Shown here: piece after piece, positions 1-64,000 of the stretch
How the letters are laid out: each line of letters opens with the position of its first letter
Position numbering within the stretch: the stretch's first letter is position 1
Source: Oculina patagonica
Lineage: Eukaryota
Assembly: GCF_052425735.1 (NCBI RefSeq)
Contig: NC_135761.1
Coordinates: 434,001-498,000 of the forward strand
DNA: 64,000 bases
Reading direction: 5' to 3'
Program-made: the position numbers and the translations under genes
Notes under the pieces: generated by a model
What the model was told of the DNA's origin: nothing
Database searches by the model: none
The model's input: only the letters and a program-made list of their open reading frames with translations

Positions 1-300
1 GCGAGACTCCATCGTGACACTTTGAATTTCTTGTCCCCCGAAACACGTGTTGTGGCAGCGCGTGATTCGGGGGACAAGTAAGTTCAAAGTACGGAACTTG
101 ATGCAGTGTATGGGTTATTGGGCAATTTATTTGCGTTGGCCTTTGGGCTGGCGTCATTTAGATTCGCTACACCGCGCTGATGAGTTCCAATAAGAACGAA
201 ACAGCTGTCCGCGGTTGCAATCCTGCTGTATCGGTTCCAGTCGTGGTGTTGTCTCGCAAAGCCTATTTTTCACGTAGTATGATCAGCCTTGCTTGCAGTT
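1..300 (+). mobile_element. Probable non-autonomous ribozyme-bearing retroelement (retrozyme-like), cut by the window start
   Basis: More GC-rich than its flanks. Contains a long hairpin at 19-90 (actttgaa..cttgtcccccgaa / ttcgggggacaag..ttcaaagt) and the hammerhead, and has no ORF. The right boundary is approximate. Confidence 0.55.
171..215 (+). ncRNA. Type I hammerhead ribozyme motif (retrozyme/Penelope-associated)
   Basis: Sequence reads ACCGCG-CTGATGA-GTTC-caataa-GAAC-GAAA-CAGCT-GTC-CGCGGT. The CUGAUGA and GAAA cores are intact. Stem I is accgcg/cgcggt, stem II is gttc/gaac, the short stem III is palindromic (acagctgt), and the GUC cleavage triplet is at 207-209. Confidence 0.9.
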
Positions 301-3300
301 GCTCGTTATCATTGCCGGCTGTTTTGCTGTAGTTGGAGCGGGGACGGTTTGTTTCTCAAAGCATGTGTACAAGTTGCGATTTCTCTTTGTGGCCCAACGG
401 AGACCTGTATTCACTTGATTTGCAGAACTGGTTGATTCACATTTTGGTGTCCTTAATTTCACCTAGAAAGGTCAGAAAGAGTATGATTACACCTCTTACA
501 CCATCAGTACTAATTGGGCTAGGTTAACTCTACATAAAAGATAAAACTCGTTCATTTGCCGTAAACTAAGAAACCAATTTTTTTTTCTCCAGTTCTGAGA
601 AAGGAATGTGTGGTAGCTCCAAGGCACTTTTAGTGACGTTAATTTACGTACCTGATTTAACACTCAGGCAGAACTTTTAGTTGTAAATGGACAAAGTAAA
701 TAACAGAGAGCTGTGATACTTTAAAACACTTTGATTTACTTTGTGTCTCATTACAGGAAATAAACAAAGCGCTTATAGAACAAAGACGTTTCCGTGGGGT
801 CTGTTAATTTAGTGTTTTACAAGCTTTTGTTATGCAGAGATGCTGTATTGTTAATCGCTTAACCCTTTCAAATCCGAGATTGAAACATGAATTCTCCTTC
901 AGCGCTGATTGCCATACCTTTTTTTTAATGATGTGAGAATTACGTGATACATCAAGACCGACATCTCGTGGTAAGAGAGTCTTTGACTCTCAGTTTATGA
1001 GTTGATCTTACAGCTGATGATTTTGTTAATTCTCATTACCTGTCTTCTTGACAATGTATTGATGTTGTAGGGAGAAATTAGTTATTGATCACTGGCAAGG
1101 GAATTAAGCAATTAAGAAAGGAATTCATTGATTTCTGGTCCCCACATACCTTGTACTGATTGTTCTTCTTTGAGTTTCGATAATTAATCAAAAGGCTTTA
1201 GGAGCAGCGATTTCTTTATCATTTGTAGAGTTTGCAGGGTCACATATTCCACTGTACGAAGATGAATATTGAGTGATTACGAGTAAAGTGCTGATAATTC
1301 GTAGATATCTGCAGATAGCCTGCCAGACCGGAAACCAATTATTGGATATTTTAAGGTTACTAGCCTTAATGTCAGATATACAGTCTGGAGTATTGACAAA
1401 ATAAAAGGAACAGTGGTTGTAAACTGGCCTTGGTCCGAAACAAGTTGCTTGTTAACAACGACAATCAGCTAAAAAGCATTGATTGGATTGTATCATTTAG
1501 TACCTTTAACTTAGTGAAAAATCGTTTTGATTGCAAGGGTGATCATAAACTGCACGATAATGAAGTTACACTTTACAACGTTAAAATCAAAGTAAATTTG
1601 CAGCTGTGTTGACTCAATCTTTGCAGGCGAGAAGTCGGACAACTGAATGTTACATGTTTCGTGTAAATTTTGTCGCAAAAAATTCCGCCGACACTGAAAC
1701 CAATTTCACGAAACCTTTTACAAAGACGCGCACCACCGGAAAGACGCCGGAGAGAAGAAAGTAAACCCATATTGTATATCCTCTTCAATTTTTTTTCCAG
1801 AATCCACGACTTTGAGATTAAAAACTAACAAACGTAAACAGTGTTTAGTTTTGTCAGTCTTCTGCAGATCACGTATCTGTGTTTGGCACTGCTCAAAATC
1901 CATGGCACTGATCACGAACTTGGCTTAACATGACTAGTTTATTTATCTTTTGAGCTTACAGAAATCCGTAGTTTTGAGATTTGGAAGGATTAAACAATAG
2001 TAAGAAATGAAATTGATAGTCTGTCAGGGCTGTCAGTACACAGTCTAGTCAAAACTAATGGAGAAGGAATATGGCGAAGGGCGAAGTTCACGGCAGTCCG
2101 ATGTGTGCGCAAAACCTTTGCTTAGCAAGTTAAAAGTTTTAGTGCAAAACAAAACATTAATTAGAGCTATAGAAATCATGAACACGATTTCAGTATTCTG
2201 ATTTCACGTTATTTAATGCTTTTCTTTTCAAAAATAGTAAATAACTCGATGATAAGTTCTTCTGAGTCGTTAGTATTAAGTAGGTTGTTTTTCAAGAACA
2301 AGTATTGATTGTGATATGTTGAGAGTCCTTTGTATTGAAAACACATTCCCAGCGTTTTTTATAGCACATTGCTTTGCTATTGAATTTTTTATTTAAGGCC
2401 TAACGTGTTTGTTGATCAAAAATCACATAGCTGGAAAACTAGGGCAAACAACTGGCAGACGCCGGACATTTGTTTCGTACATCACGAAAATCGATAAGAC
2501 ACGACATGCGCTTTACGGGTCATAATGTTGGCAAACTTTGCCAAAAAGACGCTTTCAACTGCTAAGCGAACCCACAATTACTTTACAAAACAGAGATTCT
2601 GTTAAGGGACTTGATGAAAGAACGCACACAATAACCCTTGGAATTACTTTCAATTAGAGTAAAATTTCCATAACATTTGTGTACACACGCGCATGCGTCC
2701 ATTATCCCAATTCTTATATGGGACAGATTGTGTTGGCGTGCTATGTTACTGAGTTTTATTTGATCATGTGTTCGTATGCCTCTCGCAGGATAACATTCTG
2801 AGATCGCCTATCGTAGTGGCATTATGTACTTGATGTATCGCTCTATTGAAGTCGCCGGACAATACTCTCATGCTTCAACAAGAGGGATCGATGCTGCCCA
2901 GTAGTGCAAGCGTACATGAAGGAAACCTAAGGCACAGTAAAACAAGTAAGTTCACGACGAGTTGTTTGTTTCACTCTCGCGGTGTGGAAATGTACACGCA
3001 AATCGCTGTTCGTTTCAGTCACGAAATGTTGCAGGAAATTCGCGGGAAATTTTACCCGCGTCGATCGATCGATGGATTTAACAATAAGCTACAATAGATT
3101 GTGTGTTACTGGAATTTCATGCACGGGGCAGGCTGTATGTGTGTGGGATTAGAATGCAAAGAAGCCCTTTCTTTACACCCTTTGCTCATTCCTTTAAAAT
3201 AGATTTTAGCGTGGCTTGTCAGTGTTTTGGGTATCGCAAATTCCATGTAATCTTTGTTCATCGCCGAAATAAGAGAGCCAAGACCTATTGTTTTGATAAA

Positions 3301-4449
3301 TCGATCGCGTTACAAGGAGCTGGCAAGTGGTTCTCAATTTAGAATTGCCGAGAATCGATGACAAAAGACAGGCCTGATTTGTCGTGCGTTGTTGCGCTAT
3401 TTATTGTGTGCGCTAATGGTTAAAGGAAACGTTAATTAATCGGCAAATTTCTGAAGGAAATTCATCTTAATTTCGCGTGTCCTTGAAAATGAAGAGACCG
3501 TTGACGCATTTTCACTTCTTGAAAGAGAACTTGCAATGACAGAAAAATTGGTTAAACAAACACTGTCCATAGAAGCCATAAATGAGTTACGCTCCTCTGC
3601 GTTTCTGGCCAATTAGGGGGCCTCACTTAATTCAAGTTTAAACTTTCTTTCACAAAGATGTGTAAAGCGGTCACAGAAACAATAGTTCATTTACATATAT
3701 AACTTAATGATAAACACCAATGGGAATTGGCTTAAAATACTTACTTAGCTGCTTTCTGATAAAACACTGGATTCGAATGTTTAAATTGCTTTTTGCTGCT
3801 CAAGTTTCCTATTTTTTATCCTTGCGCGGGCGACAACTGAAGTCATCTTTATTCTGTTTATGAGCGGCAAGAATTCTTTTTGCATGACAGAAAGCCCTCT
3901 GTTATTGAAATATACACGACTTATCCGCGAATTTATCGATATACAATTTCATGACATTTGACATGTCGTTAACTTGCTTTCTTTTTTTGTGTCAAAAAGT
4001 ATGTAACAAGCATTTAGTTTCCGCTGTTTGCTTTGAAAAGTAAAGAATGAATCAGGACGCTGTTATTAAAAAAGTTAAGGTTTCTTTCTTGGATGTACAG
4101 TTCTTTTATGGCAGGGCGCAGGGCTTATATCATTTGCACTGTCTTCGCCTGCTTGATTCCCTGTGTTATGTTTATTTTGGTGTTTGTTTTTTTGAAAATC
4201 GAGTTTCTTTTTTGTACATTTTTGAAAACTCTGTTTGATTCTTTGTCTTTGTCTGAGATAGCGAAAAGTAGGTATGAAAATCGTTGTTCACACATAATTC
4301 TCACCTGTGGAGTTTCTGTTGCGTGAAGCGGAAGATATAAAGTCTTTACCGGAAGTCACGTTCCATTCGGTCACGGTGTCACAGCAGACTTCATTGCACT
4401 TTCTCCATTTTTCTAGGTTAAATACTTTCCTGTGGCTTTCAAGAAAATC

Positions 4450-4660
4450 TCAGAGATTTGAACGGTAAAATGTGTTCAAATTTGTTTCCAAATCCCTTTT
4501 TAAACAGCAAATGAGAGTTTTTGAGAGGAAACGTTTTCATATTTCATTTTCTTGTTCCAATTTCCTTGAATCACGTGACCAATTTAGGACATGCGCTGAG
4601 CGCGAAATTTGAGTTGTGAAAGCGGTTTCGTGGAGGAAGGAGATAAGTTTACAACGGCTT
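4450..4660 (+). promoter_or_regulatory. Putative KIF15 cell-cycle promoter (CHR, E2F, CCAAT, Myb-like motifs)
   Basis: TTTGAA at 4457-4462, TTCAAA at 4475-4480, TCACGTGA at 4571-4578, CCAAT at 4579-4583, GCGCGAAA at 4600-4607 directly followed by TTTGAG, and CAACGG at 4652-4657. All lie 100-300 nt upstream of the ATG. Confidence 0.45.
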
Positions 4661-4758
4661 TACATCATTTCCTTTTTAACGAGCATTCAAGCATGTGTTT
4701 CTAACTTTCGCTGAAAACATTTATCAAAACTTCTTCTTCGATCAAGTGTTGTTTTGCC

Positions 4759-7700
4759 ATGAGAATTCACTTGCCGCGTAGAGGGAAAGGTGAGCAAAGG
4801 ACCACAAATCGCGAACTGTCTAAACTGTCCAACACGTTCTGTCTAAATTCGCTTTCAGCTCTTCTAGAACTTTCTAAATACTTACGCAAATTCTAATTTT
4901 GCTTTGTAGAAACATCAAGCAATGGATTTGAAAGGTAAGTGTTCATTTCAGCTTCTGCTTGTAAGATTATAGCTTTGAATCTTCACCTTGTTGATCGAAT
5001 AATATTTGTGAGCGCGCAATTTTTTTGTAAAATTTGAATACACAATGATGAATAACAAAACGAGTATCTCGACCTCGCACCGCTTATATTTAGTTCGTTC
5101 GTGTTGAGCTACTACAGCTGTGAATTTTTCAAGTGTTTTCTAGCCAAGCCGTTTGTCCATATTTTAATTTGTCGGCGGTACTTGCGTAAGAACCGCTCAA
5201 AAGTAAACAAACACGAAAGCTTCTTTGTTGAATGACGCGAAGAAACATTTTTGATGCGCCGAGGAGTAGATGCGCGGGTTATGAGTTCTGTTTACTGAGT
5301 CTTCGTAAAGAAAAAACTTCTAGAAAGAGAGCACGATGTTCAGAACTGTCCAGGCTTGATGGCAATATCGTTTGGACATCAAAGGTAAAGTTATCGATGT
5401 AGTTAGTAGTTCTTTTTGATATAATATAATGTACTAATGTAAGGCAAGGCGCGTTGAACACAGAATTTACGTTACTTTTTACTGTATGCATTTGTTCTTT
5501 GTTTAAAGACTACTTATAAGAGTTAAACTAGCTTTTTCGTTGAAATAATTTGTCTTCCAATATACATAAATGGATATATTCAATACCTGTATTTCTTAAT
5601 TTGCAATCTTCATATCGGTCTATGGGATTAATTTGGATCGTATTGTATATAGTAAAATCACAAACAAATAAGTATAAACTCAAAGCAAGGAACTGAAATA
5701 AGCTTTCGCCTTTGTCATTTGAGGTAATAACAAAAACAGCGAGGAAAGTGAAATGTTTGGATCATAAATTCTTGCTAAAAAGCTTTTCAGTTAGAATTTT
5801 GCAGCTTTGAAAAGTTTGACAACAGCTGAAATGTACGGTAATCAGATTAACATATACTTTTAGTTTGTCCTCGCTTTTAGTTTCAAAAATAATTTAGGGA
5901 GCTGTTTTGAGCTAATGTTCTGTTAGTTTATGATCTTCTCTCAGTTTTCAAGTTAAATAAGTGCACTATTTGCAAAGTGAGGCATGGAACTTGATTTGTT
6001 AAAGTGCAAAGTGAAAAGTTGTTCAAGTAGAAGGCCAGATCTCCATTGTGCAAAACCAGTGATTAATTTAAATCTTGTTTTGGTATAATTTCGTTTGATT
6101 TTGTCCGCTTCCTTCAATGTCATGAAAATAAAGTGGACTTTGCAGAAATACATGATAATATATTACAGAACATTTTTTATACAAAAGGAAATGGATATTG
6201 TGGAGAAATTGTTCTATAAGGAACGTAATAAATTGATTGATTGATTAGTTTTAAGGACTACAGTACTTCTAAAGATCAAAATAATAATTGAATGAATGAT
6301 TATTAATTTATTAAAAGAATAATTGCATGTCACTTTATTTAAATATACCTGTATCTCCTATATTTTGGATGTATGCTTTTTGGATCAAAGATGTTGCTTT
6401 CTTGCTTTAATAATTGCATGAGTAACCAGTTTCTCTGTATTCAAAGGTCTTTAAGTAATTTTTACAACTTTTTCCAATGCAGCTATTTGACAATTGGCAT
6501 AGCATGATACGGTTGAGTCCCCAATAAACCACCAACCAAAATGTCAAGGCTATGTGATCGCTTACTGGATGTAGTCGCTTAAAGAAGCCAGACCAGAGAG
6601 GTGGTTGTACAAGGAGGCTCAACTGTATCTATATGAATTGTGAAAATTATGTCCATAAGATTTGAATCTACAATGTTGTTATAACAGCATGTGTTTTTCA
6701 CTGTCATATACTTTTATATTAGTGTTTGCAACAGCATAGGGATTGTTTACCATTGAGTTTTGTTTTGGAACATAAATGGAAAGACTATTGTATCATCTTT
6801 GAGAGGTACTTTAAAAACCCCAACTGGAACATCAGTAGCATAAATGAATGGAAATGGCACGTTCTGATTTCCATTTTTACTGACAGCTCCAGTCTTGCCC
6901 AAATAGTATTTTGCAATTAACATTTTGTGCACGCTTTAGCGTGCACTATCAAGTTATGGCAATCTTGAGAAGTTTAGAGAGCACAAAAGAAGGTAAGAGT
7001 TGCGAGGCAATAGCCGAGAGCAACTCTAGCTTCTTGAGTGCCCTCAAAACTTCCCAAGTGTACCATAACTCGATAGTGCACAGCTAAAAGCATGAAACAA
7101 TTGTTTTATCACATTGCTGGTGGAAATGTAGATCTAAACTTGTGAGAGAGAAAAATTCTGGCGAAGTGATTTGCTCACGCTATCAGCATACACTATTGTG
7201 CATGCTCAGGTATACTGAATTTGAGTGAGCACCTTTGCTAGCTATGTTATAACACTTGTTAAACAAATTGATTGGCTTTTCAGGTAAATTATTGGTTAAA
7301 CAGTTAATTCATTTCTTGATTTGGGAATGCCCAGTTTCCTCTATAAGGCATAACTGCAAGGCGTTATGGAAGTTGTTTCGGCGCTGCAGTGAAGAACATG
7401 TTTTTGCTGAATGCAGCAGCCACGAACCACTGCATGTGTGTCTCATAGAGTAGATTGGACATTTTGTGTCCATTCGCTTTCTTTTCTCTCTATAATATGA
7501 ATCAACCTCTTTATAAAGTTTACATTCATCTTAATTCAAACAAAGGTGTGCATGTGGAAATTAAATGGGTAAATCAAATTATCATAGAATATGGGATTGT
7601 TGTAGATCATGTTGATATTACTTGTCTGACAATGCTTTATAGAGGAAACTGTCAGTTATTAAACTTCAGTTTATTATATTGATCAAATGATTATAAACTA

Positions 7701-10700
7701 CTGCAAAATATCTTTGCACTGTATATCACAGTCACATTGTTTATTTGCTGCTTTATCTTGTAAACATTTGCTTCATAATAAAATACAGTAAATATACAAG
7801 TGCTTCAAGTTGACAAGAAAGTGAAAGTGAAAGTAATTGAGGTAGTTTCTGCACTGTGTTTTAAGTAGAACAGAATATTCATGAGGGTAACAGACTGTGG
7901 AAAGCAATAACTTTAATGTTACGCCATTAAGTGAACTCTAGCATTGTCTCATATGTGCTTTAAATAGTTTTTATTCAAATAATAAAGAGTTCCATTTATC
8001 TTTAATATCTTACTTCTCATCAAAATGACAATATCTATAAAAATCAGCCATGTGTACCACAAGGGAAAAGCAATGATCAAGAAGCGCAATCTGTTTTGAT
8101 CTACAAACAAACTCTCCATCTAATTTTGTAAGAAAGTCTAAAGAGAGCAGTAAGAAGATTTTGTCCACTGATATCAGGGCTTTAAAGGATTAAATATTGA
8201 TAAAACAATGAAGCAAACATAATTAACTTTGTTGCAGAGTTTTGTATTTTTCTTTCATAAATATAAATTACAATAATAATAGCCTTTGTGTTGGTCCCAC
8301 AAAAGAAGGTTCTGTCCCCAGCGGGAGCACACATTGTTATGGATATCGTTCTTTTGCTATTCTGGATGACAATTTGTGTAGCTGCTAATACAAATTCTAG
8401 CCCACGGGGTGAATAAAGAGTTGGAATAATTTTGAGTTTATCAACACAGTTTGTTTGGATAGCCGCCATATTTGCCAAGGTCATACATGTGTAAGGTAAC
8501 ATCATCAGTATCTCTAGTGGATGAAATGATCATAAAGTTTCTGTGACATGCTGACACTAACATTTCCTGGGCATAGCTGTAGAATAAAAAGTAGGAGACA
8601 CAGTGTGTCCACTTGCAACTTCTGTCGACGAAGGTAAAATATTAACCTTAGTCTATGGCAATCAGTGAAAAAAATTGTGCAAGCATCAGTAGAACACAGA
8701 GGATTGTTGAAGCCAGTGTTGTGGTTTAAACAGATGGAAATCTAAAATATTCTTTAATGTTGAGCTCCTCTTATTAATTTGCCATCAGTGACTGTGTTCT
8801 TGTGTTGCATCCATTCCTGACAAAGTACAATATCAATATTTGTATTGCTTGTTGTTGAAGGTGCATTTTAGCCCTTGTGTGACTAAAGAGAACTCCTCTC
8901 AGTTTAATTTCTGGCCAAAAGGATTCACTAAGGATGTTATGGGTTCTTTTTCACAACAATTTCTTAAATATTATGGATTAAGTCATTCTTTAATATTTTA
9001 GTTTTCTTCTGGACCCATGTGCTTGCTACCGTTGTTTTCCTTTTCCGAGATATTTTCATTATTGTCAATGTTTTTTTTAACACAATATTATATTATTTTT
9101 TATTAGCAAGTTAAGTACATAAGATTGTGCTAATGGAATATATATTATGACATTATTAATTACTAAAATTTTAAAGAATTAAGGAGAAATGTTCTTTTAT
9201 ACTCAGTGTATAGCTTTGTAGTGTTCAAATTAGCTATGATTTCTTTTTAATCGTTCCAATCAATCTTATTGTTTAAAATCGCTAAAAATAGGAATCTCTA
9301 ATCCAGTGCCGCTTCTAGATCCATCCACATTATAGTTGCTCATATTGAAATCTTCTGTAAGCAGATTATATTTATGATAATAATCTGTTGTCTTAGGTTT
9401 TTTCTATTCTACAGGCAGCAAGCAATTTCCGTTACCACCCAAAAGCAGCAATAAAATATCACAGTTGAACTGAGTAAATCCTAAAGATACTTCATAGCAA
9501 CCTACATAAACTAGCAAAAATAGCAACCTCAGATTTTACTTGATTGTATGTATGAATGGGTAACTTGAGCAAACTTGATTCAACATCTCACAACATTTAC
9601 CATCTAACAGTAACTGAGAGAAAATACAATGTTGTAGTAGGGTTGAAAGGACCCAGACTAGTTTCTCTCAAATGTTTATTTTGTATGTCTTTTTTATTTC
9701 CAAATTATGATCGTAAGAAGTTGCATTAGCCTATATACGGTACACCTTTAATAGCTACCTAATTTAGTAGTAAAACCTAACCGGTAAGTGACAACGGGAA
9801 ATGGCAAATATATTAAACACTTAAAGATTGGGTAGTCACTTGCCGGGCAGACCTGTGTCCCTACTGTATTTTATGTCCATACAGTATAGCTACATGTAAG
9901 AATTTAATTGACTAATATTGTCAGGACTTGGTGCCTGATTACCCCGATAAAGTTGTTTTTATTAATTTTATGATGGTGGTCATACAAAATTGCATGTACA
10001 TGTAGAGGTTTGATCAGTGAACTGGAATTAGCTTTTCTGATTACTTATTAACTCTAATGTGAACAAAATGTCTTTACTTGCATCTGATGCTGTCAATCTT
10101 CCTTTCCTATTGATCTTCCTTGATTATGTTTCCTTTAATATTATTAATAGCTACCGGTAGTGATACTCTAACAAGACTACCAAATTTTTGCACATTTTCC
10201 TATGATTTATTTATAAATCAAACTGTCTACTGGATGGTACTTTATTCTACAACTTAATAAAATTGATGATGAAAAATAGGAGCAAGGTTTGCAGCAAAGA
10301 AAGAAGATCCAAACAAATAGTTGTAGTTTAGAAACATTTTCATGCTCTAAATTTAGGTTAGATGATATATACATTAATTTCACCTTTGTTCACTTATACA
10401 ATAAGGGTGTGAAGGAGACAATGGCCTATTTTTCTTAACAAATTAAAACATTCCTAAGGAACATGTTAATTAAAAGACTTATTTTCAACTTCTCCCTAGA
10501 TTGTTTTTCTTAATTAATTTTGTTTAGGCTTTAAATTATCCATATAACGTAGAATTGACACAGGATCAGATTAGGATTTATTAATTTACTGACTGGATTC
10601 TTTGTACCTGTCATTCTCTTTAAATTTTATAATTATTTTTGACAGTATCAGAGCAGTTTATTCACTATAAAGTATAAAGGAAATTGAATTTAAACCTAGC

Positions 10701-13700
10701 TCAATGAGAGAGTGTGTGTACATTGTAGGAGCTCACTCAGACTGTGTTTTCAGAGGCTGCTAGTCAAAGTGTTTTTTTTTGCTCATATTTTGGGCTAGTG
10801 AAAGTTTTAATTTGCCAGCCCAGAATGACACTCTGACCCTTGAAAATTTTTAAACAGGAAGTCTAAATATCTGTTTTGTTTTTCAGTGGGGAAGGAGATA
10901 ACATTAGAGTGTACGTCCGTGTCAGACCACCAAGCAAACATCTTGAAACAGACCTTGACAGTACACCATGTTTAGAAGTAACATCTGGGAATACAGTTGT
11001 ACTCCAGTCTAAGCCTGATCCAAAAAACTTTTCGTTTGATCATGTGGCTGATATCAATGCTACACAGGTATTTATAACTTCTTAGTGGTTTTTAATGTCA
11101 AATGTGCAAATCGGTGTCGATTCTTTCAAAGTTAATTTTACAAAATTAAACCTAAATTTTGTTTGATTTGTTTTGTCAGGAAGAGGTATTTGGAGCAGTC
11201 GGGAAGAAGATTGTAGAAGGTTGTGTGGCAGGTTACAATGGAACTATTTTTGCCTAGTAAGTTTTACAAAACAACATCATGCTTATGACTGTGAGTTGTT
11301 TTCGTCAATATGCTTCATTGCATTTTACTGATCACCAGCAGTGACTGAGCAATGTCCACAGTGAGACCCTCACTGTAAGTGGCTCCTGCTGGGATACTCT
11401 TTGCCTTGTTTTATTTAATGATTTACTGTAAGCTGTGGTCTTGTATCTTGATTACAACATTTTCTTCTTTTCTTTACCATTTTCTTGCATTATTTCACTA
11501 CTAAATTATACTAATTTCATTGTGTTTGTTTTTTCAGTGGCCAGACAGGTTCTGGAAAGACATTCACCATGCTTGGTAAGCCTTAAACAAAACTCTTTAC
11601 TAAAAAAATAAATGTAATTCAATTGGTTTTTTGAGCTTGACAGTTGTCAATTTAATGAAGTAATTTATTATTATGTTTCTCTCTGTGTGATAGGGCCTGC
11701 GGAGGGAGAAGAAGAGAGCTTCACTCATCAGCTCCGTGGTGTCATACCACGTGCCTTTGAATACCTTTTCAGTCTTGTAAACAGAGAACAGGAAAAGGTA
11801 GAATATGTTATGTCTGCTTGATATAAATTTAGAACACTAAAATAATATTCAGCTCAGTGCAGGTGTGTGCATAGACCTTTAAATTGATTCATTTGTACTT
11901 TAAACTGCTGTGACAATGATTTTCTGCTCTGATACACCTGATCTAATAGTACAGTCAAATTTTCTTCTTTTAATATTAAAATTTCAAACTAGTCAGTATT
12001 CCTTAACAACATGGTTGCCTCAAACCGTTATGAATGGTAACCTTTGAAATTCAATTTTTTTTTTATTTGCCAAGTCAATGCTTTTCATTTTTGTGTTTTG
12101 CTGCAGCCGAGCGAAGCGCTCAAGTTTGTGCCGGGGTGCCGAGGTGTAGTGCCGAGGGAGAGAACACCGATTCAACAAACAGAACAACAAAACGAACACC
12201 GGTGAGGACGCACCGCCGTGGACACGGGAACGAAGACGAGGGGGGGCGACACCAGTATCTGAGTTCTCGAGCGGATGAACCCGCCGGTCCAGGACCGTGC
12301 AAGGTCGGCACCCCACCACACGGACCAGCGGAGGGGAAGGCAGGTGCGACACGGCGAGGCCCGTGGACGGCCGTGCGCGCCCGCGCGAGACGGGGGCGCG
12401 GGTCGAAGAAAGAGAGAGAGAGGTGACGACTCCAACATGTCCAAGACGCCAGCAGCAAAACACAGGACCCATTGGGGCCCTATTTTTCATTTAGCAGTGT
12501 TTTTAATTACAACTTTGTTTGTAAGCAACAGTTCTTTTGTCTTCTATTCTCTTAACCCCCATTAAGTCCACAAGGAGAGTTATACAACTCCGGTTAATTA
12601 AAGTTGTGTGCACTATCCACAACACAGAACTAATAATTTGCCAGTTGTGTTCACATGTGGATCTCACTATCTGCAAAAATTGTTGTTATTTCTATGACAA
12701 ATGTGTACCCTCAAATGACTATTATCAGTTCGTTATTTTTACTTGGTTCTCAAATGTATACAGTCCAAACAATAGAAAAAATTCTTTAATAGCACAAGGA
12801 GGTAATGCTTTTTCATGGTTCATTCATTTGGTATTAATTTCATTTTGCCCACAAGTTGTATCACCCACAGCTTATTTTACCACACTTGGAATTATAGTTT
12901 TGGCACACTTGGAATTGTTTCACTCGTACTTGGAATTGTTTTACTCGTACTTGGAATTGTTTTACTCGTACTTGGAATTGTTTTACTCGTACTTGGAATT
13001 GTTTCACTCGTACTTGGAATTGTTTCACTCGTACTTGGAATTGTTTCACTCGTACTTGGAATTGTTTCACTCGTACTTGGAATTGTTCACTCGACTTGGA
13101 CGACGGAGTCACTCGAGTTCCGACGGATGCACTGTACGTGGAATTGTCACTCGACTGGAAGTGGGGCGCGGGAATGTCACCGACGTGGATGTTTCACTCG
13201 TACGTGGAATTGTTTCACTCGTACGTGGAATTGTTTCACTCGTACTTGGAATTGTTTCACTCGTACGTGGAATTGAAGCATCCACACTTGCATTGTTGTG
13301 GCCTATTTGATTATTTTTAGTAATGGTCAGTGCTTAAGAGAGCATGACTTAACAATCTTTTAAAAATTTCAGTGGAAGTTAAGGTTTCCGCTGAACAATC
13401 AAGCAATACAGGCAAAAATAAAGTTACCACAGAATCTCATAGTATGGTAACAGTTTGAGTACAGCTAACAAAACCCTGCCAAAACTTTAGCTCTCAAGCT
13501 GACCCTGCAAGAGAAAAAATGAATTTGAAACTATCTACATTTTAGTTAAAATAGACGTTTTACACCAGTTAAAAACAAAATGGCGTGCATGTTAAACATT
13601 TTAAGATGTTTGACGTTAAATTTCTTGAGAATGCTTTAGAGTTTAATCATGGGGTCAGTAAGACAACGAATCTCAGTGAGAAGTTTAAAATACCGGTAGT

Positions 13701-16700
13701 ATATAAAATGTTACCCTACGATGGGTGGGTTTTTGGTACCTAGTTTTTGCACTCATTGCTCGAGCTTGATTAACACCATAAATTCAGTATTACCTTAAAA
13801 TGTGTACCTGATCCACCGCTTTCAGTGATTATTTTCTATAAAGTACAGTTTATGGCATATTTGGTAAAATGCTCCATCATTCATTTCTTTTGGTGAAATT
13901 AAAATAAAATTATACAGAAAAAAAGATATTTTACGAAATTATATAGAAACAGTTAATTTATTTTGATTGGTCTATTTTCAGCATGGTGAACGTGTAGAGT
14001 TCTTGTGTCGCTGTTCTTTCCTTGAGATCTACAATGAACAGATATTTGACCTGTTAGATCCTGCATCAACCGGTCTTTCTTTACGAGAAGACATCAAGAA
14101 GGGTGTATTTGTTGATGGGCTTCTTGAGCGAGATGTTGCTAGTGCGAGAGATGCTTACAGGGTATGAAATTATGTCTGTATCTGACTCAAAGATTTCTAC
14201 TATTTAAGAAGATCAAGTCACAAGTTCTGCTGTTACAATTTATTGTCTAGCAATGTAAACAAACAACACTAAAATTGCAGTCAGGGGTAGGCATAATGAA
14301 ATGTAAAGCCAGATAAGCTGTTGCTAATTTGAAACATCTTTTCTAAAGTTCATATAGACGTTGTATTTAACATTATGCCCAAGTTAGCGTCAGACATACT
14401 TTAAGTTTCATTATATTGTTTAGCTGGTTAAGTATTATTTTGTGACAGTGGCTATGCTTGATAGGATTAAATGGTAGGTTAATTTTTAGTCCAAGTTCAA
14501 ATATTGAACCGGAGTTCAAAGCTAATTACCAAATTCATTTAAGTTTGATACTCAAAGTAGGTCATACTAATTAATTATCTTCTTTTCTCAGGTGCTAAAT
14601 TCAGGCTGGTTAAACAGGAGAGTGGCTTCAACATCAATGAACAGAGAAAGTAGTCGCAGTCACGCTGTTTTTACAGTGGCTTTAGAATCCAAGGTTGGTC
14701 AATTAAAAGCTAGCTGCTACATAGTTCTATAGCCCTCTAGGCTTGGATGCAGCTCAAGTAGAGTGCAAGCTTTTTTTTTATTTTTTTATTTCTTTATCCG
14801 AGGTTCAAATTGTTCAATACATGTGGTTCATCATTAAACTTATCCTCATGAACATAATTTATTATTACTAATCTCATTCAGGAACGTAAAGCAGGCATGG
14901 CTAGTATCAAGGTGTCGCGTCTTCATCTTGTAGACTTGGCGGGATCTGAAAGACAGAAGGACACTCATGCAGAAGGCCTCAGACTCAAGGTGAACTTTAC
15001 ATGTACTTTTTTCATTTAGATGTTTAAATTTTGGAAGAAAGTGATGGGGCTCTAGGCTCAGAAATTTACTTGTGTACATTAATACCATACAATCATGGCT
15101 GATTTCCTGTCTTTTTCCCAACTTTAGGAAGCAAGCAGTATAAACAAGTCTTTGTCAGCCCTTGGTAACGTGATCATGGCGTTAGTTGACATCACCCACG
15201 GAAAGACAAGACATGTGCACTACAGAGATTCCAAACTCACTTTTCTTTTAAGGGTAACCTACATTTTCATGTGTTCTTGTTGGCAATCCCTCATAATAAT
15301 ATCGAGTACATGTAGGATGTCCACTTGACAGTAATTTTAAATAGTTTGCATGAGTTCGCCGGTGACTACGCAGTCCAATTTGGAAAGAGCAAATTCTCTG
15401 ACAGACTGAACTCAGTAGAGGTTGGAACTGCACTGCCATTTGTTGTCTCTCGATTCTTGCCAAGCGGAGTCTCTCACAGTTACTATGCTCCTTCCTCTGT
15501 TGCTCACTGTGTGCCACACCAGTGTGGATACACATTTTCATTACATACATGTAGTTAGTGCATGGTAAAGAAGGAAGCAAAAACAGAGCTAAACTTTACC
15601 TTGCAGACTGAACCTTATTTACTACACTGACACTGTATTATAGTGATGAGCGTATGTAAAGTGCACATCATTGTCATATACCTCCATAGCACAAGCATCG
15701 TGTTTGAGACCAAAATTTATATTTACATTGTATGCGACCTCTACAATTCAATACTTCATTACATGTAGTAAGGTTTCTCATTACTTATATAACACTTTTT
15801 TTTCCACAGGATTCTTTGGGTGGCAATGCTAAAACTTATCTGATTGCCAATGTACACCCTTCTGCTAAGTAAGTTATACGGCTGTTGTGTTTCTTTAGCT
15901 GTTAAAGTCTGATAATTTATATGATTTTTTGTTTATTTTAATAATAAATTTATTTAATAATTTTTTATCTTTTCAGGTGTTTTGGAGAGACATTGTCCAC
16001 TCTCAACTTTGCAAAAAGAGCAAAGATGATTAAAAACAAGGTACAAGTTTACTTCTGCGTTTGTCTTATGTAGAGTTTGTATCATTTCAATGTTGAAAAC
16101 GGTTATATTGCTCTAAAGTTACGATAATAACCATCTGTTACTGTTTATGGTTGTTAGGCCGTGGTGAATGAAGATGCTACAGGAAGTATTACCGCTCTTC
16201 AAGCTGAAATAAAACGACTCAGAGAAGAACTCGACAAAGCCAGAGGTGAGAAGATTCAACTGACAGCCCATGCACTTCTCACCACTCATAAAAAATGGCA
16301 GTTTTGTGCAGCTTTATTATAGCAGGTTTTAACTGAGTGTCGTAAAGTGCTCACAACTGCCCATCACAGCAAACTATACAATATTGCAACAAACCAATGA
16401 ACACTAGAAGCAAATACTCATCATTGGTCACAAGCGTGGGAAAACGCCAGATCTGATGGTTTAAGCATAGAGTGTAGTAAAACAAAACCACTATTGTACT
16501 AAGTTGACTGGCATCATAACATGAGTGCCATAACTTATGTAAGCTGTGTATTTCTATTTCAGCTGGCATTCCAAAGCAGATTACCAGACAAGGTACGATT
16601 GCTAAACTAATAGCAAAGCCAGTAGGAAGTTTGTCAAAGTGTCTACATTTTCAGCAACGGAATCTTTAAGATTCCTTACTTTCGACTTGTTGTTTCCCTG

Positions 16701-19700
16701 TTTTGCGCGAACTAGTTTTTTTCTTTAATTGCAAAGGCCTTGTTGTGGTGTTATTGCAACGAAAGTGAACTGTATTGTAAAGTGACTAGACTGCACAACG
16801 ATGGGCAACTGTAAGGTGTGCTTCAGGGTAACCTATACAATGCAGCCACTGCTGTTATGACGACTTTATTTTTTTTTATGATTTTAAGGTTAACTGAATA
16901 TGATTTCTCACTCATTAGAATCAACTGATGCAGAAATCAACAACAAGAGTTCTCGTGGAGAGGCTTGTGTAGCCCCGGATAATAACAATAACAGTAATAA
17001 TAACAATTCAGGAGTAGACTTCAATCAACAGTACCGCGAGTGGAAAGAGATGATGGTCGCTGCTACTGCTGCTAGAGATCGAGCAGAACAGGAAAAACAG
17101 GTCAGACTACAGGCTAGCCGTACATGTAGATATAGTTTCATGTAGTAGATGCTTTTGCGTTCTTCAAGACAATTCAACTTTGATTAGGAGAACTATACTT
17201 TATCTATTTTTTAAGTGTACTTTTGTTCCTCGTTTCTTCTTCTATTTTCTCTTTATAGTGCTTAGTTGAAAAAGTACAAAAACTCGAGGAACTGTGCAGT
17301 AAAAAGGAGAAATTCTTACAGGTTTGTACATCTTACTTATTGAGCATAAAGTTTGAACGTTATGACTTGGGGTCAACCCTCCAAGTTTATTTTTTTCCTT
17401 AGTGGCCATTTGGCCACCGACTGCTCAGGTTTGGTCGCCAGTGAAAAATTTTAGTCGCTAAATTGAGCTCACGCTTTCAATCCTTCTTGTCAATTTTAGT
17501 CGCCAGGCTGGCGACTTTGGTTCCAATTTAGTCGCCAGCTCCAAAATTTTAGTCGCCATGGCGACTAAAATGGTCTTAACATGGAGGGTTGCTTGGGGTG
17601 TTAATAAAGTACGTTGTATGCAGAGTACAAACCTTTGTTGACTTTTGTTTGGTTTTGTTTTCACAGTCGACAAAGATGATCCTAAAGTTTCGAGAAAGTA
17701 CGATATCCAGACTGGAGAGACTAAGAAAGCGAGAAAAGGAAGGATCAGAAGGGCAGGAGGACGGGAAGGACAGAGAAATGGTAAGTGCAAAAGATCCATC
17801 TTAACCATTTTACATACTCTAAGAGTCTCGTGTTGCAGTGTTCGTTCTATTACAAATAACACAATTCCTCCCCTTTGCCAGGATATCAAAGCTATGAACG
17901 ACTGAGCTGGGTAGTTTTGTTATTTAAGAATTGTTTGAAAATTTTTGATAATGCCTCGACTTTCAATACAAATTCAGGAAATCTAATTTTAAGACTTAAA
18001 AGTAAAACTAAAAAATGTCTTAAAGTCACTTGTCTATTTTTCTTTTCCTGTTTTTAGCAACTCCTCAAAGAAGAAATTGCTGTCTTGAAAGACAAAATTG
18101 AACATCATCCCGATGTCACTAGGTTCGCAATGGAAAATCTGGAACTCAGAGGTATCTAATAAAAACCTTTTTGATTGACTGTGCCATTTTGTCTTGTTTA
18201 GACCTTTTTTCTCCCTCCCCACCCCAGAGAGCTTATCTTTTTCGGTTAACTGAGCCCATGGTGTTCAGCAAGTGTGTTGCAAAGAAACATGATGTATCGA
18301 GATGGCGACAGCCTGACGTCACAACTTTTGAAATGTTCGTGTTATTTCTGATTGGATAATAAGAATCGGAAACTCTTCGGAGATCACCCGAATTCACCGA
18401 CTATAACTGCGATCTTGAGAAGAAGAGTTTGTTTGAAAGTGTACATGTACAGACCTCAGTGATGTTGCGCCTGGGTCACAATACCGTATTTTGAATAAGA
18501 TAAATAAATACCGTTTTTTGAATGAGATTGTAAACTATTTTCGTTTGACCTTTTCCACAGCGGAATTGAAGTGCATTCGGTCCCTTGATGAAGATGGAAC
18601 TGATTTCGCACAGGACCTTGCAAAGAGTCATCGTTACACGTTACAGCTGGAGAGGCAACTCAGAGAACTTCTACAGTCACCTCAAGGAAGCGGTCAGTTG
18701 CTAATAAATTGTATTATTTAAACTTGAGTGATAATCAACAGGCAAACTGTAACTCAAGCTGACTGGTCAATATGAGTTCGTTTTTGCCGGTGGCGATTTC
18801 TTTAACGGTTTGCCAGCTTTGCTCTATTTTGTCAAAAAAACACATGTATATTTGTCCCGCCTTTTTGCAAAGAAGAATGTCTAAGCAGCCCACCCCTGGA
18901 TAGCCTCGAGGTTTTCATGCAAACTGTTTTTTCTGGACTACTTTACATTCATCTCCTGTGATCAAGATCTTTGCACGTACTACATGCCTGCGTGTTCTCT
19001 TTAGTTTTGTTAGAAAGCAATAAAGGTTGGTCACTGCCACTAGGTAAACGGTAGTGCTGTTAACGAGAACCATTGAGAGGCTTGTAAAGAGAGCAAAATG
19101 AAACAGCAGAACGGCTAGCAGCTAGTTGTTAGTTAGCAGTGTATCTTTGTAACAGATTTATTAACATTGCCTTTTGAATAACCTGTTAACTTGCAGAACT
19201 AGAAAGAAGTTTATCCAACTCGTTGTTAAACTTAGAAGCTTCAAACGCCGAACTCGAAAAGTTCAAACTTGAACGAGCACAGCTACAGGCGCAGCTGGAG
19301 TCGGTAAGTGCACTTGGAATTGAAACTTGTTGTAATCAAACGGTGCTTAGCTTACAAGGTGTTTGCGTTTCACAAGTATTCAGTTTACACTCTGAATTAT
19401 TTTTGGATTGCATTTTTTTTTTCAGTACAATAAAAGCAACCCTACTAAAACCAAGTGTGAACAGTTGGTTCCCTCCTTTCTGCTCCAAAAGATATAAATC
19501 AGTAAAGTTTTAGGCCCCGTCCACACTGACCCGGGTAAATTTGAAAACGGAGAAATTTGAAAACGCCGGGTAAAATGTTTTCCCTCCACATTAACACTGG
19601 TAAATTTGAAAACGATACGCTCCATTGGTGAGTGTTTTTGAAAAGCTCCGTTTTCGGTGACCGAAAACGCCGGTTTAGTGTAGACGGTTGGCCTAACCGG

Positions 19701-22700
19701 AGAAAAAAAGATGCGTTTTCAAATTTACCCGGGTCATTGTGGACGGGGCCTTAGTATAATAAGTCACCAGATCGTCAATTGCCATACATTTCTTTTAATG
19801 TCTTGTTGTAAGACTTTAGTGGTACAAAAGGTCAGCTTCGAGCCAAAGTGGCGCATACTGCCGGAGCTTATCCCGGTTTCCTTAGCATTAAGCAGCTTGG
19901 AGTATTTCTACTCCCCCCTGGATGGGATGCTAGTCCATCGCAGGGAACCCCCCAGCATTATTTCGCCGGTACCCATTTATACACCTGGGTGGAGAGAGGC
20001 ACTATGAGAGTAAAGTGTCTTGCCCAAGAACACAACACTCTTCTCTTCTTGACAACATATCGAGTTCAGAAAGGAAAATTAGTCCTTGATCACTTGAGAA
20101 TCAAAGGGTTTACTATTGTTCTTTTTTCCCAAGACACGCGAGGAACTCACGGAGACCCGCGAAGGTTTGCAGCAAATGAAGGAGAAACTCGTGGGACAAG
20201 AGGAGAGCTTCAGAAAGAAGTGCATCGATATGGACGCTGATGTGTTATCGCTTAGGAAAGCCAACGCTGAGCTTGAGGTAACAAACAGGGCTGGACTGCA
20301 TGACCATAGCTACTGTTAATGGTTTCTAATAAATATCTTGACCAAAACTTAGACAACAGTGTTATTGATCCACTCACTTCGATAGCAGATACGGAAGCGA
20401 GCGTATCGGAATACGACGCAACTCAAACATATAACCGGTGGAAAATTCTGACAGAAGCGAAGTCACGATTGATTTCGGTTTTATGAATGACATGATTTGC
20501 TAAAAGAACATGTTTTCTTTTTTCACGTTTTTTTTTTCTTTTAATTATAAGCAAACAAAAATCTAAAGAAAAGGCTTTTAGTTTCTAAAGTACATTTGAA
20601 ACCGATTTTAAGTTTTTTTCCAATCGAACGTTCCTCTGAAAGTCATGTGGAAGAGACCTCGTGAACAAGAAAAAAAAAGGATTTTATGTTTTTGAACCAT
20701 ACATTTCTTTTTTTAAAAGGCGGAAATATCACATCCTGTAACTCCCGTTGATTTGAGCGGTCTATGGTGCATCCTGTGTCATTTGTTTAATTCTTATTTG
20801 TTTTATGTTATACTCTGCTGAATATTTGCTTATTTCCGGTAGAGAGCACTTGAAGCACATCAACTGAAAACAGCGGTGGAAAGAACGACACTTAATGACA
20901 TTCACATGCAGACAATTAAGGTAAGAATGTTTTCCACATGCTAATTGAGCAACTGGCTAAGCACCTATCCTGCGAGCTCCCCCTTGACACCTCCGAGATC
21001 TTGCTTGCTTGGTAAAGTGCACTCAAAGCTAAAGTACCCCGTCACCTTCCGGATTGTTGCATATTACAATCACTTTCTCTCTTTCTTCCAAGATTGAGTT
21101 GAAGCGAAAGCAAAATTAGCATGCCGTCAATTTTGGGAAGAAAAATAAAGGACCGCTTTGTCATTCTTAAGAATGAATGAATGATGAATGATATAGGTGC
21201 TTATATAGCGCATTTACAAAGCTCAATGCGCTTCACAGTTAGAATTTTATTGGATGAGACCGGAAATCAGCATATCATCAGCATAACTATCCACAGCAGT
21301 TTGCTCATTTGAAATGACTTTACAACCTTGCTCTCTATTTATTTCAGAGCCTGACGTCTCCACGGAAACTCCTGCACAGTTCTAACCTACTGAGTCCACG
21401 CAGCGCGGCCAGCACGCCTAAACGATCACCGTCCAACAATAGAAAATCCAAGCTGTCGTCTCCTGTTATCGGAACACCTGATGAGAAACCCAAGCCACCG
21501 AACGGACTCATCAGGAGAGACAGTTTCCATGATATTGGATCAGACAGTGAAATGGATGAACCGTTCTTTAATTTCGATTCTGAAGAGATGGATGATGAGG
21601 AACTTTACTGTGAATCACTCTTGGAAGAACTCAAGAAACAACAGGTGTGCTGCTGCTGCTGGGATTATGTTAAAACAAAACAGTAAATATTAGTGAACTC
21701 TGCTAACGGGCACCTCATATCCCTCCCTCCCCTAGTTGGACACCTCCCATAAGTGGACACTGTCATGGTCCCAGCCACATTAATGGACACCTCTCCTCGC
21801 TGGACACGTAATGGTCCCGTGGGTTTCTGCTTGCGGGAGGTTCAACTGTATTTATTGAATGTTATGTTTTTATAAAGAGATGGAAGCTTAAAATAAACTG
21901 GCAGCTGTGAGAGAAAGATTTATAATATCAGCAACATTTTTATAATATCGTTTTATTCATTGCTTAGTTAAACTAATAGTTTGAGCTAAAAAACGTGTTC
22001 CTGCTAATTTTTACTGGTTTTGTTCTTGATATTTTTCAGGAGATGAACAATATTCAGCTACAACAGCTTCAAACAGAAGAGGCATCAAGAATACGATTGA
22101 ACCAATCGATCAACAAACTAGAGCACCAAGTACAACATCTCACAACGGTCAGTTAAGTTGATAGTAAAACCAGTTTAATACCATTTCATGTACTTGATTA
22201 ACATTTATTGAATGTTTATTTCGTTGTTTTTCGCAAGCAAAATCAGACCTAAAAAGGCCTTGTTGCTCTCAAGTGGCATTGGAAGACTCTAAAGCAAGAA
22301 ATACAAAAAAATATGTTATATATTTCAGGTTTTAACCAGTGAACGGGAAAAGCACGCGGCAACTGAGACCGAGCTGAATATGAAGAACCTGGGTCTAGCT
22401 GACAAGCTGAAGGAGGCCCGGGGAGAGCTAACGGGTATGTTCCACAACAGTATATTGTTTGAATTCTAATTTACAGGGTTAACGTTTTTGATTAAATTTA
22501 TGTTAATCGCGATGAAAAGCTGGCATTGAACACCGAGACAAGACACAACACAGCAGACAGTTGATATGTAATTGTTTTTCTTGTGTAGTTCTTCGAAGTG
22601 AAGTCGAAGATGTGAGGTGCTTACTTCAAGCTGCCGAGAGACAAGTTGATTCACTGAAGAAAGAACGAGACATGGAGAGTATTGAGTCCGGCAGGAGACT

Positions 22701-25700
22701 GGCTGCTTTGGAGAGCAAGGTATGATGCTAAATTTCTGCACTACTGGCAACTGGTAGCAGGAGAATAAATATTGTACGGAAAACGTAGCGTTGTTACCAG
22801 CAGGCGTGGCAACCTTCGGAGCGTTCGCGAGTCCAAGTGCTATATTTTGATTGGATGATAAGAATCGAAAACTCCTTGAGCAATTCAACGAAGATTTACG
22901 TAACAATGTGCTTGTTTCTCTACTATTTCTCACTTTCTTCGCAATCTGAGAACATGCGCCAGACCGTTGTTGAATCCTTGGAGAGACAAGCGTCTGGTTT
23001 GTTCATAGCTTTCTACGGAGAGCAGACCCTCTTTTGGCGCGTAACGGTATATTACGGTGGGAAAGATTGCGTGACAAAGCTGAAGAATGTGTGCGTAGAA
23101 GCCTAGCATATTCAGTACTGCTGAAAAGCTGGACTCCATCATCATATATATACTTGTTACGAAATTTGCCTATTCCCCTTATGTAAACTGTGTAGTTAAT
23201 GATTGCCTTTCGTGCTAGTTCTTCTTTGACTGACGTTTGTATTCAACATTTGTGTTTCAGTTGACAAGGCTTGAAATAGAGAACTACAACCAACAAACAG
23301 AAACAGAGAGCACAATAGAGATGAACCAGCACTTGCAGGTGAGACTGTTTGCTTTGCTTTCCATTGAGTAGTCTGTGCTAAGGCTCTCCTCTCGGGGAAT
23401 AGATAGGGTAAGGAAAAAGGTCCCCCCATTTTTTCTCCGAGCGTTCCGATAACTAAGTCGACAGAAGAATTTCTCAACACTGCGTATTTGCTACGTTAAC
23501 CATTGAGCGATCACTTTGTTGTTTCTTCACCTCAGCTAACTTTTTGGCGTATTACGTTTTAGGCGGATGCAGAAACTCTAAGAGATGAACTCGAGTTCAA
23601 GAACCATAAAATTGAAGAATACGAGAGCATGTTGCAGGCAGAAAGACAGAGACTGAAGGACATGGGACAAGAACTGCAGGTACATATAACTTGAAAATAA
23701 AATATGTTTATAGGATTAGAAGAGACAAGTAAAAAACCCCGAAATTACCGGTATTACGGAACAGAACGCAATGATCAAAGTGAAATGGCTGCACTCGACT
23801 CTTCTGGGTGACTTTTGATTGTTAAATGCTCAATGCTTATAGAAATACCTTGTAAAATACCCCTCTCCTTTGCACTTTTGTTCTTTAGTTTTGAACGAAG
23901 CGGTAAGTACATTAATCGTTATTTTACCTATTTTCAGGGAACCTTGGAGAAATTAGACATACAAACCGAGACAAATAACAAGCTGCTGGCTCAACAAGAC
24001 AAACAACAAGTAAGTTACAATGAATTGAACTGGAATATTTCCTTCAATGTGTGTCCGCGCTAACTGACACACGAATGATCTCTTTATTTGTTTCAGGACA
24101 TGGTGAGAGCGCTTGAACAACTTGTGGCCCTCAGAACTGAACTACAGGAGAGCAACTCAATGTGTGAGCAACAGGTAAGAGAAAAATGCACACCAAGACC
24201 ACATTGTTTATCCCCTGGGTGCCAGAGGTTTTTCTTGCGGCCGCCGAAGAGTGTTACTCTTGGGTTAAACCCACCGCGCGAGAAAAATTCTCTGGTACCG
24301 AGAGTACCTTAATCAGTGTTGTATTAACTTCAGTTTGATCCCAGACAACTAAAATACGATTTTTCGTTTCCACAGGGTCAGAAAATACACTCATTGTCAG
24401 AAGAACTCGATGAAGCAAGGACTACCATCAGAACATTGAACAAACGAAACGAATCGGACATCGTAAGTAACTGTTTTCAAGCTGTGCTTATTACCTGTGT
24501 CTCAATGTTTGAAGTTATGTCAACTAGAATTGAACTAATTATTTTTTTTGTGTTTTTGTATAATTTCAGGATTGTGTAAACAATTTAATGGAGTCCGTGA
24601 AAGGTTTGAAAAAGAACCTTGGCGAGAAGGATGTGAGTCTTATTTTCTGTCATTAGCCCAAACGCTTGCAACCCCGATGTCTATACAGTCGTCCACCGGT
24701 CACCATACATTTCGTAGTGTACCGGTCTGGAGAATTTGGAGTTGTATTGCTCAAATTTTGGAAAATGTAACTTGAATGTGACAATAAGAATCAAATTCTA
24801 AGTTCATAATTGTTCTTTATCTCTCTGTAGCATTCACGTTTTTCGATGGCCAGGGCCAGTTGGTCTCGTTTGGGAAATTTTCTTTTTCGATACACCATTG
24901 TTTTGGGGTGTTTTTGATCTGAAGGATATTGCTTCTGTTGCAGAACGACCTAAAACATGTTTTTGAGTTGTGCAAAACCACTAGCCTACAGTTAACTGTT
25001 TGTGTTACTCGAGAGTCACGCGGTAATGAGCTGCAGAGTTTGAATATTACCCTTTGATATTACTTTTTTTTCTTTACAGAGCGAGTTGTCATTCCTCAGA
25101 AATCAACTGGAGGAAAGCAAACTTCAACAGCAGGAGTTGGCAGATAGTATTGAAGAAAAGGTGTGTACTCGCGCCTAGCTTCCTTTAACGGGAACCGCTT
25201 GATCAGTCAATTATCGAATTTCCGACTGACGTTTTATTTAGTGTTCAACATTTGATGTTTATAAATATATTAGACTTTTTTTGTACATCATACTTTTGTT
25301 TGGTGATTTTATTGTTGTGATGCGACAAGATGGTGTATTTCTCTGTGTTACTTAAGCTCTGCTGACTCGAATGTTGCTTTTCACCAGAAACGAACAATAG
25401 AGAAATTAAAAGACAAACTTGATCGAGAAACAGAGAAGTTCAACAAGGAAAGACTGGATCGCGAAACTGAAGTAAGTTTGGGCCCTGTGTACTTTGTATC
25501 AAACTGTACTAAAGCCGTAAGAGTAGGGTTGCAGTTCACAGTTCCTGGAATTTCTCCTCAGAATCGTGTGAAATAGCGCAAAGTAGTAAAGCAATTGTCT
25601 TTTAGGGGCGGTTTTCTTTTACATATTATCCAGAGTAAAACCAAACCAAAGTATCGTATTTTCTCGATTAAACGCCCCCGGCGTTTATTTCAAACTTGGC

Positions 25701-28700
25701 AAGATAGGGCCGGCGTTTATTTGAATTCAGGATTTTTTTCAAGCCCTATGTTTCTAAGAAATGATTTTTATTCATTATTTTTGACAGCTATATAATAAGA
25801 CATTATTTTTAAAGCATATTCATCCTCTAATAATTGTCTAAGGGGTTGATTTTCAAATACAACTTGGAGACCCGGCGTTTATTCGGTGCCCGGCGTTTAA
25901 TCGAGAAAATACGGTAACCGCATCTGGCCATAGCATTAACCAAAGCCAAGTTTATTTGTTCCTAATTGGTTAAAAACCAGCTGGTTGTTCTGGTTAGTAC
26001 CCGCTTTAAGTTAAATTCTTTAATTTTCTTTCTTCTGTAGATGAGTCAATTACGAGATGATCTTCGTCGCACGACTGAGCAATACAGAGAAATGAACCAG
26101 GCTCTAGCTCAACAGCAGCAACAAATGACGTCATTACAGGTGAGTATTGACATACCAAACTGACCAATCACGGAATAAAATTCCATCACCTTTCAAACTA
26201 GCCTGGTTTGTAGAATTCCCTTGTTGAGGCTTGAAGGGGTTAAAAATTCCTCGATTACAATGCAGATCTCTTCGAATTAAAATTAGCTTAGATCCGCTGA
26301 GACAACTGAAAGAAAATACATCTTTGCCGTGTGTAAGGATATGATTAAGTGTTTGGAACGGGTGTAAACAATGTACACTTGTTGAGCTCGACTGGCAGCA
26401 AGATTTCGCTTACCACGGATTTACGTATAGCTTGTAAAGAGAGAGCTGGGGAAGATGCTAGAGGAATGTCATCCGCGCCAACATCAGAGTCAAACTCCAT
26501 CAGTCCAAGGACTTTTTAAGAGTTTTGTGTGAAAGGGAGTGCTATTAAGCGCTGTTGTACCCTTTCTGTTTGTGTTTGTCACCATCTCTTAAAATAGAGT
26601 GCTTCTTAGCGATATTCACCCCCTCCCACTGAACTGCCCGTTAATATATTTACTGTTGTTCTATTGAACATTGATTCCGACAGGGGAGCGCTTTTCAGCG
26701 CTACTTTACCACCCCTGCTCGGTATCTTTTTACACTGAGTATTTGCCTTTATACAAATGTTTTAAAAGTTCATTTTATTCTTTGTATGTTGTGAACGTTT
26801 TTACTTTTTAACAAGTGTGGAGTGTTTTATTCTAAGAGTGTTACATCACACCTTATTTTGCGGCGAGTGCTTTTAGGCGCTATCTTAACGCCGCCAGTGG
26901 ACAGCTCAACTCTCAGAGAGTGCTTTTAAGCGCTGATTGTACGGGAACACTTTTTATCGCCACAACTCGTGGCTTTTAACCTTTTTTTATTGTGACAGCT
27001 CCGAGTCAGTAGCTGATCGTCTTTACCGCAATTTTTACTGTTTTTAACTGGATTTTATCTCATCGTCGTGGCTGTCCACAGGCGAAGTGTTTTTTTAAAA
27101 ACGTTTTTAAACTGTTCCCCTCTGCACTGCCTCTTTGAGTTGGGCCGTTTTTAACTTCCCTTAACCAGTATCTAAAATCTAATTCCCCTGTGTTCTTCCG
27201 GTTCAAGGCCATCAGCTGACAAAGATCCCGGATATACTCTAAACAAAACAACCTGCAATTCATACTGATGCGACGCACATCACGTGACTCCGCGCCCTTA
27301 TGGAGTTCCCGGATATAAAGACACGTCACTGAGATGGTTTGCATGAGCCCTCAAGCATACACTGGACACTTGGCCAGCATTCTCTCTTCAACATTTTCTT
27401 CACCTCCCTTCTCTCAAGCTTTTCTATTTATAAACGTATTTATTATTGGGATTTTTTATTTGGTCACCGCCTGAGCTTTTTTATTTGTTTTTATTTTGAC
27501 GCGTTTTTACTATTTGATTTTCATATCACTGGATGAAAAATAGACGGAATACTTGTCACTTTCTTTGCCTCTTAGCGTCAAAAACCTTTTCTCAGGCTCT
27601 CAAGTTTAGGTGAAAAGAGAACAAAAACCTCTGAAACCAGGGTAATCTAGGCATTTTTTTGACTTCAATATGTTACAAGTGTGTAATTTATCCCTGCTCC
27701 ACCCCAGCAAGGCTGAGTTTGTAACCGAGTAGTTATCCCAACGTTCTGCGAAATAGCTTTAGTGACGTCTTTCATAGTTCAGTATACATTCGCGATAAAA
27801 CGTGGGCTGAAGTCTAAATATTATACGAAGAAACGGAAGGTATTTTTATACAATATTTAATATATTGATCCAAGGTAACTTGTACATATTTATAAGTAAG
27901 AATATTTTACTAAAACCGTGACAGCGGTGCGTACTTGTTGTTAAGTGGTTTTATATTTGGCCTGTTGTACATACGAGCTTTGGAAATCCTAATTTAAGTA
28001 CAAATGTGAACACTGTTTGTGCGTGACCTGACTGTGTCACGATCGGCTGATATTTATAAGCTTTTTAGCTGTGCGTGACATACATCCCAAAGGTTCTTTT
28101 CTATATATACATTTAACGTTTTAGAATGCAGAGTAAAAACTGTCAATGGTAACATTTTACACCAAGGAGTTTTTAGACGTTTTACAAGAGCGACATATAA
28201 CATAAAACTAACAAGACGTGAAATAGTCATGTGACTGTGGCAATGACATTAGTACACAATTGTTAAATCTTCACAAAAGCGACGTACATATTTGTTATCT
28301 GACAGGTTTATCGCGTTAAGCCAAACACCCCCGCCCAACGCCTGATGCACCATGTTAAATATTCGTAGTAGTGTGTTGTTAAGATAGGCCCAGTCATACT
28401 TGTATGTACATAATAAATGCGGGGAATCACATTACAAACCATGCTGTTTTGTTGTCGTTTTATTCTGTTTAATTCAAGAGATTACCACTTTCCCTTCCAC
28501 ACCCCGTTATCTCTCTTTACAAAGTCTAAGCCTTTTTGAGTTTTAGCGCGGGAGATGCGGCACACACGCGCGCACTGGGTTCGTCTTTCTTCCAGCTTGT
28601 AAAGTTTCCCGTCTGACCCCACCCTCTCCCTGTCGGTGAACTCCATGCAAAACAAGATACACACCTCCAATGAAGCCATGGCTTCCATTTCCGTTGTTGT

Positions 28701-31700
28701 TCTCGTCCCCAAAAGGATAGGTAGGAAGACAAAATTAACTGGTCTCTTTTCGCGCGGCCGGATTTCAGTCACTTTGAGTTGTCACGCACCTTTCTTCCAA
28801 CAAAGAAACCTTGCGTGACAATGCTAATAACAGGAGCCGAGGAAGTGACTTCCTTATGACTTTTTAAGCGAGAGGAGAAAGAGAAAAACAAATCATCCAT
28901 TTTTTTCTCTTGCGTGTTCGCTCGTTTAGATCATCCGGGGCAGGAAAGAGTTCGTAGTTCATAAAGACAGGTTTAATTTAGATGGGGAAAACAGTTCTTT
29001 TGAGGTATCGATATATTTTAGAGTTATAAGCCCGCCTAGCCCTTATTTACTTTTTCGTACTTTTATGTCTTGTATCTATTTTTTGTGAACTTGAAAAAAG
29101 CCCACCCCCTCCTCTGCAATGAGTTACCATCAAAAAGGTCTTAAAAAGAAATAAACCCCTTAGGTTTATAAGTACTTATAACGATGCACTAAACCAGTCG
29201 AAGTTAAATTTTCCTGAACCTTTCCTCCAGTAGGAACAAACATTTTGTGGACTAAAGAGTAAAGCTAAATTTGTGACACCGAAAACACTAAAATTCATGA
29301 TTGCAAGAATGTTTTACGTTACCTCAAGTCATACAATTCTTGATTTTTGAACGCAGTCTGACCTGAAGGACAAGACGTCTGCAGTGATGTGCCTTGAAAA
29401 CAAGGTAAGGTCCGCAAGGCGTGCATACGTTTACTTCAATCATCTTTGTAAAAGGGATGCTTATGCGGGACAAGTTCTATCATAAACTGGATAATATAAC
29501 TGAAAGTGACGCTAATGATGTCATTAATATACCGTCAAACTCGTGTGGCAAGTGCAAAGAGAAAAGAAGCTTCGTTCTGTGTGGCAAGTTTGTGTCTGCA
29601 CTAAAGTGCTTCCTTGTTAGTGAACGAAACTTTGGAAACGATAATTTATGAGTTCAATAATTCGGTTTTCTTTCAGTAACACACTGTTCCACTATCACAA
29701 AATAACTTTGTAACGATTATTTTTTATATGTTTTTTTGTTGATTTTCTTCATGCTCATCAGCCAATTGAAAACCAGTTAATTCTGTAGGGGGCCAAAGCA
29801 ACAACAACAACAATTCCCATGAGGTGTTTTGGTTTTTTTTAGCTGAGAAGTTTGGAAAACCAACAGGAAATATGTCTAAAACTTTGTAAAAACGAAACTT
29901 AAAACTTGAGCTTGTGCCAACAGAACGAAACACTAAAACGTAACATTATTCATTTCCCTTGGTTTTTGTTTGACACCCTCATTATCTCATCATCTCAATG
30001 ACATGCTTCAAAGATTCGAAGAGCTCATGTTTTGGGAAATGGTTTTATTTACAGCTCAGAGAAATAGAAGAATCCAAGGCCGAGCTGGAGTCTCGGTACG
30101 AGAGTCGTATCCACCAGTTCCAGCATCTGAACGAATCACTCGACGCTACAGAGATGATAGAATCACATGAAGCAGAACTTGACAAATTGCGGTCTACTCA
30201 GGTAACAATAAAATTACAGTTGAACCCCTATTAAGCGGCCACCCTCGGGGAAATGGCAACTGGCCGCTTAATAGAGGTTGGCCGCTTAATAGGGGCTTGT
30301 CAGAAATTAGCATAATGTCTCTTTAAAAGGTTACATTATTTCAATACAAAATAAGGTGAAAAGGAATAACGGAATCACAGGAAGACGACAATAAACCTGT
30401 GTTTGAATTATTTTATCGGCCGTCACGGTCTGAGCTTGTTGGAAATTAATTTAAATATCGTTTATTACATTCTTATTGGCCGCTAAATAGAGGTAAAAAC
30501 AATAGAAGAACGCTCATCGGGACGGCAGAAAGGTGGCCGCGGCCGCTTAATAGGGGTGGCCGCTTAAAAGGGGTTATGTTTACAGTATTATACTGACAAT
30601 ATTTTCGGGACTTTAGTAACTGGCCGCTTAATAGGGGTTGGCCGCTTAATGGGTGGCCGCTTAATAGGGGTTCGACTGTAGAAACATCTATGTTTTTACC
30701 GATACAAAGGTAGACTGCGCATAGATTCCTTTTTCTCTCCAGCAGATCCTGAAAAAATAGCGTAAAACACTGACGGCAAAAAAGGCCGTCAGCTTCGTAA
30801 ATCTGCGATTGCAGCCTCCTGTGAGGTTCTGGTGACAAATTGTAGACTGCAGACTGATCCTTATGGCAGCAGCGACCAAAAATAATAATATCAAAAATAT
30901 TTTTAAACAAACATAAGGGCGGGTCCCATAATTTCATGACGACGTGAATTAGCAACATCATGAGTAGCGGGAAGAGAAACCTGGGTGCAGGCTGTGTTCA
31001 TTTATACAGTCATTCAAATAATACTTAGTCATTGAGGGTTTTTTTTTCAGTTTATACTACAAGCGAAACTGATCATAAACAATTGAGCGCCAAAATTAGA
31101 AAGAATATGTATTGGTCATTCTCGTCCTCAGAGCCACTTGTCCTTCTTGGCAGGCTGAGCCTGGGGCACGAGAAACAAGTAGCCCTGGGGACACGTGATT
31201 TGATTGGCAAGATTTTTAACAAAGAGAATTTAAATCTAGCCAATCAACTGTTTTAAAATCCCCTTCAACAAAGGGATTTTACTACGGCTGATTTGATTTG
31301 CTAAATTCAAATTTCCTTTGTTGAAGATCTAGCCAATCAAATCATGTGTCTCAAAAGCCACTTGTTCCTCGTGCACCAGGCTCAGCCGGCTAAGAGGGAG
31401 AAGCGGCTCAGTGGGGACGAGAATGATGTATTGGTGTGCTTGGTGATCTTCTTAAGCCTTTGATTGGCCAAAAAGATTTGATTGACAGTTGTTGACTATA
31501 GGTTACCATGAGTAAAGTGATTGACAACTTGGAGGCTCACCGTCAAGAGAAAAACGAAGAAATGGAGTTATTACGATGCCAGGTGGACGAGATGGATGAA
31601 CTGAGAAGAAATAATGACTTGATGGAAACTCACTGTAAAACACTCAATTATCAACTGGAGGCCGAACGTAACGAGGCCAGAGAAAGGTACGGTAAATAGA

Positions 31701-34638
31701 ATGAGACAGAATTGCATGCTTACATCGAAAACGTAAAAAAATATTACAGAGTATAAGTACACGCTTCCTAATGTTAGCTCTAGTCTACTCTTATAGTGTT
31801 AAGCAAGGGTCCACTACCTGGGTGCTACATCTTTCTTTATGAAAAGTGTTTTTGTGTTGGTAAAAATACGTTAAGAAACTAAAATCACTGATGGAAACAG
31901 TAAGTCGAACTTGTATGCTATATCAGAGTTTCAACAACCAGCGAAAAGTCAGGGATTTTAATTTATTCTTTGGTTTTGCCATAAAGTTTTATTTTGGCTC
32001 GCTTTTAAAGTGCTACTATGATCAAATTTCCACCCCTTGTTTTTCTTTTAGGAAATACAAATTAATCGATTGACTTTAGTGGTAAAGTTAGTTTCTGTGT
32101 AGCCATTGTTTCTGTGTTGGGTAAGCCTTTCGAAATAAGCTTCATTCAATCGCTGTAATGGTCAGTTAGTGTCAGAATGTTTCCTCGGGCTCGTGATGGT
32201 TGGAAAGTTAATAGCGGTGTCTCCCTCCCTTGTTATTTTTTTCAGGGAAGAGAAGTTCAAAACAGAAGCGGAGAGGATAAGGAAAGAATTAGAAAGTGCG
32301 GAAGAAGAAAAAAGAATTGCTACAGAAATGAAGGTCAGTTGATACTGCTTACAGCGGGAAGATTAGGTTAAGGTTAGAGATAACATTAGGAACTGTATCA
32401 CTCTTATTCTTTTAGCTTTAATAACGCTGAAACATCTGCCTCAGGCAGAATGTCTGAGTGGTCCTGCACTCTCGGTTGTTACGTTCAAAGTGCTGCTAAG
32501 CAATTCAAATTCACCCCGATGAGTTCATGCCTAAACCAATGTAACTGTATTCCAGAATACATGGTGCGTTTTTTTATTAGAAGAAACCACAACAAAAAAT
32601 CTCTTCGAATGCTTCTGTGAGGATATTCATGAGTACCGAAAAAGGCACTATTGTCAGAGTTACAAGTTATGCCTACCACTGTTCAATTCCTTTTAACAAG
32701 CTAACTGGCCCACTGTTTCGTCAACAGGCCCATTTTTTGTTGGAGAAACAAGCCGTCGAGACAGAGTAAGTAGTAAATAACCTAACTGCTGAAAGTTTTT
32801 TATCCCTGTCACTGTAGGTTCACAGCAGTTAGGTTTTATTTTTCACTCTAACAGTGCTTTAAATCCGCTCCCAATCTTGTGTCTAGCGGTCGCCTCCCAT
32901 TAGCCTTCAAGCAGGATCGCGTTTGAATTAAGCGGTTAAACCGCGACTCGTTCACTCGCCACTCGTACATATATTCCCAAACTTGAGCCTGGATTCATAC
33001 CTGCAGCTTAGGGCGGTAGAGAGCGGCTAAAGGTGGCCGTATTTGAAGGTGGCTGCTAAGGTATGTCCGGTTGCCTGACTTTCTTTGATGTGTTTGTCAA
33101 GAGTTAATCATCTTCTTTGCTTGTAACAGGCTGGCTGCAGCTAAGCTGAATATGGAGACAGCCATAGAAGACGCTGAATACATGGCAGAAGAACTTGAAA
33201 GGTAACATCTCTATAATATAATGGCTTATTACGCTTTCGCTTTGTTCAACTGAAAGCAGGAAAAAGTGCATGCTGGATTGGAAAAACAAACACTATCAAC
33301 AAGACCATACCAAGTCTAATGTTGTGACGGTTTCGTTTGGTTGATAGATAGTGTTGTGTGACGGTTCGTGAGGTTGATAGTATTGTGTGACGTTTCGTTT
33401 CAGGACAAGACAAATGGAAAAGCAAGGATTTGAAGAAAAAGAAGAATTGAAATCTAAACTTGAATCCACTTTGGAGGAGAAATTTAAATTGGAGAAGGTA
33501 ACCGTAAAGAAATATTTTTGAAGGACTTTTCCGGAACCCATAATTTTTCAACCTGACATGTTTTCATTCTTCCAGGCAATTTGTGTGTTATTCAGGGACG
33601 CTGCTCGAATAGTTCATTCTTGAACAACATTGACGTTTCTATTTGTTACAATTAAACTTGTGTGTGAAATTCCTCTGTCTTACTTCACCTACCTGCCACG
33701 TTTTCGATTATATTTTCAAACTTCTAAAACATGTTTTTTTCTTTTTGTCTTCCTGTACCTTGGTTGTTAGTAGAACGACAATTTTACACTCGCCGCTTCG
33801 ACAGGCTCACTTTGGTTGCTGGCCACATTCCTCGCGGCAAAAAAATTGTTTCATTCAGGGTGTTCTCCGCCTTCAGAGAGCAAATTGGAATAACCTTTAA
33901 GGACCTGCTTAATAACCTGCTTTTAGGAGGATTCTCCCATATAGCCCGCCCAAACTGTACAGTCTAAATACCCCACTCGCATGGAGCAGAAGTCCTTTTA
34001 AGTCATGTTATAAGTGTAGAAATAAGGCTTCGGATTCCCATGTGTGGTCCATCACGTGAGTTTGTTTTTTGACTCGTTCATGTGTTTATTCGCAGGCCAT
34101 GCAAAAAACCGAAGAGGAGATTGCTCGATTGAAAGGTCACCAGAACTTTCAGCAGAAACTACAACATCTGTTGGCGATAAAAAAGGAAAATAACGCCCTG
34201 AAAGAAGTAAGAACTTTAATTCACTCGTTAACTTTAATCAATTCGATAACTCCAACCTGCAATCGAAAGAGGTTCGCGTTATTAAGGGAGGGGAGTGGGG
34301 GGGGGGGGGGTGAGTTAGGATGAAATTAGTAAGAAAATCACCTGTAGGAGAATCTAGAAATGTTTGGGTTGGCGGGAAGATCAAAAGTTATCGAGAAAAA
34401 GCTTTAATTCTCAATGATAACAGTTTGTCTCTGTTTTGTAATTCAGCAAGTCAGAGGACTCAACAAGGAAATGCAGAAATGCATCTGCAAAGCAAAGAAA
34501 GCGCCGCTGGCCAACAAAAACGGAGGCGCCGAGAGTAAGAAAGAAGGAAGACCAAAGGGCGGCTCTGATGAGGGAAGTACTGGGGCTGACTTAAGAAACA
34601 CAGAGAAAGAAAATGTGTTAACTACCGCCACTTTATAG
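4759..34638 (+). CDS. KIF15: Kinesin-like protein KIF15 (kinesin-12), about 44 exons
   Basis: GT-AG exons splice in frame: 4759-4789, 4910-4934, 10887-11067 (IRVYVRVRP), 11180-11256, 11538-11575 (P-loop GQTGSGKT), 11694-11797, 13982-14161 ([14 protein letters not shown]), 14592-14693 (NRESSRSH), 14882-14989 (DLAGSE), 15128-15253 ([11 protein letters not shown]), 15810-15868, 15977-16040, 16158-16245. About 30 coiled-coil exons follow, including [10 protein letters not shown] and [14 protein letters not shown]. Exon 34096-34206 encodes the KIF15/HMMR-type zipper [19 protein letters not shown]. The last exon is 34447-34638, ending in TAG. Confidence 0.95.
6936..7087. mobile_element. Palindromic MITE-like repeat
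   Basis: ttagcgtgcactatcaagttatgg...ccataactcgatagtgcacagctaa folds back on itself along most of its length. Confidence 0.6.
12091..12483 (+). mobile_element. Helentron-associated (HINE/DINE-1-like) non-autonomous element
   Basis: GC-rich insert bounded by subterminal inverted repeats tgtgttttgctgc / gcagcaaaacaca. The 3' copy is followed by a short hairpin (ggacccattggggccc). It sits in a T-rich site. Confidence 0.45.
12887..13275. repeat. 21-bp minisatellite (ACTCGTACTTGGAATTGTTTC)n
   Basis: About 9-10 near-perfect units, a degenerate middle (about 13094-13190), then about 4 more units. Explains the repetitive ORFs in the track. Confidence 0.95.
19513..19750. mobile_element. PIF/Harbinger-type MITE
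   Basis: TIR ggccccgtccacactgacccgggtaaatttgaaaacg with its complement at the other end; TTA on both flanks. Confidence 0.85.
19840..20038 (-). mobile_element. SINE fragment (conserved central domain)
   Basis: Reverse strand reads gtgttgtgttcttgggcaagacactttactctca...ccacccaggtgtataaatgggtaccggcgaa. A related copy lies at about 49520-49676 on +. Confidence 0.65.
25654..25914. mobile_element. Tc1/mariner-type MITE
   Basis: TIR cgtattttctcgattaaacgcc / ggcgtttaatcgagaaaatacg with TA flanks. Confidence 0.8.
30217..30678. mobile_element. Tc1/mariner (pogo-like) MITE
   Basis: TIR cagttgaacccctattaagcggcca / tggccgcttaataggggttcgactg, TA target duplication, and internal tggccgcttaatag repeats. 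Confidence 0.85.
31117..31426. mobile_element. Palindromic MITE
   Basis: tcattctcgtcctcagagcc...ggctcagtggggacgagaatga forms a long imperfect inverted repeat. Confidence 0.7.
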
Positions 34639-37600
34639 CCTTAATGCAACTACTCCACAAAATGAACTTTTTAACACCGGCAAATGTCGAATGAAGAGAC
34701 GTACTTTGAGAAAGAAATGCTTTTTAACTTGTTTATCTAATACCAATAATAAGAGTTTGGAAGTCGCAGACTATTTAGAGAACATAATTCTGGACAAAAA
34801 TGCCAAAGTTCTCAATGCCAGTCTTAACTATTTCCCAGGGTATTTTCTCTCTCCATTTCTTCTCGCCTTACAGGAGAAGAGTGAAGGAAGACCCTGGGTA
34901 CGAGGTTGAAGTAAGTCGCGATTTCCAATGACAAAAGGCTATCGCCCAAGATGTATAAGCTTTTTTATACTGACATAGCTGTTAAAATACCTCCGTATTA
35001 GATACAGTTCTGAAACTTGGAAAAGGTAATATTCAGTTAAGTAGGGCCATTAGTTTTTTTATCAAACTAACAGGTCGCGTTATTGTGTCTTGAGTAAGTA
35101 AATATTTTAAGGTTTTAAACGAAAACTGGCTGGAGTATCAAAGGCTTCGACTGCCAAAGATTAACTTCTTTTGTAGAGACCATCATTTTGATTAATTATT
35201 GTGCTCATTATGAAAATTCGCGCAAATGTGTGGTGTGTGAGCGAATCACGTGAAGAAGCTGGCCTGTAGCTCTCCCCAGTCTTTTGTGTTATCACGCTCA
35301 AATCCTACGGAAAGAGCACTGTAACTTAAAATAAATATAAATTTTTAGAAGAGTTTTCGTTAGTAAGCTGTGCTTACAATTGCCTTGTAAGACAAATAGA
35401 GTGAGAAAGTAAGCTTTACTTGAGTTACTAAAATAAATCAGTAAGCACTGATGCTTGAGTGTTCACTCGAAGTTGAGTTCAAATTTATTTCGATTATTTC
35501 ACGTTTTCTGGAGTGACGTTTCTCAATCGACGTGGAAGGGGGAGGGAGCAGAGTTGAACAGTGAACTCGTATCTCCGGCGTTATCAGCAATTTTCTAAAC
35601 ATAATGACTTTGTAGAGACGCCCAAAAGTTGTAGAAGGAAGCAACACAACAAAGGTTTCGTTGAAATTGCCTTTTTATTTTCCCCCGTTACTTAATTTTT
35701 GTTTGACAGCAATATTCTTAAAAAACCTTACTTATAGTTCACTGATCGTGTTATCTTGAAAGAAAAACAGCTACTAATGCGCCTTAAAACTTTTCTGGTC
35801 TGATCTTCATTTCCGCTCTCTTAACTGAGTAGTAATATCCTTTCCAGTGCTTCCAATGAACACCGTCAGCGTTTCCGGAATGTTGCCCATGATGATACAG
35901 ACCGTTCAGGTTGGCATGACGACAGCTGTTATACCACCAGCCCCCTTTAGCTTCCAAAGCACAGTTGCCGCTGCTCCTGTCATTGTCCTGATCTTTGGTT
36001 GTAAAGGCGAAACCGCGATGATAGGCCAGAGAATCACCCGCAGTTCCTGAAACAGAATAAATAGCTACCTGTAAAACTGTAAACCCTCATGTAATGAAAC
36101 AAGCACTTTATCCATTAAAAAGCAAGGAAAAAAATCAAACAGTGCCCCCACGCCCATCGAAAAAAATATTGAATTCAAGCCCCCTCTAGCCATATTCCTG
36201 CCTTTCCTACTGTTGCGAAAGAAATACTTCTTTTTCTTTCAAAGTTCTGACTGTAGGTATGTAATCGCGTTTCACCAAAGCGCACTTTCTATGTTAAAAC
36301 TATACTGTGGCGAACGAAGATAATTGACCTCACTCCTTGGCACAGGGAACCCGAGCGCAATATATAATATTACAGAAAATACTCACCAGAGTAAGCTCCA
36401 AGACTCAGCTGGTACTTAGTCCTCTCACTTGTAACAGCAAAGTAATCGTACTCAGCGTAAGCTGTCTTTCTAGTTGTGTCTTCAAGATCAACACGAAGCT
36501 TGTATCGCTCGCTGTTGGTCAGACGGTTTATCTTGTCCAGTCCCAGCCAAAACTCGCCATTCAGGTTACCGAAGCCATTCTTATAGTCGGTCCAGCCGCG
36601 GTAGAAATTAACGGAGCCGTCCAGTCTCTTCTGGAACACTGTCCACCCCCCCACCGGCTGTTGTCTGGTCACAGAACACATCAAAGGCACCTAAACCATC
36701 AGGGTCGATCGTATAAACACCGCTGATTCTTTTACCAGATTTGTACAGCTCGGCACAGTTCTTAGAAACTGTAAAAAAATAAAAGAAACATGCATACCCT
36801 AAAAATTGAAAAACGAAAAAAACAAACGAATACCGTAGGACAATTAATTAGGGATCACGAGAGAAGAAAAACTTGTCTGTCAATCATTCTGTCAATCAAT
36901 CAATCAAACAAACAATCAATCAAACACAAAGCGCTCTGATGGGTTGTTCTATTTCAGTCTGTCTTCGTGGCTGCGCTGCCTTGAGGTCAAAGTATTTTTT
37001 TTCTTCCGGAAAAAGAATTTTCGGTGATCAGCAGTTTCCATTGTGTCAGAACGGAAATTCTAAAAAAAAAATATTCTCACCTTTAACTGTAAGGTTGTTC
37101 CCTTTTATTTCTTCCACAGCCTTCTGAAGCTCAGCGAGTTGCTTTTTCATTTCCAACAGCAAGGTTTTAATCTCTTTGTTGGGTCCGGCGCTAAAACTGT
37201 TGTAATTGTACACATTGTGACAATTACTTGCAGTACTGACCGGTGCTGGAGTCCCCTTGGTGTTGTTCGCGTCGACAGCTGGGCTCAGAGCAGTCAACAC
37301 CAACAACGAAATACAACTTGAGATGAGAGAGAAAAACATCATGAGCGTTTTGAACAGTGTCTTGTCAGCAACTTGGCTTAAACACAGTGTTCCGATCTTG
37401 TTCAAGCTGTAACTTTATGTGGTATTTTTGTTGACATGATTCATTTTCAAGATTATTCACGTTGTTAAAGGAGACACGTCACCAAAAGCGCATCCAATTT
37501 TTTTCAAGTTTGTCGTTCTTAATCCGTCGTTAGTTTTCTAAGCTAGAAAATACTAAAATACATTTGCAAAACCTAACAACGCAAAAAAAAATTAGTTTTA

Positions 37601-39175
37601 CTCGATCTTTACCGAAAATAGGCGCACAATCACGGTATCATTCTTGTTTGAAAACTAGCGACAAACAAACAAATAAGTTCAGTTCTAAGATGCTTTAATT
37701 GATTTCTTAATCTTTTTCCCGGTACTTTGTATATCGAATACATTACCCACTGGCTGGATTTTCTAAGGATTATTTCGAAAATATTTCTTTTGACGGCTAG
37801 CAATGCAATTTCCGCGCTCTCTTGAAGGCGACGTTAATATTTCTCACGGCTTCGTCCCGCTTTTAACTCGGTCTAAGACGGTGGAAGGCCGTCTCGAGTG
37901 CACTACGCTATTTCAGTACTGATCTTTAAAAAAGTTAAACAAAGCAAATATATGGGGAGTGAAAATCCGTAAATGTGACCGGTTCTTATGTTGTTTTCGA
38001 TTCGCTAAAAAAAACATAAGCGCGCGTGTTGCCTCGCAAAGTTTTCGCTCAGGTATCGCTGATTGAGTCGAGGTATTTTTTTTAAAAAATTGCAGTTTCA
38101 GTACATCGTAATTTTGTCTCCGGCACGAATGTAGTGAATTTGGTGACCATGTTTAGGATAAACATTTCGAAAAAGGAAACGTTAATAAAGAAAAAAAATT
38201 TCGAGCTCTTGTGTGCACAATCGTTAGTGTAAACTTACTTAAAGGATTTATCGTCATTTTGAATTGTTTCTGAGACAAAGTCTGGTAACCTTTTCCTGCC
38301 GATAATGGTCATGCCGCTTTTCTCTTGCTTACTTGTTTATCGGCTTCAGTATAACTTGAGTTTGCAAGATTTTCTTTGGAGTTGTCGAACGGGCTATATT
38401 TGACAATTTGCATGATGGTTTATCACTGCTCAGTTGAGGAAGAAACTGTCTTATCAGTGACCGAGCGAGATGGTAAAAGGCAACAAGAACAGAAAGTAAG
38501 AATGCATGGCGTGTTCGCAAGGTGTTCCACCGGCTTCGTTCATTTGCCTCGTTGCTAAATGTTAAGAATGACTCAGCTTTTCAACTCCGCTATGTCAACA
38601 TTTTTCTACAAACCATTCTTTCATTCCATACGTGCGGGTCTCACTTCTAGAACTAATTACTGTAAACTAACCAAGGCAAAAAACTGTACAGGAATTCAGA
38701 TAAAAACGTCACGTACTTATCTTTATAAAGGGTGAAATTCAACAATTTTTCTGTTTCAGCGTACAGCCGATCGCATCGATCGAGTGCTGTTTGCGGCTGT
38801 AGTCGATCCATTTACAACTCAATGGTTCTTCTGTACCGAAACAGATTTTTTACGGATTCTTATTTTTCCGCAGAAGAATTAAGTCTCTCTAATTTCGAAA
38901 TTCTGCTATCCACCCGATTATTTTTAGGAGTAGCCCTTTGCATTACTTTAACTTAGAGTTTGTAAAAATGAACCTTCTTATACTAGCTTACTCGCTACTT
39001 TTTCGCGTCTTCAATGTTTACATTATTTGTCTACATTTTAATCATTAGTTTCAATCATGTCGTATGAATTACAATAAACTATATTTTAAAATGTTTTAAG
39101 CGTTCAAGACCCAGTGTAATACATAAAGTATTAGTAAAGAACAATCGGTGGGTGCTTTCCGGATTTGATCAATGG
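34530..39175. repeat. Tandem segmental duplication, unit A (KIF15 3' end + FReD gene + upstream region)
   Basis: Co-linear similarity with 40285-45449, from gagagtaagaaaga..gaagaccaaagg to cggat(t/c)tgatcaatgg. Confidence 0.9.
35784..37342 (-). pseudogene. Fibrinogen-related domain lectin (ficolin/ryncolin/MFAP4-like), copy 1, frameshifted as assembled
   Basis: Exons 37342-37081 (signal peptide [25 protein letters not shown] plus a short coiled coil), 36768-36387 ([19 protein letters not shown]) and 36046-35784 (GGWWYNSC..NLNG, EMKIRP). Exon 2 is 382 nt: the run at 36646-36652 is C7, against C6 in the paralog. Confidence 0.85.
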
Positions 39176-39833
39176 GTTAAAAAAAGTTCTCGTCACTCGT
39201 TCTCGTCTGTGTTTCGCTATATGTAAATATTTAGCAAAACTATTGAAGCTTGAAAACGTAAACCCCCATCTTTAATTTGTTTTGACTGAAAGAATTGACA
39301 TACTTTAATTTATTTATATGTCATTGTTTTAAGGCCATGTTCCCTAACTTCGTTTGGAGACCCTTGAATAACTGGCTTAAAAATTACTGAAAATTTATAG
39401 GCAAATGATATTTGTCGAGCCGTTCCGCTTTATTCCGTCCATGCATTATATATCACTTGTCAGTAAACAAAGAAATAAATGGAAAAGTTTTAATCTGCGA
39501 AGAAAGTACACAGTCTACACAATGGCCTAAAGAAGAACAATAGAATGATTTTATCTTATCCGTGAAACAGGTTCTAGAGTATATACCCGATAACATGGCG
39601 AATTTCAGCCCGTTTCAGCCTGTATAGCTGAGCTGCGATTTCAGCCAGGGCTCCGAAACAAACCCTCCTAAAAGCGGAGCTCGCAAATTACTTATTCTTT
39701 ACTGGAGTTTTACAATATAAATGTTTTCATTTTAGTGAATAAGCGGTAAATATATAGATAAACTTAAATCACTCAAAATTTAACCGAATATCTTCGGCAT
39801 AACAAAATGTGCTCAAGTCATCATCTCAATAAG

Positions 39834-40140
39834 AAGCTTAAGCAGTGACGACGGCGACGACCAGGACAACGCTTTGTGGAAAATGAATTTTTATTTTACT
39901 CGAGAATGTCGCGATTATCCCGGCGGATGTATTCATGCAGTAATACTGTATCTATTTGTTTAGAAACTAGCTCCAGCTGAATATGTAAAGACAGCGTTCA
40001 AGCCCAAAGAGGAAGTAAAGACGAAAATTTAGCCGTCGTCGTTCACATTCTCCAAAATACGCAGAATTTCATAATTTCACGTTGTTGTGTCGCAGAAAAA
40101 CGGCCAAGAAATGTACCAAGATTTAAAACACACATGCAGA
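39834..40140. repeat. Interspersed repeat (probable non-autonomous DNA transposon remnant) near the duplication junction
   Basis: Begins aagcttaagcagtgacgacggcgacgacc and has an internal complement gccgtcgtcgtt. It lies between the two duplication units. Confidence 0.4.
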
Positions 40141-40284
40141 GTTATCGAAGGTAAATGAGTAAGAAAATGACCTGAAGGGGCATCAAGAAAGGTTCGGGTT
40201 AGCGGAGGTTCGGAAGTCATCGGGTTTCTAATGGTACATTTATTGTGCTTGAACAAGCTTTAAATCTTGATGATGGCAAGTTCC

Positions 40285-43200
40285 GAGAGTAAGAAAGAGA
40301 AAGAGGGAAGACCAAAGGGTTGTTCTGATCAGGGGAGTACTGGGGCTGACTCAAGAGACACGCAGAAAGAAAATGTGTTTAAGACCGCCACCTCATAACC
40401 TTAATGCAACTGCTCCTCAAAATGAACTTTAACACAAATGTCGAATGCAGCAGGCGTACTTTGAGAAATTAATGATCTATCTGATAGCAATAATAAGAGT
40501 TTAGTAGTCGCAGACTATTTACAGAAAAAAAATTCTGGACAAAGTTTGCAGAATACGCAATTGAGTCTTAACTATTTAGGTATCGTAACAGCTATCGCTC
40601 AAGATGTAAGCTTTTTTAAAACATTTTCCTTCATATCAACTTCGCTACAGTTCTGAAACTTGGAAAAGTTATTTAGTTGCGTGGCGCCAATTTTTTTCAT
40701 CAAACTTACAGGTCGCGGTGTTGTGTCTTAAGTAAGTAATCTCTATATTTTAGGTTTTCAAAAGGTAAACTTTGATTAGGCTGGATTATCAAAGGCTTCG
40801 ACTGCCAAAGATTTAATTCTTTAGTAGGGACTATCATTTTGCTTAACTTTTGTGCTCATTATAAAAATTCGCGGAAATGTGTGGTGTGTGAGCGAATCAC
40901 GTGTAGAAGCTAACCTGTAGCTCTCCCCAGTCTTTCGTGTTGTCACGCTCAAAACCTACAGGAAGAGCACTTTTACTTTAAATAAATATATAAAGTTTTA
41001 GAAGAGTTTTTGTTAGTAAGCTGTACTTACAATTGCCTTGTTAGACAAGTAGAGTGAAAAAGTAAGCTTCACTTGAGTTACTAAAAAAAATACTGGTGCT
41101 TGAGTGTTCACTTGACGTTGAGTTCAAATTTATTTCGATTATTTCACGTTTTCTGGAGTGACTTTTATCAACCGACGTGGAAGGGGGAGGGAGCATAGTT
41201 GAACAGGGAACTCATATCTCCGGCGTTATCAGCATAGAGACGCCCAATGGTCGAAGAAGTAAGAAACACAACAGAAGTTAAGTTGAATTGCCTTTTATAT
41301 TTTCCCACGTTAAGTACCCAGTACAGATGCAAATCTTACTGAATAAAAATGATTTTAGACAGCAATATCCTCTAGAGTTCTGTATTACTACATCCCATTG
41401 CAAAGCAAGAACAGCATTTACAAAAAAAACCCTTACTTATAATTCATTGATCGTGTTTTCTTAACAGGAAAGCAGCTACTAATGCGCCTTAAAACTTTTC
41501 TGGTCTGATCTTCATTTCCGCTCTCTTAGCTGAGTAGCTGTGCCCTTTCCAGTGATACCAGTTGACACCATTAGCGTTTGAATGTTTTCCATGATGATAC
41601 AGGCCGTTTAGGTTGGCATAACGACAGTTGTTATACCACCAGCCCCCTTTAGCTTCCAAAGCACAGTTGCCGCTGCTCCTGCCGTCATTGTCCTGATCTT
41701 TGGTTGTAAAGGCGAAACCGCGATGATAGGCCAGAGAATCACCTGCAGTTCCTAAAATCGGAATAAAACGGCTGACAATAAAACTGTAAACCCTCTATCA
41801 CATGCAATCAAACAAGCGTGCGTTATATCCTTTATAACAGTATCCAGAAATAGGAAAAAATCAAGAATTCCTTCCCACCAAAAAAGATTGAAACCTAGAT
41901 CCCTCTTGTCACGTTCACGCCTTTTTTACTGCAGCGAAAAAAGTACTGCTCTATATGTAGGTAAGTACTTCACCGAAGCGCACTTTCTACATTAAAACTT
42001 CTGTGCCGAACGAGGATAATTGATCTCACTTCTTTAATATTACAGAAAATGCTCACCAGAGTAAGCTCCAAGACTCAGTTGGTACTTAGTCCTCTCACTT
42101 GTAACAGCAAAGTAATCGTACTCAGCGTATGCTGTCTTTCCCTTTGTGTCTTCCAGATAAACGCGAAGCTTGTATCGCTCACTGTTGGTCAGGCGGTGTA
42201 TCTTATCCAGTCCCAGCCAAAACTCGCCATTCAGGTTACCAAAGCCATTCTTGTAGTCGGTCCAGCCGCGGTAGAAATCAACGGAGCCGTCCAGTCTCTT
42301 CTGGAACACTGTCCACCCCCCACCGGCTGTTGTTTGGTCACAAAACACATCAAAGGCACCTGAACCATCAGGGTCGATTGTATAAACACCGCTGATTCTT
42401 TCACCAGATTTGTACAAATCAGCACAGTTCTTCTTAGAAACTGTAAAGGAATAAAATTCGGTTTAAAAAATACAAACGCATACCCTGAAAATTGAAAAAA
42501 GAACAAAATTGAAACCAGAGAGCAAATAATAATGGATGCGACGAGAAAGAAAATGCTCTGTTCAGTGACAAATCGAGACAAAAAAAATCAAATTTGGTTT
42601 TCTTCGACGTTTCAGCATTCAGCTAGGCATGCTATATCATTCATTCTGTCAATCATTATTAGTTTGTCTTCGTATAGTTGCGTCGCTATGAGGTCAAAGG
42701 AATCAGTTTTTTTTGCAGAGAAAGGACTTTAGAACAGCACTTTTTACTATGTCTGAACGCCGGTAGTAGCTGCTAAAACAATCTACTCTCACCTTTAACT
42801 GTGGTTTTGTTTCCTTTTATCTCTTCGACAGTCTTCTGAAGCCCAGCGAGTTGCTTTTTCATTTCCAGCAACAGGGTTTTGATCTCCTTGTTGGGTCCGG
42901 CGCTAAAACTGTTGTAATTGTACACATTGTGACATTTACTCGCAGTACTGACCGGTGCTGGAGTCCCTTTGGTGTTGTTCGCGTCGACACCTGGGCTCAG
43001 AGCATTTAACACCAACAACGAAATACAACCTGAGATGAGAGAGAAAAACATCATGAGTGTTTTGAACAGTGTCTTCTCAGCAACTTGAGTAAACACAGTG
43101 TTCAGACTCTGCGAAAGCCATAATTTTATATTGTGTGTTTGTTGACATTTTCACTTTCAAGATTATTCAGGTCGTTGAAAGAGCTACGTCACCGCATCTT

Positions 43201-45449
43201 GAAAAAAAATAGCCAATTTTTACATGTTTGTCGTTTCTAATCCGTCCTTAAAATTTCCAGCTGTGACCATCCATGTTAATTTTCAGTTCATTTTTACTTT
43301 TTTGGTGTTTCCTACCTTTGAAAACTATTATTTTGAAGCTTCTTTAGTTCGAAAATAATGAGAAAAATTACTTAAAATATCGTACTTGTAATATAGCTCC
43401 TAAAGTTTACAGGAATATACATTTGCGCAACCCTAACAACCGCAAAAAAATATCCAAACTATCCAAAACCTGTCCGTAAATTTTTTAAACAAACGGTATG
43501 ATTCTTGTTTGAAAAACAGCGTGATACTCCAAGATACTGTTTTTTTTTTACTTCATTTAACAGACTTCGGTATATCGATTAAATTAATTTTTACGCCTGA
43601 TTGGGCTTTTTTAAAAATTAAGGCGACGTTAATATCTCTCGCTGCTTCGTCGCCCTTTATAACTTGATCTAAGCCGGTCGAAAGTCGTCTCGGGCTGTAC
43701 TACGCTGTCTCAATACTCATCCATAGAGAGAAATTTAAACAAAGAAAATATATGTTGGAAATCCAGATGTGACTGGTTCTATCGCTGTTTTTGATTGACT
43801 AAAAACCTTCGCCAAGTTTGCTCTCAGGTCTTTTAATCGGGGATGACATCCCTGTGTGAAATGACTTTTTATCGATTGAGTTTAGGTGTTTTAAAAACTT
43901 GTGTAGCTTTATTCCGGTATCATAATTTTGTCCTCCGCACAAATGTATCCAGTTTGGCGATCATGTTTATGATATAAAACCTTTCGAGAAAGTGCGTAGA
44001 AAACGTAAAACAAGCAAAAATAAGCATGTAACAGATATTTTTAAATTTATTTACCCCTCCATATCAGGCAAAATCTTTAGTGTAAATATACTAAAGGATT
44101 TATCGTCGTTTTCAATAGTTTCTGAGACAAAGGTAACCTTTTCCAGCCGTTTATACATGTTTATATTATGAAAACCGAAATATTATACCACATTTCTGTC
44201 GCCTACTTGCTTGATTGGCACTATGCATGTTCTTCATAGCCTGCTCCAGGCTACCTCTTTCTCTCCTCTATTTTCTTTCGCTCCTAAGCGAAGTGAAATG
44301 ACAATTTTTACTTGGTAATAAGGCCAACCCAATTTTTTGTATATCCATCACCGGCGTCAGATTTGACAATTTGCATGTTAGTTTTATATCACCGCTCAGC
44401 TGTCTCAAAAACAGCGATAAATCGCAATATATTGCAAGAGAAAATATGATAAAAGGCACCAAGACTACAAAATAACAATCAAAATATTTTTACGGCAATT
44501 TCACCAGATGTTCCGCCAGCTTTGTTCATTTGTTTTGTTGCTAAATGTTTAATAAGCAAAGAATGAATCAGCATAATTTTCAACTCTGCTATGTCAACAT
44601 TTTTCTTTAAACAAAATATTGTTTCATTTATACGTGTGAGAAAACCGATTTCAAGTGTCGCTTTTGGACATAACACTATCAACTTATCAGGAAAATAAAT
44701 CTTTCTGGAATTCAACAAAAACGCCACTTACCTTTCTTCATGAAAGGTTAATCTCAACATTTCCTTCTGTTTTGAGTAAACAGCCGAGTGCTGTTTGTGG
44801 CTGGAGTCGATCCATTTACCAATGCACGCACACTTAATGAAGAACATTAAAACGAGTAGCTTCTAATTAGGCCTTTCTCTAATTTCAAAATTCTTTTATC
44901 CATCCGATTAATTTTGTGAGTAGCCCTTCGCTGTACTTCTCTTAGAGTTTGTAAAAATGAACCCTCTAGCGACCTCTAGCTTACTCGCTACTTTTTCGCG
45001 TTTTACTGTTGACATTGTTTGTCAACATTTGTGGCTTCCGTTTCGTTACATCTGGTTTCGTTACATCCGGTTTGTTTTGTTTTGTTTTTGTTTGTTTTGG
45101 TTTGTTTGACATTTTTCCTTCGCAAGTTTTGTATGTATTAGTACCCAAACAGTTCTTCGATGTACTTTGCACGTCTATATTAAAGATAAAAAACAAATAA
45201 GATTTAAGTACTTTTGAAGAAAGAACTTTTTTATAATACTACAACACAAAATGCTACACAGCAACCATTTATTAGCTTTTATTATTTGTATTAAGGACAA
45301 GTCGAAAGCTACAATTTTAATTAGTCATTCGATGCTGTTGTGTAAATTACGATCATAAAAGAATATTTAAAAAATATTTCTCCTGGTTTAATACATGAAG
45401 CATTGGTAAAGAGCAATCGCTCTGTGCTGTTCGGATCTGATCAATGGAT
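40285..45449. repeat. Tandem segmental duplication, unit B
   Basis: Begins with a copy of the second half of the KIF15 last exon and its 3' UTR, followed by FReD copy 2 and its upstream region. Confidence 0.9.
41489..43054 (-). CDS. Fibrinogen-related domain lectin (ficolin/ryncolin/MFAP4-like), copy 2, intact
   Basis: Exons 43054-42793, 42440-42057 (384 nt) and 41751-41489 splice in frame. Product is signal peptide + coiled coil + FReD, with no collagen region. Confidence 0.93.
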
Positions 45450-45502
45450 ATAATAAGCTTAGGCGTTCTCTGTTGTTTTAGTGACCGCGCAAAGCCTGGG
45501 AC

Positions 45503-45672
45503 GGTCGCGGTCCAAGCTCTCTCGGTAGTTGAAGGGGGAAGCGAAAAACGCGGGCGAGCGAGAAAAAAACGAGGGGGGGAGGGGACGAGGGCGAGCGCCT
45601 CATTTTTTTTCTCGCTCACCCGCGCCCGTTATTCGCTCTCCCATAACTACCGAGAGCCTAGCAAGGACCGTG
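45503..45672. mobile_element. Palindromic GC-rich MITE
   Basis: cgcggtccaagctctctcggtagtt...aactaccgagagcctagcaaggaccgtg folds back on itself. Confidence 0.6.
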
Positions 45673-46201
45673 GTGGGTGAGTGCTTTTCGGTGACGTCAC
45701 TTCTCACGATAGACCCAGACTTCCCTGAGCCAGGAACGCCAAGCGAACAGGCTGGAAGTTGGTGATAACATGAAGAAAGTTTCAGTCCAAGCTGAAATTC
45801 TGCGAAATGTCAAACGAGCTGAAAAAAGGTGAGAGCGCCCATAAATGAATACATAAAATAAAGTTTAGTTGTAATTGAATTTTCAGTCCGGAATTTAGAA
45901 TTTATTCCACTGATCTCTAAATAAAGAAAGAACACAACGAAATTTCTCAGTAGATAAATTTCCACATATTTTATACATGAAATGTGTTCGTCGACCCTCT
46001 TCGTCAGTCGCTGCATTTAACAGAAATAGACTAAACAAGGGATTAAGGCAACAAAATGTAAACCGGCCGTACAGATTTTGTGTTGTAGCGACAATTAAGG
46101 CGTATTTAGTATATCCATAATTTCAAATCTGGCGTTGTCCTTGTTCAGTTTAAAAATGACTTGGCAGATTGCTGATGCAGTTGACTTACTCTGTATCGCG
46201 A

Positions 46202-49200
46202 TCAATTAACCGGGTGAACCTTAGTTCTGGCTTTCTTTCCTGTGAAAGTTCTTATTTCTTCTCTTCCGTCCTCACTCATTTTTCTTTTCGCCCCTTTTGA
46301 CATGACATCAGCTGATTTGAAGTCTTGATCATCAGTTCTCTCTTCAGTTTCTATTCCATCCTGCCAGGCTTGCTTAACAACAGCAGCCTGTTCATCCAAA
46401 CTGTCGTAGCTGTCATCATTCTCATCCTCTTTCCTTTGGTCCTCATTCATCGTTTTATTCGCCCCTTCTGCCACTAAATCAGTTGATTTGAAGTCTTGAT
46501 CATCAGTTCTCTCTTCAGTTTCTATTCCATCCTGCCAGACTTGCTTAACAACAGCAGCCTGTTCATCCAGACTGTCGTAGCTGTCATCATTCTCATCCTG
46601 CCTTGTTCTCAGCTTCACCACTCTGTTAGCTCGGGGCATCTCACTTTCAGTGGCTGTGGTCGGTCTTCTTAATTCCTCACTCTCGGGATTTTCTTCAGGT
46701 CTTCTAGATTCCCCGGGTTCTTTTCCAAGTGTTGGCTTCTTCTCTTGCTGGTTTTCTTCTTTTCCAGTTTTAACAGGCTTTTCTTGAAATGAACTTGTTC
46801 CACAGGGATCTTTCACAAGTTGCCAAAAGGCTGAACGACATCTTCTGCTTCGCAATACATAGATAACTGGGTTTGATGCGCTTGAAAGAAATGTGCAAAA
46901 ATTGGCCATGAAGCCGAACCATCCACAGAACGCCGTGTCGTCCTTGGCTTCGTGATTCCAGATGGAGAAAGCAATTGTTGGAATGTAGCAGATGCAGAAC
47001 GTTACAATGGTCATAACAACAGTGATAGTGGCTTTGATGTCCATCCTGAGATAAGATAAGATAAGATAAGATAAGATAAAATTTTATTGAACACTCCTAA
47101 AGAGGTTTTTCAGTGAACAATACATGAAGTTGAATAAAATGTAAAATTTAAAATGTGTACACTAATTCCAAAAGACGGCGATCGCGAAGTAGCGAGTAAT
47201 AATAGACCGATTTCACTTTTGCCTATTCTATCTAAGGTGTGTGAAAAAATTGCACTTGATCAGCTCACACCATATTTGACTGAAAAACAAAGACTTGCAT
47301 CTAATCAAAGCGGAAACAAGAAGTGGCATTCAACCGAAACATCATTAATATCCTCTACAGACGCAATTTTACGAGCGATTGACCAAACTAAAGTTACTGC
47401 AGTAGTGTACCTAGACATGAGCAAGGCCTTCGACAGTATCAAGCATGAAATTCTAATAAAGAAACTCAAGAACATTGGCCTCTCCTCATCTGCGTTAACA
47501 TGGTTTTTCTGCGTTAACATGGTTTTCATGAGAAGACAACATGGCGGCCGGAGGTCCCACGCGCGCTCCGTCTTCATCATCGCTATTCTCGCTCAGAGCG
47601 TTTTGCAAGGTCGTTCTATTGTTTCTTCTGAGTAGTTGTTCAACCTTGGGTAGCAGCTGCGGGAAGGAATTGAATTCTACAGCTTATCTACCTGGTAACA
47701 ACGTACAGGCTTGTCACAGCGCCCGGAACGCCATCATACTTCGGGCGTTCTCGAAAGCGAAGATTCCATACTTTCCTAATTCTTCGGCGACTTACTCTAT
47801 GAGGAGAATTAAGCTTTCTGGTGACGTGGAACTGAATCCTGGCATGACTAATTGTAACGGCAATGATACAAGGACAAAAACAAAGCGAAAACAACGAAGT
47901 ATTAACATCGCACATCTTAATGTTCGCTCGCTAAAGAACAAAGAGCACTTCATCCTAGCGAAGGACTTGGCGAAGAAACACAAATTAGATATCTTCACCA
48001 TTTCACATGATTTCAGAGTCCTGGTTAAATGACTCGGTGTCCGATTTAGAAGTTGAATTCCCTGGTTTCTCCCTGTTCAGATTGGACCGAAACTATAAGA
48101 CCGGAGGAGGCGTCTGTGTATTTGTAAACAACCGCTTAAAATGCTTAAGACTTGCCGATTTATCATACATATCAAGCACTGGACTACACCAGCTATGGTT
48201 GAAGGTACAAGTCAAGAACTTCAAGTCATTTATTGTCTGTACAGCTTATCGTACCGATGATGTACCCGTCACCTGCTTTGAGACCGACTTCAGCTTCACG
48301 CTTACATCAGCCATGTCATTCAATGTTCCAATTTTTATATTGGGCGACCTCAATTGCAATTTGCTCCGACACAACGAGCCTGAACCGAAGGCATTGCTGG
48401 ACTTTTGCAATTGCTTTAATCTGACACAAGTAATCAATCAACCAACGAGAATAACTGAGCTCTCCACGAGTTTATTGGATGTGATACTAACTAACAACAA
48501 AGATCTCATCACGGAAACGAAAGTCGTCCCTCACTCAATAAGTGACCACGATCTCATCATCGCGACACTAAACCTGAAGAAACCTCGTCCCAAGCCTACT
48601 TACACTACTACGAGGAGCTTCAAGAATTACAACAAGGAAGCGTTTCTTAAAGATATTTCAAATGCCCCCTGGTCAGTTATCGACATTTTTGATGATGCTG
48701 AAGACAAGTTGAACGCGTTTAATGATCTGTTCAACCAAGTCCTCGACCAACACGCGCCTGTTAAAACTGTTAAAGTGAGAACTCGCCCCTGTCCATTTAT
48801 TAATGATAACATTCGCGCGTTAATGAAAACCAGAGATCACTGGCATAAACTAGCAAGACGAACAAACGATCCCGCCATTTGGTCGGGCTATAGGAATTTT
48901 AGACGCGAAGTAAAATGGGAATTACGACTTGCCCAAAAGACCTTTGTAGAAGATCAGATCAGGCAAAATGCAAATGACACTAACACTATGTGGAAGACCA
49001 TCCGATCATGCATACCAAAGAAATCAGCAAGCGCAAAAAGCTTTTGTAAAGATGACAAGACTATAGCAAACGAATTCAATCAATTTTTCACCTCAGTTGG
49101 GAAAACAACCCTCGAGAAAATCGAATCACTCGCCGATGAATGCGGATACACTCCTTCACATGCATCCTTTGTTCCTATACAATACCCTCTCTCGGAACAA

Positions 49201-52027
49201 TTCACGTTTCGCGATGTCGAGTACTGTGAAGTTGAAAGAGTTGTGAAGTCGCTAGCTAACAACAAAGCACCTGGCACTGACAAAATACCATCCCGTGTCA
49301 TAAAGGAATCTGCTCCTGTTATCATTCCATCGATAACCTCTATTATAAACAGTTCATTCAATTGTGGTGTTTTCCCTAGTGTCTGGAAAACGGCCTGTCT
49401 GAGCCTAGCCTCGGCTTGAAGAGGAGGCAAATTGAGCAGCATTCTCTGTGGAGAAAACGGAAAAACAGCTGCTTCCTCAATATGACGCCAAACAGGGAAT
49501 CGCGAAATGGCTAATTTATGACTTGACTCTCATAGAGCCTCTCTCCAACTAGGTGTATAAGTGGGTACCGGCGAACTTATGCTCTGGCGGGAAATGAATT
49601 ACTCCTAGTTGCTTCATGCAAGAGAAACCAGGATAAGTCCAGCCTGCATGGGCCACTAGGCTCGACGCAGACTTAAGCTACAAAATTCATATCATTCTAC
49701 TTTGAAATTGAAGAGTGAGCAGCTTTAGAAATGATAAAACTAAACCACTTTTAACATGTTAAGTTGACCGGCTAAGTTAAGTCAGTTATTTTGCTAAAGA
49801 CGACACAAAATAGTAAGATATATTTTTTTGTGGCACGAGTTTTTACATGCTGAACCCACGTCGAAGCTAGCATATAATCAATAATTATTCTCTGATATTA
49901 CGTGTAAATGCCGGGGCAACCAACGAGGAAATTTAAGGTGGCTCAACTGGATTTTCAAGGGGTGACACCGTTCAAGTTTGAGAATAAACTACGTCGCCAT
50001 TAAAACGATCACCACCGCTGCATTAGATAAAGATGAAATTTTTTCATGACCAGTACTATAGTGACATCGGAGTTGCCATAGCGACGAAATGACGTCATTA
50101 CGTTTTTTACTTTCGCTCGTATTCCTCGGAACCAGGAGATTCTTTGGAAAATCGCTCAAAGGAGCTTGTACCACACATAGCTGCCTCGATGTTGGCAAAG
50201 TTTAAATAAATTCTATGAGAGCGTTTTCGAAATATTTGGGGATGAAGTTTTCGGAGCTATAAATACAGTCAAAAACATACTGACGCGAAAATGGGGTAAT
50301 ATCTAAAGAAAACGACGCGTCTGTGAATTGAAATTTCATCTTATAGTAGTGAGATTTCATTTAAAGTCGTGTGTGAAACAAACAGTGGTGGGAATTGCTT
50401 TGGTCGATTGCGAGAAAAAAGAATTTGATGAACGTGCGTTCAAGTGCTCTTGTTGCCATTTTTGTTTATAATTTGGTCTATGCCTGCAAAAGTGACAATC
50501 AATTAAAAACGGCTCGATAAATTTTTTTAAAATTTGACAAACTCGAGGTTTGTCATCAATTGATATAGCTTGCAAGTTTCAAGCTCATTGAAAACATTTA
50601 AGGCAGTAATATTGGGCCTCTAATGTACTGATTTTTTTCTCTCAGATTTCGTGTTTACACCTCATATCGTTTCCTCATATCCACGGGCACGACTTCAGCA
50701 AAAAATTAATTTGCATTTAATAGGAGGCTCGACTGCTTTCCGAACAATTTTCCGAAACATGCTTATATTGCTTAAAAAATTGTAACAGCATTTGTCGGGC
50801 TATTGATGTCAAGGGCTTCTGTCCAGAAAACGAAAGCTATTATTTTGCATACATTGTCATTGCTATTCTTACCCCAACGCAGATTAGCATCAGGGCCCTT
50901 TAAGTTTTTTTTTTTTAATACAACCGTTCTCCTCATACAAATCCTTGTATTTCGAGCGTAATAGCTTGGGCTACCTGTGATTTGATCCGTCAGGATTTTT
51001 TTTTTACTTATTCTGGTCTTAATGACACTGACAATATAAGAACGTATCGAGAATTAAACTTCTTTCTTATGTGGTTTTTAAGTTTTTTCCTTTTAAGAAG
51101 TTTCTGCATCTTGATAAATGGCTCAGCTGAAAGCGGATGCGTTTTCTTTTTACCCTCGAGCGAATTATTTTATTGCAGAAATCTTAAGTTTACCTTTAAA
51201 ATTGCTTGACAAAGTCGCATAAAAGTTTTATGGTATTTGTCAACTACTCGGCCTGAAAGCCAAGTATAACATGAATTGCTTATAGAAACGACTTTTCAGT
51301 TCGTGGTCTGTGTTAGAATATGGTAATCACTCTTAGCTAATCCGTGGCCAAAGCACAATAGTTTGACGACACTTTTTAAAATCCTTCTTTCAGTAATAAT
51401 TACATTTTCTTACCTGTTTTTTCTTCTGATGAATGAAATAATTTGTTAACATTCCAATGACTGTTGAAGCAATCTTTGATAAGGCCATGAGTGATGCTAC
51501 CACTACCTTTCTTTCCTGAAATATTTTTCTCCTGGAAACAATCAATGGCTCCCCCTCAAAATCCATGCCAAACAAGTGAACAGAAGAGAGCGCCGTCAGT
51601 ATGGTACATACCAGCCACATAACGAACACAGCTATCTTGGCTTTCTTGGGTGTTTTCCATGTAAAGTACTTTAAATCCAGGTACACTGCCAGGAACCTGT
51701 CCAGCATTAGTACAGACATGGACACCAGGTTAAGGAGAGCAAATTCCAGGTTCAATGAGCTGGAGATGATGGCCCATGAAGTTTTTCCTGTCAACCAACT
51801 GGTCTGCAGGACACAGAACATAGCAAACAGCGGAACGTTGACAAGCGCGTTAAGAAAATCGATCAGTGCGAGATTGGCGAAAAGAATGTTTGGAAATTAC
51901 GAAACACCTTGAAGCGAGCGAAGATGGCGACAAATGATCCGTTACCAATCACTGCAATAAATGTAAGCGTCACAGCCAAGAACATCATTGCAGCTTGAGT
52001 AGCAAAAGATTTTTCTTGAGGTATCAT
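46202..52027 (-). pseudogene. Class A (rhodopsin-like) GPCR, disrupted
   Basis: Exon 1 (52027-51414) encodes TM1 GN, TM2 ANLALID, TM3 LDRF, TM4 W and TM5, with a 1-nt deletion near 51892. Exon 2 starts at 49445 (RMLLNLPPLQAEARLR), is split by the LINE at 47051-49398, and resumes as MDIKAT..CYIP..NPVIY to the stop at 46202. Confidence 0.9.
47051..49398 (+). mobile_element. Rearranged CR1/L2-group non-LTR retrotransposon (APE endonuclease + partial RT)
   Basis: Endonuclease motifs HLNVRSL, ISESWL, GGGV, GDLNCN, LLDVIL and SDHDLI; then KAPGTDKIP and FPSVWKTA. A separate RT piece has NRPISLLPILSKVCEK and YLDMSKAFDSI. The (ATAAG)n tail and 3' UTR are in the opposite orientation. CTGAG is duplicated at 47046-47050 and 49399-49403. 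Confidence 0.93.
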
Positions 52028-52159
52028 TTTGCCTTGCGAGGCAGCAAAATAAATGCGACCACGGATGAGATGCGACCATCTGGTTGCTCTAAACTACATT
52101 GTGAATTGTATAGGGCGATTGCTGACGTCATTTGTTTTTACATTTTGCTTCATTAGCAA

Positions 52160-52437
52160 TGATAATAATAATGGTAATGGATTTATATAGCGCATTTTCC
52201 ATATGTGTTTGTTCAAATGCGCTTTACACATACTGTAATTTAAGATACAATTGTTAAGGCCAGACCACAACACTGGGAGCTTCGTGCCCTGCTCTTTGCG
52301 AATAGTGTGTGGGTTCTTTAACGTCCCCTGTTTATATAAGGCTGAAGATACAGGAGACGGGACCTACGGTTTATCGTCCTTTTCCGAGAAGACTAGAATG
52401 TCTAATCATTTGCAGATATAATTACAAAGGCAGCACA

Positions 52438-52478
<41 letters not shown>

Positions 52479-52538
52479 TGGGGTTCGAACCCACGACCTC
52501 CCGCACAGCAGTCCGGCGCTCTACCAACTGAGTTAACC
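52160..52538 (-). mobile_element. tRNA-derived SINE, near full length
   Basis: Pol III A box (taactcagttgg) and B box (gttcgaacc), core accaacactcagggtcttaaaataactgag, a gtaaagcgc..gcgctatataaat stem-loop 3' end and a simple-repeat tail. Confidence 0.85.
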
Positions 52539-54947
52539 TTTGCGTAGAGAAAGAAGAAGGCATCCTGCTGTATCCAAAATAACTCCAGAAGTTTAAAGAG
52601 CTTGTGAAATTTAATAATCGGGGAAATTTTCAGCTCTTTACGTGTAAAATTGAAGAAAATATTAGCTTTCAAAAGCTGCAAAATTTCTAGAGGCAAAAGC
52701 GTTAATGAGCCCATGCATTCTTTGTAAAATTTTAAGTTTTCAAACCTGCGTCAAAGAAAAAGTATTTAATACATCAGGCTCAAATTTATAGCAAAAGTTA
52801 ACGTGTCCTGCTCTTTCAATTTCCATAAGTCGGATATTTTTGTAGCTCGATCAGAAACTGAAGCGCTTATCCTAATAAGGCAAATATTGTAAACTAAGAT
52901 TCCCCTATACTATGCTAAAAAATGCCCATTTCCTGAAAATTGAACTTTGTCGCAAAAAGATAAAAAGAAAATGATAGCATTTGTAATGGTGTAAAACGCT
53001 TCGACAACTAGCTTCTTTTGCGAGTAAAATCAGTCGCCGTTTTTGTTATTATTTCAATGCAGAGATTATTAGCAAAAGGAAATGAGCCTCGACGATAAGC
53101 TACGATAGCCACTTAAAATTCTTTTGTTTGTTAGTTTTTAAAATTCAAATGACTCGTATCCTTATTAAGCTACCAAAAACAACGTTTAAGTTCTACTATA
53201 ATGAAATTCGTCCTATCTAAGCCGTTTTAAAACATTAACAAGTAATCTGTGCGAGAAAAAAAATGCCGTTTACTATTTTCGAATATCTCTTTTCGTTCCG
53301 GAGATATTCAAGTTTTTAAAATACGCAAATTAGCGAAGTGATGGCGTCAAGTGACGTGGGATTTGAATCCCACTGGTTTTATGAAAGTCCAAGCGTGAAA
53401 ATGAGTGTTTAATTTCACATGTTCAGTTCCCACATCAGATCAAATCGTCCGTTTTGCTGTTATGCAAATTATTCACATGCACTCGTACGAATGATAAGAA
53501 AATTTTTCCAGAGTAACATCATATCAAAATACGCATACTATGCAAAATACACGGCCTTGAAACGTATTTTGGTTTACTGCAATTGCCCTTTTTCAACGAA
53601 ATTTATCTTGTTCGCTGCATTCTCGAAAAAAACTGAATTTCATATCCTCGCGACCCCAATCTTCTGCTTAATAAAGACATTTTTCACAATTTCCAAAGAT
53701 AGTTGTCCGGAGGTCATGCGGACGTTTCTAAACGTTTTCCGGCCGTTTCCGTAACCTGCGATCAGGCGTTCTTTTTTTCGCGGCGGGAAGAAAAAAGAAC
53801 GCTTGGTGGCAGGTTACCGTTTCCCTAGCTAGCCGATCACTGCCAACTTAGCCGATCCGAAGATAATTTTGGCTATATACAAATAAATTTCAGCACATAA
53901 CTACTGTATTACCCGAATATTAAACCTTTTTTAACTAATTTTCCTACTAAGGCAAGAAAATGCGAAGATGCATTGAGATTATCAGTCTTGGAGTAGATAG
54001 TCATGAGGCAAGGCAAGTTTCCACATTTATTAATTTCACAAACGATACTAACTACATTTTAGACAATGCATCAGAGGAACACACAAAAAAATTACAATAC
54101 AATAACATCGAAAAAATGTCAATAAAACAAAATATTACCCGAATAATACATCAATATAAATATACCAAGGAAAGGGTAGTATTTACAAGTTAAGGGCAGG
54201 AACTAAAATATATCTCACATGAAGCCAGAAAATAACAAATGAGAACTCAACCAATTATTTATAACTAACATACATCACAGTATCATTGCCGGCTTTTATT
54301 TATAATTCTAGATTTATAAATATCTCCATCAGACTCCATCACTAAAATATTTCTATTACCTGGTACATAGGTTTGGCTTAAAATTTCAAATATTCGTTTA
54401 ATATGTTTACACTGGTCAAATTGATTGCACATATACGTTAAACAAGTAAGTTGTTTGGTGTTGTTGACTGCTACATAGATTAATACACGGATGGTTGGAT
54501 GGATCGGATGACCAGTTGCTACAACAACAAAAATTAAAATATCACGCATACTGGACTGCCAACTACTGAAGTTCAAAAATCACTCTTTTAACAAGTTTGA
54601 CTTTTAACGAACTTTTAATCTTATGAATAATGTTGGTCACATCGAAACGTCGATTAACGTTACTTTTAATTTTTCCTGAATGGATGGATAAATGAAATAT
54701 AGACTAAGAATTGACTGAATTAACTTATTATTACTATTACCATTACTATTAATATTGCTAATCCTATTGCTATTGCCATTGCAGTTACTATTACTTTTAC
54801 TTTAGGTTTGAATTTTGCATTTTATAATATATACCACATCAAATAAATAGGGTATATAGCATTACAAAGTACTTTGTAGATAACAAGGAATACAATTTAT
54901 TACCTATGAATATATTTATAACTATACGGTCCATTGGTTGTTAGACG

Positions 54948-57900
54948 TTAAACTAAATAAGGGCTATCTAGATTTGCCCGCCCTGATGCAACCCCTCCAT
55001 CCTGATGTGCTGTGCTCTTTGTGCGCATTAGATGTCCAACTTCTCTGTTCACCAACACCTCATCACCACGACTAACAAACAACAACAACAACAAAAAAAG
55101 GTCAATATTATGTAGCACTACATAATCACCAGTTCAGCTGTACTCAGGAAAAAAACGGAAACATCGTAGAACAAATAAACTGTCAGAGACTTATTGTAAA
55201 ATTAAAAAAACACAGAACAGTACAACCACTAGTGAGCAATGTTCCTTGCGCATGGCACCACGCCTAGTAACTTCTCTGATGAAAACTGCAGGCTCAGAGA
55301 CTTAGATTGGTTTTCACAAGTGCCGGAGGGAGTCGTAGTGATGTCGTAATCAGAGTCGTAAGAGTACTTACGACCTGGTGACAAATCGAAAATCGGAGTC
55401 GTAAGCAGTCATAACCTTGATAGAATCAGAGTCGGAAGAATCTGAACGTTTCCATTTTCTTCAGATTCCACTTAAGACTCCTTCGCTTGTGATCCTATGA
55501 AAACTTGATTGTTAGGGACACAAGCAGTAGCTGAAGAACAAACCAATTACAATGCTAGTTCTCACGCCCTCCAAATTCTTCCTTTCTGCTTGCCACTCTG
55601 CCAATCAAGTTTACACTATACCATAAGCGACGGAGTCATCAGAGAAATCGGAACTCTCCGTCGGTTTGATTTTCACTAGATCCTAACACACCACGCTTCT
55701 GATTACGACCCTGACTCCAACACCGTCGCTAGTGAAAACCAGTCTGCACTGGAGACAGGATCTCACAGAAAAGGTACTTATTCCTCCTCAGCCCTCCCTT
55801 CCAGACCAACGACATGGATGGTCGAAGTAACCTGGGCCTTACTCACCTTATAAGTATTCCAAAACATCCAATCTCACTAAGAACTTCTGCTAAAACAGGT
55901 TTAGCCAGTTCAGCACGTACTATGTAGTTCTGGTTTATTGGGGGCTGAATTTTGTCCATTAAAATAAATTTTGATCGTTCCTTGACATCAACTGTCTCTG
56001 TCAATGTCTTGACAATTTCCTCTCCAAAAATGTTATTCCCTGTCAAAAAATACAATTAAATAAAAATTGACATAGTAGTAGTTATATGTCTGTTCTGTTA
56101 TTTTAATAAAATGATGGAGTGTTATAATAGCATTGTCAGAGTAACTTTGTATGCTTTGAATCCATATGGCGGTTTCTGTTTCAATGACAGACTGAAATGG
56201 TTGTGCAATAGATATAACAAGTTCCCACTATGTCGAAACAGTCTGAAGATAGATATATGCTCGCAACTCTCCTTGTATTTTTAATAACAGGTTCTTTAAA
56301 GGCTTTAAAGACCAAGTCCTAGCTGTTTGAGGGTTGGATAACGCTATCCATCAGACTAATAAATGTTTCGTTAACACTTATCCACTGGATAGTGATTTAT
56401 CCTGTGGATAGTGTTATGCACCCCTTGAACAACCGGAAACAAATATATCAAATCAAATCCGACCATGTATTTTTTTTTATTAAAGACTGGGCCATGTTAG
56501 AGGCCTTACCTCCTCCTTCTAGTTGTGGCTTGAGGACAAATCTCTCAGGATCAGCTAGGGCCATTTGCACTGTTTTGTCCCCATCAGCACCCTGTGTCAT
56601 AGAGACAAACTCACTATCAGTCTAACAAATGAATAAACTGAACTTATTTTGGAAAAGTTCCATATATGCTTGTGTCTTACCAAGTTTAACTCAAGATAAT
56701 GTATATATGGTGTGAAAGACCAAACAGAAACTTAAGGAGGTAATTATAATTCTGGCTGCTGAATCAGTCCATGGCACAAACTTGTCTCCCGCCCAACATG
56801 TGGAGCCACCTAACAAGGTGTGTGCCACAGGTGGGCAAAGCACCTTGCAACCTTGTTCCCAGGGCCTCTCTTTTTCTTGGGTCAATAACGCTGGACAAAC
56901 ACTGAACATCGACTTCCAATTTTTTAAGCTTGGTTTAAACTGACAAAGTGCGTCTTACCATGGTATGTTTAGTGCTCAAAAACGTGCCTGAATGCAGTAT
57001 AATGTCAAGCTTTCTCAAATACTGTAAAAGTCCATGTATAAGCCACACTTTTTTCACTCAAAATTTACATAAAAAATCAGGGGTGTGGCTTATCTACGGG
57101 TGTGGCTTATAATGGACTTTTACGGTACAGCCACATACACTCAAATCGAAAATTTGTTTCAATTTTTCTGACCTCGTCCAATGTGTAAAGTCCAGTGAAA
57201 GTACTGCGCATCCTGTTGAGCATCTCCTCATCTGAAATAAACCTGTCGTAAGGAAACCACAATAAAAGAAATTGGATATCACAAACTAACACATAGCGGG
57301 GGAGGGAGGGGGGAGTTGCCCCCACCAGGAAAAAACTAAGAAAACTAAGGGGAAAAAACTACACTAAAAAAACTTAGAAAACTAGAGGTGTGCGAAGTTT
57401 GCCCCTGCAGACAAAAAACCTAGTTACATGTACAGCCCTGAACAGCCTCCTCTTCTACTGACTGATATTGTTAAATTCTTACAAAATACAACACCCAAAT
57501 GACCTTGTGAAAAACTACCAAACATATTATAAATAAGATAAGAAATCACCACATTTCAGCTTAACACACCTTTCCAGTTGTCCAGGTGATGCTAAGACTT
57601 GCTGAACTTTCTTTGTACCGGCAAGATGAACTGAAGCCGAGGGACACTTGATAGCTTTTGATCTTTCCAGCATTAGCCGTGTGTCCCAGTCCTGTACCAT
57701 TTAAAAAAAGAATACATACATACATACTTATTTGTTGTTCATAAGAACAACACTGCATCTGCACACGTATATACCTGATTGAAGAATCGTTGACCCAGGA
57801 AAAGCATAAACCATGTATGATGGGACCCAAATGTTTACTTGGAAATCGGAAATATAGTTGTTGTCTTAGACAGAATAAGCATGATAATAAGACAAGTTGC

Positions 57901-60900
57901 ATAAATTATGCTCCTAAGGCTCTCAAAGAAAACAAGGCCTGATCTGATTATCAATAAAAAGAATATCACTAAGCTTACCAATGCCGTCTACCCAGAATAC
58001 CATTGGTTCATATCGTTTATACATACATACATACATACATACATTTTATTCCACGTCCCCACGGGGCTTTTCAGTGAAATATTTACATAAAAAAATTAAA
58101 AAAAAAAATGAAGAAAAAATTAAAATAAGTAAGTAAATGAATAAATAAATAAATAATAGACATTCAAAATTAATTACAAAAGTTAAATTCCTTAAGTTAA
58201 ACTAAATTTATGGTTTATGCTTTTCACAGGGTCAACGTTTCTCCAATTAAATATACTTTCAATAACTAGTGGATGTTAGCCTAAACACCCCCCTCCCCCC
58301 CTTACAGAGAGAGACAAATCAGCTCAAGAAAAAAATATTCCATACAACATTTTATAAATTATGAAACTTTCAATGAGACTAGCTGCATGAAATATTGCAG
58401 CATATAATAAACTGTGTAGCAGGCTTTTGAACTCAATGTGAGACAAGCTGCTGCAATGCTGCAGAAAATTACTAATTTCTATCTGGTGTTACCTGATCTT
58501 ACCTGTAATGGCGTAACAGCACCCTTAGTTAAATGTTAATTGCCTTTAAGTGTAGGTAATGTAGTAAAAGTAAAAGCTTTTCTAAGCATAGTTATTTTGT
58601 AATATCAAGCACAAGAGAGAGTGTTTCATCTTATTTGCAAACACTGAGAGAGTTGAGATATGGCGTGCAGCAAAGTATTCATTATTGTCGATGAGGTGTT
58701 TTAAATTGTAATAAAACACTCTCTCAAGTTTTCGATATACCTTCTCAATTGAAACTAAAACTATGTAGAAAATGGAGAGATAAAATCGTAAAAAGGATCA
58801 TATATCCAAACCACAACGGTTCTGGTTTCCGTGGTCATAAATAAGTTTGAGAAGCAGATTTATTGAACCTACAGTGTCTGATGCATAATCAGCTGGATCA
58901 TAGCCGCATCTGAAGTAAACCACTGCAATTTCATGTCCATCTCTGAAAATGAAATCAAAGAGTCTAAACAATTAAACACATTGGCTGTTGTCCATTCAAA
59001 CATATGCTTTCCTGTGGCCAGGAGAAGATGTTATTTTCATTCATTTCTATTAAAAAAATCACAGCATTGTGACAAGAAAACTGACAAAAATTTTTTGTTG
59101 AAGGCCCATGTTCAGCTATTAAGCTTTGCAGCCGCTTTTTATTGTTTCAAAACAAGATTATCACTTCAAAACAATAACACATAATGCAAAGTCAAATGGG
59201 TGAACATAGGCCTTTAAATTTAATTGCTCAACAAGACTCTGCCTTTAATTCAATTGTGTGGCTCCAGAAAAATATCGCTACCCACCCCATGGAAGGACAT
59301 AGGAAATTCTAAGGGGGTGGGAGGTCTCAGAAGCCAAAATATTTGAAGGAAACAATGTAGCTAAACTTGAATATCTGGAGGGGTGGGGTGGGGTTCAAAC
59401 CAAAAAAACCTTTCATGTGGGAGGAGGGAGGAAGGATATTTTCTAGAACAACACATTTGCTAAGTCTACTGATAGAGATGACAAAGTCCTGCAAAAAGAG
59501 AAGTAAAGGCTTTGCTGTTGCAAAAAGCAGACAAGGTTCAAATAATTTGGATCTCTCAATAAGGCAGGTAAAAATCAAACTACTTATAGCTTATACCGTA
59601 CATGTGTAATGTATCAACTACAAACACATAATTATGTGGACAGTCTAGGTCCTTACACTATCAGTGTTTTATCATCTTTCAGTTCTCCTGTCCTGCCTAT
59701 ATCACTGAAGGATTTTCTTATCACATGTGCAGAAGGATGGCTGAAACATAAAAATACAAACAAGTTTCTCATTAGTAATGGAATGACTTTTTAAGAAGTA
59801 CTTAAGAAGTACTGAATAAACAAGTATTATAGTGAAACAAATTAGTAGCTAATGGATAAATACTACATAATTAAAAAGTTGTGTTCATTTGGTACAGGAA
59901 ACTGACTAACAAGTTTTGCAAAAAATAAGATTTCCAACACTAATAACATCCAAATTATACTCATAACTTACAATGGATGAATACTACAGAATTCTTAAAG
60001 TAAAGTTGTTTTCGCTAAAGTAACTTGCATTGGTTCAGAAAGCCTACAGTCGAACCTCTTGTTACGGACACCTCTATGATATGGACACCTCCCTATTACA
60101 GACAGTTTAAGGTGGACACACAGGAGGGGACTAGTCCCTGCAACTACTATCCCGGATGAAACCAGTTGAGACAAACGCATTTCACAGATTTTCCTGATTG
60201 TCTGGCAAGCTTGTTAAAAACATGTTATCCCCCTCTCCCCCAGCTCAATGTTGTTTTATTGGGTTTGCAATTCACCAGGCTTTGTTTCCATAAAACGACA
60301 ACATTGACAACATTGAAATAGGGGAGGAGGGATTGACAAAAATGAGCTGTAGTACAAAAATTGGTGAAAACTAGCGAAGTGTCTCAACCGTTTTGGCCAG
60401 GATTGTAGTCCCGAGGAGCAAGTCCCTTCATGTGAACTACCCATTTTCGTCAAAAAATCTAGATGCAGCGACCAAATTTTAGTCCCTGCGGCTAGTCCCA
60501 CCAATTCAAACTGGTTTGAAATTATGAGACTAGTCACAGCGACTAGTTGCATGAAATTTTGCTTGTCCCCTCATGTGAACTGTTTGTGGGACTAGTCCCT
60601 GTGACCAAAATAAAAAATCAACCAATCAGAAACCCAAGTGGTTGGACCCTGCCAATAGTTCCTTCATGTGAACACTACAAAGGACTTGTCCCTGCGACTA
60701 GTCACATGCTAATCGATGTGACTGGTCCTTTTTGTGTGTACTGTGTGTGCGACTAATCCCTGCGACTAGTCCCCTTGTGTGTGCCGACCTTTAAGCTCTA
60801 CATCTGTAATACAGACACCTCCATAATACAGGCACTCTTCCTTCTCCCTTTGGTGTCCATATTAAAGAGGTTTGACTGTACTTATAAGTTTTGTGAAAGT

Positions 60901-63351
60901 GGTTGACCCTTGCAAAAATATTGCACTCAAATTAAAATAAAACGGAAGAGACAACAACAACAGAAATGGCACAGTGCTGTAATAAAAGAGGCTTCAAAGC
61001 TACTTACACTTCTCTCATGAGATGCTGCATCCATCTCTGATCATATCTGTTCCGTTCACCTCCTGACACTACCATCAACACTACTGCACTAATGGGGATT
61101 CAAACGGGAAAATATTACAAACCCTGAACAAATCAGTGTTCTGCGCTTATAATTTTTCAAGCTAAAAGACAACAGATTTGGAGTGGATCTTTACTAACCT
61201 TTCATTTCCATAAAGTTTCCAAGCATCCACTAGGCCTGTTGCCATACCTAAAGCTGATGTATTCTCAGGAAGCTGAAAAAAGAAACAGAGACATGAGGGT
61301 AACTCGTAGACTACTCTGTGCATATGCTTAACATATCGTAAAAAATGTTGTGGTTATTCATCGTAGTAGAGTACAATAATAAAGTATTTTTCGTTTGTCT
61401 CACGATGTAGTCACGTGTGATGGAGATCGCGACGTTTCAACTGCACACTGCTAGTCTTCATCAGGCGATAAGGTCGACTGGTTGTGCGTGAACTTATAAA
61501 GCACGCTGCTGCACTGTGATTGGTTGGTTTTCAACAGCTGTGATTGGTGCATTTCGATCCTCGCTGTTTCTGTGTCCTGTTGTTCCCTCAACGGTCCGCT
61601 GTCGCACAGTTCTCCTGTTGTTGTGTTTTTTGATCGTGGGCATCCATGCTTCAGGAATTTCAATTCCATTATCCCTGTTGATATTATTAGGGTGAAGTCT
61701 TATGTGAATTGCCTCTTTGACCCTGCGTTTGTACCAGTGTGGGTCGCGATCAATAAACTTTACCTCATTCCAAAGCGGGTAGTGTTTGGTGTTGTTGGTG
61801 TGTTCTGCAACGGCGGAGGACTGGGTACAGGCACGTCGGATGTCCCGGTCGTGCTCTTTGATCCTGTCTTGCATAAGTCTTCCTGTAAACTTTGCCACAT
61901 TCACAGGAAATCCTGTAAACAGTGAGGAAACAGAAACAGCGAGGATCGAAATGCACCAATCACAGCTGTTGACAACCAACCAATCACAGCGCAGCAGAGT
62001 GCTTTATAAATTCACGCACAACCAGTCGACCTTATCGCCTGATGAAGACTAGCAGTGTGCAGTCGAAACGTTGCGATCTCCATCACACGTGACTACGATG
62101 TGAGACAAACGAAAAATACTTTATTATTAATGCTTAACATACAAGCTTCCTACACTGTATTAACTACCATCATAAGCATGTAATGTATGTAGAGGACAAA
62201 GAGACAAATAAAAACTCATAAACATGACAAGGTACCTTTTCTTTGTTACTTGGGTCAGGTCCATTCTGAAGATCCAGTACAAAGCTATAAAACAACAAAG
62301 AACAAGCAACAAACAAGAGATTACAGAGATTAAAATGTTTTATGGTTTTTTTCCTATGACCAAAAAACATTTAACTAGACTGCTGACCAGTTAGCTCAGT
62401 TGGTAAAGCGCCTACCATCGAGAGGTCTCGGGTATGAGTCCCAGACCAGACCAACACTCAGGGTCTTAAAATAACTGAAGGGAATATGCTGCCTTTGCAA
62501 TGACATCTGCAAATAGTTAGACATTCTAGGGATGATATACCATAGGCCTCATCTCATGCATCTTCAGTGTTATGGTCAGTAGGGTTTGTTAAAGAACCCA
62601 CATACTTATCATAAAGAGAAGGGCACAAAGTACCCTGTGTTGTGGTCTGGTCTTTGCCCGCGGTTGTACCGATGAACTGTTGAAAGCTCAGAGATATTGG
62701 CTATGTTATAAGCCACTCTACAATCTGAGGGTAAATAAAGTATTCACTTCACTTCACTTCACACAGCCATAACCTCTTACTTTTTAAAAGGGAATTTTTG
62801 TCCTTATCAAGTTCAAAATTAATTACTGTGTAATTAAACCACCCACAAATAGCAACAGCTAATCTAATTATGATAATATAGGCCAGCATTTTGATTTTAC
62901 CTCAGAATTTCACAGCATTTTTCACATGGTAGAAAGGCTTCCAATTTTTTCGCAAAAACTTTACATGGTGTTTCACTGGAATTTTATAGAGCTCAAAATT
63001 TCACATCTCTTTTCACAGGGCCAAAAAATTATATTTTTTGGGCCATGGATTAATTCTGAGTTCACAGGGTATTTCACATGGCAAAAAGAATTCACATGGT
63101 TTTTACAGGGATTTCACATGCATTTCACAGGGTTGCTCCCAGTACTGTTAATTAAACCTAGGTCTGGTGTAAAGTAAAAAAAAAAAAAACTAAAGATAAC
63201 TTTACTTGTGAAGTCCTCTCATCAGTGGACTCAATCCACCAAATGAAGAAGCAATTGTGTTAATTTCAACTTGCTTGATTGCAAGATCTTCTGGCTTATC
63301 ATTTGTACCATCCAGCATATAGTCTGACCGAAAAATCCCCAGTGAGATTTC
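54948..63351 (-). CDS. GSS: Glutathione synthetase, 3' portion (5' exons beyond the window end)
   Basis: Approximate exons: 63351-63206 ([20 protein letters not shown]), 62284-62236, 61272-61199, 61088-61008 (ERNRYDQR), 59740-59656, 58942-58872 ([10 protein letters not shown]), 57690-57569 ([13 protein letters not shown]), 57242-57173, 56592-56509 ([10 protein letters not shown]), 56039-55847 (GNNIFG, ILMDKI, SEIG) and 55071-54948 (GHLMRTK, GGVASG, LDSPYLV*). Confidence 0.95.
55306..55745. mobile_element. MITE (Harbinger-like) in the last GSS intron
   Basis: Terminal inverted repeats agattggttttcacaag / ctagtgaaaaccagtct, with internal gagtcgtaa repeats. Confidence 0.6.
57021..57127. mobile_element. 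Short Tc1/mariner-type MITE
   Basis: tactgtaaaagtcca..tataagccacac / gtgtggcttata..tggacttttacggta. Confidence 0.65.
58019..58090 (-). mobile_element. Isolated 3' end of a CR1/L2-group LINE
   Basis: Reverse strand reads ttcactgaaaagccccgtggggacgtggaataaaa(tgta)n, similar to the tail at 47051-47120. Confidence 0.6.
60047..60878. mobile_element. Nested MITEs (pogo-like outer element with two inner elements)
   Basis: Outer TIR cagtcgaacctctt / aagaggtttgactg with TA flanks. Inner inverted termini at about 60110/60790 and 60146/60409. Confidence 0.65.
61426..61469 (-). ncRNA. Minimal type I hammerhead ribozyme in the PLE pseudo-LTR (GUC triplet)
   Basis: Reverse strand reads atcgc-CTGATGA-a-gact..agtt-GAAA-C-GTC-gcgat. 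Confidence 0.8.
62034..62077 (+). ncRNA. Minimal type I hammerhead ribozyme in the inverted pseudo-LTR (GUU triplet)
   Basis: atcgc-CTGATGA-a-gact..agtc-GAAA-C-GTT-gcgat. Confidence 0.75.
62384..62762 (+). mobile_element. tRNA-derived SINE, diverged copy
   Basis: tagctcagttggt A box and the same core as 52160-52538, but a different 3' end that finishes aataaagta(ttcac)n. Confidence 0.8.
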
Positions 63352-64000
63352 CTGCAAAACATTATGCATAAAGTCATTTGTTTATTAAATAATTTAACAA
63401 AGTATAAATCCAGCCTCCCCTGACATTTAAGAAGCTCTGTAACGAATGAGGTATCTTAAAAAATCAGCCTAAATTTTTAAGTTCCTCATTTGTAATCCAT
63501 CTCAATCATAACAATTATTGTTCTTTTTTGTTTTATTATTAGTGCTTTAACTTTTTTTTTATCTCAGGAAACTTTTATTTTAGGAATTCCAGGCTCCATT
63601 TGCCTTGATTAGCCAAAGTAGCACTCCAGATAGCCAGATTAGCATTGCTGTTAGATGATGACTCAAGAATGGTCAGATCTTATAAATGATTGTAATGGTA
63701 ACGCAATATGTTATGTGTAACATGTGTCTCAGATATTTGACTAGGACTTGGACTTCAGTCAGGCTCAGCTTTGACTCGGCCAACTGATAAACTCCACGAC
63801 AAATAGTGACTTGTTGTAATGAATAGAAATGCTATCATAATTCAATGATTATATTGCTGTGCTGCAGAAGTAGGGGTGGCAATGGTCCTTCAAAAAATGT
63901 GTGTCTCGCTAAATTTTAGCCAAATTTCAGGGCTCTCGTCGTCTCGAATTCTTCTTTGACACCTGCTTGGAGTCTCGATTTCTTTTGGAGGCTAAAAACG

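Follow-up and report, generated by a model that had tools for sequence, protein, structure and literature searches.

A receptor gene in the 64,000-nucleotide stretch of Oculina patagonica DNA that we analysed (the window) is interrupted by a LINE whose pieces lie neither in their usual order nor in a single orientation. This locus raises the question of whether such an arrangement is real and, if so, whether a single retrotransposition event could have generated it. On the + strand, between two copies of CTGAG, we find an inverted tail and 3' UTR, a reverse transcriptase (RT) piece, a 19-nt re-copy of the end of that piece, 9 nt, the 5' piece of the element, and 4 nt (Table 1). The assembled letters of the insert contain no N.

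The pieces were mapped by BLAST to single natural copies of the element, which served as references in place of a family consensus. Segments were mapped to L013 (G000:C1:468700-473000; element at 546-3939; 3,394 nt), the sole other 5'-complete copy in the O. patagonica genome. Segment A corresponds to element nt 1-1849, with 16 substitutions and one 10-bp insertion relative to L013 (0.9% divergence), and segment B corresponds to nt 1862-2205, with 100% identity to L013 2407-2750. Segment D with its tail (from 47052 to 47164, or to 47167) is element nt 3394-3282 in reverse, and matches L013 perfectly up to the junction. Missing from the insert are the 12 nt between A and B (nt 1850-1861) and nt 2206-3281. 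The intact copy L013 reads WKTA-EVCP-IPKDGD in uninterrupted order, so that the position of the RT piece upstream of the WKTA piece in the window represents a true permutation in addition to the inversion. The inverted and permuted structure of this LINE insert is thereby confirmed.

Much of this arrangement had been recognised in a first-pass annotation made from the letters alone. The CTGAG copies at both ends and the perfect 19-bp tandem duplication (identical units at 47489-47507 and 47508-47526) are as it described them; the mapping also bears out its claims that WKTA is followed within a few residues by IPK..D in intact elements and that here the downstream piece precedes the upstream one. 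Other details needed correction. The inverted tail and 3' UTR are present, but run to 47164-47167 rather than ending at ~47160; the RT piece said to start with LIPKDGD is there, but its initial L is encoded by the 3' UTR; and the 5' end and endonuclease piece ending in FPSVWKTA does not directly adjoin its neighbours, being preceded by the 9 nt and followed by the 4 nt.

Table 1. Positions in the window of the LINE insert, its joints and the interrupted receptor gene.
Feature	Position	Strand	Supporting observation
Left target-site duplication copy, CTGAG	47046..47050	.	Single CTGAG between the same flanks in paralogue L047
LINE 3' tail, (TTATC)n, adjoining the left duplication	47051..47078	-	Same tail in L013, L014, L015, L016, L029, L038
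Segment D, end of LINE 3' UTR (~113 nt with tail; nt 3282-3394), inverted relative to the other pieces	47079..47164	-	
Segment B, RT piece IPKDGD...LSSSALTWF	47164..47507	+	RVT_1 match, E 1e-14
Second perfect copy of the final 19 nt of segment B (element nt 2187-2205)	47508..47526	+	
9 extra nt CATGAGAAG, after the 19-nt re-copy and before the element first base	47527..47535	.	
Segment A, nt 1-1849: 5' end, 2A-like N-terminus, APE endonuclease, linker to ...FPSVWKTA	47536..49394	+	Exo_endo_phos_2
10-bp insertion private to the copy in the interrupted receptor; frameshift within endonuclease region	48000..48009	+	
4 extra nt CTGT, after segment A and before the right duplication	49395..49398	.	
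Right target-site duplication copy, CTGAG	49399..49403	.	Same letters as element nt 1849-1853
Receptor last coding exon, distal part (TM6, TM7 with NPxxY, long C-tail)	46202..47045	-	7tm_1
Receptor last coding exon, proximal part MLLNLPPLQAEARLR, severed by the insertion	49404..49442	-	
Receptor upstream exon (TM3 with DRF, TM4, TM5)	51390..51821	-	Matches full-length coral receptors P0012, P0016

The uninterrupted form of the host site was found in a paralogous receptor gene on another chromosome (L047), where the left flank, one CTGAG and the right flank follow each other and the two flank alignments overlap by exactly 5 nt. This single CTGAG between the flanks indicates that the 5-bp target duplication is real and that no host DNA was lost. 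The empty site with one CTGAG is thus seen in a paralogue and not in an allele, and exact-pattern scans of metagenome contigs gave 0 matches to the predicted empty site. The interrupted gene encodes a rhodopsin-type receptor, and the distal part of its exon is still an open frame of 280 aa. Three proteins (P0001-P0003, orthologous or paralogous) read LQAEARL(R/K)MD(I/M)KAT unbroken across the insertion point. The insertion disrupts the receptor reading frame just before TM6, and is a fresh knockout of a coral receptor gene.

The inserted element is an APE-type LINE with endonuclease and RT domains, both detectable in the insert (Exo_endo_phos_2, E 7e-9; RVT_1, E 1e-14) and both contained in the 940-aa ORF of the intact copy. 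Its (TTATC)n tail adjoins CTGAG, as for a LINE inserted through target-primed reverse transcription. Its family includes ~130 near-identical 3' fragments; all 26 of the other copies that we sampled are simply truncated at the 5' end, with 91-100% identity to the reference copy, and none of these 26 is inverted, implying that twin priming is uncommon in this LINE family. The possibility that the segments belong to different families or ages, named in the first-pass annotation as a way in which its reading might fail, did not apply, all segments being 99-100% identical to one family. By this degree of identity, segments A, B and D are of the same family and about the same age, and the copy is very young. 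With such identity, and with the paralogue flanks meeting at a single CTGAG, the arrangement is no product of chance. Several of the differences in segment A are private to the inserted copy. Different source RNAs for A and for B plus D were considered and rejected: the difference in divergence is insignificant, with ~3 differences expected in B and 0 seen.

We then turn to the joints. Segment A starts at the same base as L013, and matches in contigs of other corals (records 13 and 24) begin there too. At its other end, where the intact element reads ...ACGG-CTGAG-GTATG, segment A terminates on a CTGAG; there are only 3 such sites in the 3,394-nt element, and a terminus would fall on one by chance at ~0.2% of positions. 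This exact coincidence agrees with twin priming, the second nicked target end having primed internally, and since the right CTGAG is identical to element nt 1849-1853, it doubles as the priming microhomology. The microhomology at this right junction is unclean, with the 4 extra nt lying between A and CTGAG. Segment B starts 12 nt past the end of segment A; by arithmetic on the BLAST coordinates, a random stop would come this near in <1% of cases. At the D/B boundary, 47164-47167 are common to both segments (A, or AATT versus AGTT), and the limit of segment D at nt 3282 coincides with the truncation point of two independent copies, L029 and L038.

The joint from B to A, with its 19-nt re-copy and filler, has no second occurrence anywhere in the genome, so that no rearranged master copy in the assembly passed it on. 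Metagenome contigs scanned by exact pattern likewise gave 0 matches to the joint of nt 2205 to nt 1. The 9 extra nt (CATGAGAAG) were either added without a template or brought along, as a short piece of 5' flank, from an unseen source copy; searching the element for a template of the 9-nt and 4-nt fillers gave nothing convincing, the only match being one of 10 nt that overlaps the 19-nt unit and is compatible with chance. The 7-mer AACATGG is common to the RNA 5' end and the landing region, and ~1% of element windows share such a 7-mer. Folded as RNA, neither the 3' module nor the region of nt 1849 did better than shuffled sequences (z-scores 0.1 and 0.25), so that structure offers no explanation for the stops. 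The landing at nt 2205 is no simple homology joint, and landing there twice suits a broken RNA 3' end more than an internal site.

We propose that the insert probably arose in one retrotransposition event, by twin priming and then a template switch back onto not-yet-copied RNA of the same element. A single event with multiple template switches or a circular intermediate had been suggested from the letters alone, and this is supported by the one young family, the one 5-bp duplication and the empty form in the paralogue. The + strand was nicked after CTGAG, its 3' end priming a first cDNA on the (CUUAU)n tail; this cDNA yielded just 113 nt plus the tail and stops at element nt 3282. The second nicked target end (...CTCAG-3', - strand) would have primed a second cDNA internally, at CUGAG, and this cDNA presumably ran off the RNA 5' end; segment A reaches the first base of the element. 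Beyond the 9 extra nt come 19 nt copied from nt 2205 to 2187, and copying restarts at 2205 and continues to 1862. The 3' end of the second cDNA would have landed twice at nt 2205 of what would be the same RNA molecule and headed for its own start. It may have halted 8-12 nt before that start either on meeting its own primer or RNA-DNA junction, or where the RNA 5' of it had been removed once copied. The 3' ends of the two cDNAs could then have paired via A(A/G)TT, and fill-in would give the product tail'-D'-B-A on the + strand. The shared 7-mer, and the end of segment D at a truncation point of other copies, speak for this reading; the 4 extra nt at the right junction, the double landing at nt 2205 and the lack of inversion among the 26 other copies sampled speak against it. 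That the RNA molecule was the same is suggested solely by the near-abutting breakpoints.

A more specific form of this proposal seems to us possible, if somewhat short of probable: RT would have circled one LINE RNA, being primed at the internal CUGAG, running off the 5' end, re-entering at nt 2205 and colliding with its own start, with the 8-12 nt as the footprint of the primer junction; in its strongest form the template would be a closed circle. If RT did circle one RNA, the retrotransposition complex would hold the RNA 5' end and an internal region together.

Other histories can be imagined for the same letters. An unlikely one keeps the single event but supplies it with RNA templates that were separate or had broken near nt 1850-1861 and at nt 2205. 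RT would have jumped end to end, from a fragment ending near 1853 to a fragment 1862-2205, and the permutation would reflect no more than the sequence of fragments it took up. That both landings are at exactly nt 2205 would suit a discrete RNA 3' end, and end-to-end jumping with extra nucleotides is established for the R2 RT (Bibillo and Eickbush, cited in PMC2912911); however, the RNA would have to have broken just at a CTGAG site, of which there are only three. The substitutions of segment A, set against none in B and D, would allow different source RNAs, but this contrast is the insignificant one noted above, and several of the differences are private. A covalent circle of nt 1-2205, as RNA or cDNA, might instead have been used as template or captured, and opened or primed at CTGAG during integration. 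Apart from 8-12 nt missing at the opening point, the sense pieces do make up nt 1-2205 in a nearly perfect circular permutation, yet we regard a covalent circle as very improbable: at its closure joint stand the 19-nt re-copy and the 9 extra nt, which do not resemble the outcome of RNA ligation or back-splicing and are the reason why we prefer a template switch; a DNA circle requires added breakage and joining steps; and no such circle joint exists elsewhere in the genome.

It also appears quite improbable that several events were involved, whether an ordinary truncated or twin-primed insertion was later rearranged in the DNA or independent insertions were nested. Segment D alone does resemble an ordinary, very short truncated copy, as L029 and L038 are. 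But B-A has neither a tail nor a duplication to itself, which does not fit nested independent insertions; there is just one 5-bp duplication with intact host flanks, segment A ends on the target microhomology, the 100% identity of B and D to another copy leaves little time for a multi-step rearrangement, and no single DNA-level step turns a collinear product into the observed order. Finally, reads of other family copies might have been stitched into a simpler insertion during assembly, for which the many near-identical 3' fragments would provide material. In one comparison covering the short Logan contigs of four runs, with the tail repeat at 47041-47091 masked, none of the four new junctions was bridged (two joints fell in the masked region), no empty allele appeared, and all four runs contained only the canonical A-to-B joint of other copies; exact look-up in public assemblies gave no match to the junction-spanning ORFs. 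Such an artefact is nevertheless the most improbable of these histories, as the joints hold filler and a 19-nt re-copy present in no other copy, a perfect duplication of a verified target bounds the structure, no N interrupts it, and private variants of segment A including the 10-bp insertion are reproduced over 1.3 kb by an X1 contig (covering 47585-48877); contigs from X3, X5 and X15 are without that insertion.

Twin priming followed by a template switch also has close counterparts in known systems. LINE-1 twin priming (Ostertag and Kazazian 2001, as summarised in PMC2912911) resembles the coral insert in the one duplication around a 3' piece with its tail and a 5' piece that is inverted, in the microhomology that the second target end shares with a site inside the RNA (here the CTGAG at element nt 1849-1853, with 4 extra nt intervening), and in the short microhomology at the cDNA-cDNA joint. 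Simple twin priming is insufficient for the permutation, as the first-pass annotation had argued: the coral inverted part is made up of two pieces whose order is wrong (B then A), non-collinear with the element when mapped to L013, and holds the 19-nt re-copy and 9 nt inside it. The coral insert also differs in lacking 1,076 nt between its sense and inverted parts, compared with the usual tens of nt, in an inverted cDNA that extends to the true 5' end of the element, and in belonging to a single-ORF LINE with a (TTATC)n tail.

For L1 in human tumours, twin priming combined with extra switches has already been described, and the coral structure is a rare variant of this known mechanism. A preprint on tumour L1 documents twin priming in which the internally primed cDNA makes an added switch; in its 'twin priming & 5' switching' class this cDNA is transferred to an upstream, not yet copied region. 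Both systems combine twin priming with one more cDNA transfer elsewhere on the LINE RNA, in a single insertion. What moves in the tumour variants is either the internally primed cDNA, which goes upstream, or the tail-primed one, whereas the internally primed coral cDNA would run off the 5' end and pass from nt 1 to nt 2205, downstream of its priming site at nt 1849; the outcome is a near-perfect circular permutation, and a germline insertion in a cnidarian. The end-to-end template jumping of the R2 RT (Bibillo and Eickbush 2002, 2004, cited in PMC2912911) is alike in switching upon reaching the template 5' end, segment A starting at the first base of the element, and in leaving extra nt at the joint. 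It is unlike the coral case in that the acceptor at nt 2205 is internal unless the RNA was broken there, and in that the first 19 nt were copied twice. The double landing at that base may point to an RNA 3' end as acceptor.

Oddly ordered insertions preserve a natural record of what the machinery that copies LINEs does in cells. The present one suggests that a 5-nt match can be enough for the second nicked target end to prime on the RNA of a cnidarian non-L1 LINE, and that the LINE enzyme can switch templates once at the RNA 5' end; the enzyme may then re-use the same RNA molecule until its own starting point is met. Being one event in one assembly, it has the weight of a well-resolved example rather than of a new principle. 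Human tumours had given two patterns of 'twin priming plus switching'; the coral insert brings a third geometry, and with it a simple signature by which long-read assemblies can be searched: a pair of inverted pieces, adjacent in the element but swapped in the insertion.

The insert at 47046-49403 (window G000:C4:434001-498000 of the coral genome) is bordered on both sides by CTGAG and contains a perfect 19-nt tandem repeat (47489-47526). Pfam detects an endonuclease in a long ORF (48007-49419); of a reverse transcriptase it finds the first half, in 47153-47635. Segments were measured against a single natural copy rather than a consensus, namely L013 on chromosome 1 (G000:C1:468700-473000), in which the element occupies 546-3939 (3,394 nt, one long ORF). 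Mapping onto L013 shifted the boundaries slightly and bore out the first-pass annotation, which had described a LINE copy both inverted and permuted inside one target-site duplication. L013 reads WKTA-EVCP-IPKDGD, so that B directly follows A in the element, yet it precedes A in the insert. B is separated from A by a repeat of its last 19 nt (nt 2187-2205) and by 9 nt without a match, and A from the right CTGAG by 4 nt (CTGT). The insert lacks element nt 1850-1861 (12 nt) and 2206-3281.

Segments of the insert and exons of the interrupted receptor gene (element positions numbered on L013)
Feature	Window position	Element nt	Strand	Remarks
Segment A (5' end, endonuclease)	47536-49394	1-1849	+	16 substitutions; private 10-bp insertion 48000-48009
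Segment B (RT piece)	47164-47507	1862-2205	+	100% identical to L013
Segment D with tail (3' UTR)	47052-47164	3282-3394	reversed	(TTATC)n tail adjoins left CTGAG
Interrupted exon	start near 49442; TM6, TM7, tail in 46202-47044		-	
Upstream exon	51390-51821		-	

A rhodopsin-type receptor gene on the - strand carries the insertion in its final coding exon, and related coral proteins are uninterrupted across the site (...LQAEARLRMDIKAT...). Both flanks align with L047, a paralogue on chromosome 7 (left 92%, right 85%), and the two alignments share exactly five bases, a single CTGAG; the 5-bp target duplication is therefore real, and the target underwent no other loss or rearrangement. This empty form is that of the paralogue; the empty allele itself was not found.

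The tail lies in - strand sense and adjoins the left duplication, implying that the + strand 3' end (...CTGAG) primed a first cDNA, which is 113 nt long and ends at a stop that recurs in the family. Two independent copies, L029 (3639; G000:C4:5203038) and L038 (282; G000:C12:9613381), are truncated at element nt 3282-3283, coinciding with the end of D, so that copying appears to halt preferentially ~113 nt from the tail, or else a short RNA species to begin there. On the - strand, the other target 3' end reads ...CTCAG. There are only three CTGAG sites in the element and A ends exactly at one of them (nt 1849-1853), an outcome expected by chance at ~0.2% of positions, which we read as the mark of priming inside the RNA, as in twin priming; a second cDNA would have been primed at this site by the ...CTCAG end. 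A extends to the first base of the element, where the chromosome-1 copy starts and contigs from other corals also begin to match. Read 5' to 3' on the - strand, the order is A', 9 nt, nt 2205-2187 and nt 2205-1862, so the growing cDNA must have run off the RNA at its 5' end and twice come back in at nt 2205. A 7-mer occurs both at the RNA 5' end and in the landing region (~1% by chance) and may have helped the landing, although the joint is not clean homology. The second stretch ends 12 nt past the start of the first, or 8 nt counting the shared CTGAG, and a random stop would fall this close in <1% of cases. The simplest account, both steps of which we infer, has the enzyme reuse one RNA molecule and stop at its own primer junction or at the RNA end left once the copied part had been removed. 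The true stop may have been closer still, before the end was trimmed to the A(A/G)TT overlap joining B and D. RNA folding of the 3' module and the nt 1849 region explained none of the stops.

Broken RNA fragments, copied as 5' piece and then middle piece, fit almost as well as reuse of one molecule and better account for the double landing at one base, but require that the RNA happened to break at the CTGAG site. The permutation can be explained without a covalent circle, which fits the untidy joint poorly. D on its own resembles L029 and L038, two very short copies of the ordinary kind, as expected if several events and ordinary DNA-level steps had built the order; however, B and A have neither a tail nor a duplication of their own, and all three segments are 99-100% identical to the same copy and hence equally young. 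The B-19nt-9nt-A joint is found nowhere else in the assembly, and building such an arrangement from any series of ordinary DNA-level steps would take several coincidences.

The unique fillers at the joints, the private variants in A and the exact target duplication make an assembly artefact unlikely. One contig from run X1, which is the best-matching run and may derive from the assembled sample, reproduces 1.3 kb of A, including the 10-bp insertion and substitutions private to this copy; none of the contigs listed bridges a new joint, these contigs being short, with the tail repeat masked and some joints dropped there. Pattern scans of metagenome contigs for the predicted empty site and the nt 2205 to nt 1 joint gave no match, nor did exact protein look-up of the junction-spanning ORFs in public assemblies.

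Twin priming is the standard origin of 5'-inverted L1 copies (PMC2912911), and a long-read study of human tumours reported two rarer forms with one extra switch (20 and 3 of 3,598 insertions). Those forms involve transfer upstream, or of the tail-primed strand, whereas the coral insert would combine run-off with downstream transfer into a circular permutation, a geometry absent from the tumour forms. The R2 enzyme jumps at the template 5' end, according to references in PMC2912911. The run-off-then-downstream geometry thus appears new, in a cnidarian LINE family, but since twin priming and 5'-end jumping are already known we class it within known mechanism.

A whole-genome search found ~130-150 pieces of this family, with the 5' end in only one other copy (L013). 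None of 26 sampled copies is inverted, and inversion is otherwise rare in the family. The assembly showed no intact copy. Ahead of the endonuclease is a 2A-like motif reading GDVELNPG-M, not NPG-P (window 47541-47846; L013 551-895); shared by both 5'-complete copies, it is not a private mutation of the insert. N-terminal 2A-like sequences are known from APE-type LINEs (PMC3708506). The reading frame is broken differently in each of the two 5'-complete copies: the window insertion (48000-48009) reads ATTTCA, CATG, then ATTTCA again, and in L013 (around 895-938) a stop separates the 2A-like leader from the endonuclease. The 5'-truncated copy L016 opens with its own ~19-21 nt tandem re-copy at the 5' junction (312-352; G000:C1:45203211-45203251), close in length to the 19 nt of the window, and the enzyme of this family may recurrently stutter at template ends. 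Small contigs L045 (G000:C756:1-3128) and L046 (G000:C1790:1-3000) carry at least 5 tandem units each of a ~675-bp satellite, made of a 174-nt piece of the LINE 3' end and ~500 bp of other sequence.

In all four runs, summed contig word depth at 47108-47209 and 49556-49657 was hundreds to thousands of times that of neighbouring bins, a sum over all contigs, including those of other organisms, and not a copy number, which points to short repeats of very high abundance. The former bin may be a LINE 3' UTR module shared with another family, and the latter is an unrelated intronic repeat. The receptor C-terminal tail (46202-46700, - strand) holds two near-identical acidic repeats of ~40 aa (EDENDDSYDSLDEQAAVVKQ...TDDQDFKS); P0001, the best match among related proteins, has a single one. 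The receptor-gene intron contains a ~380-bp repeat (49930-50300), often in inverted pairs, with >1,900 first-look genome candidates at ~90% identity.
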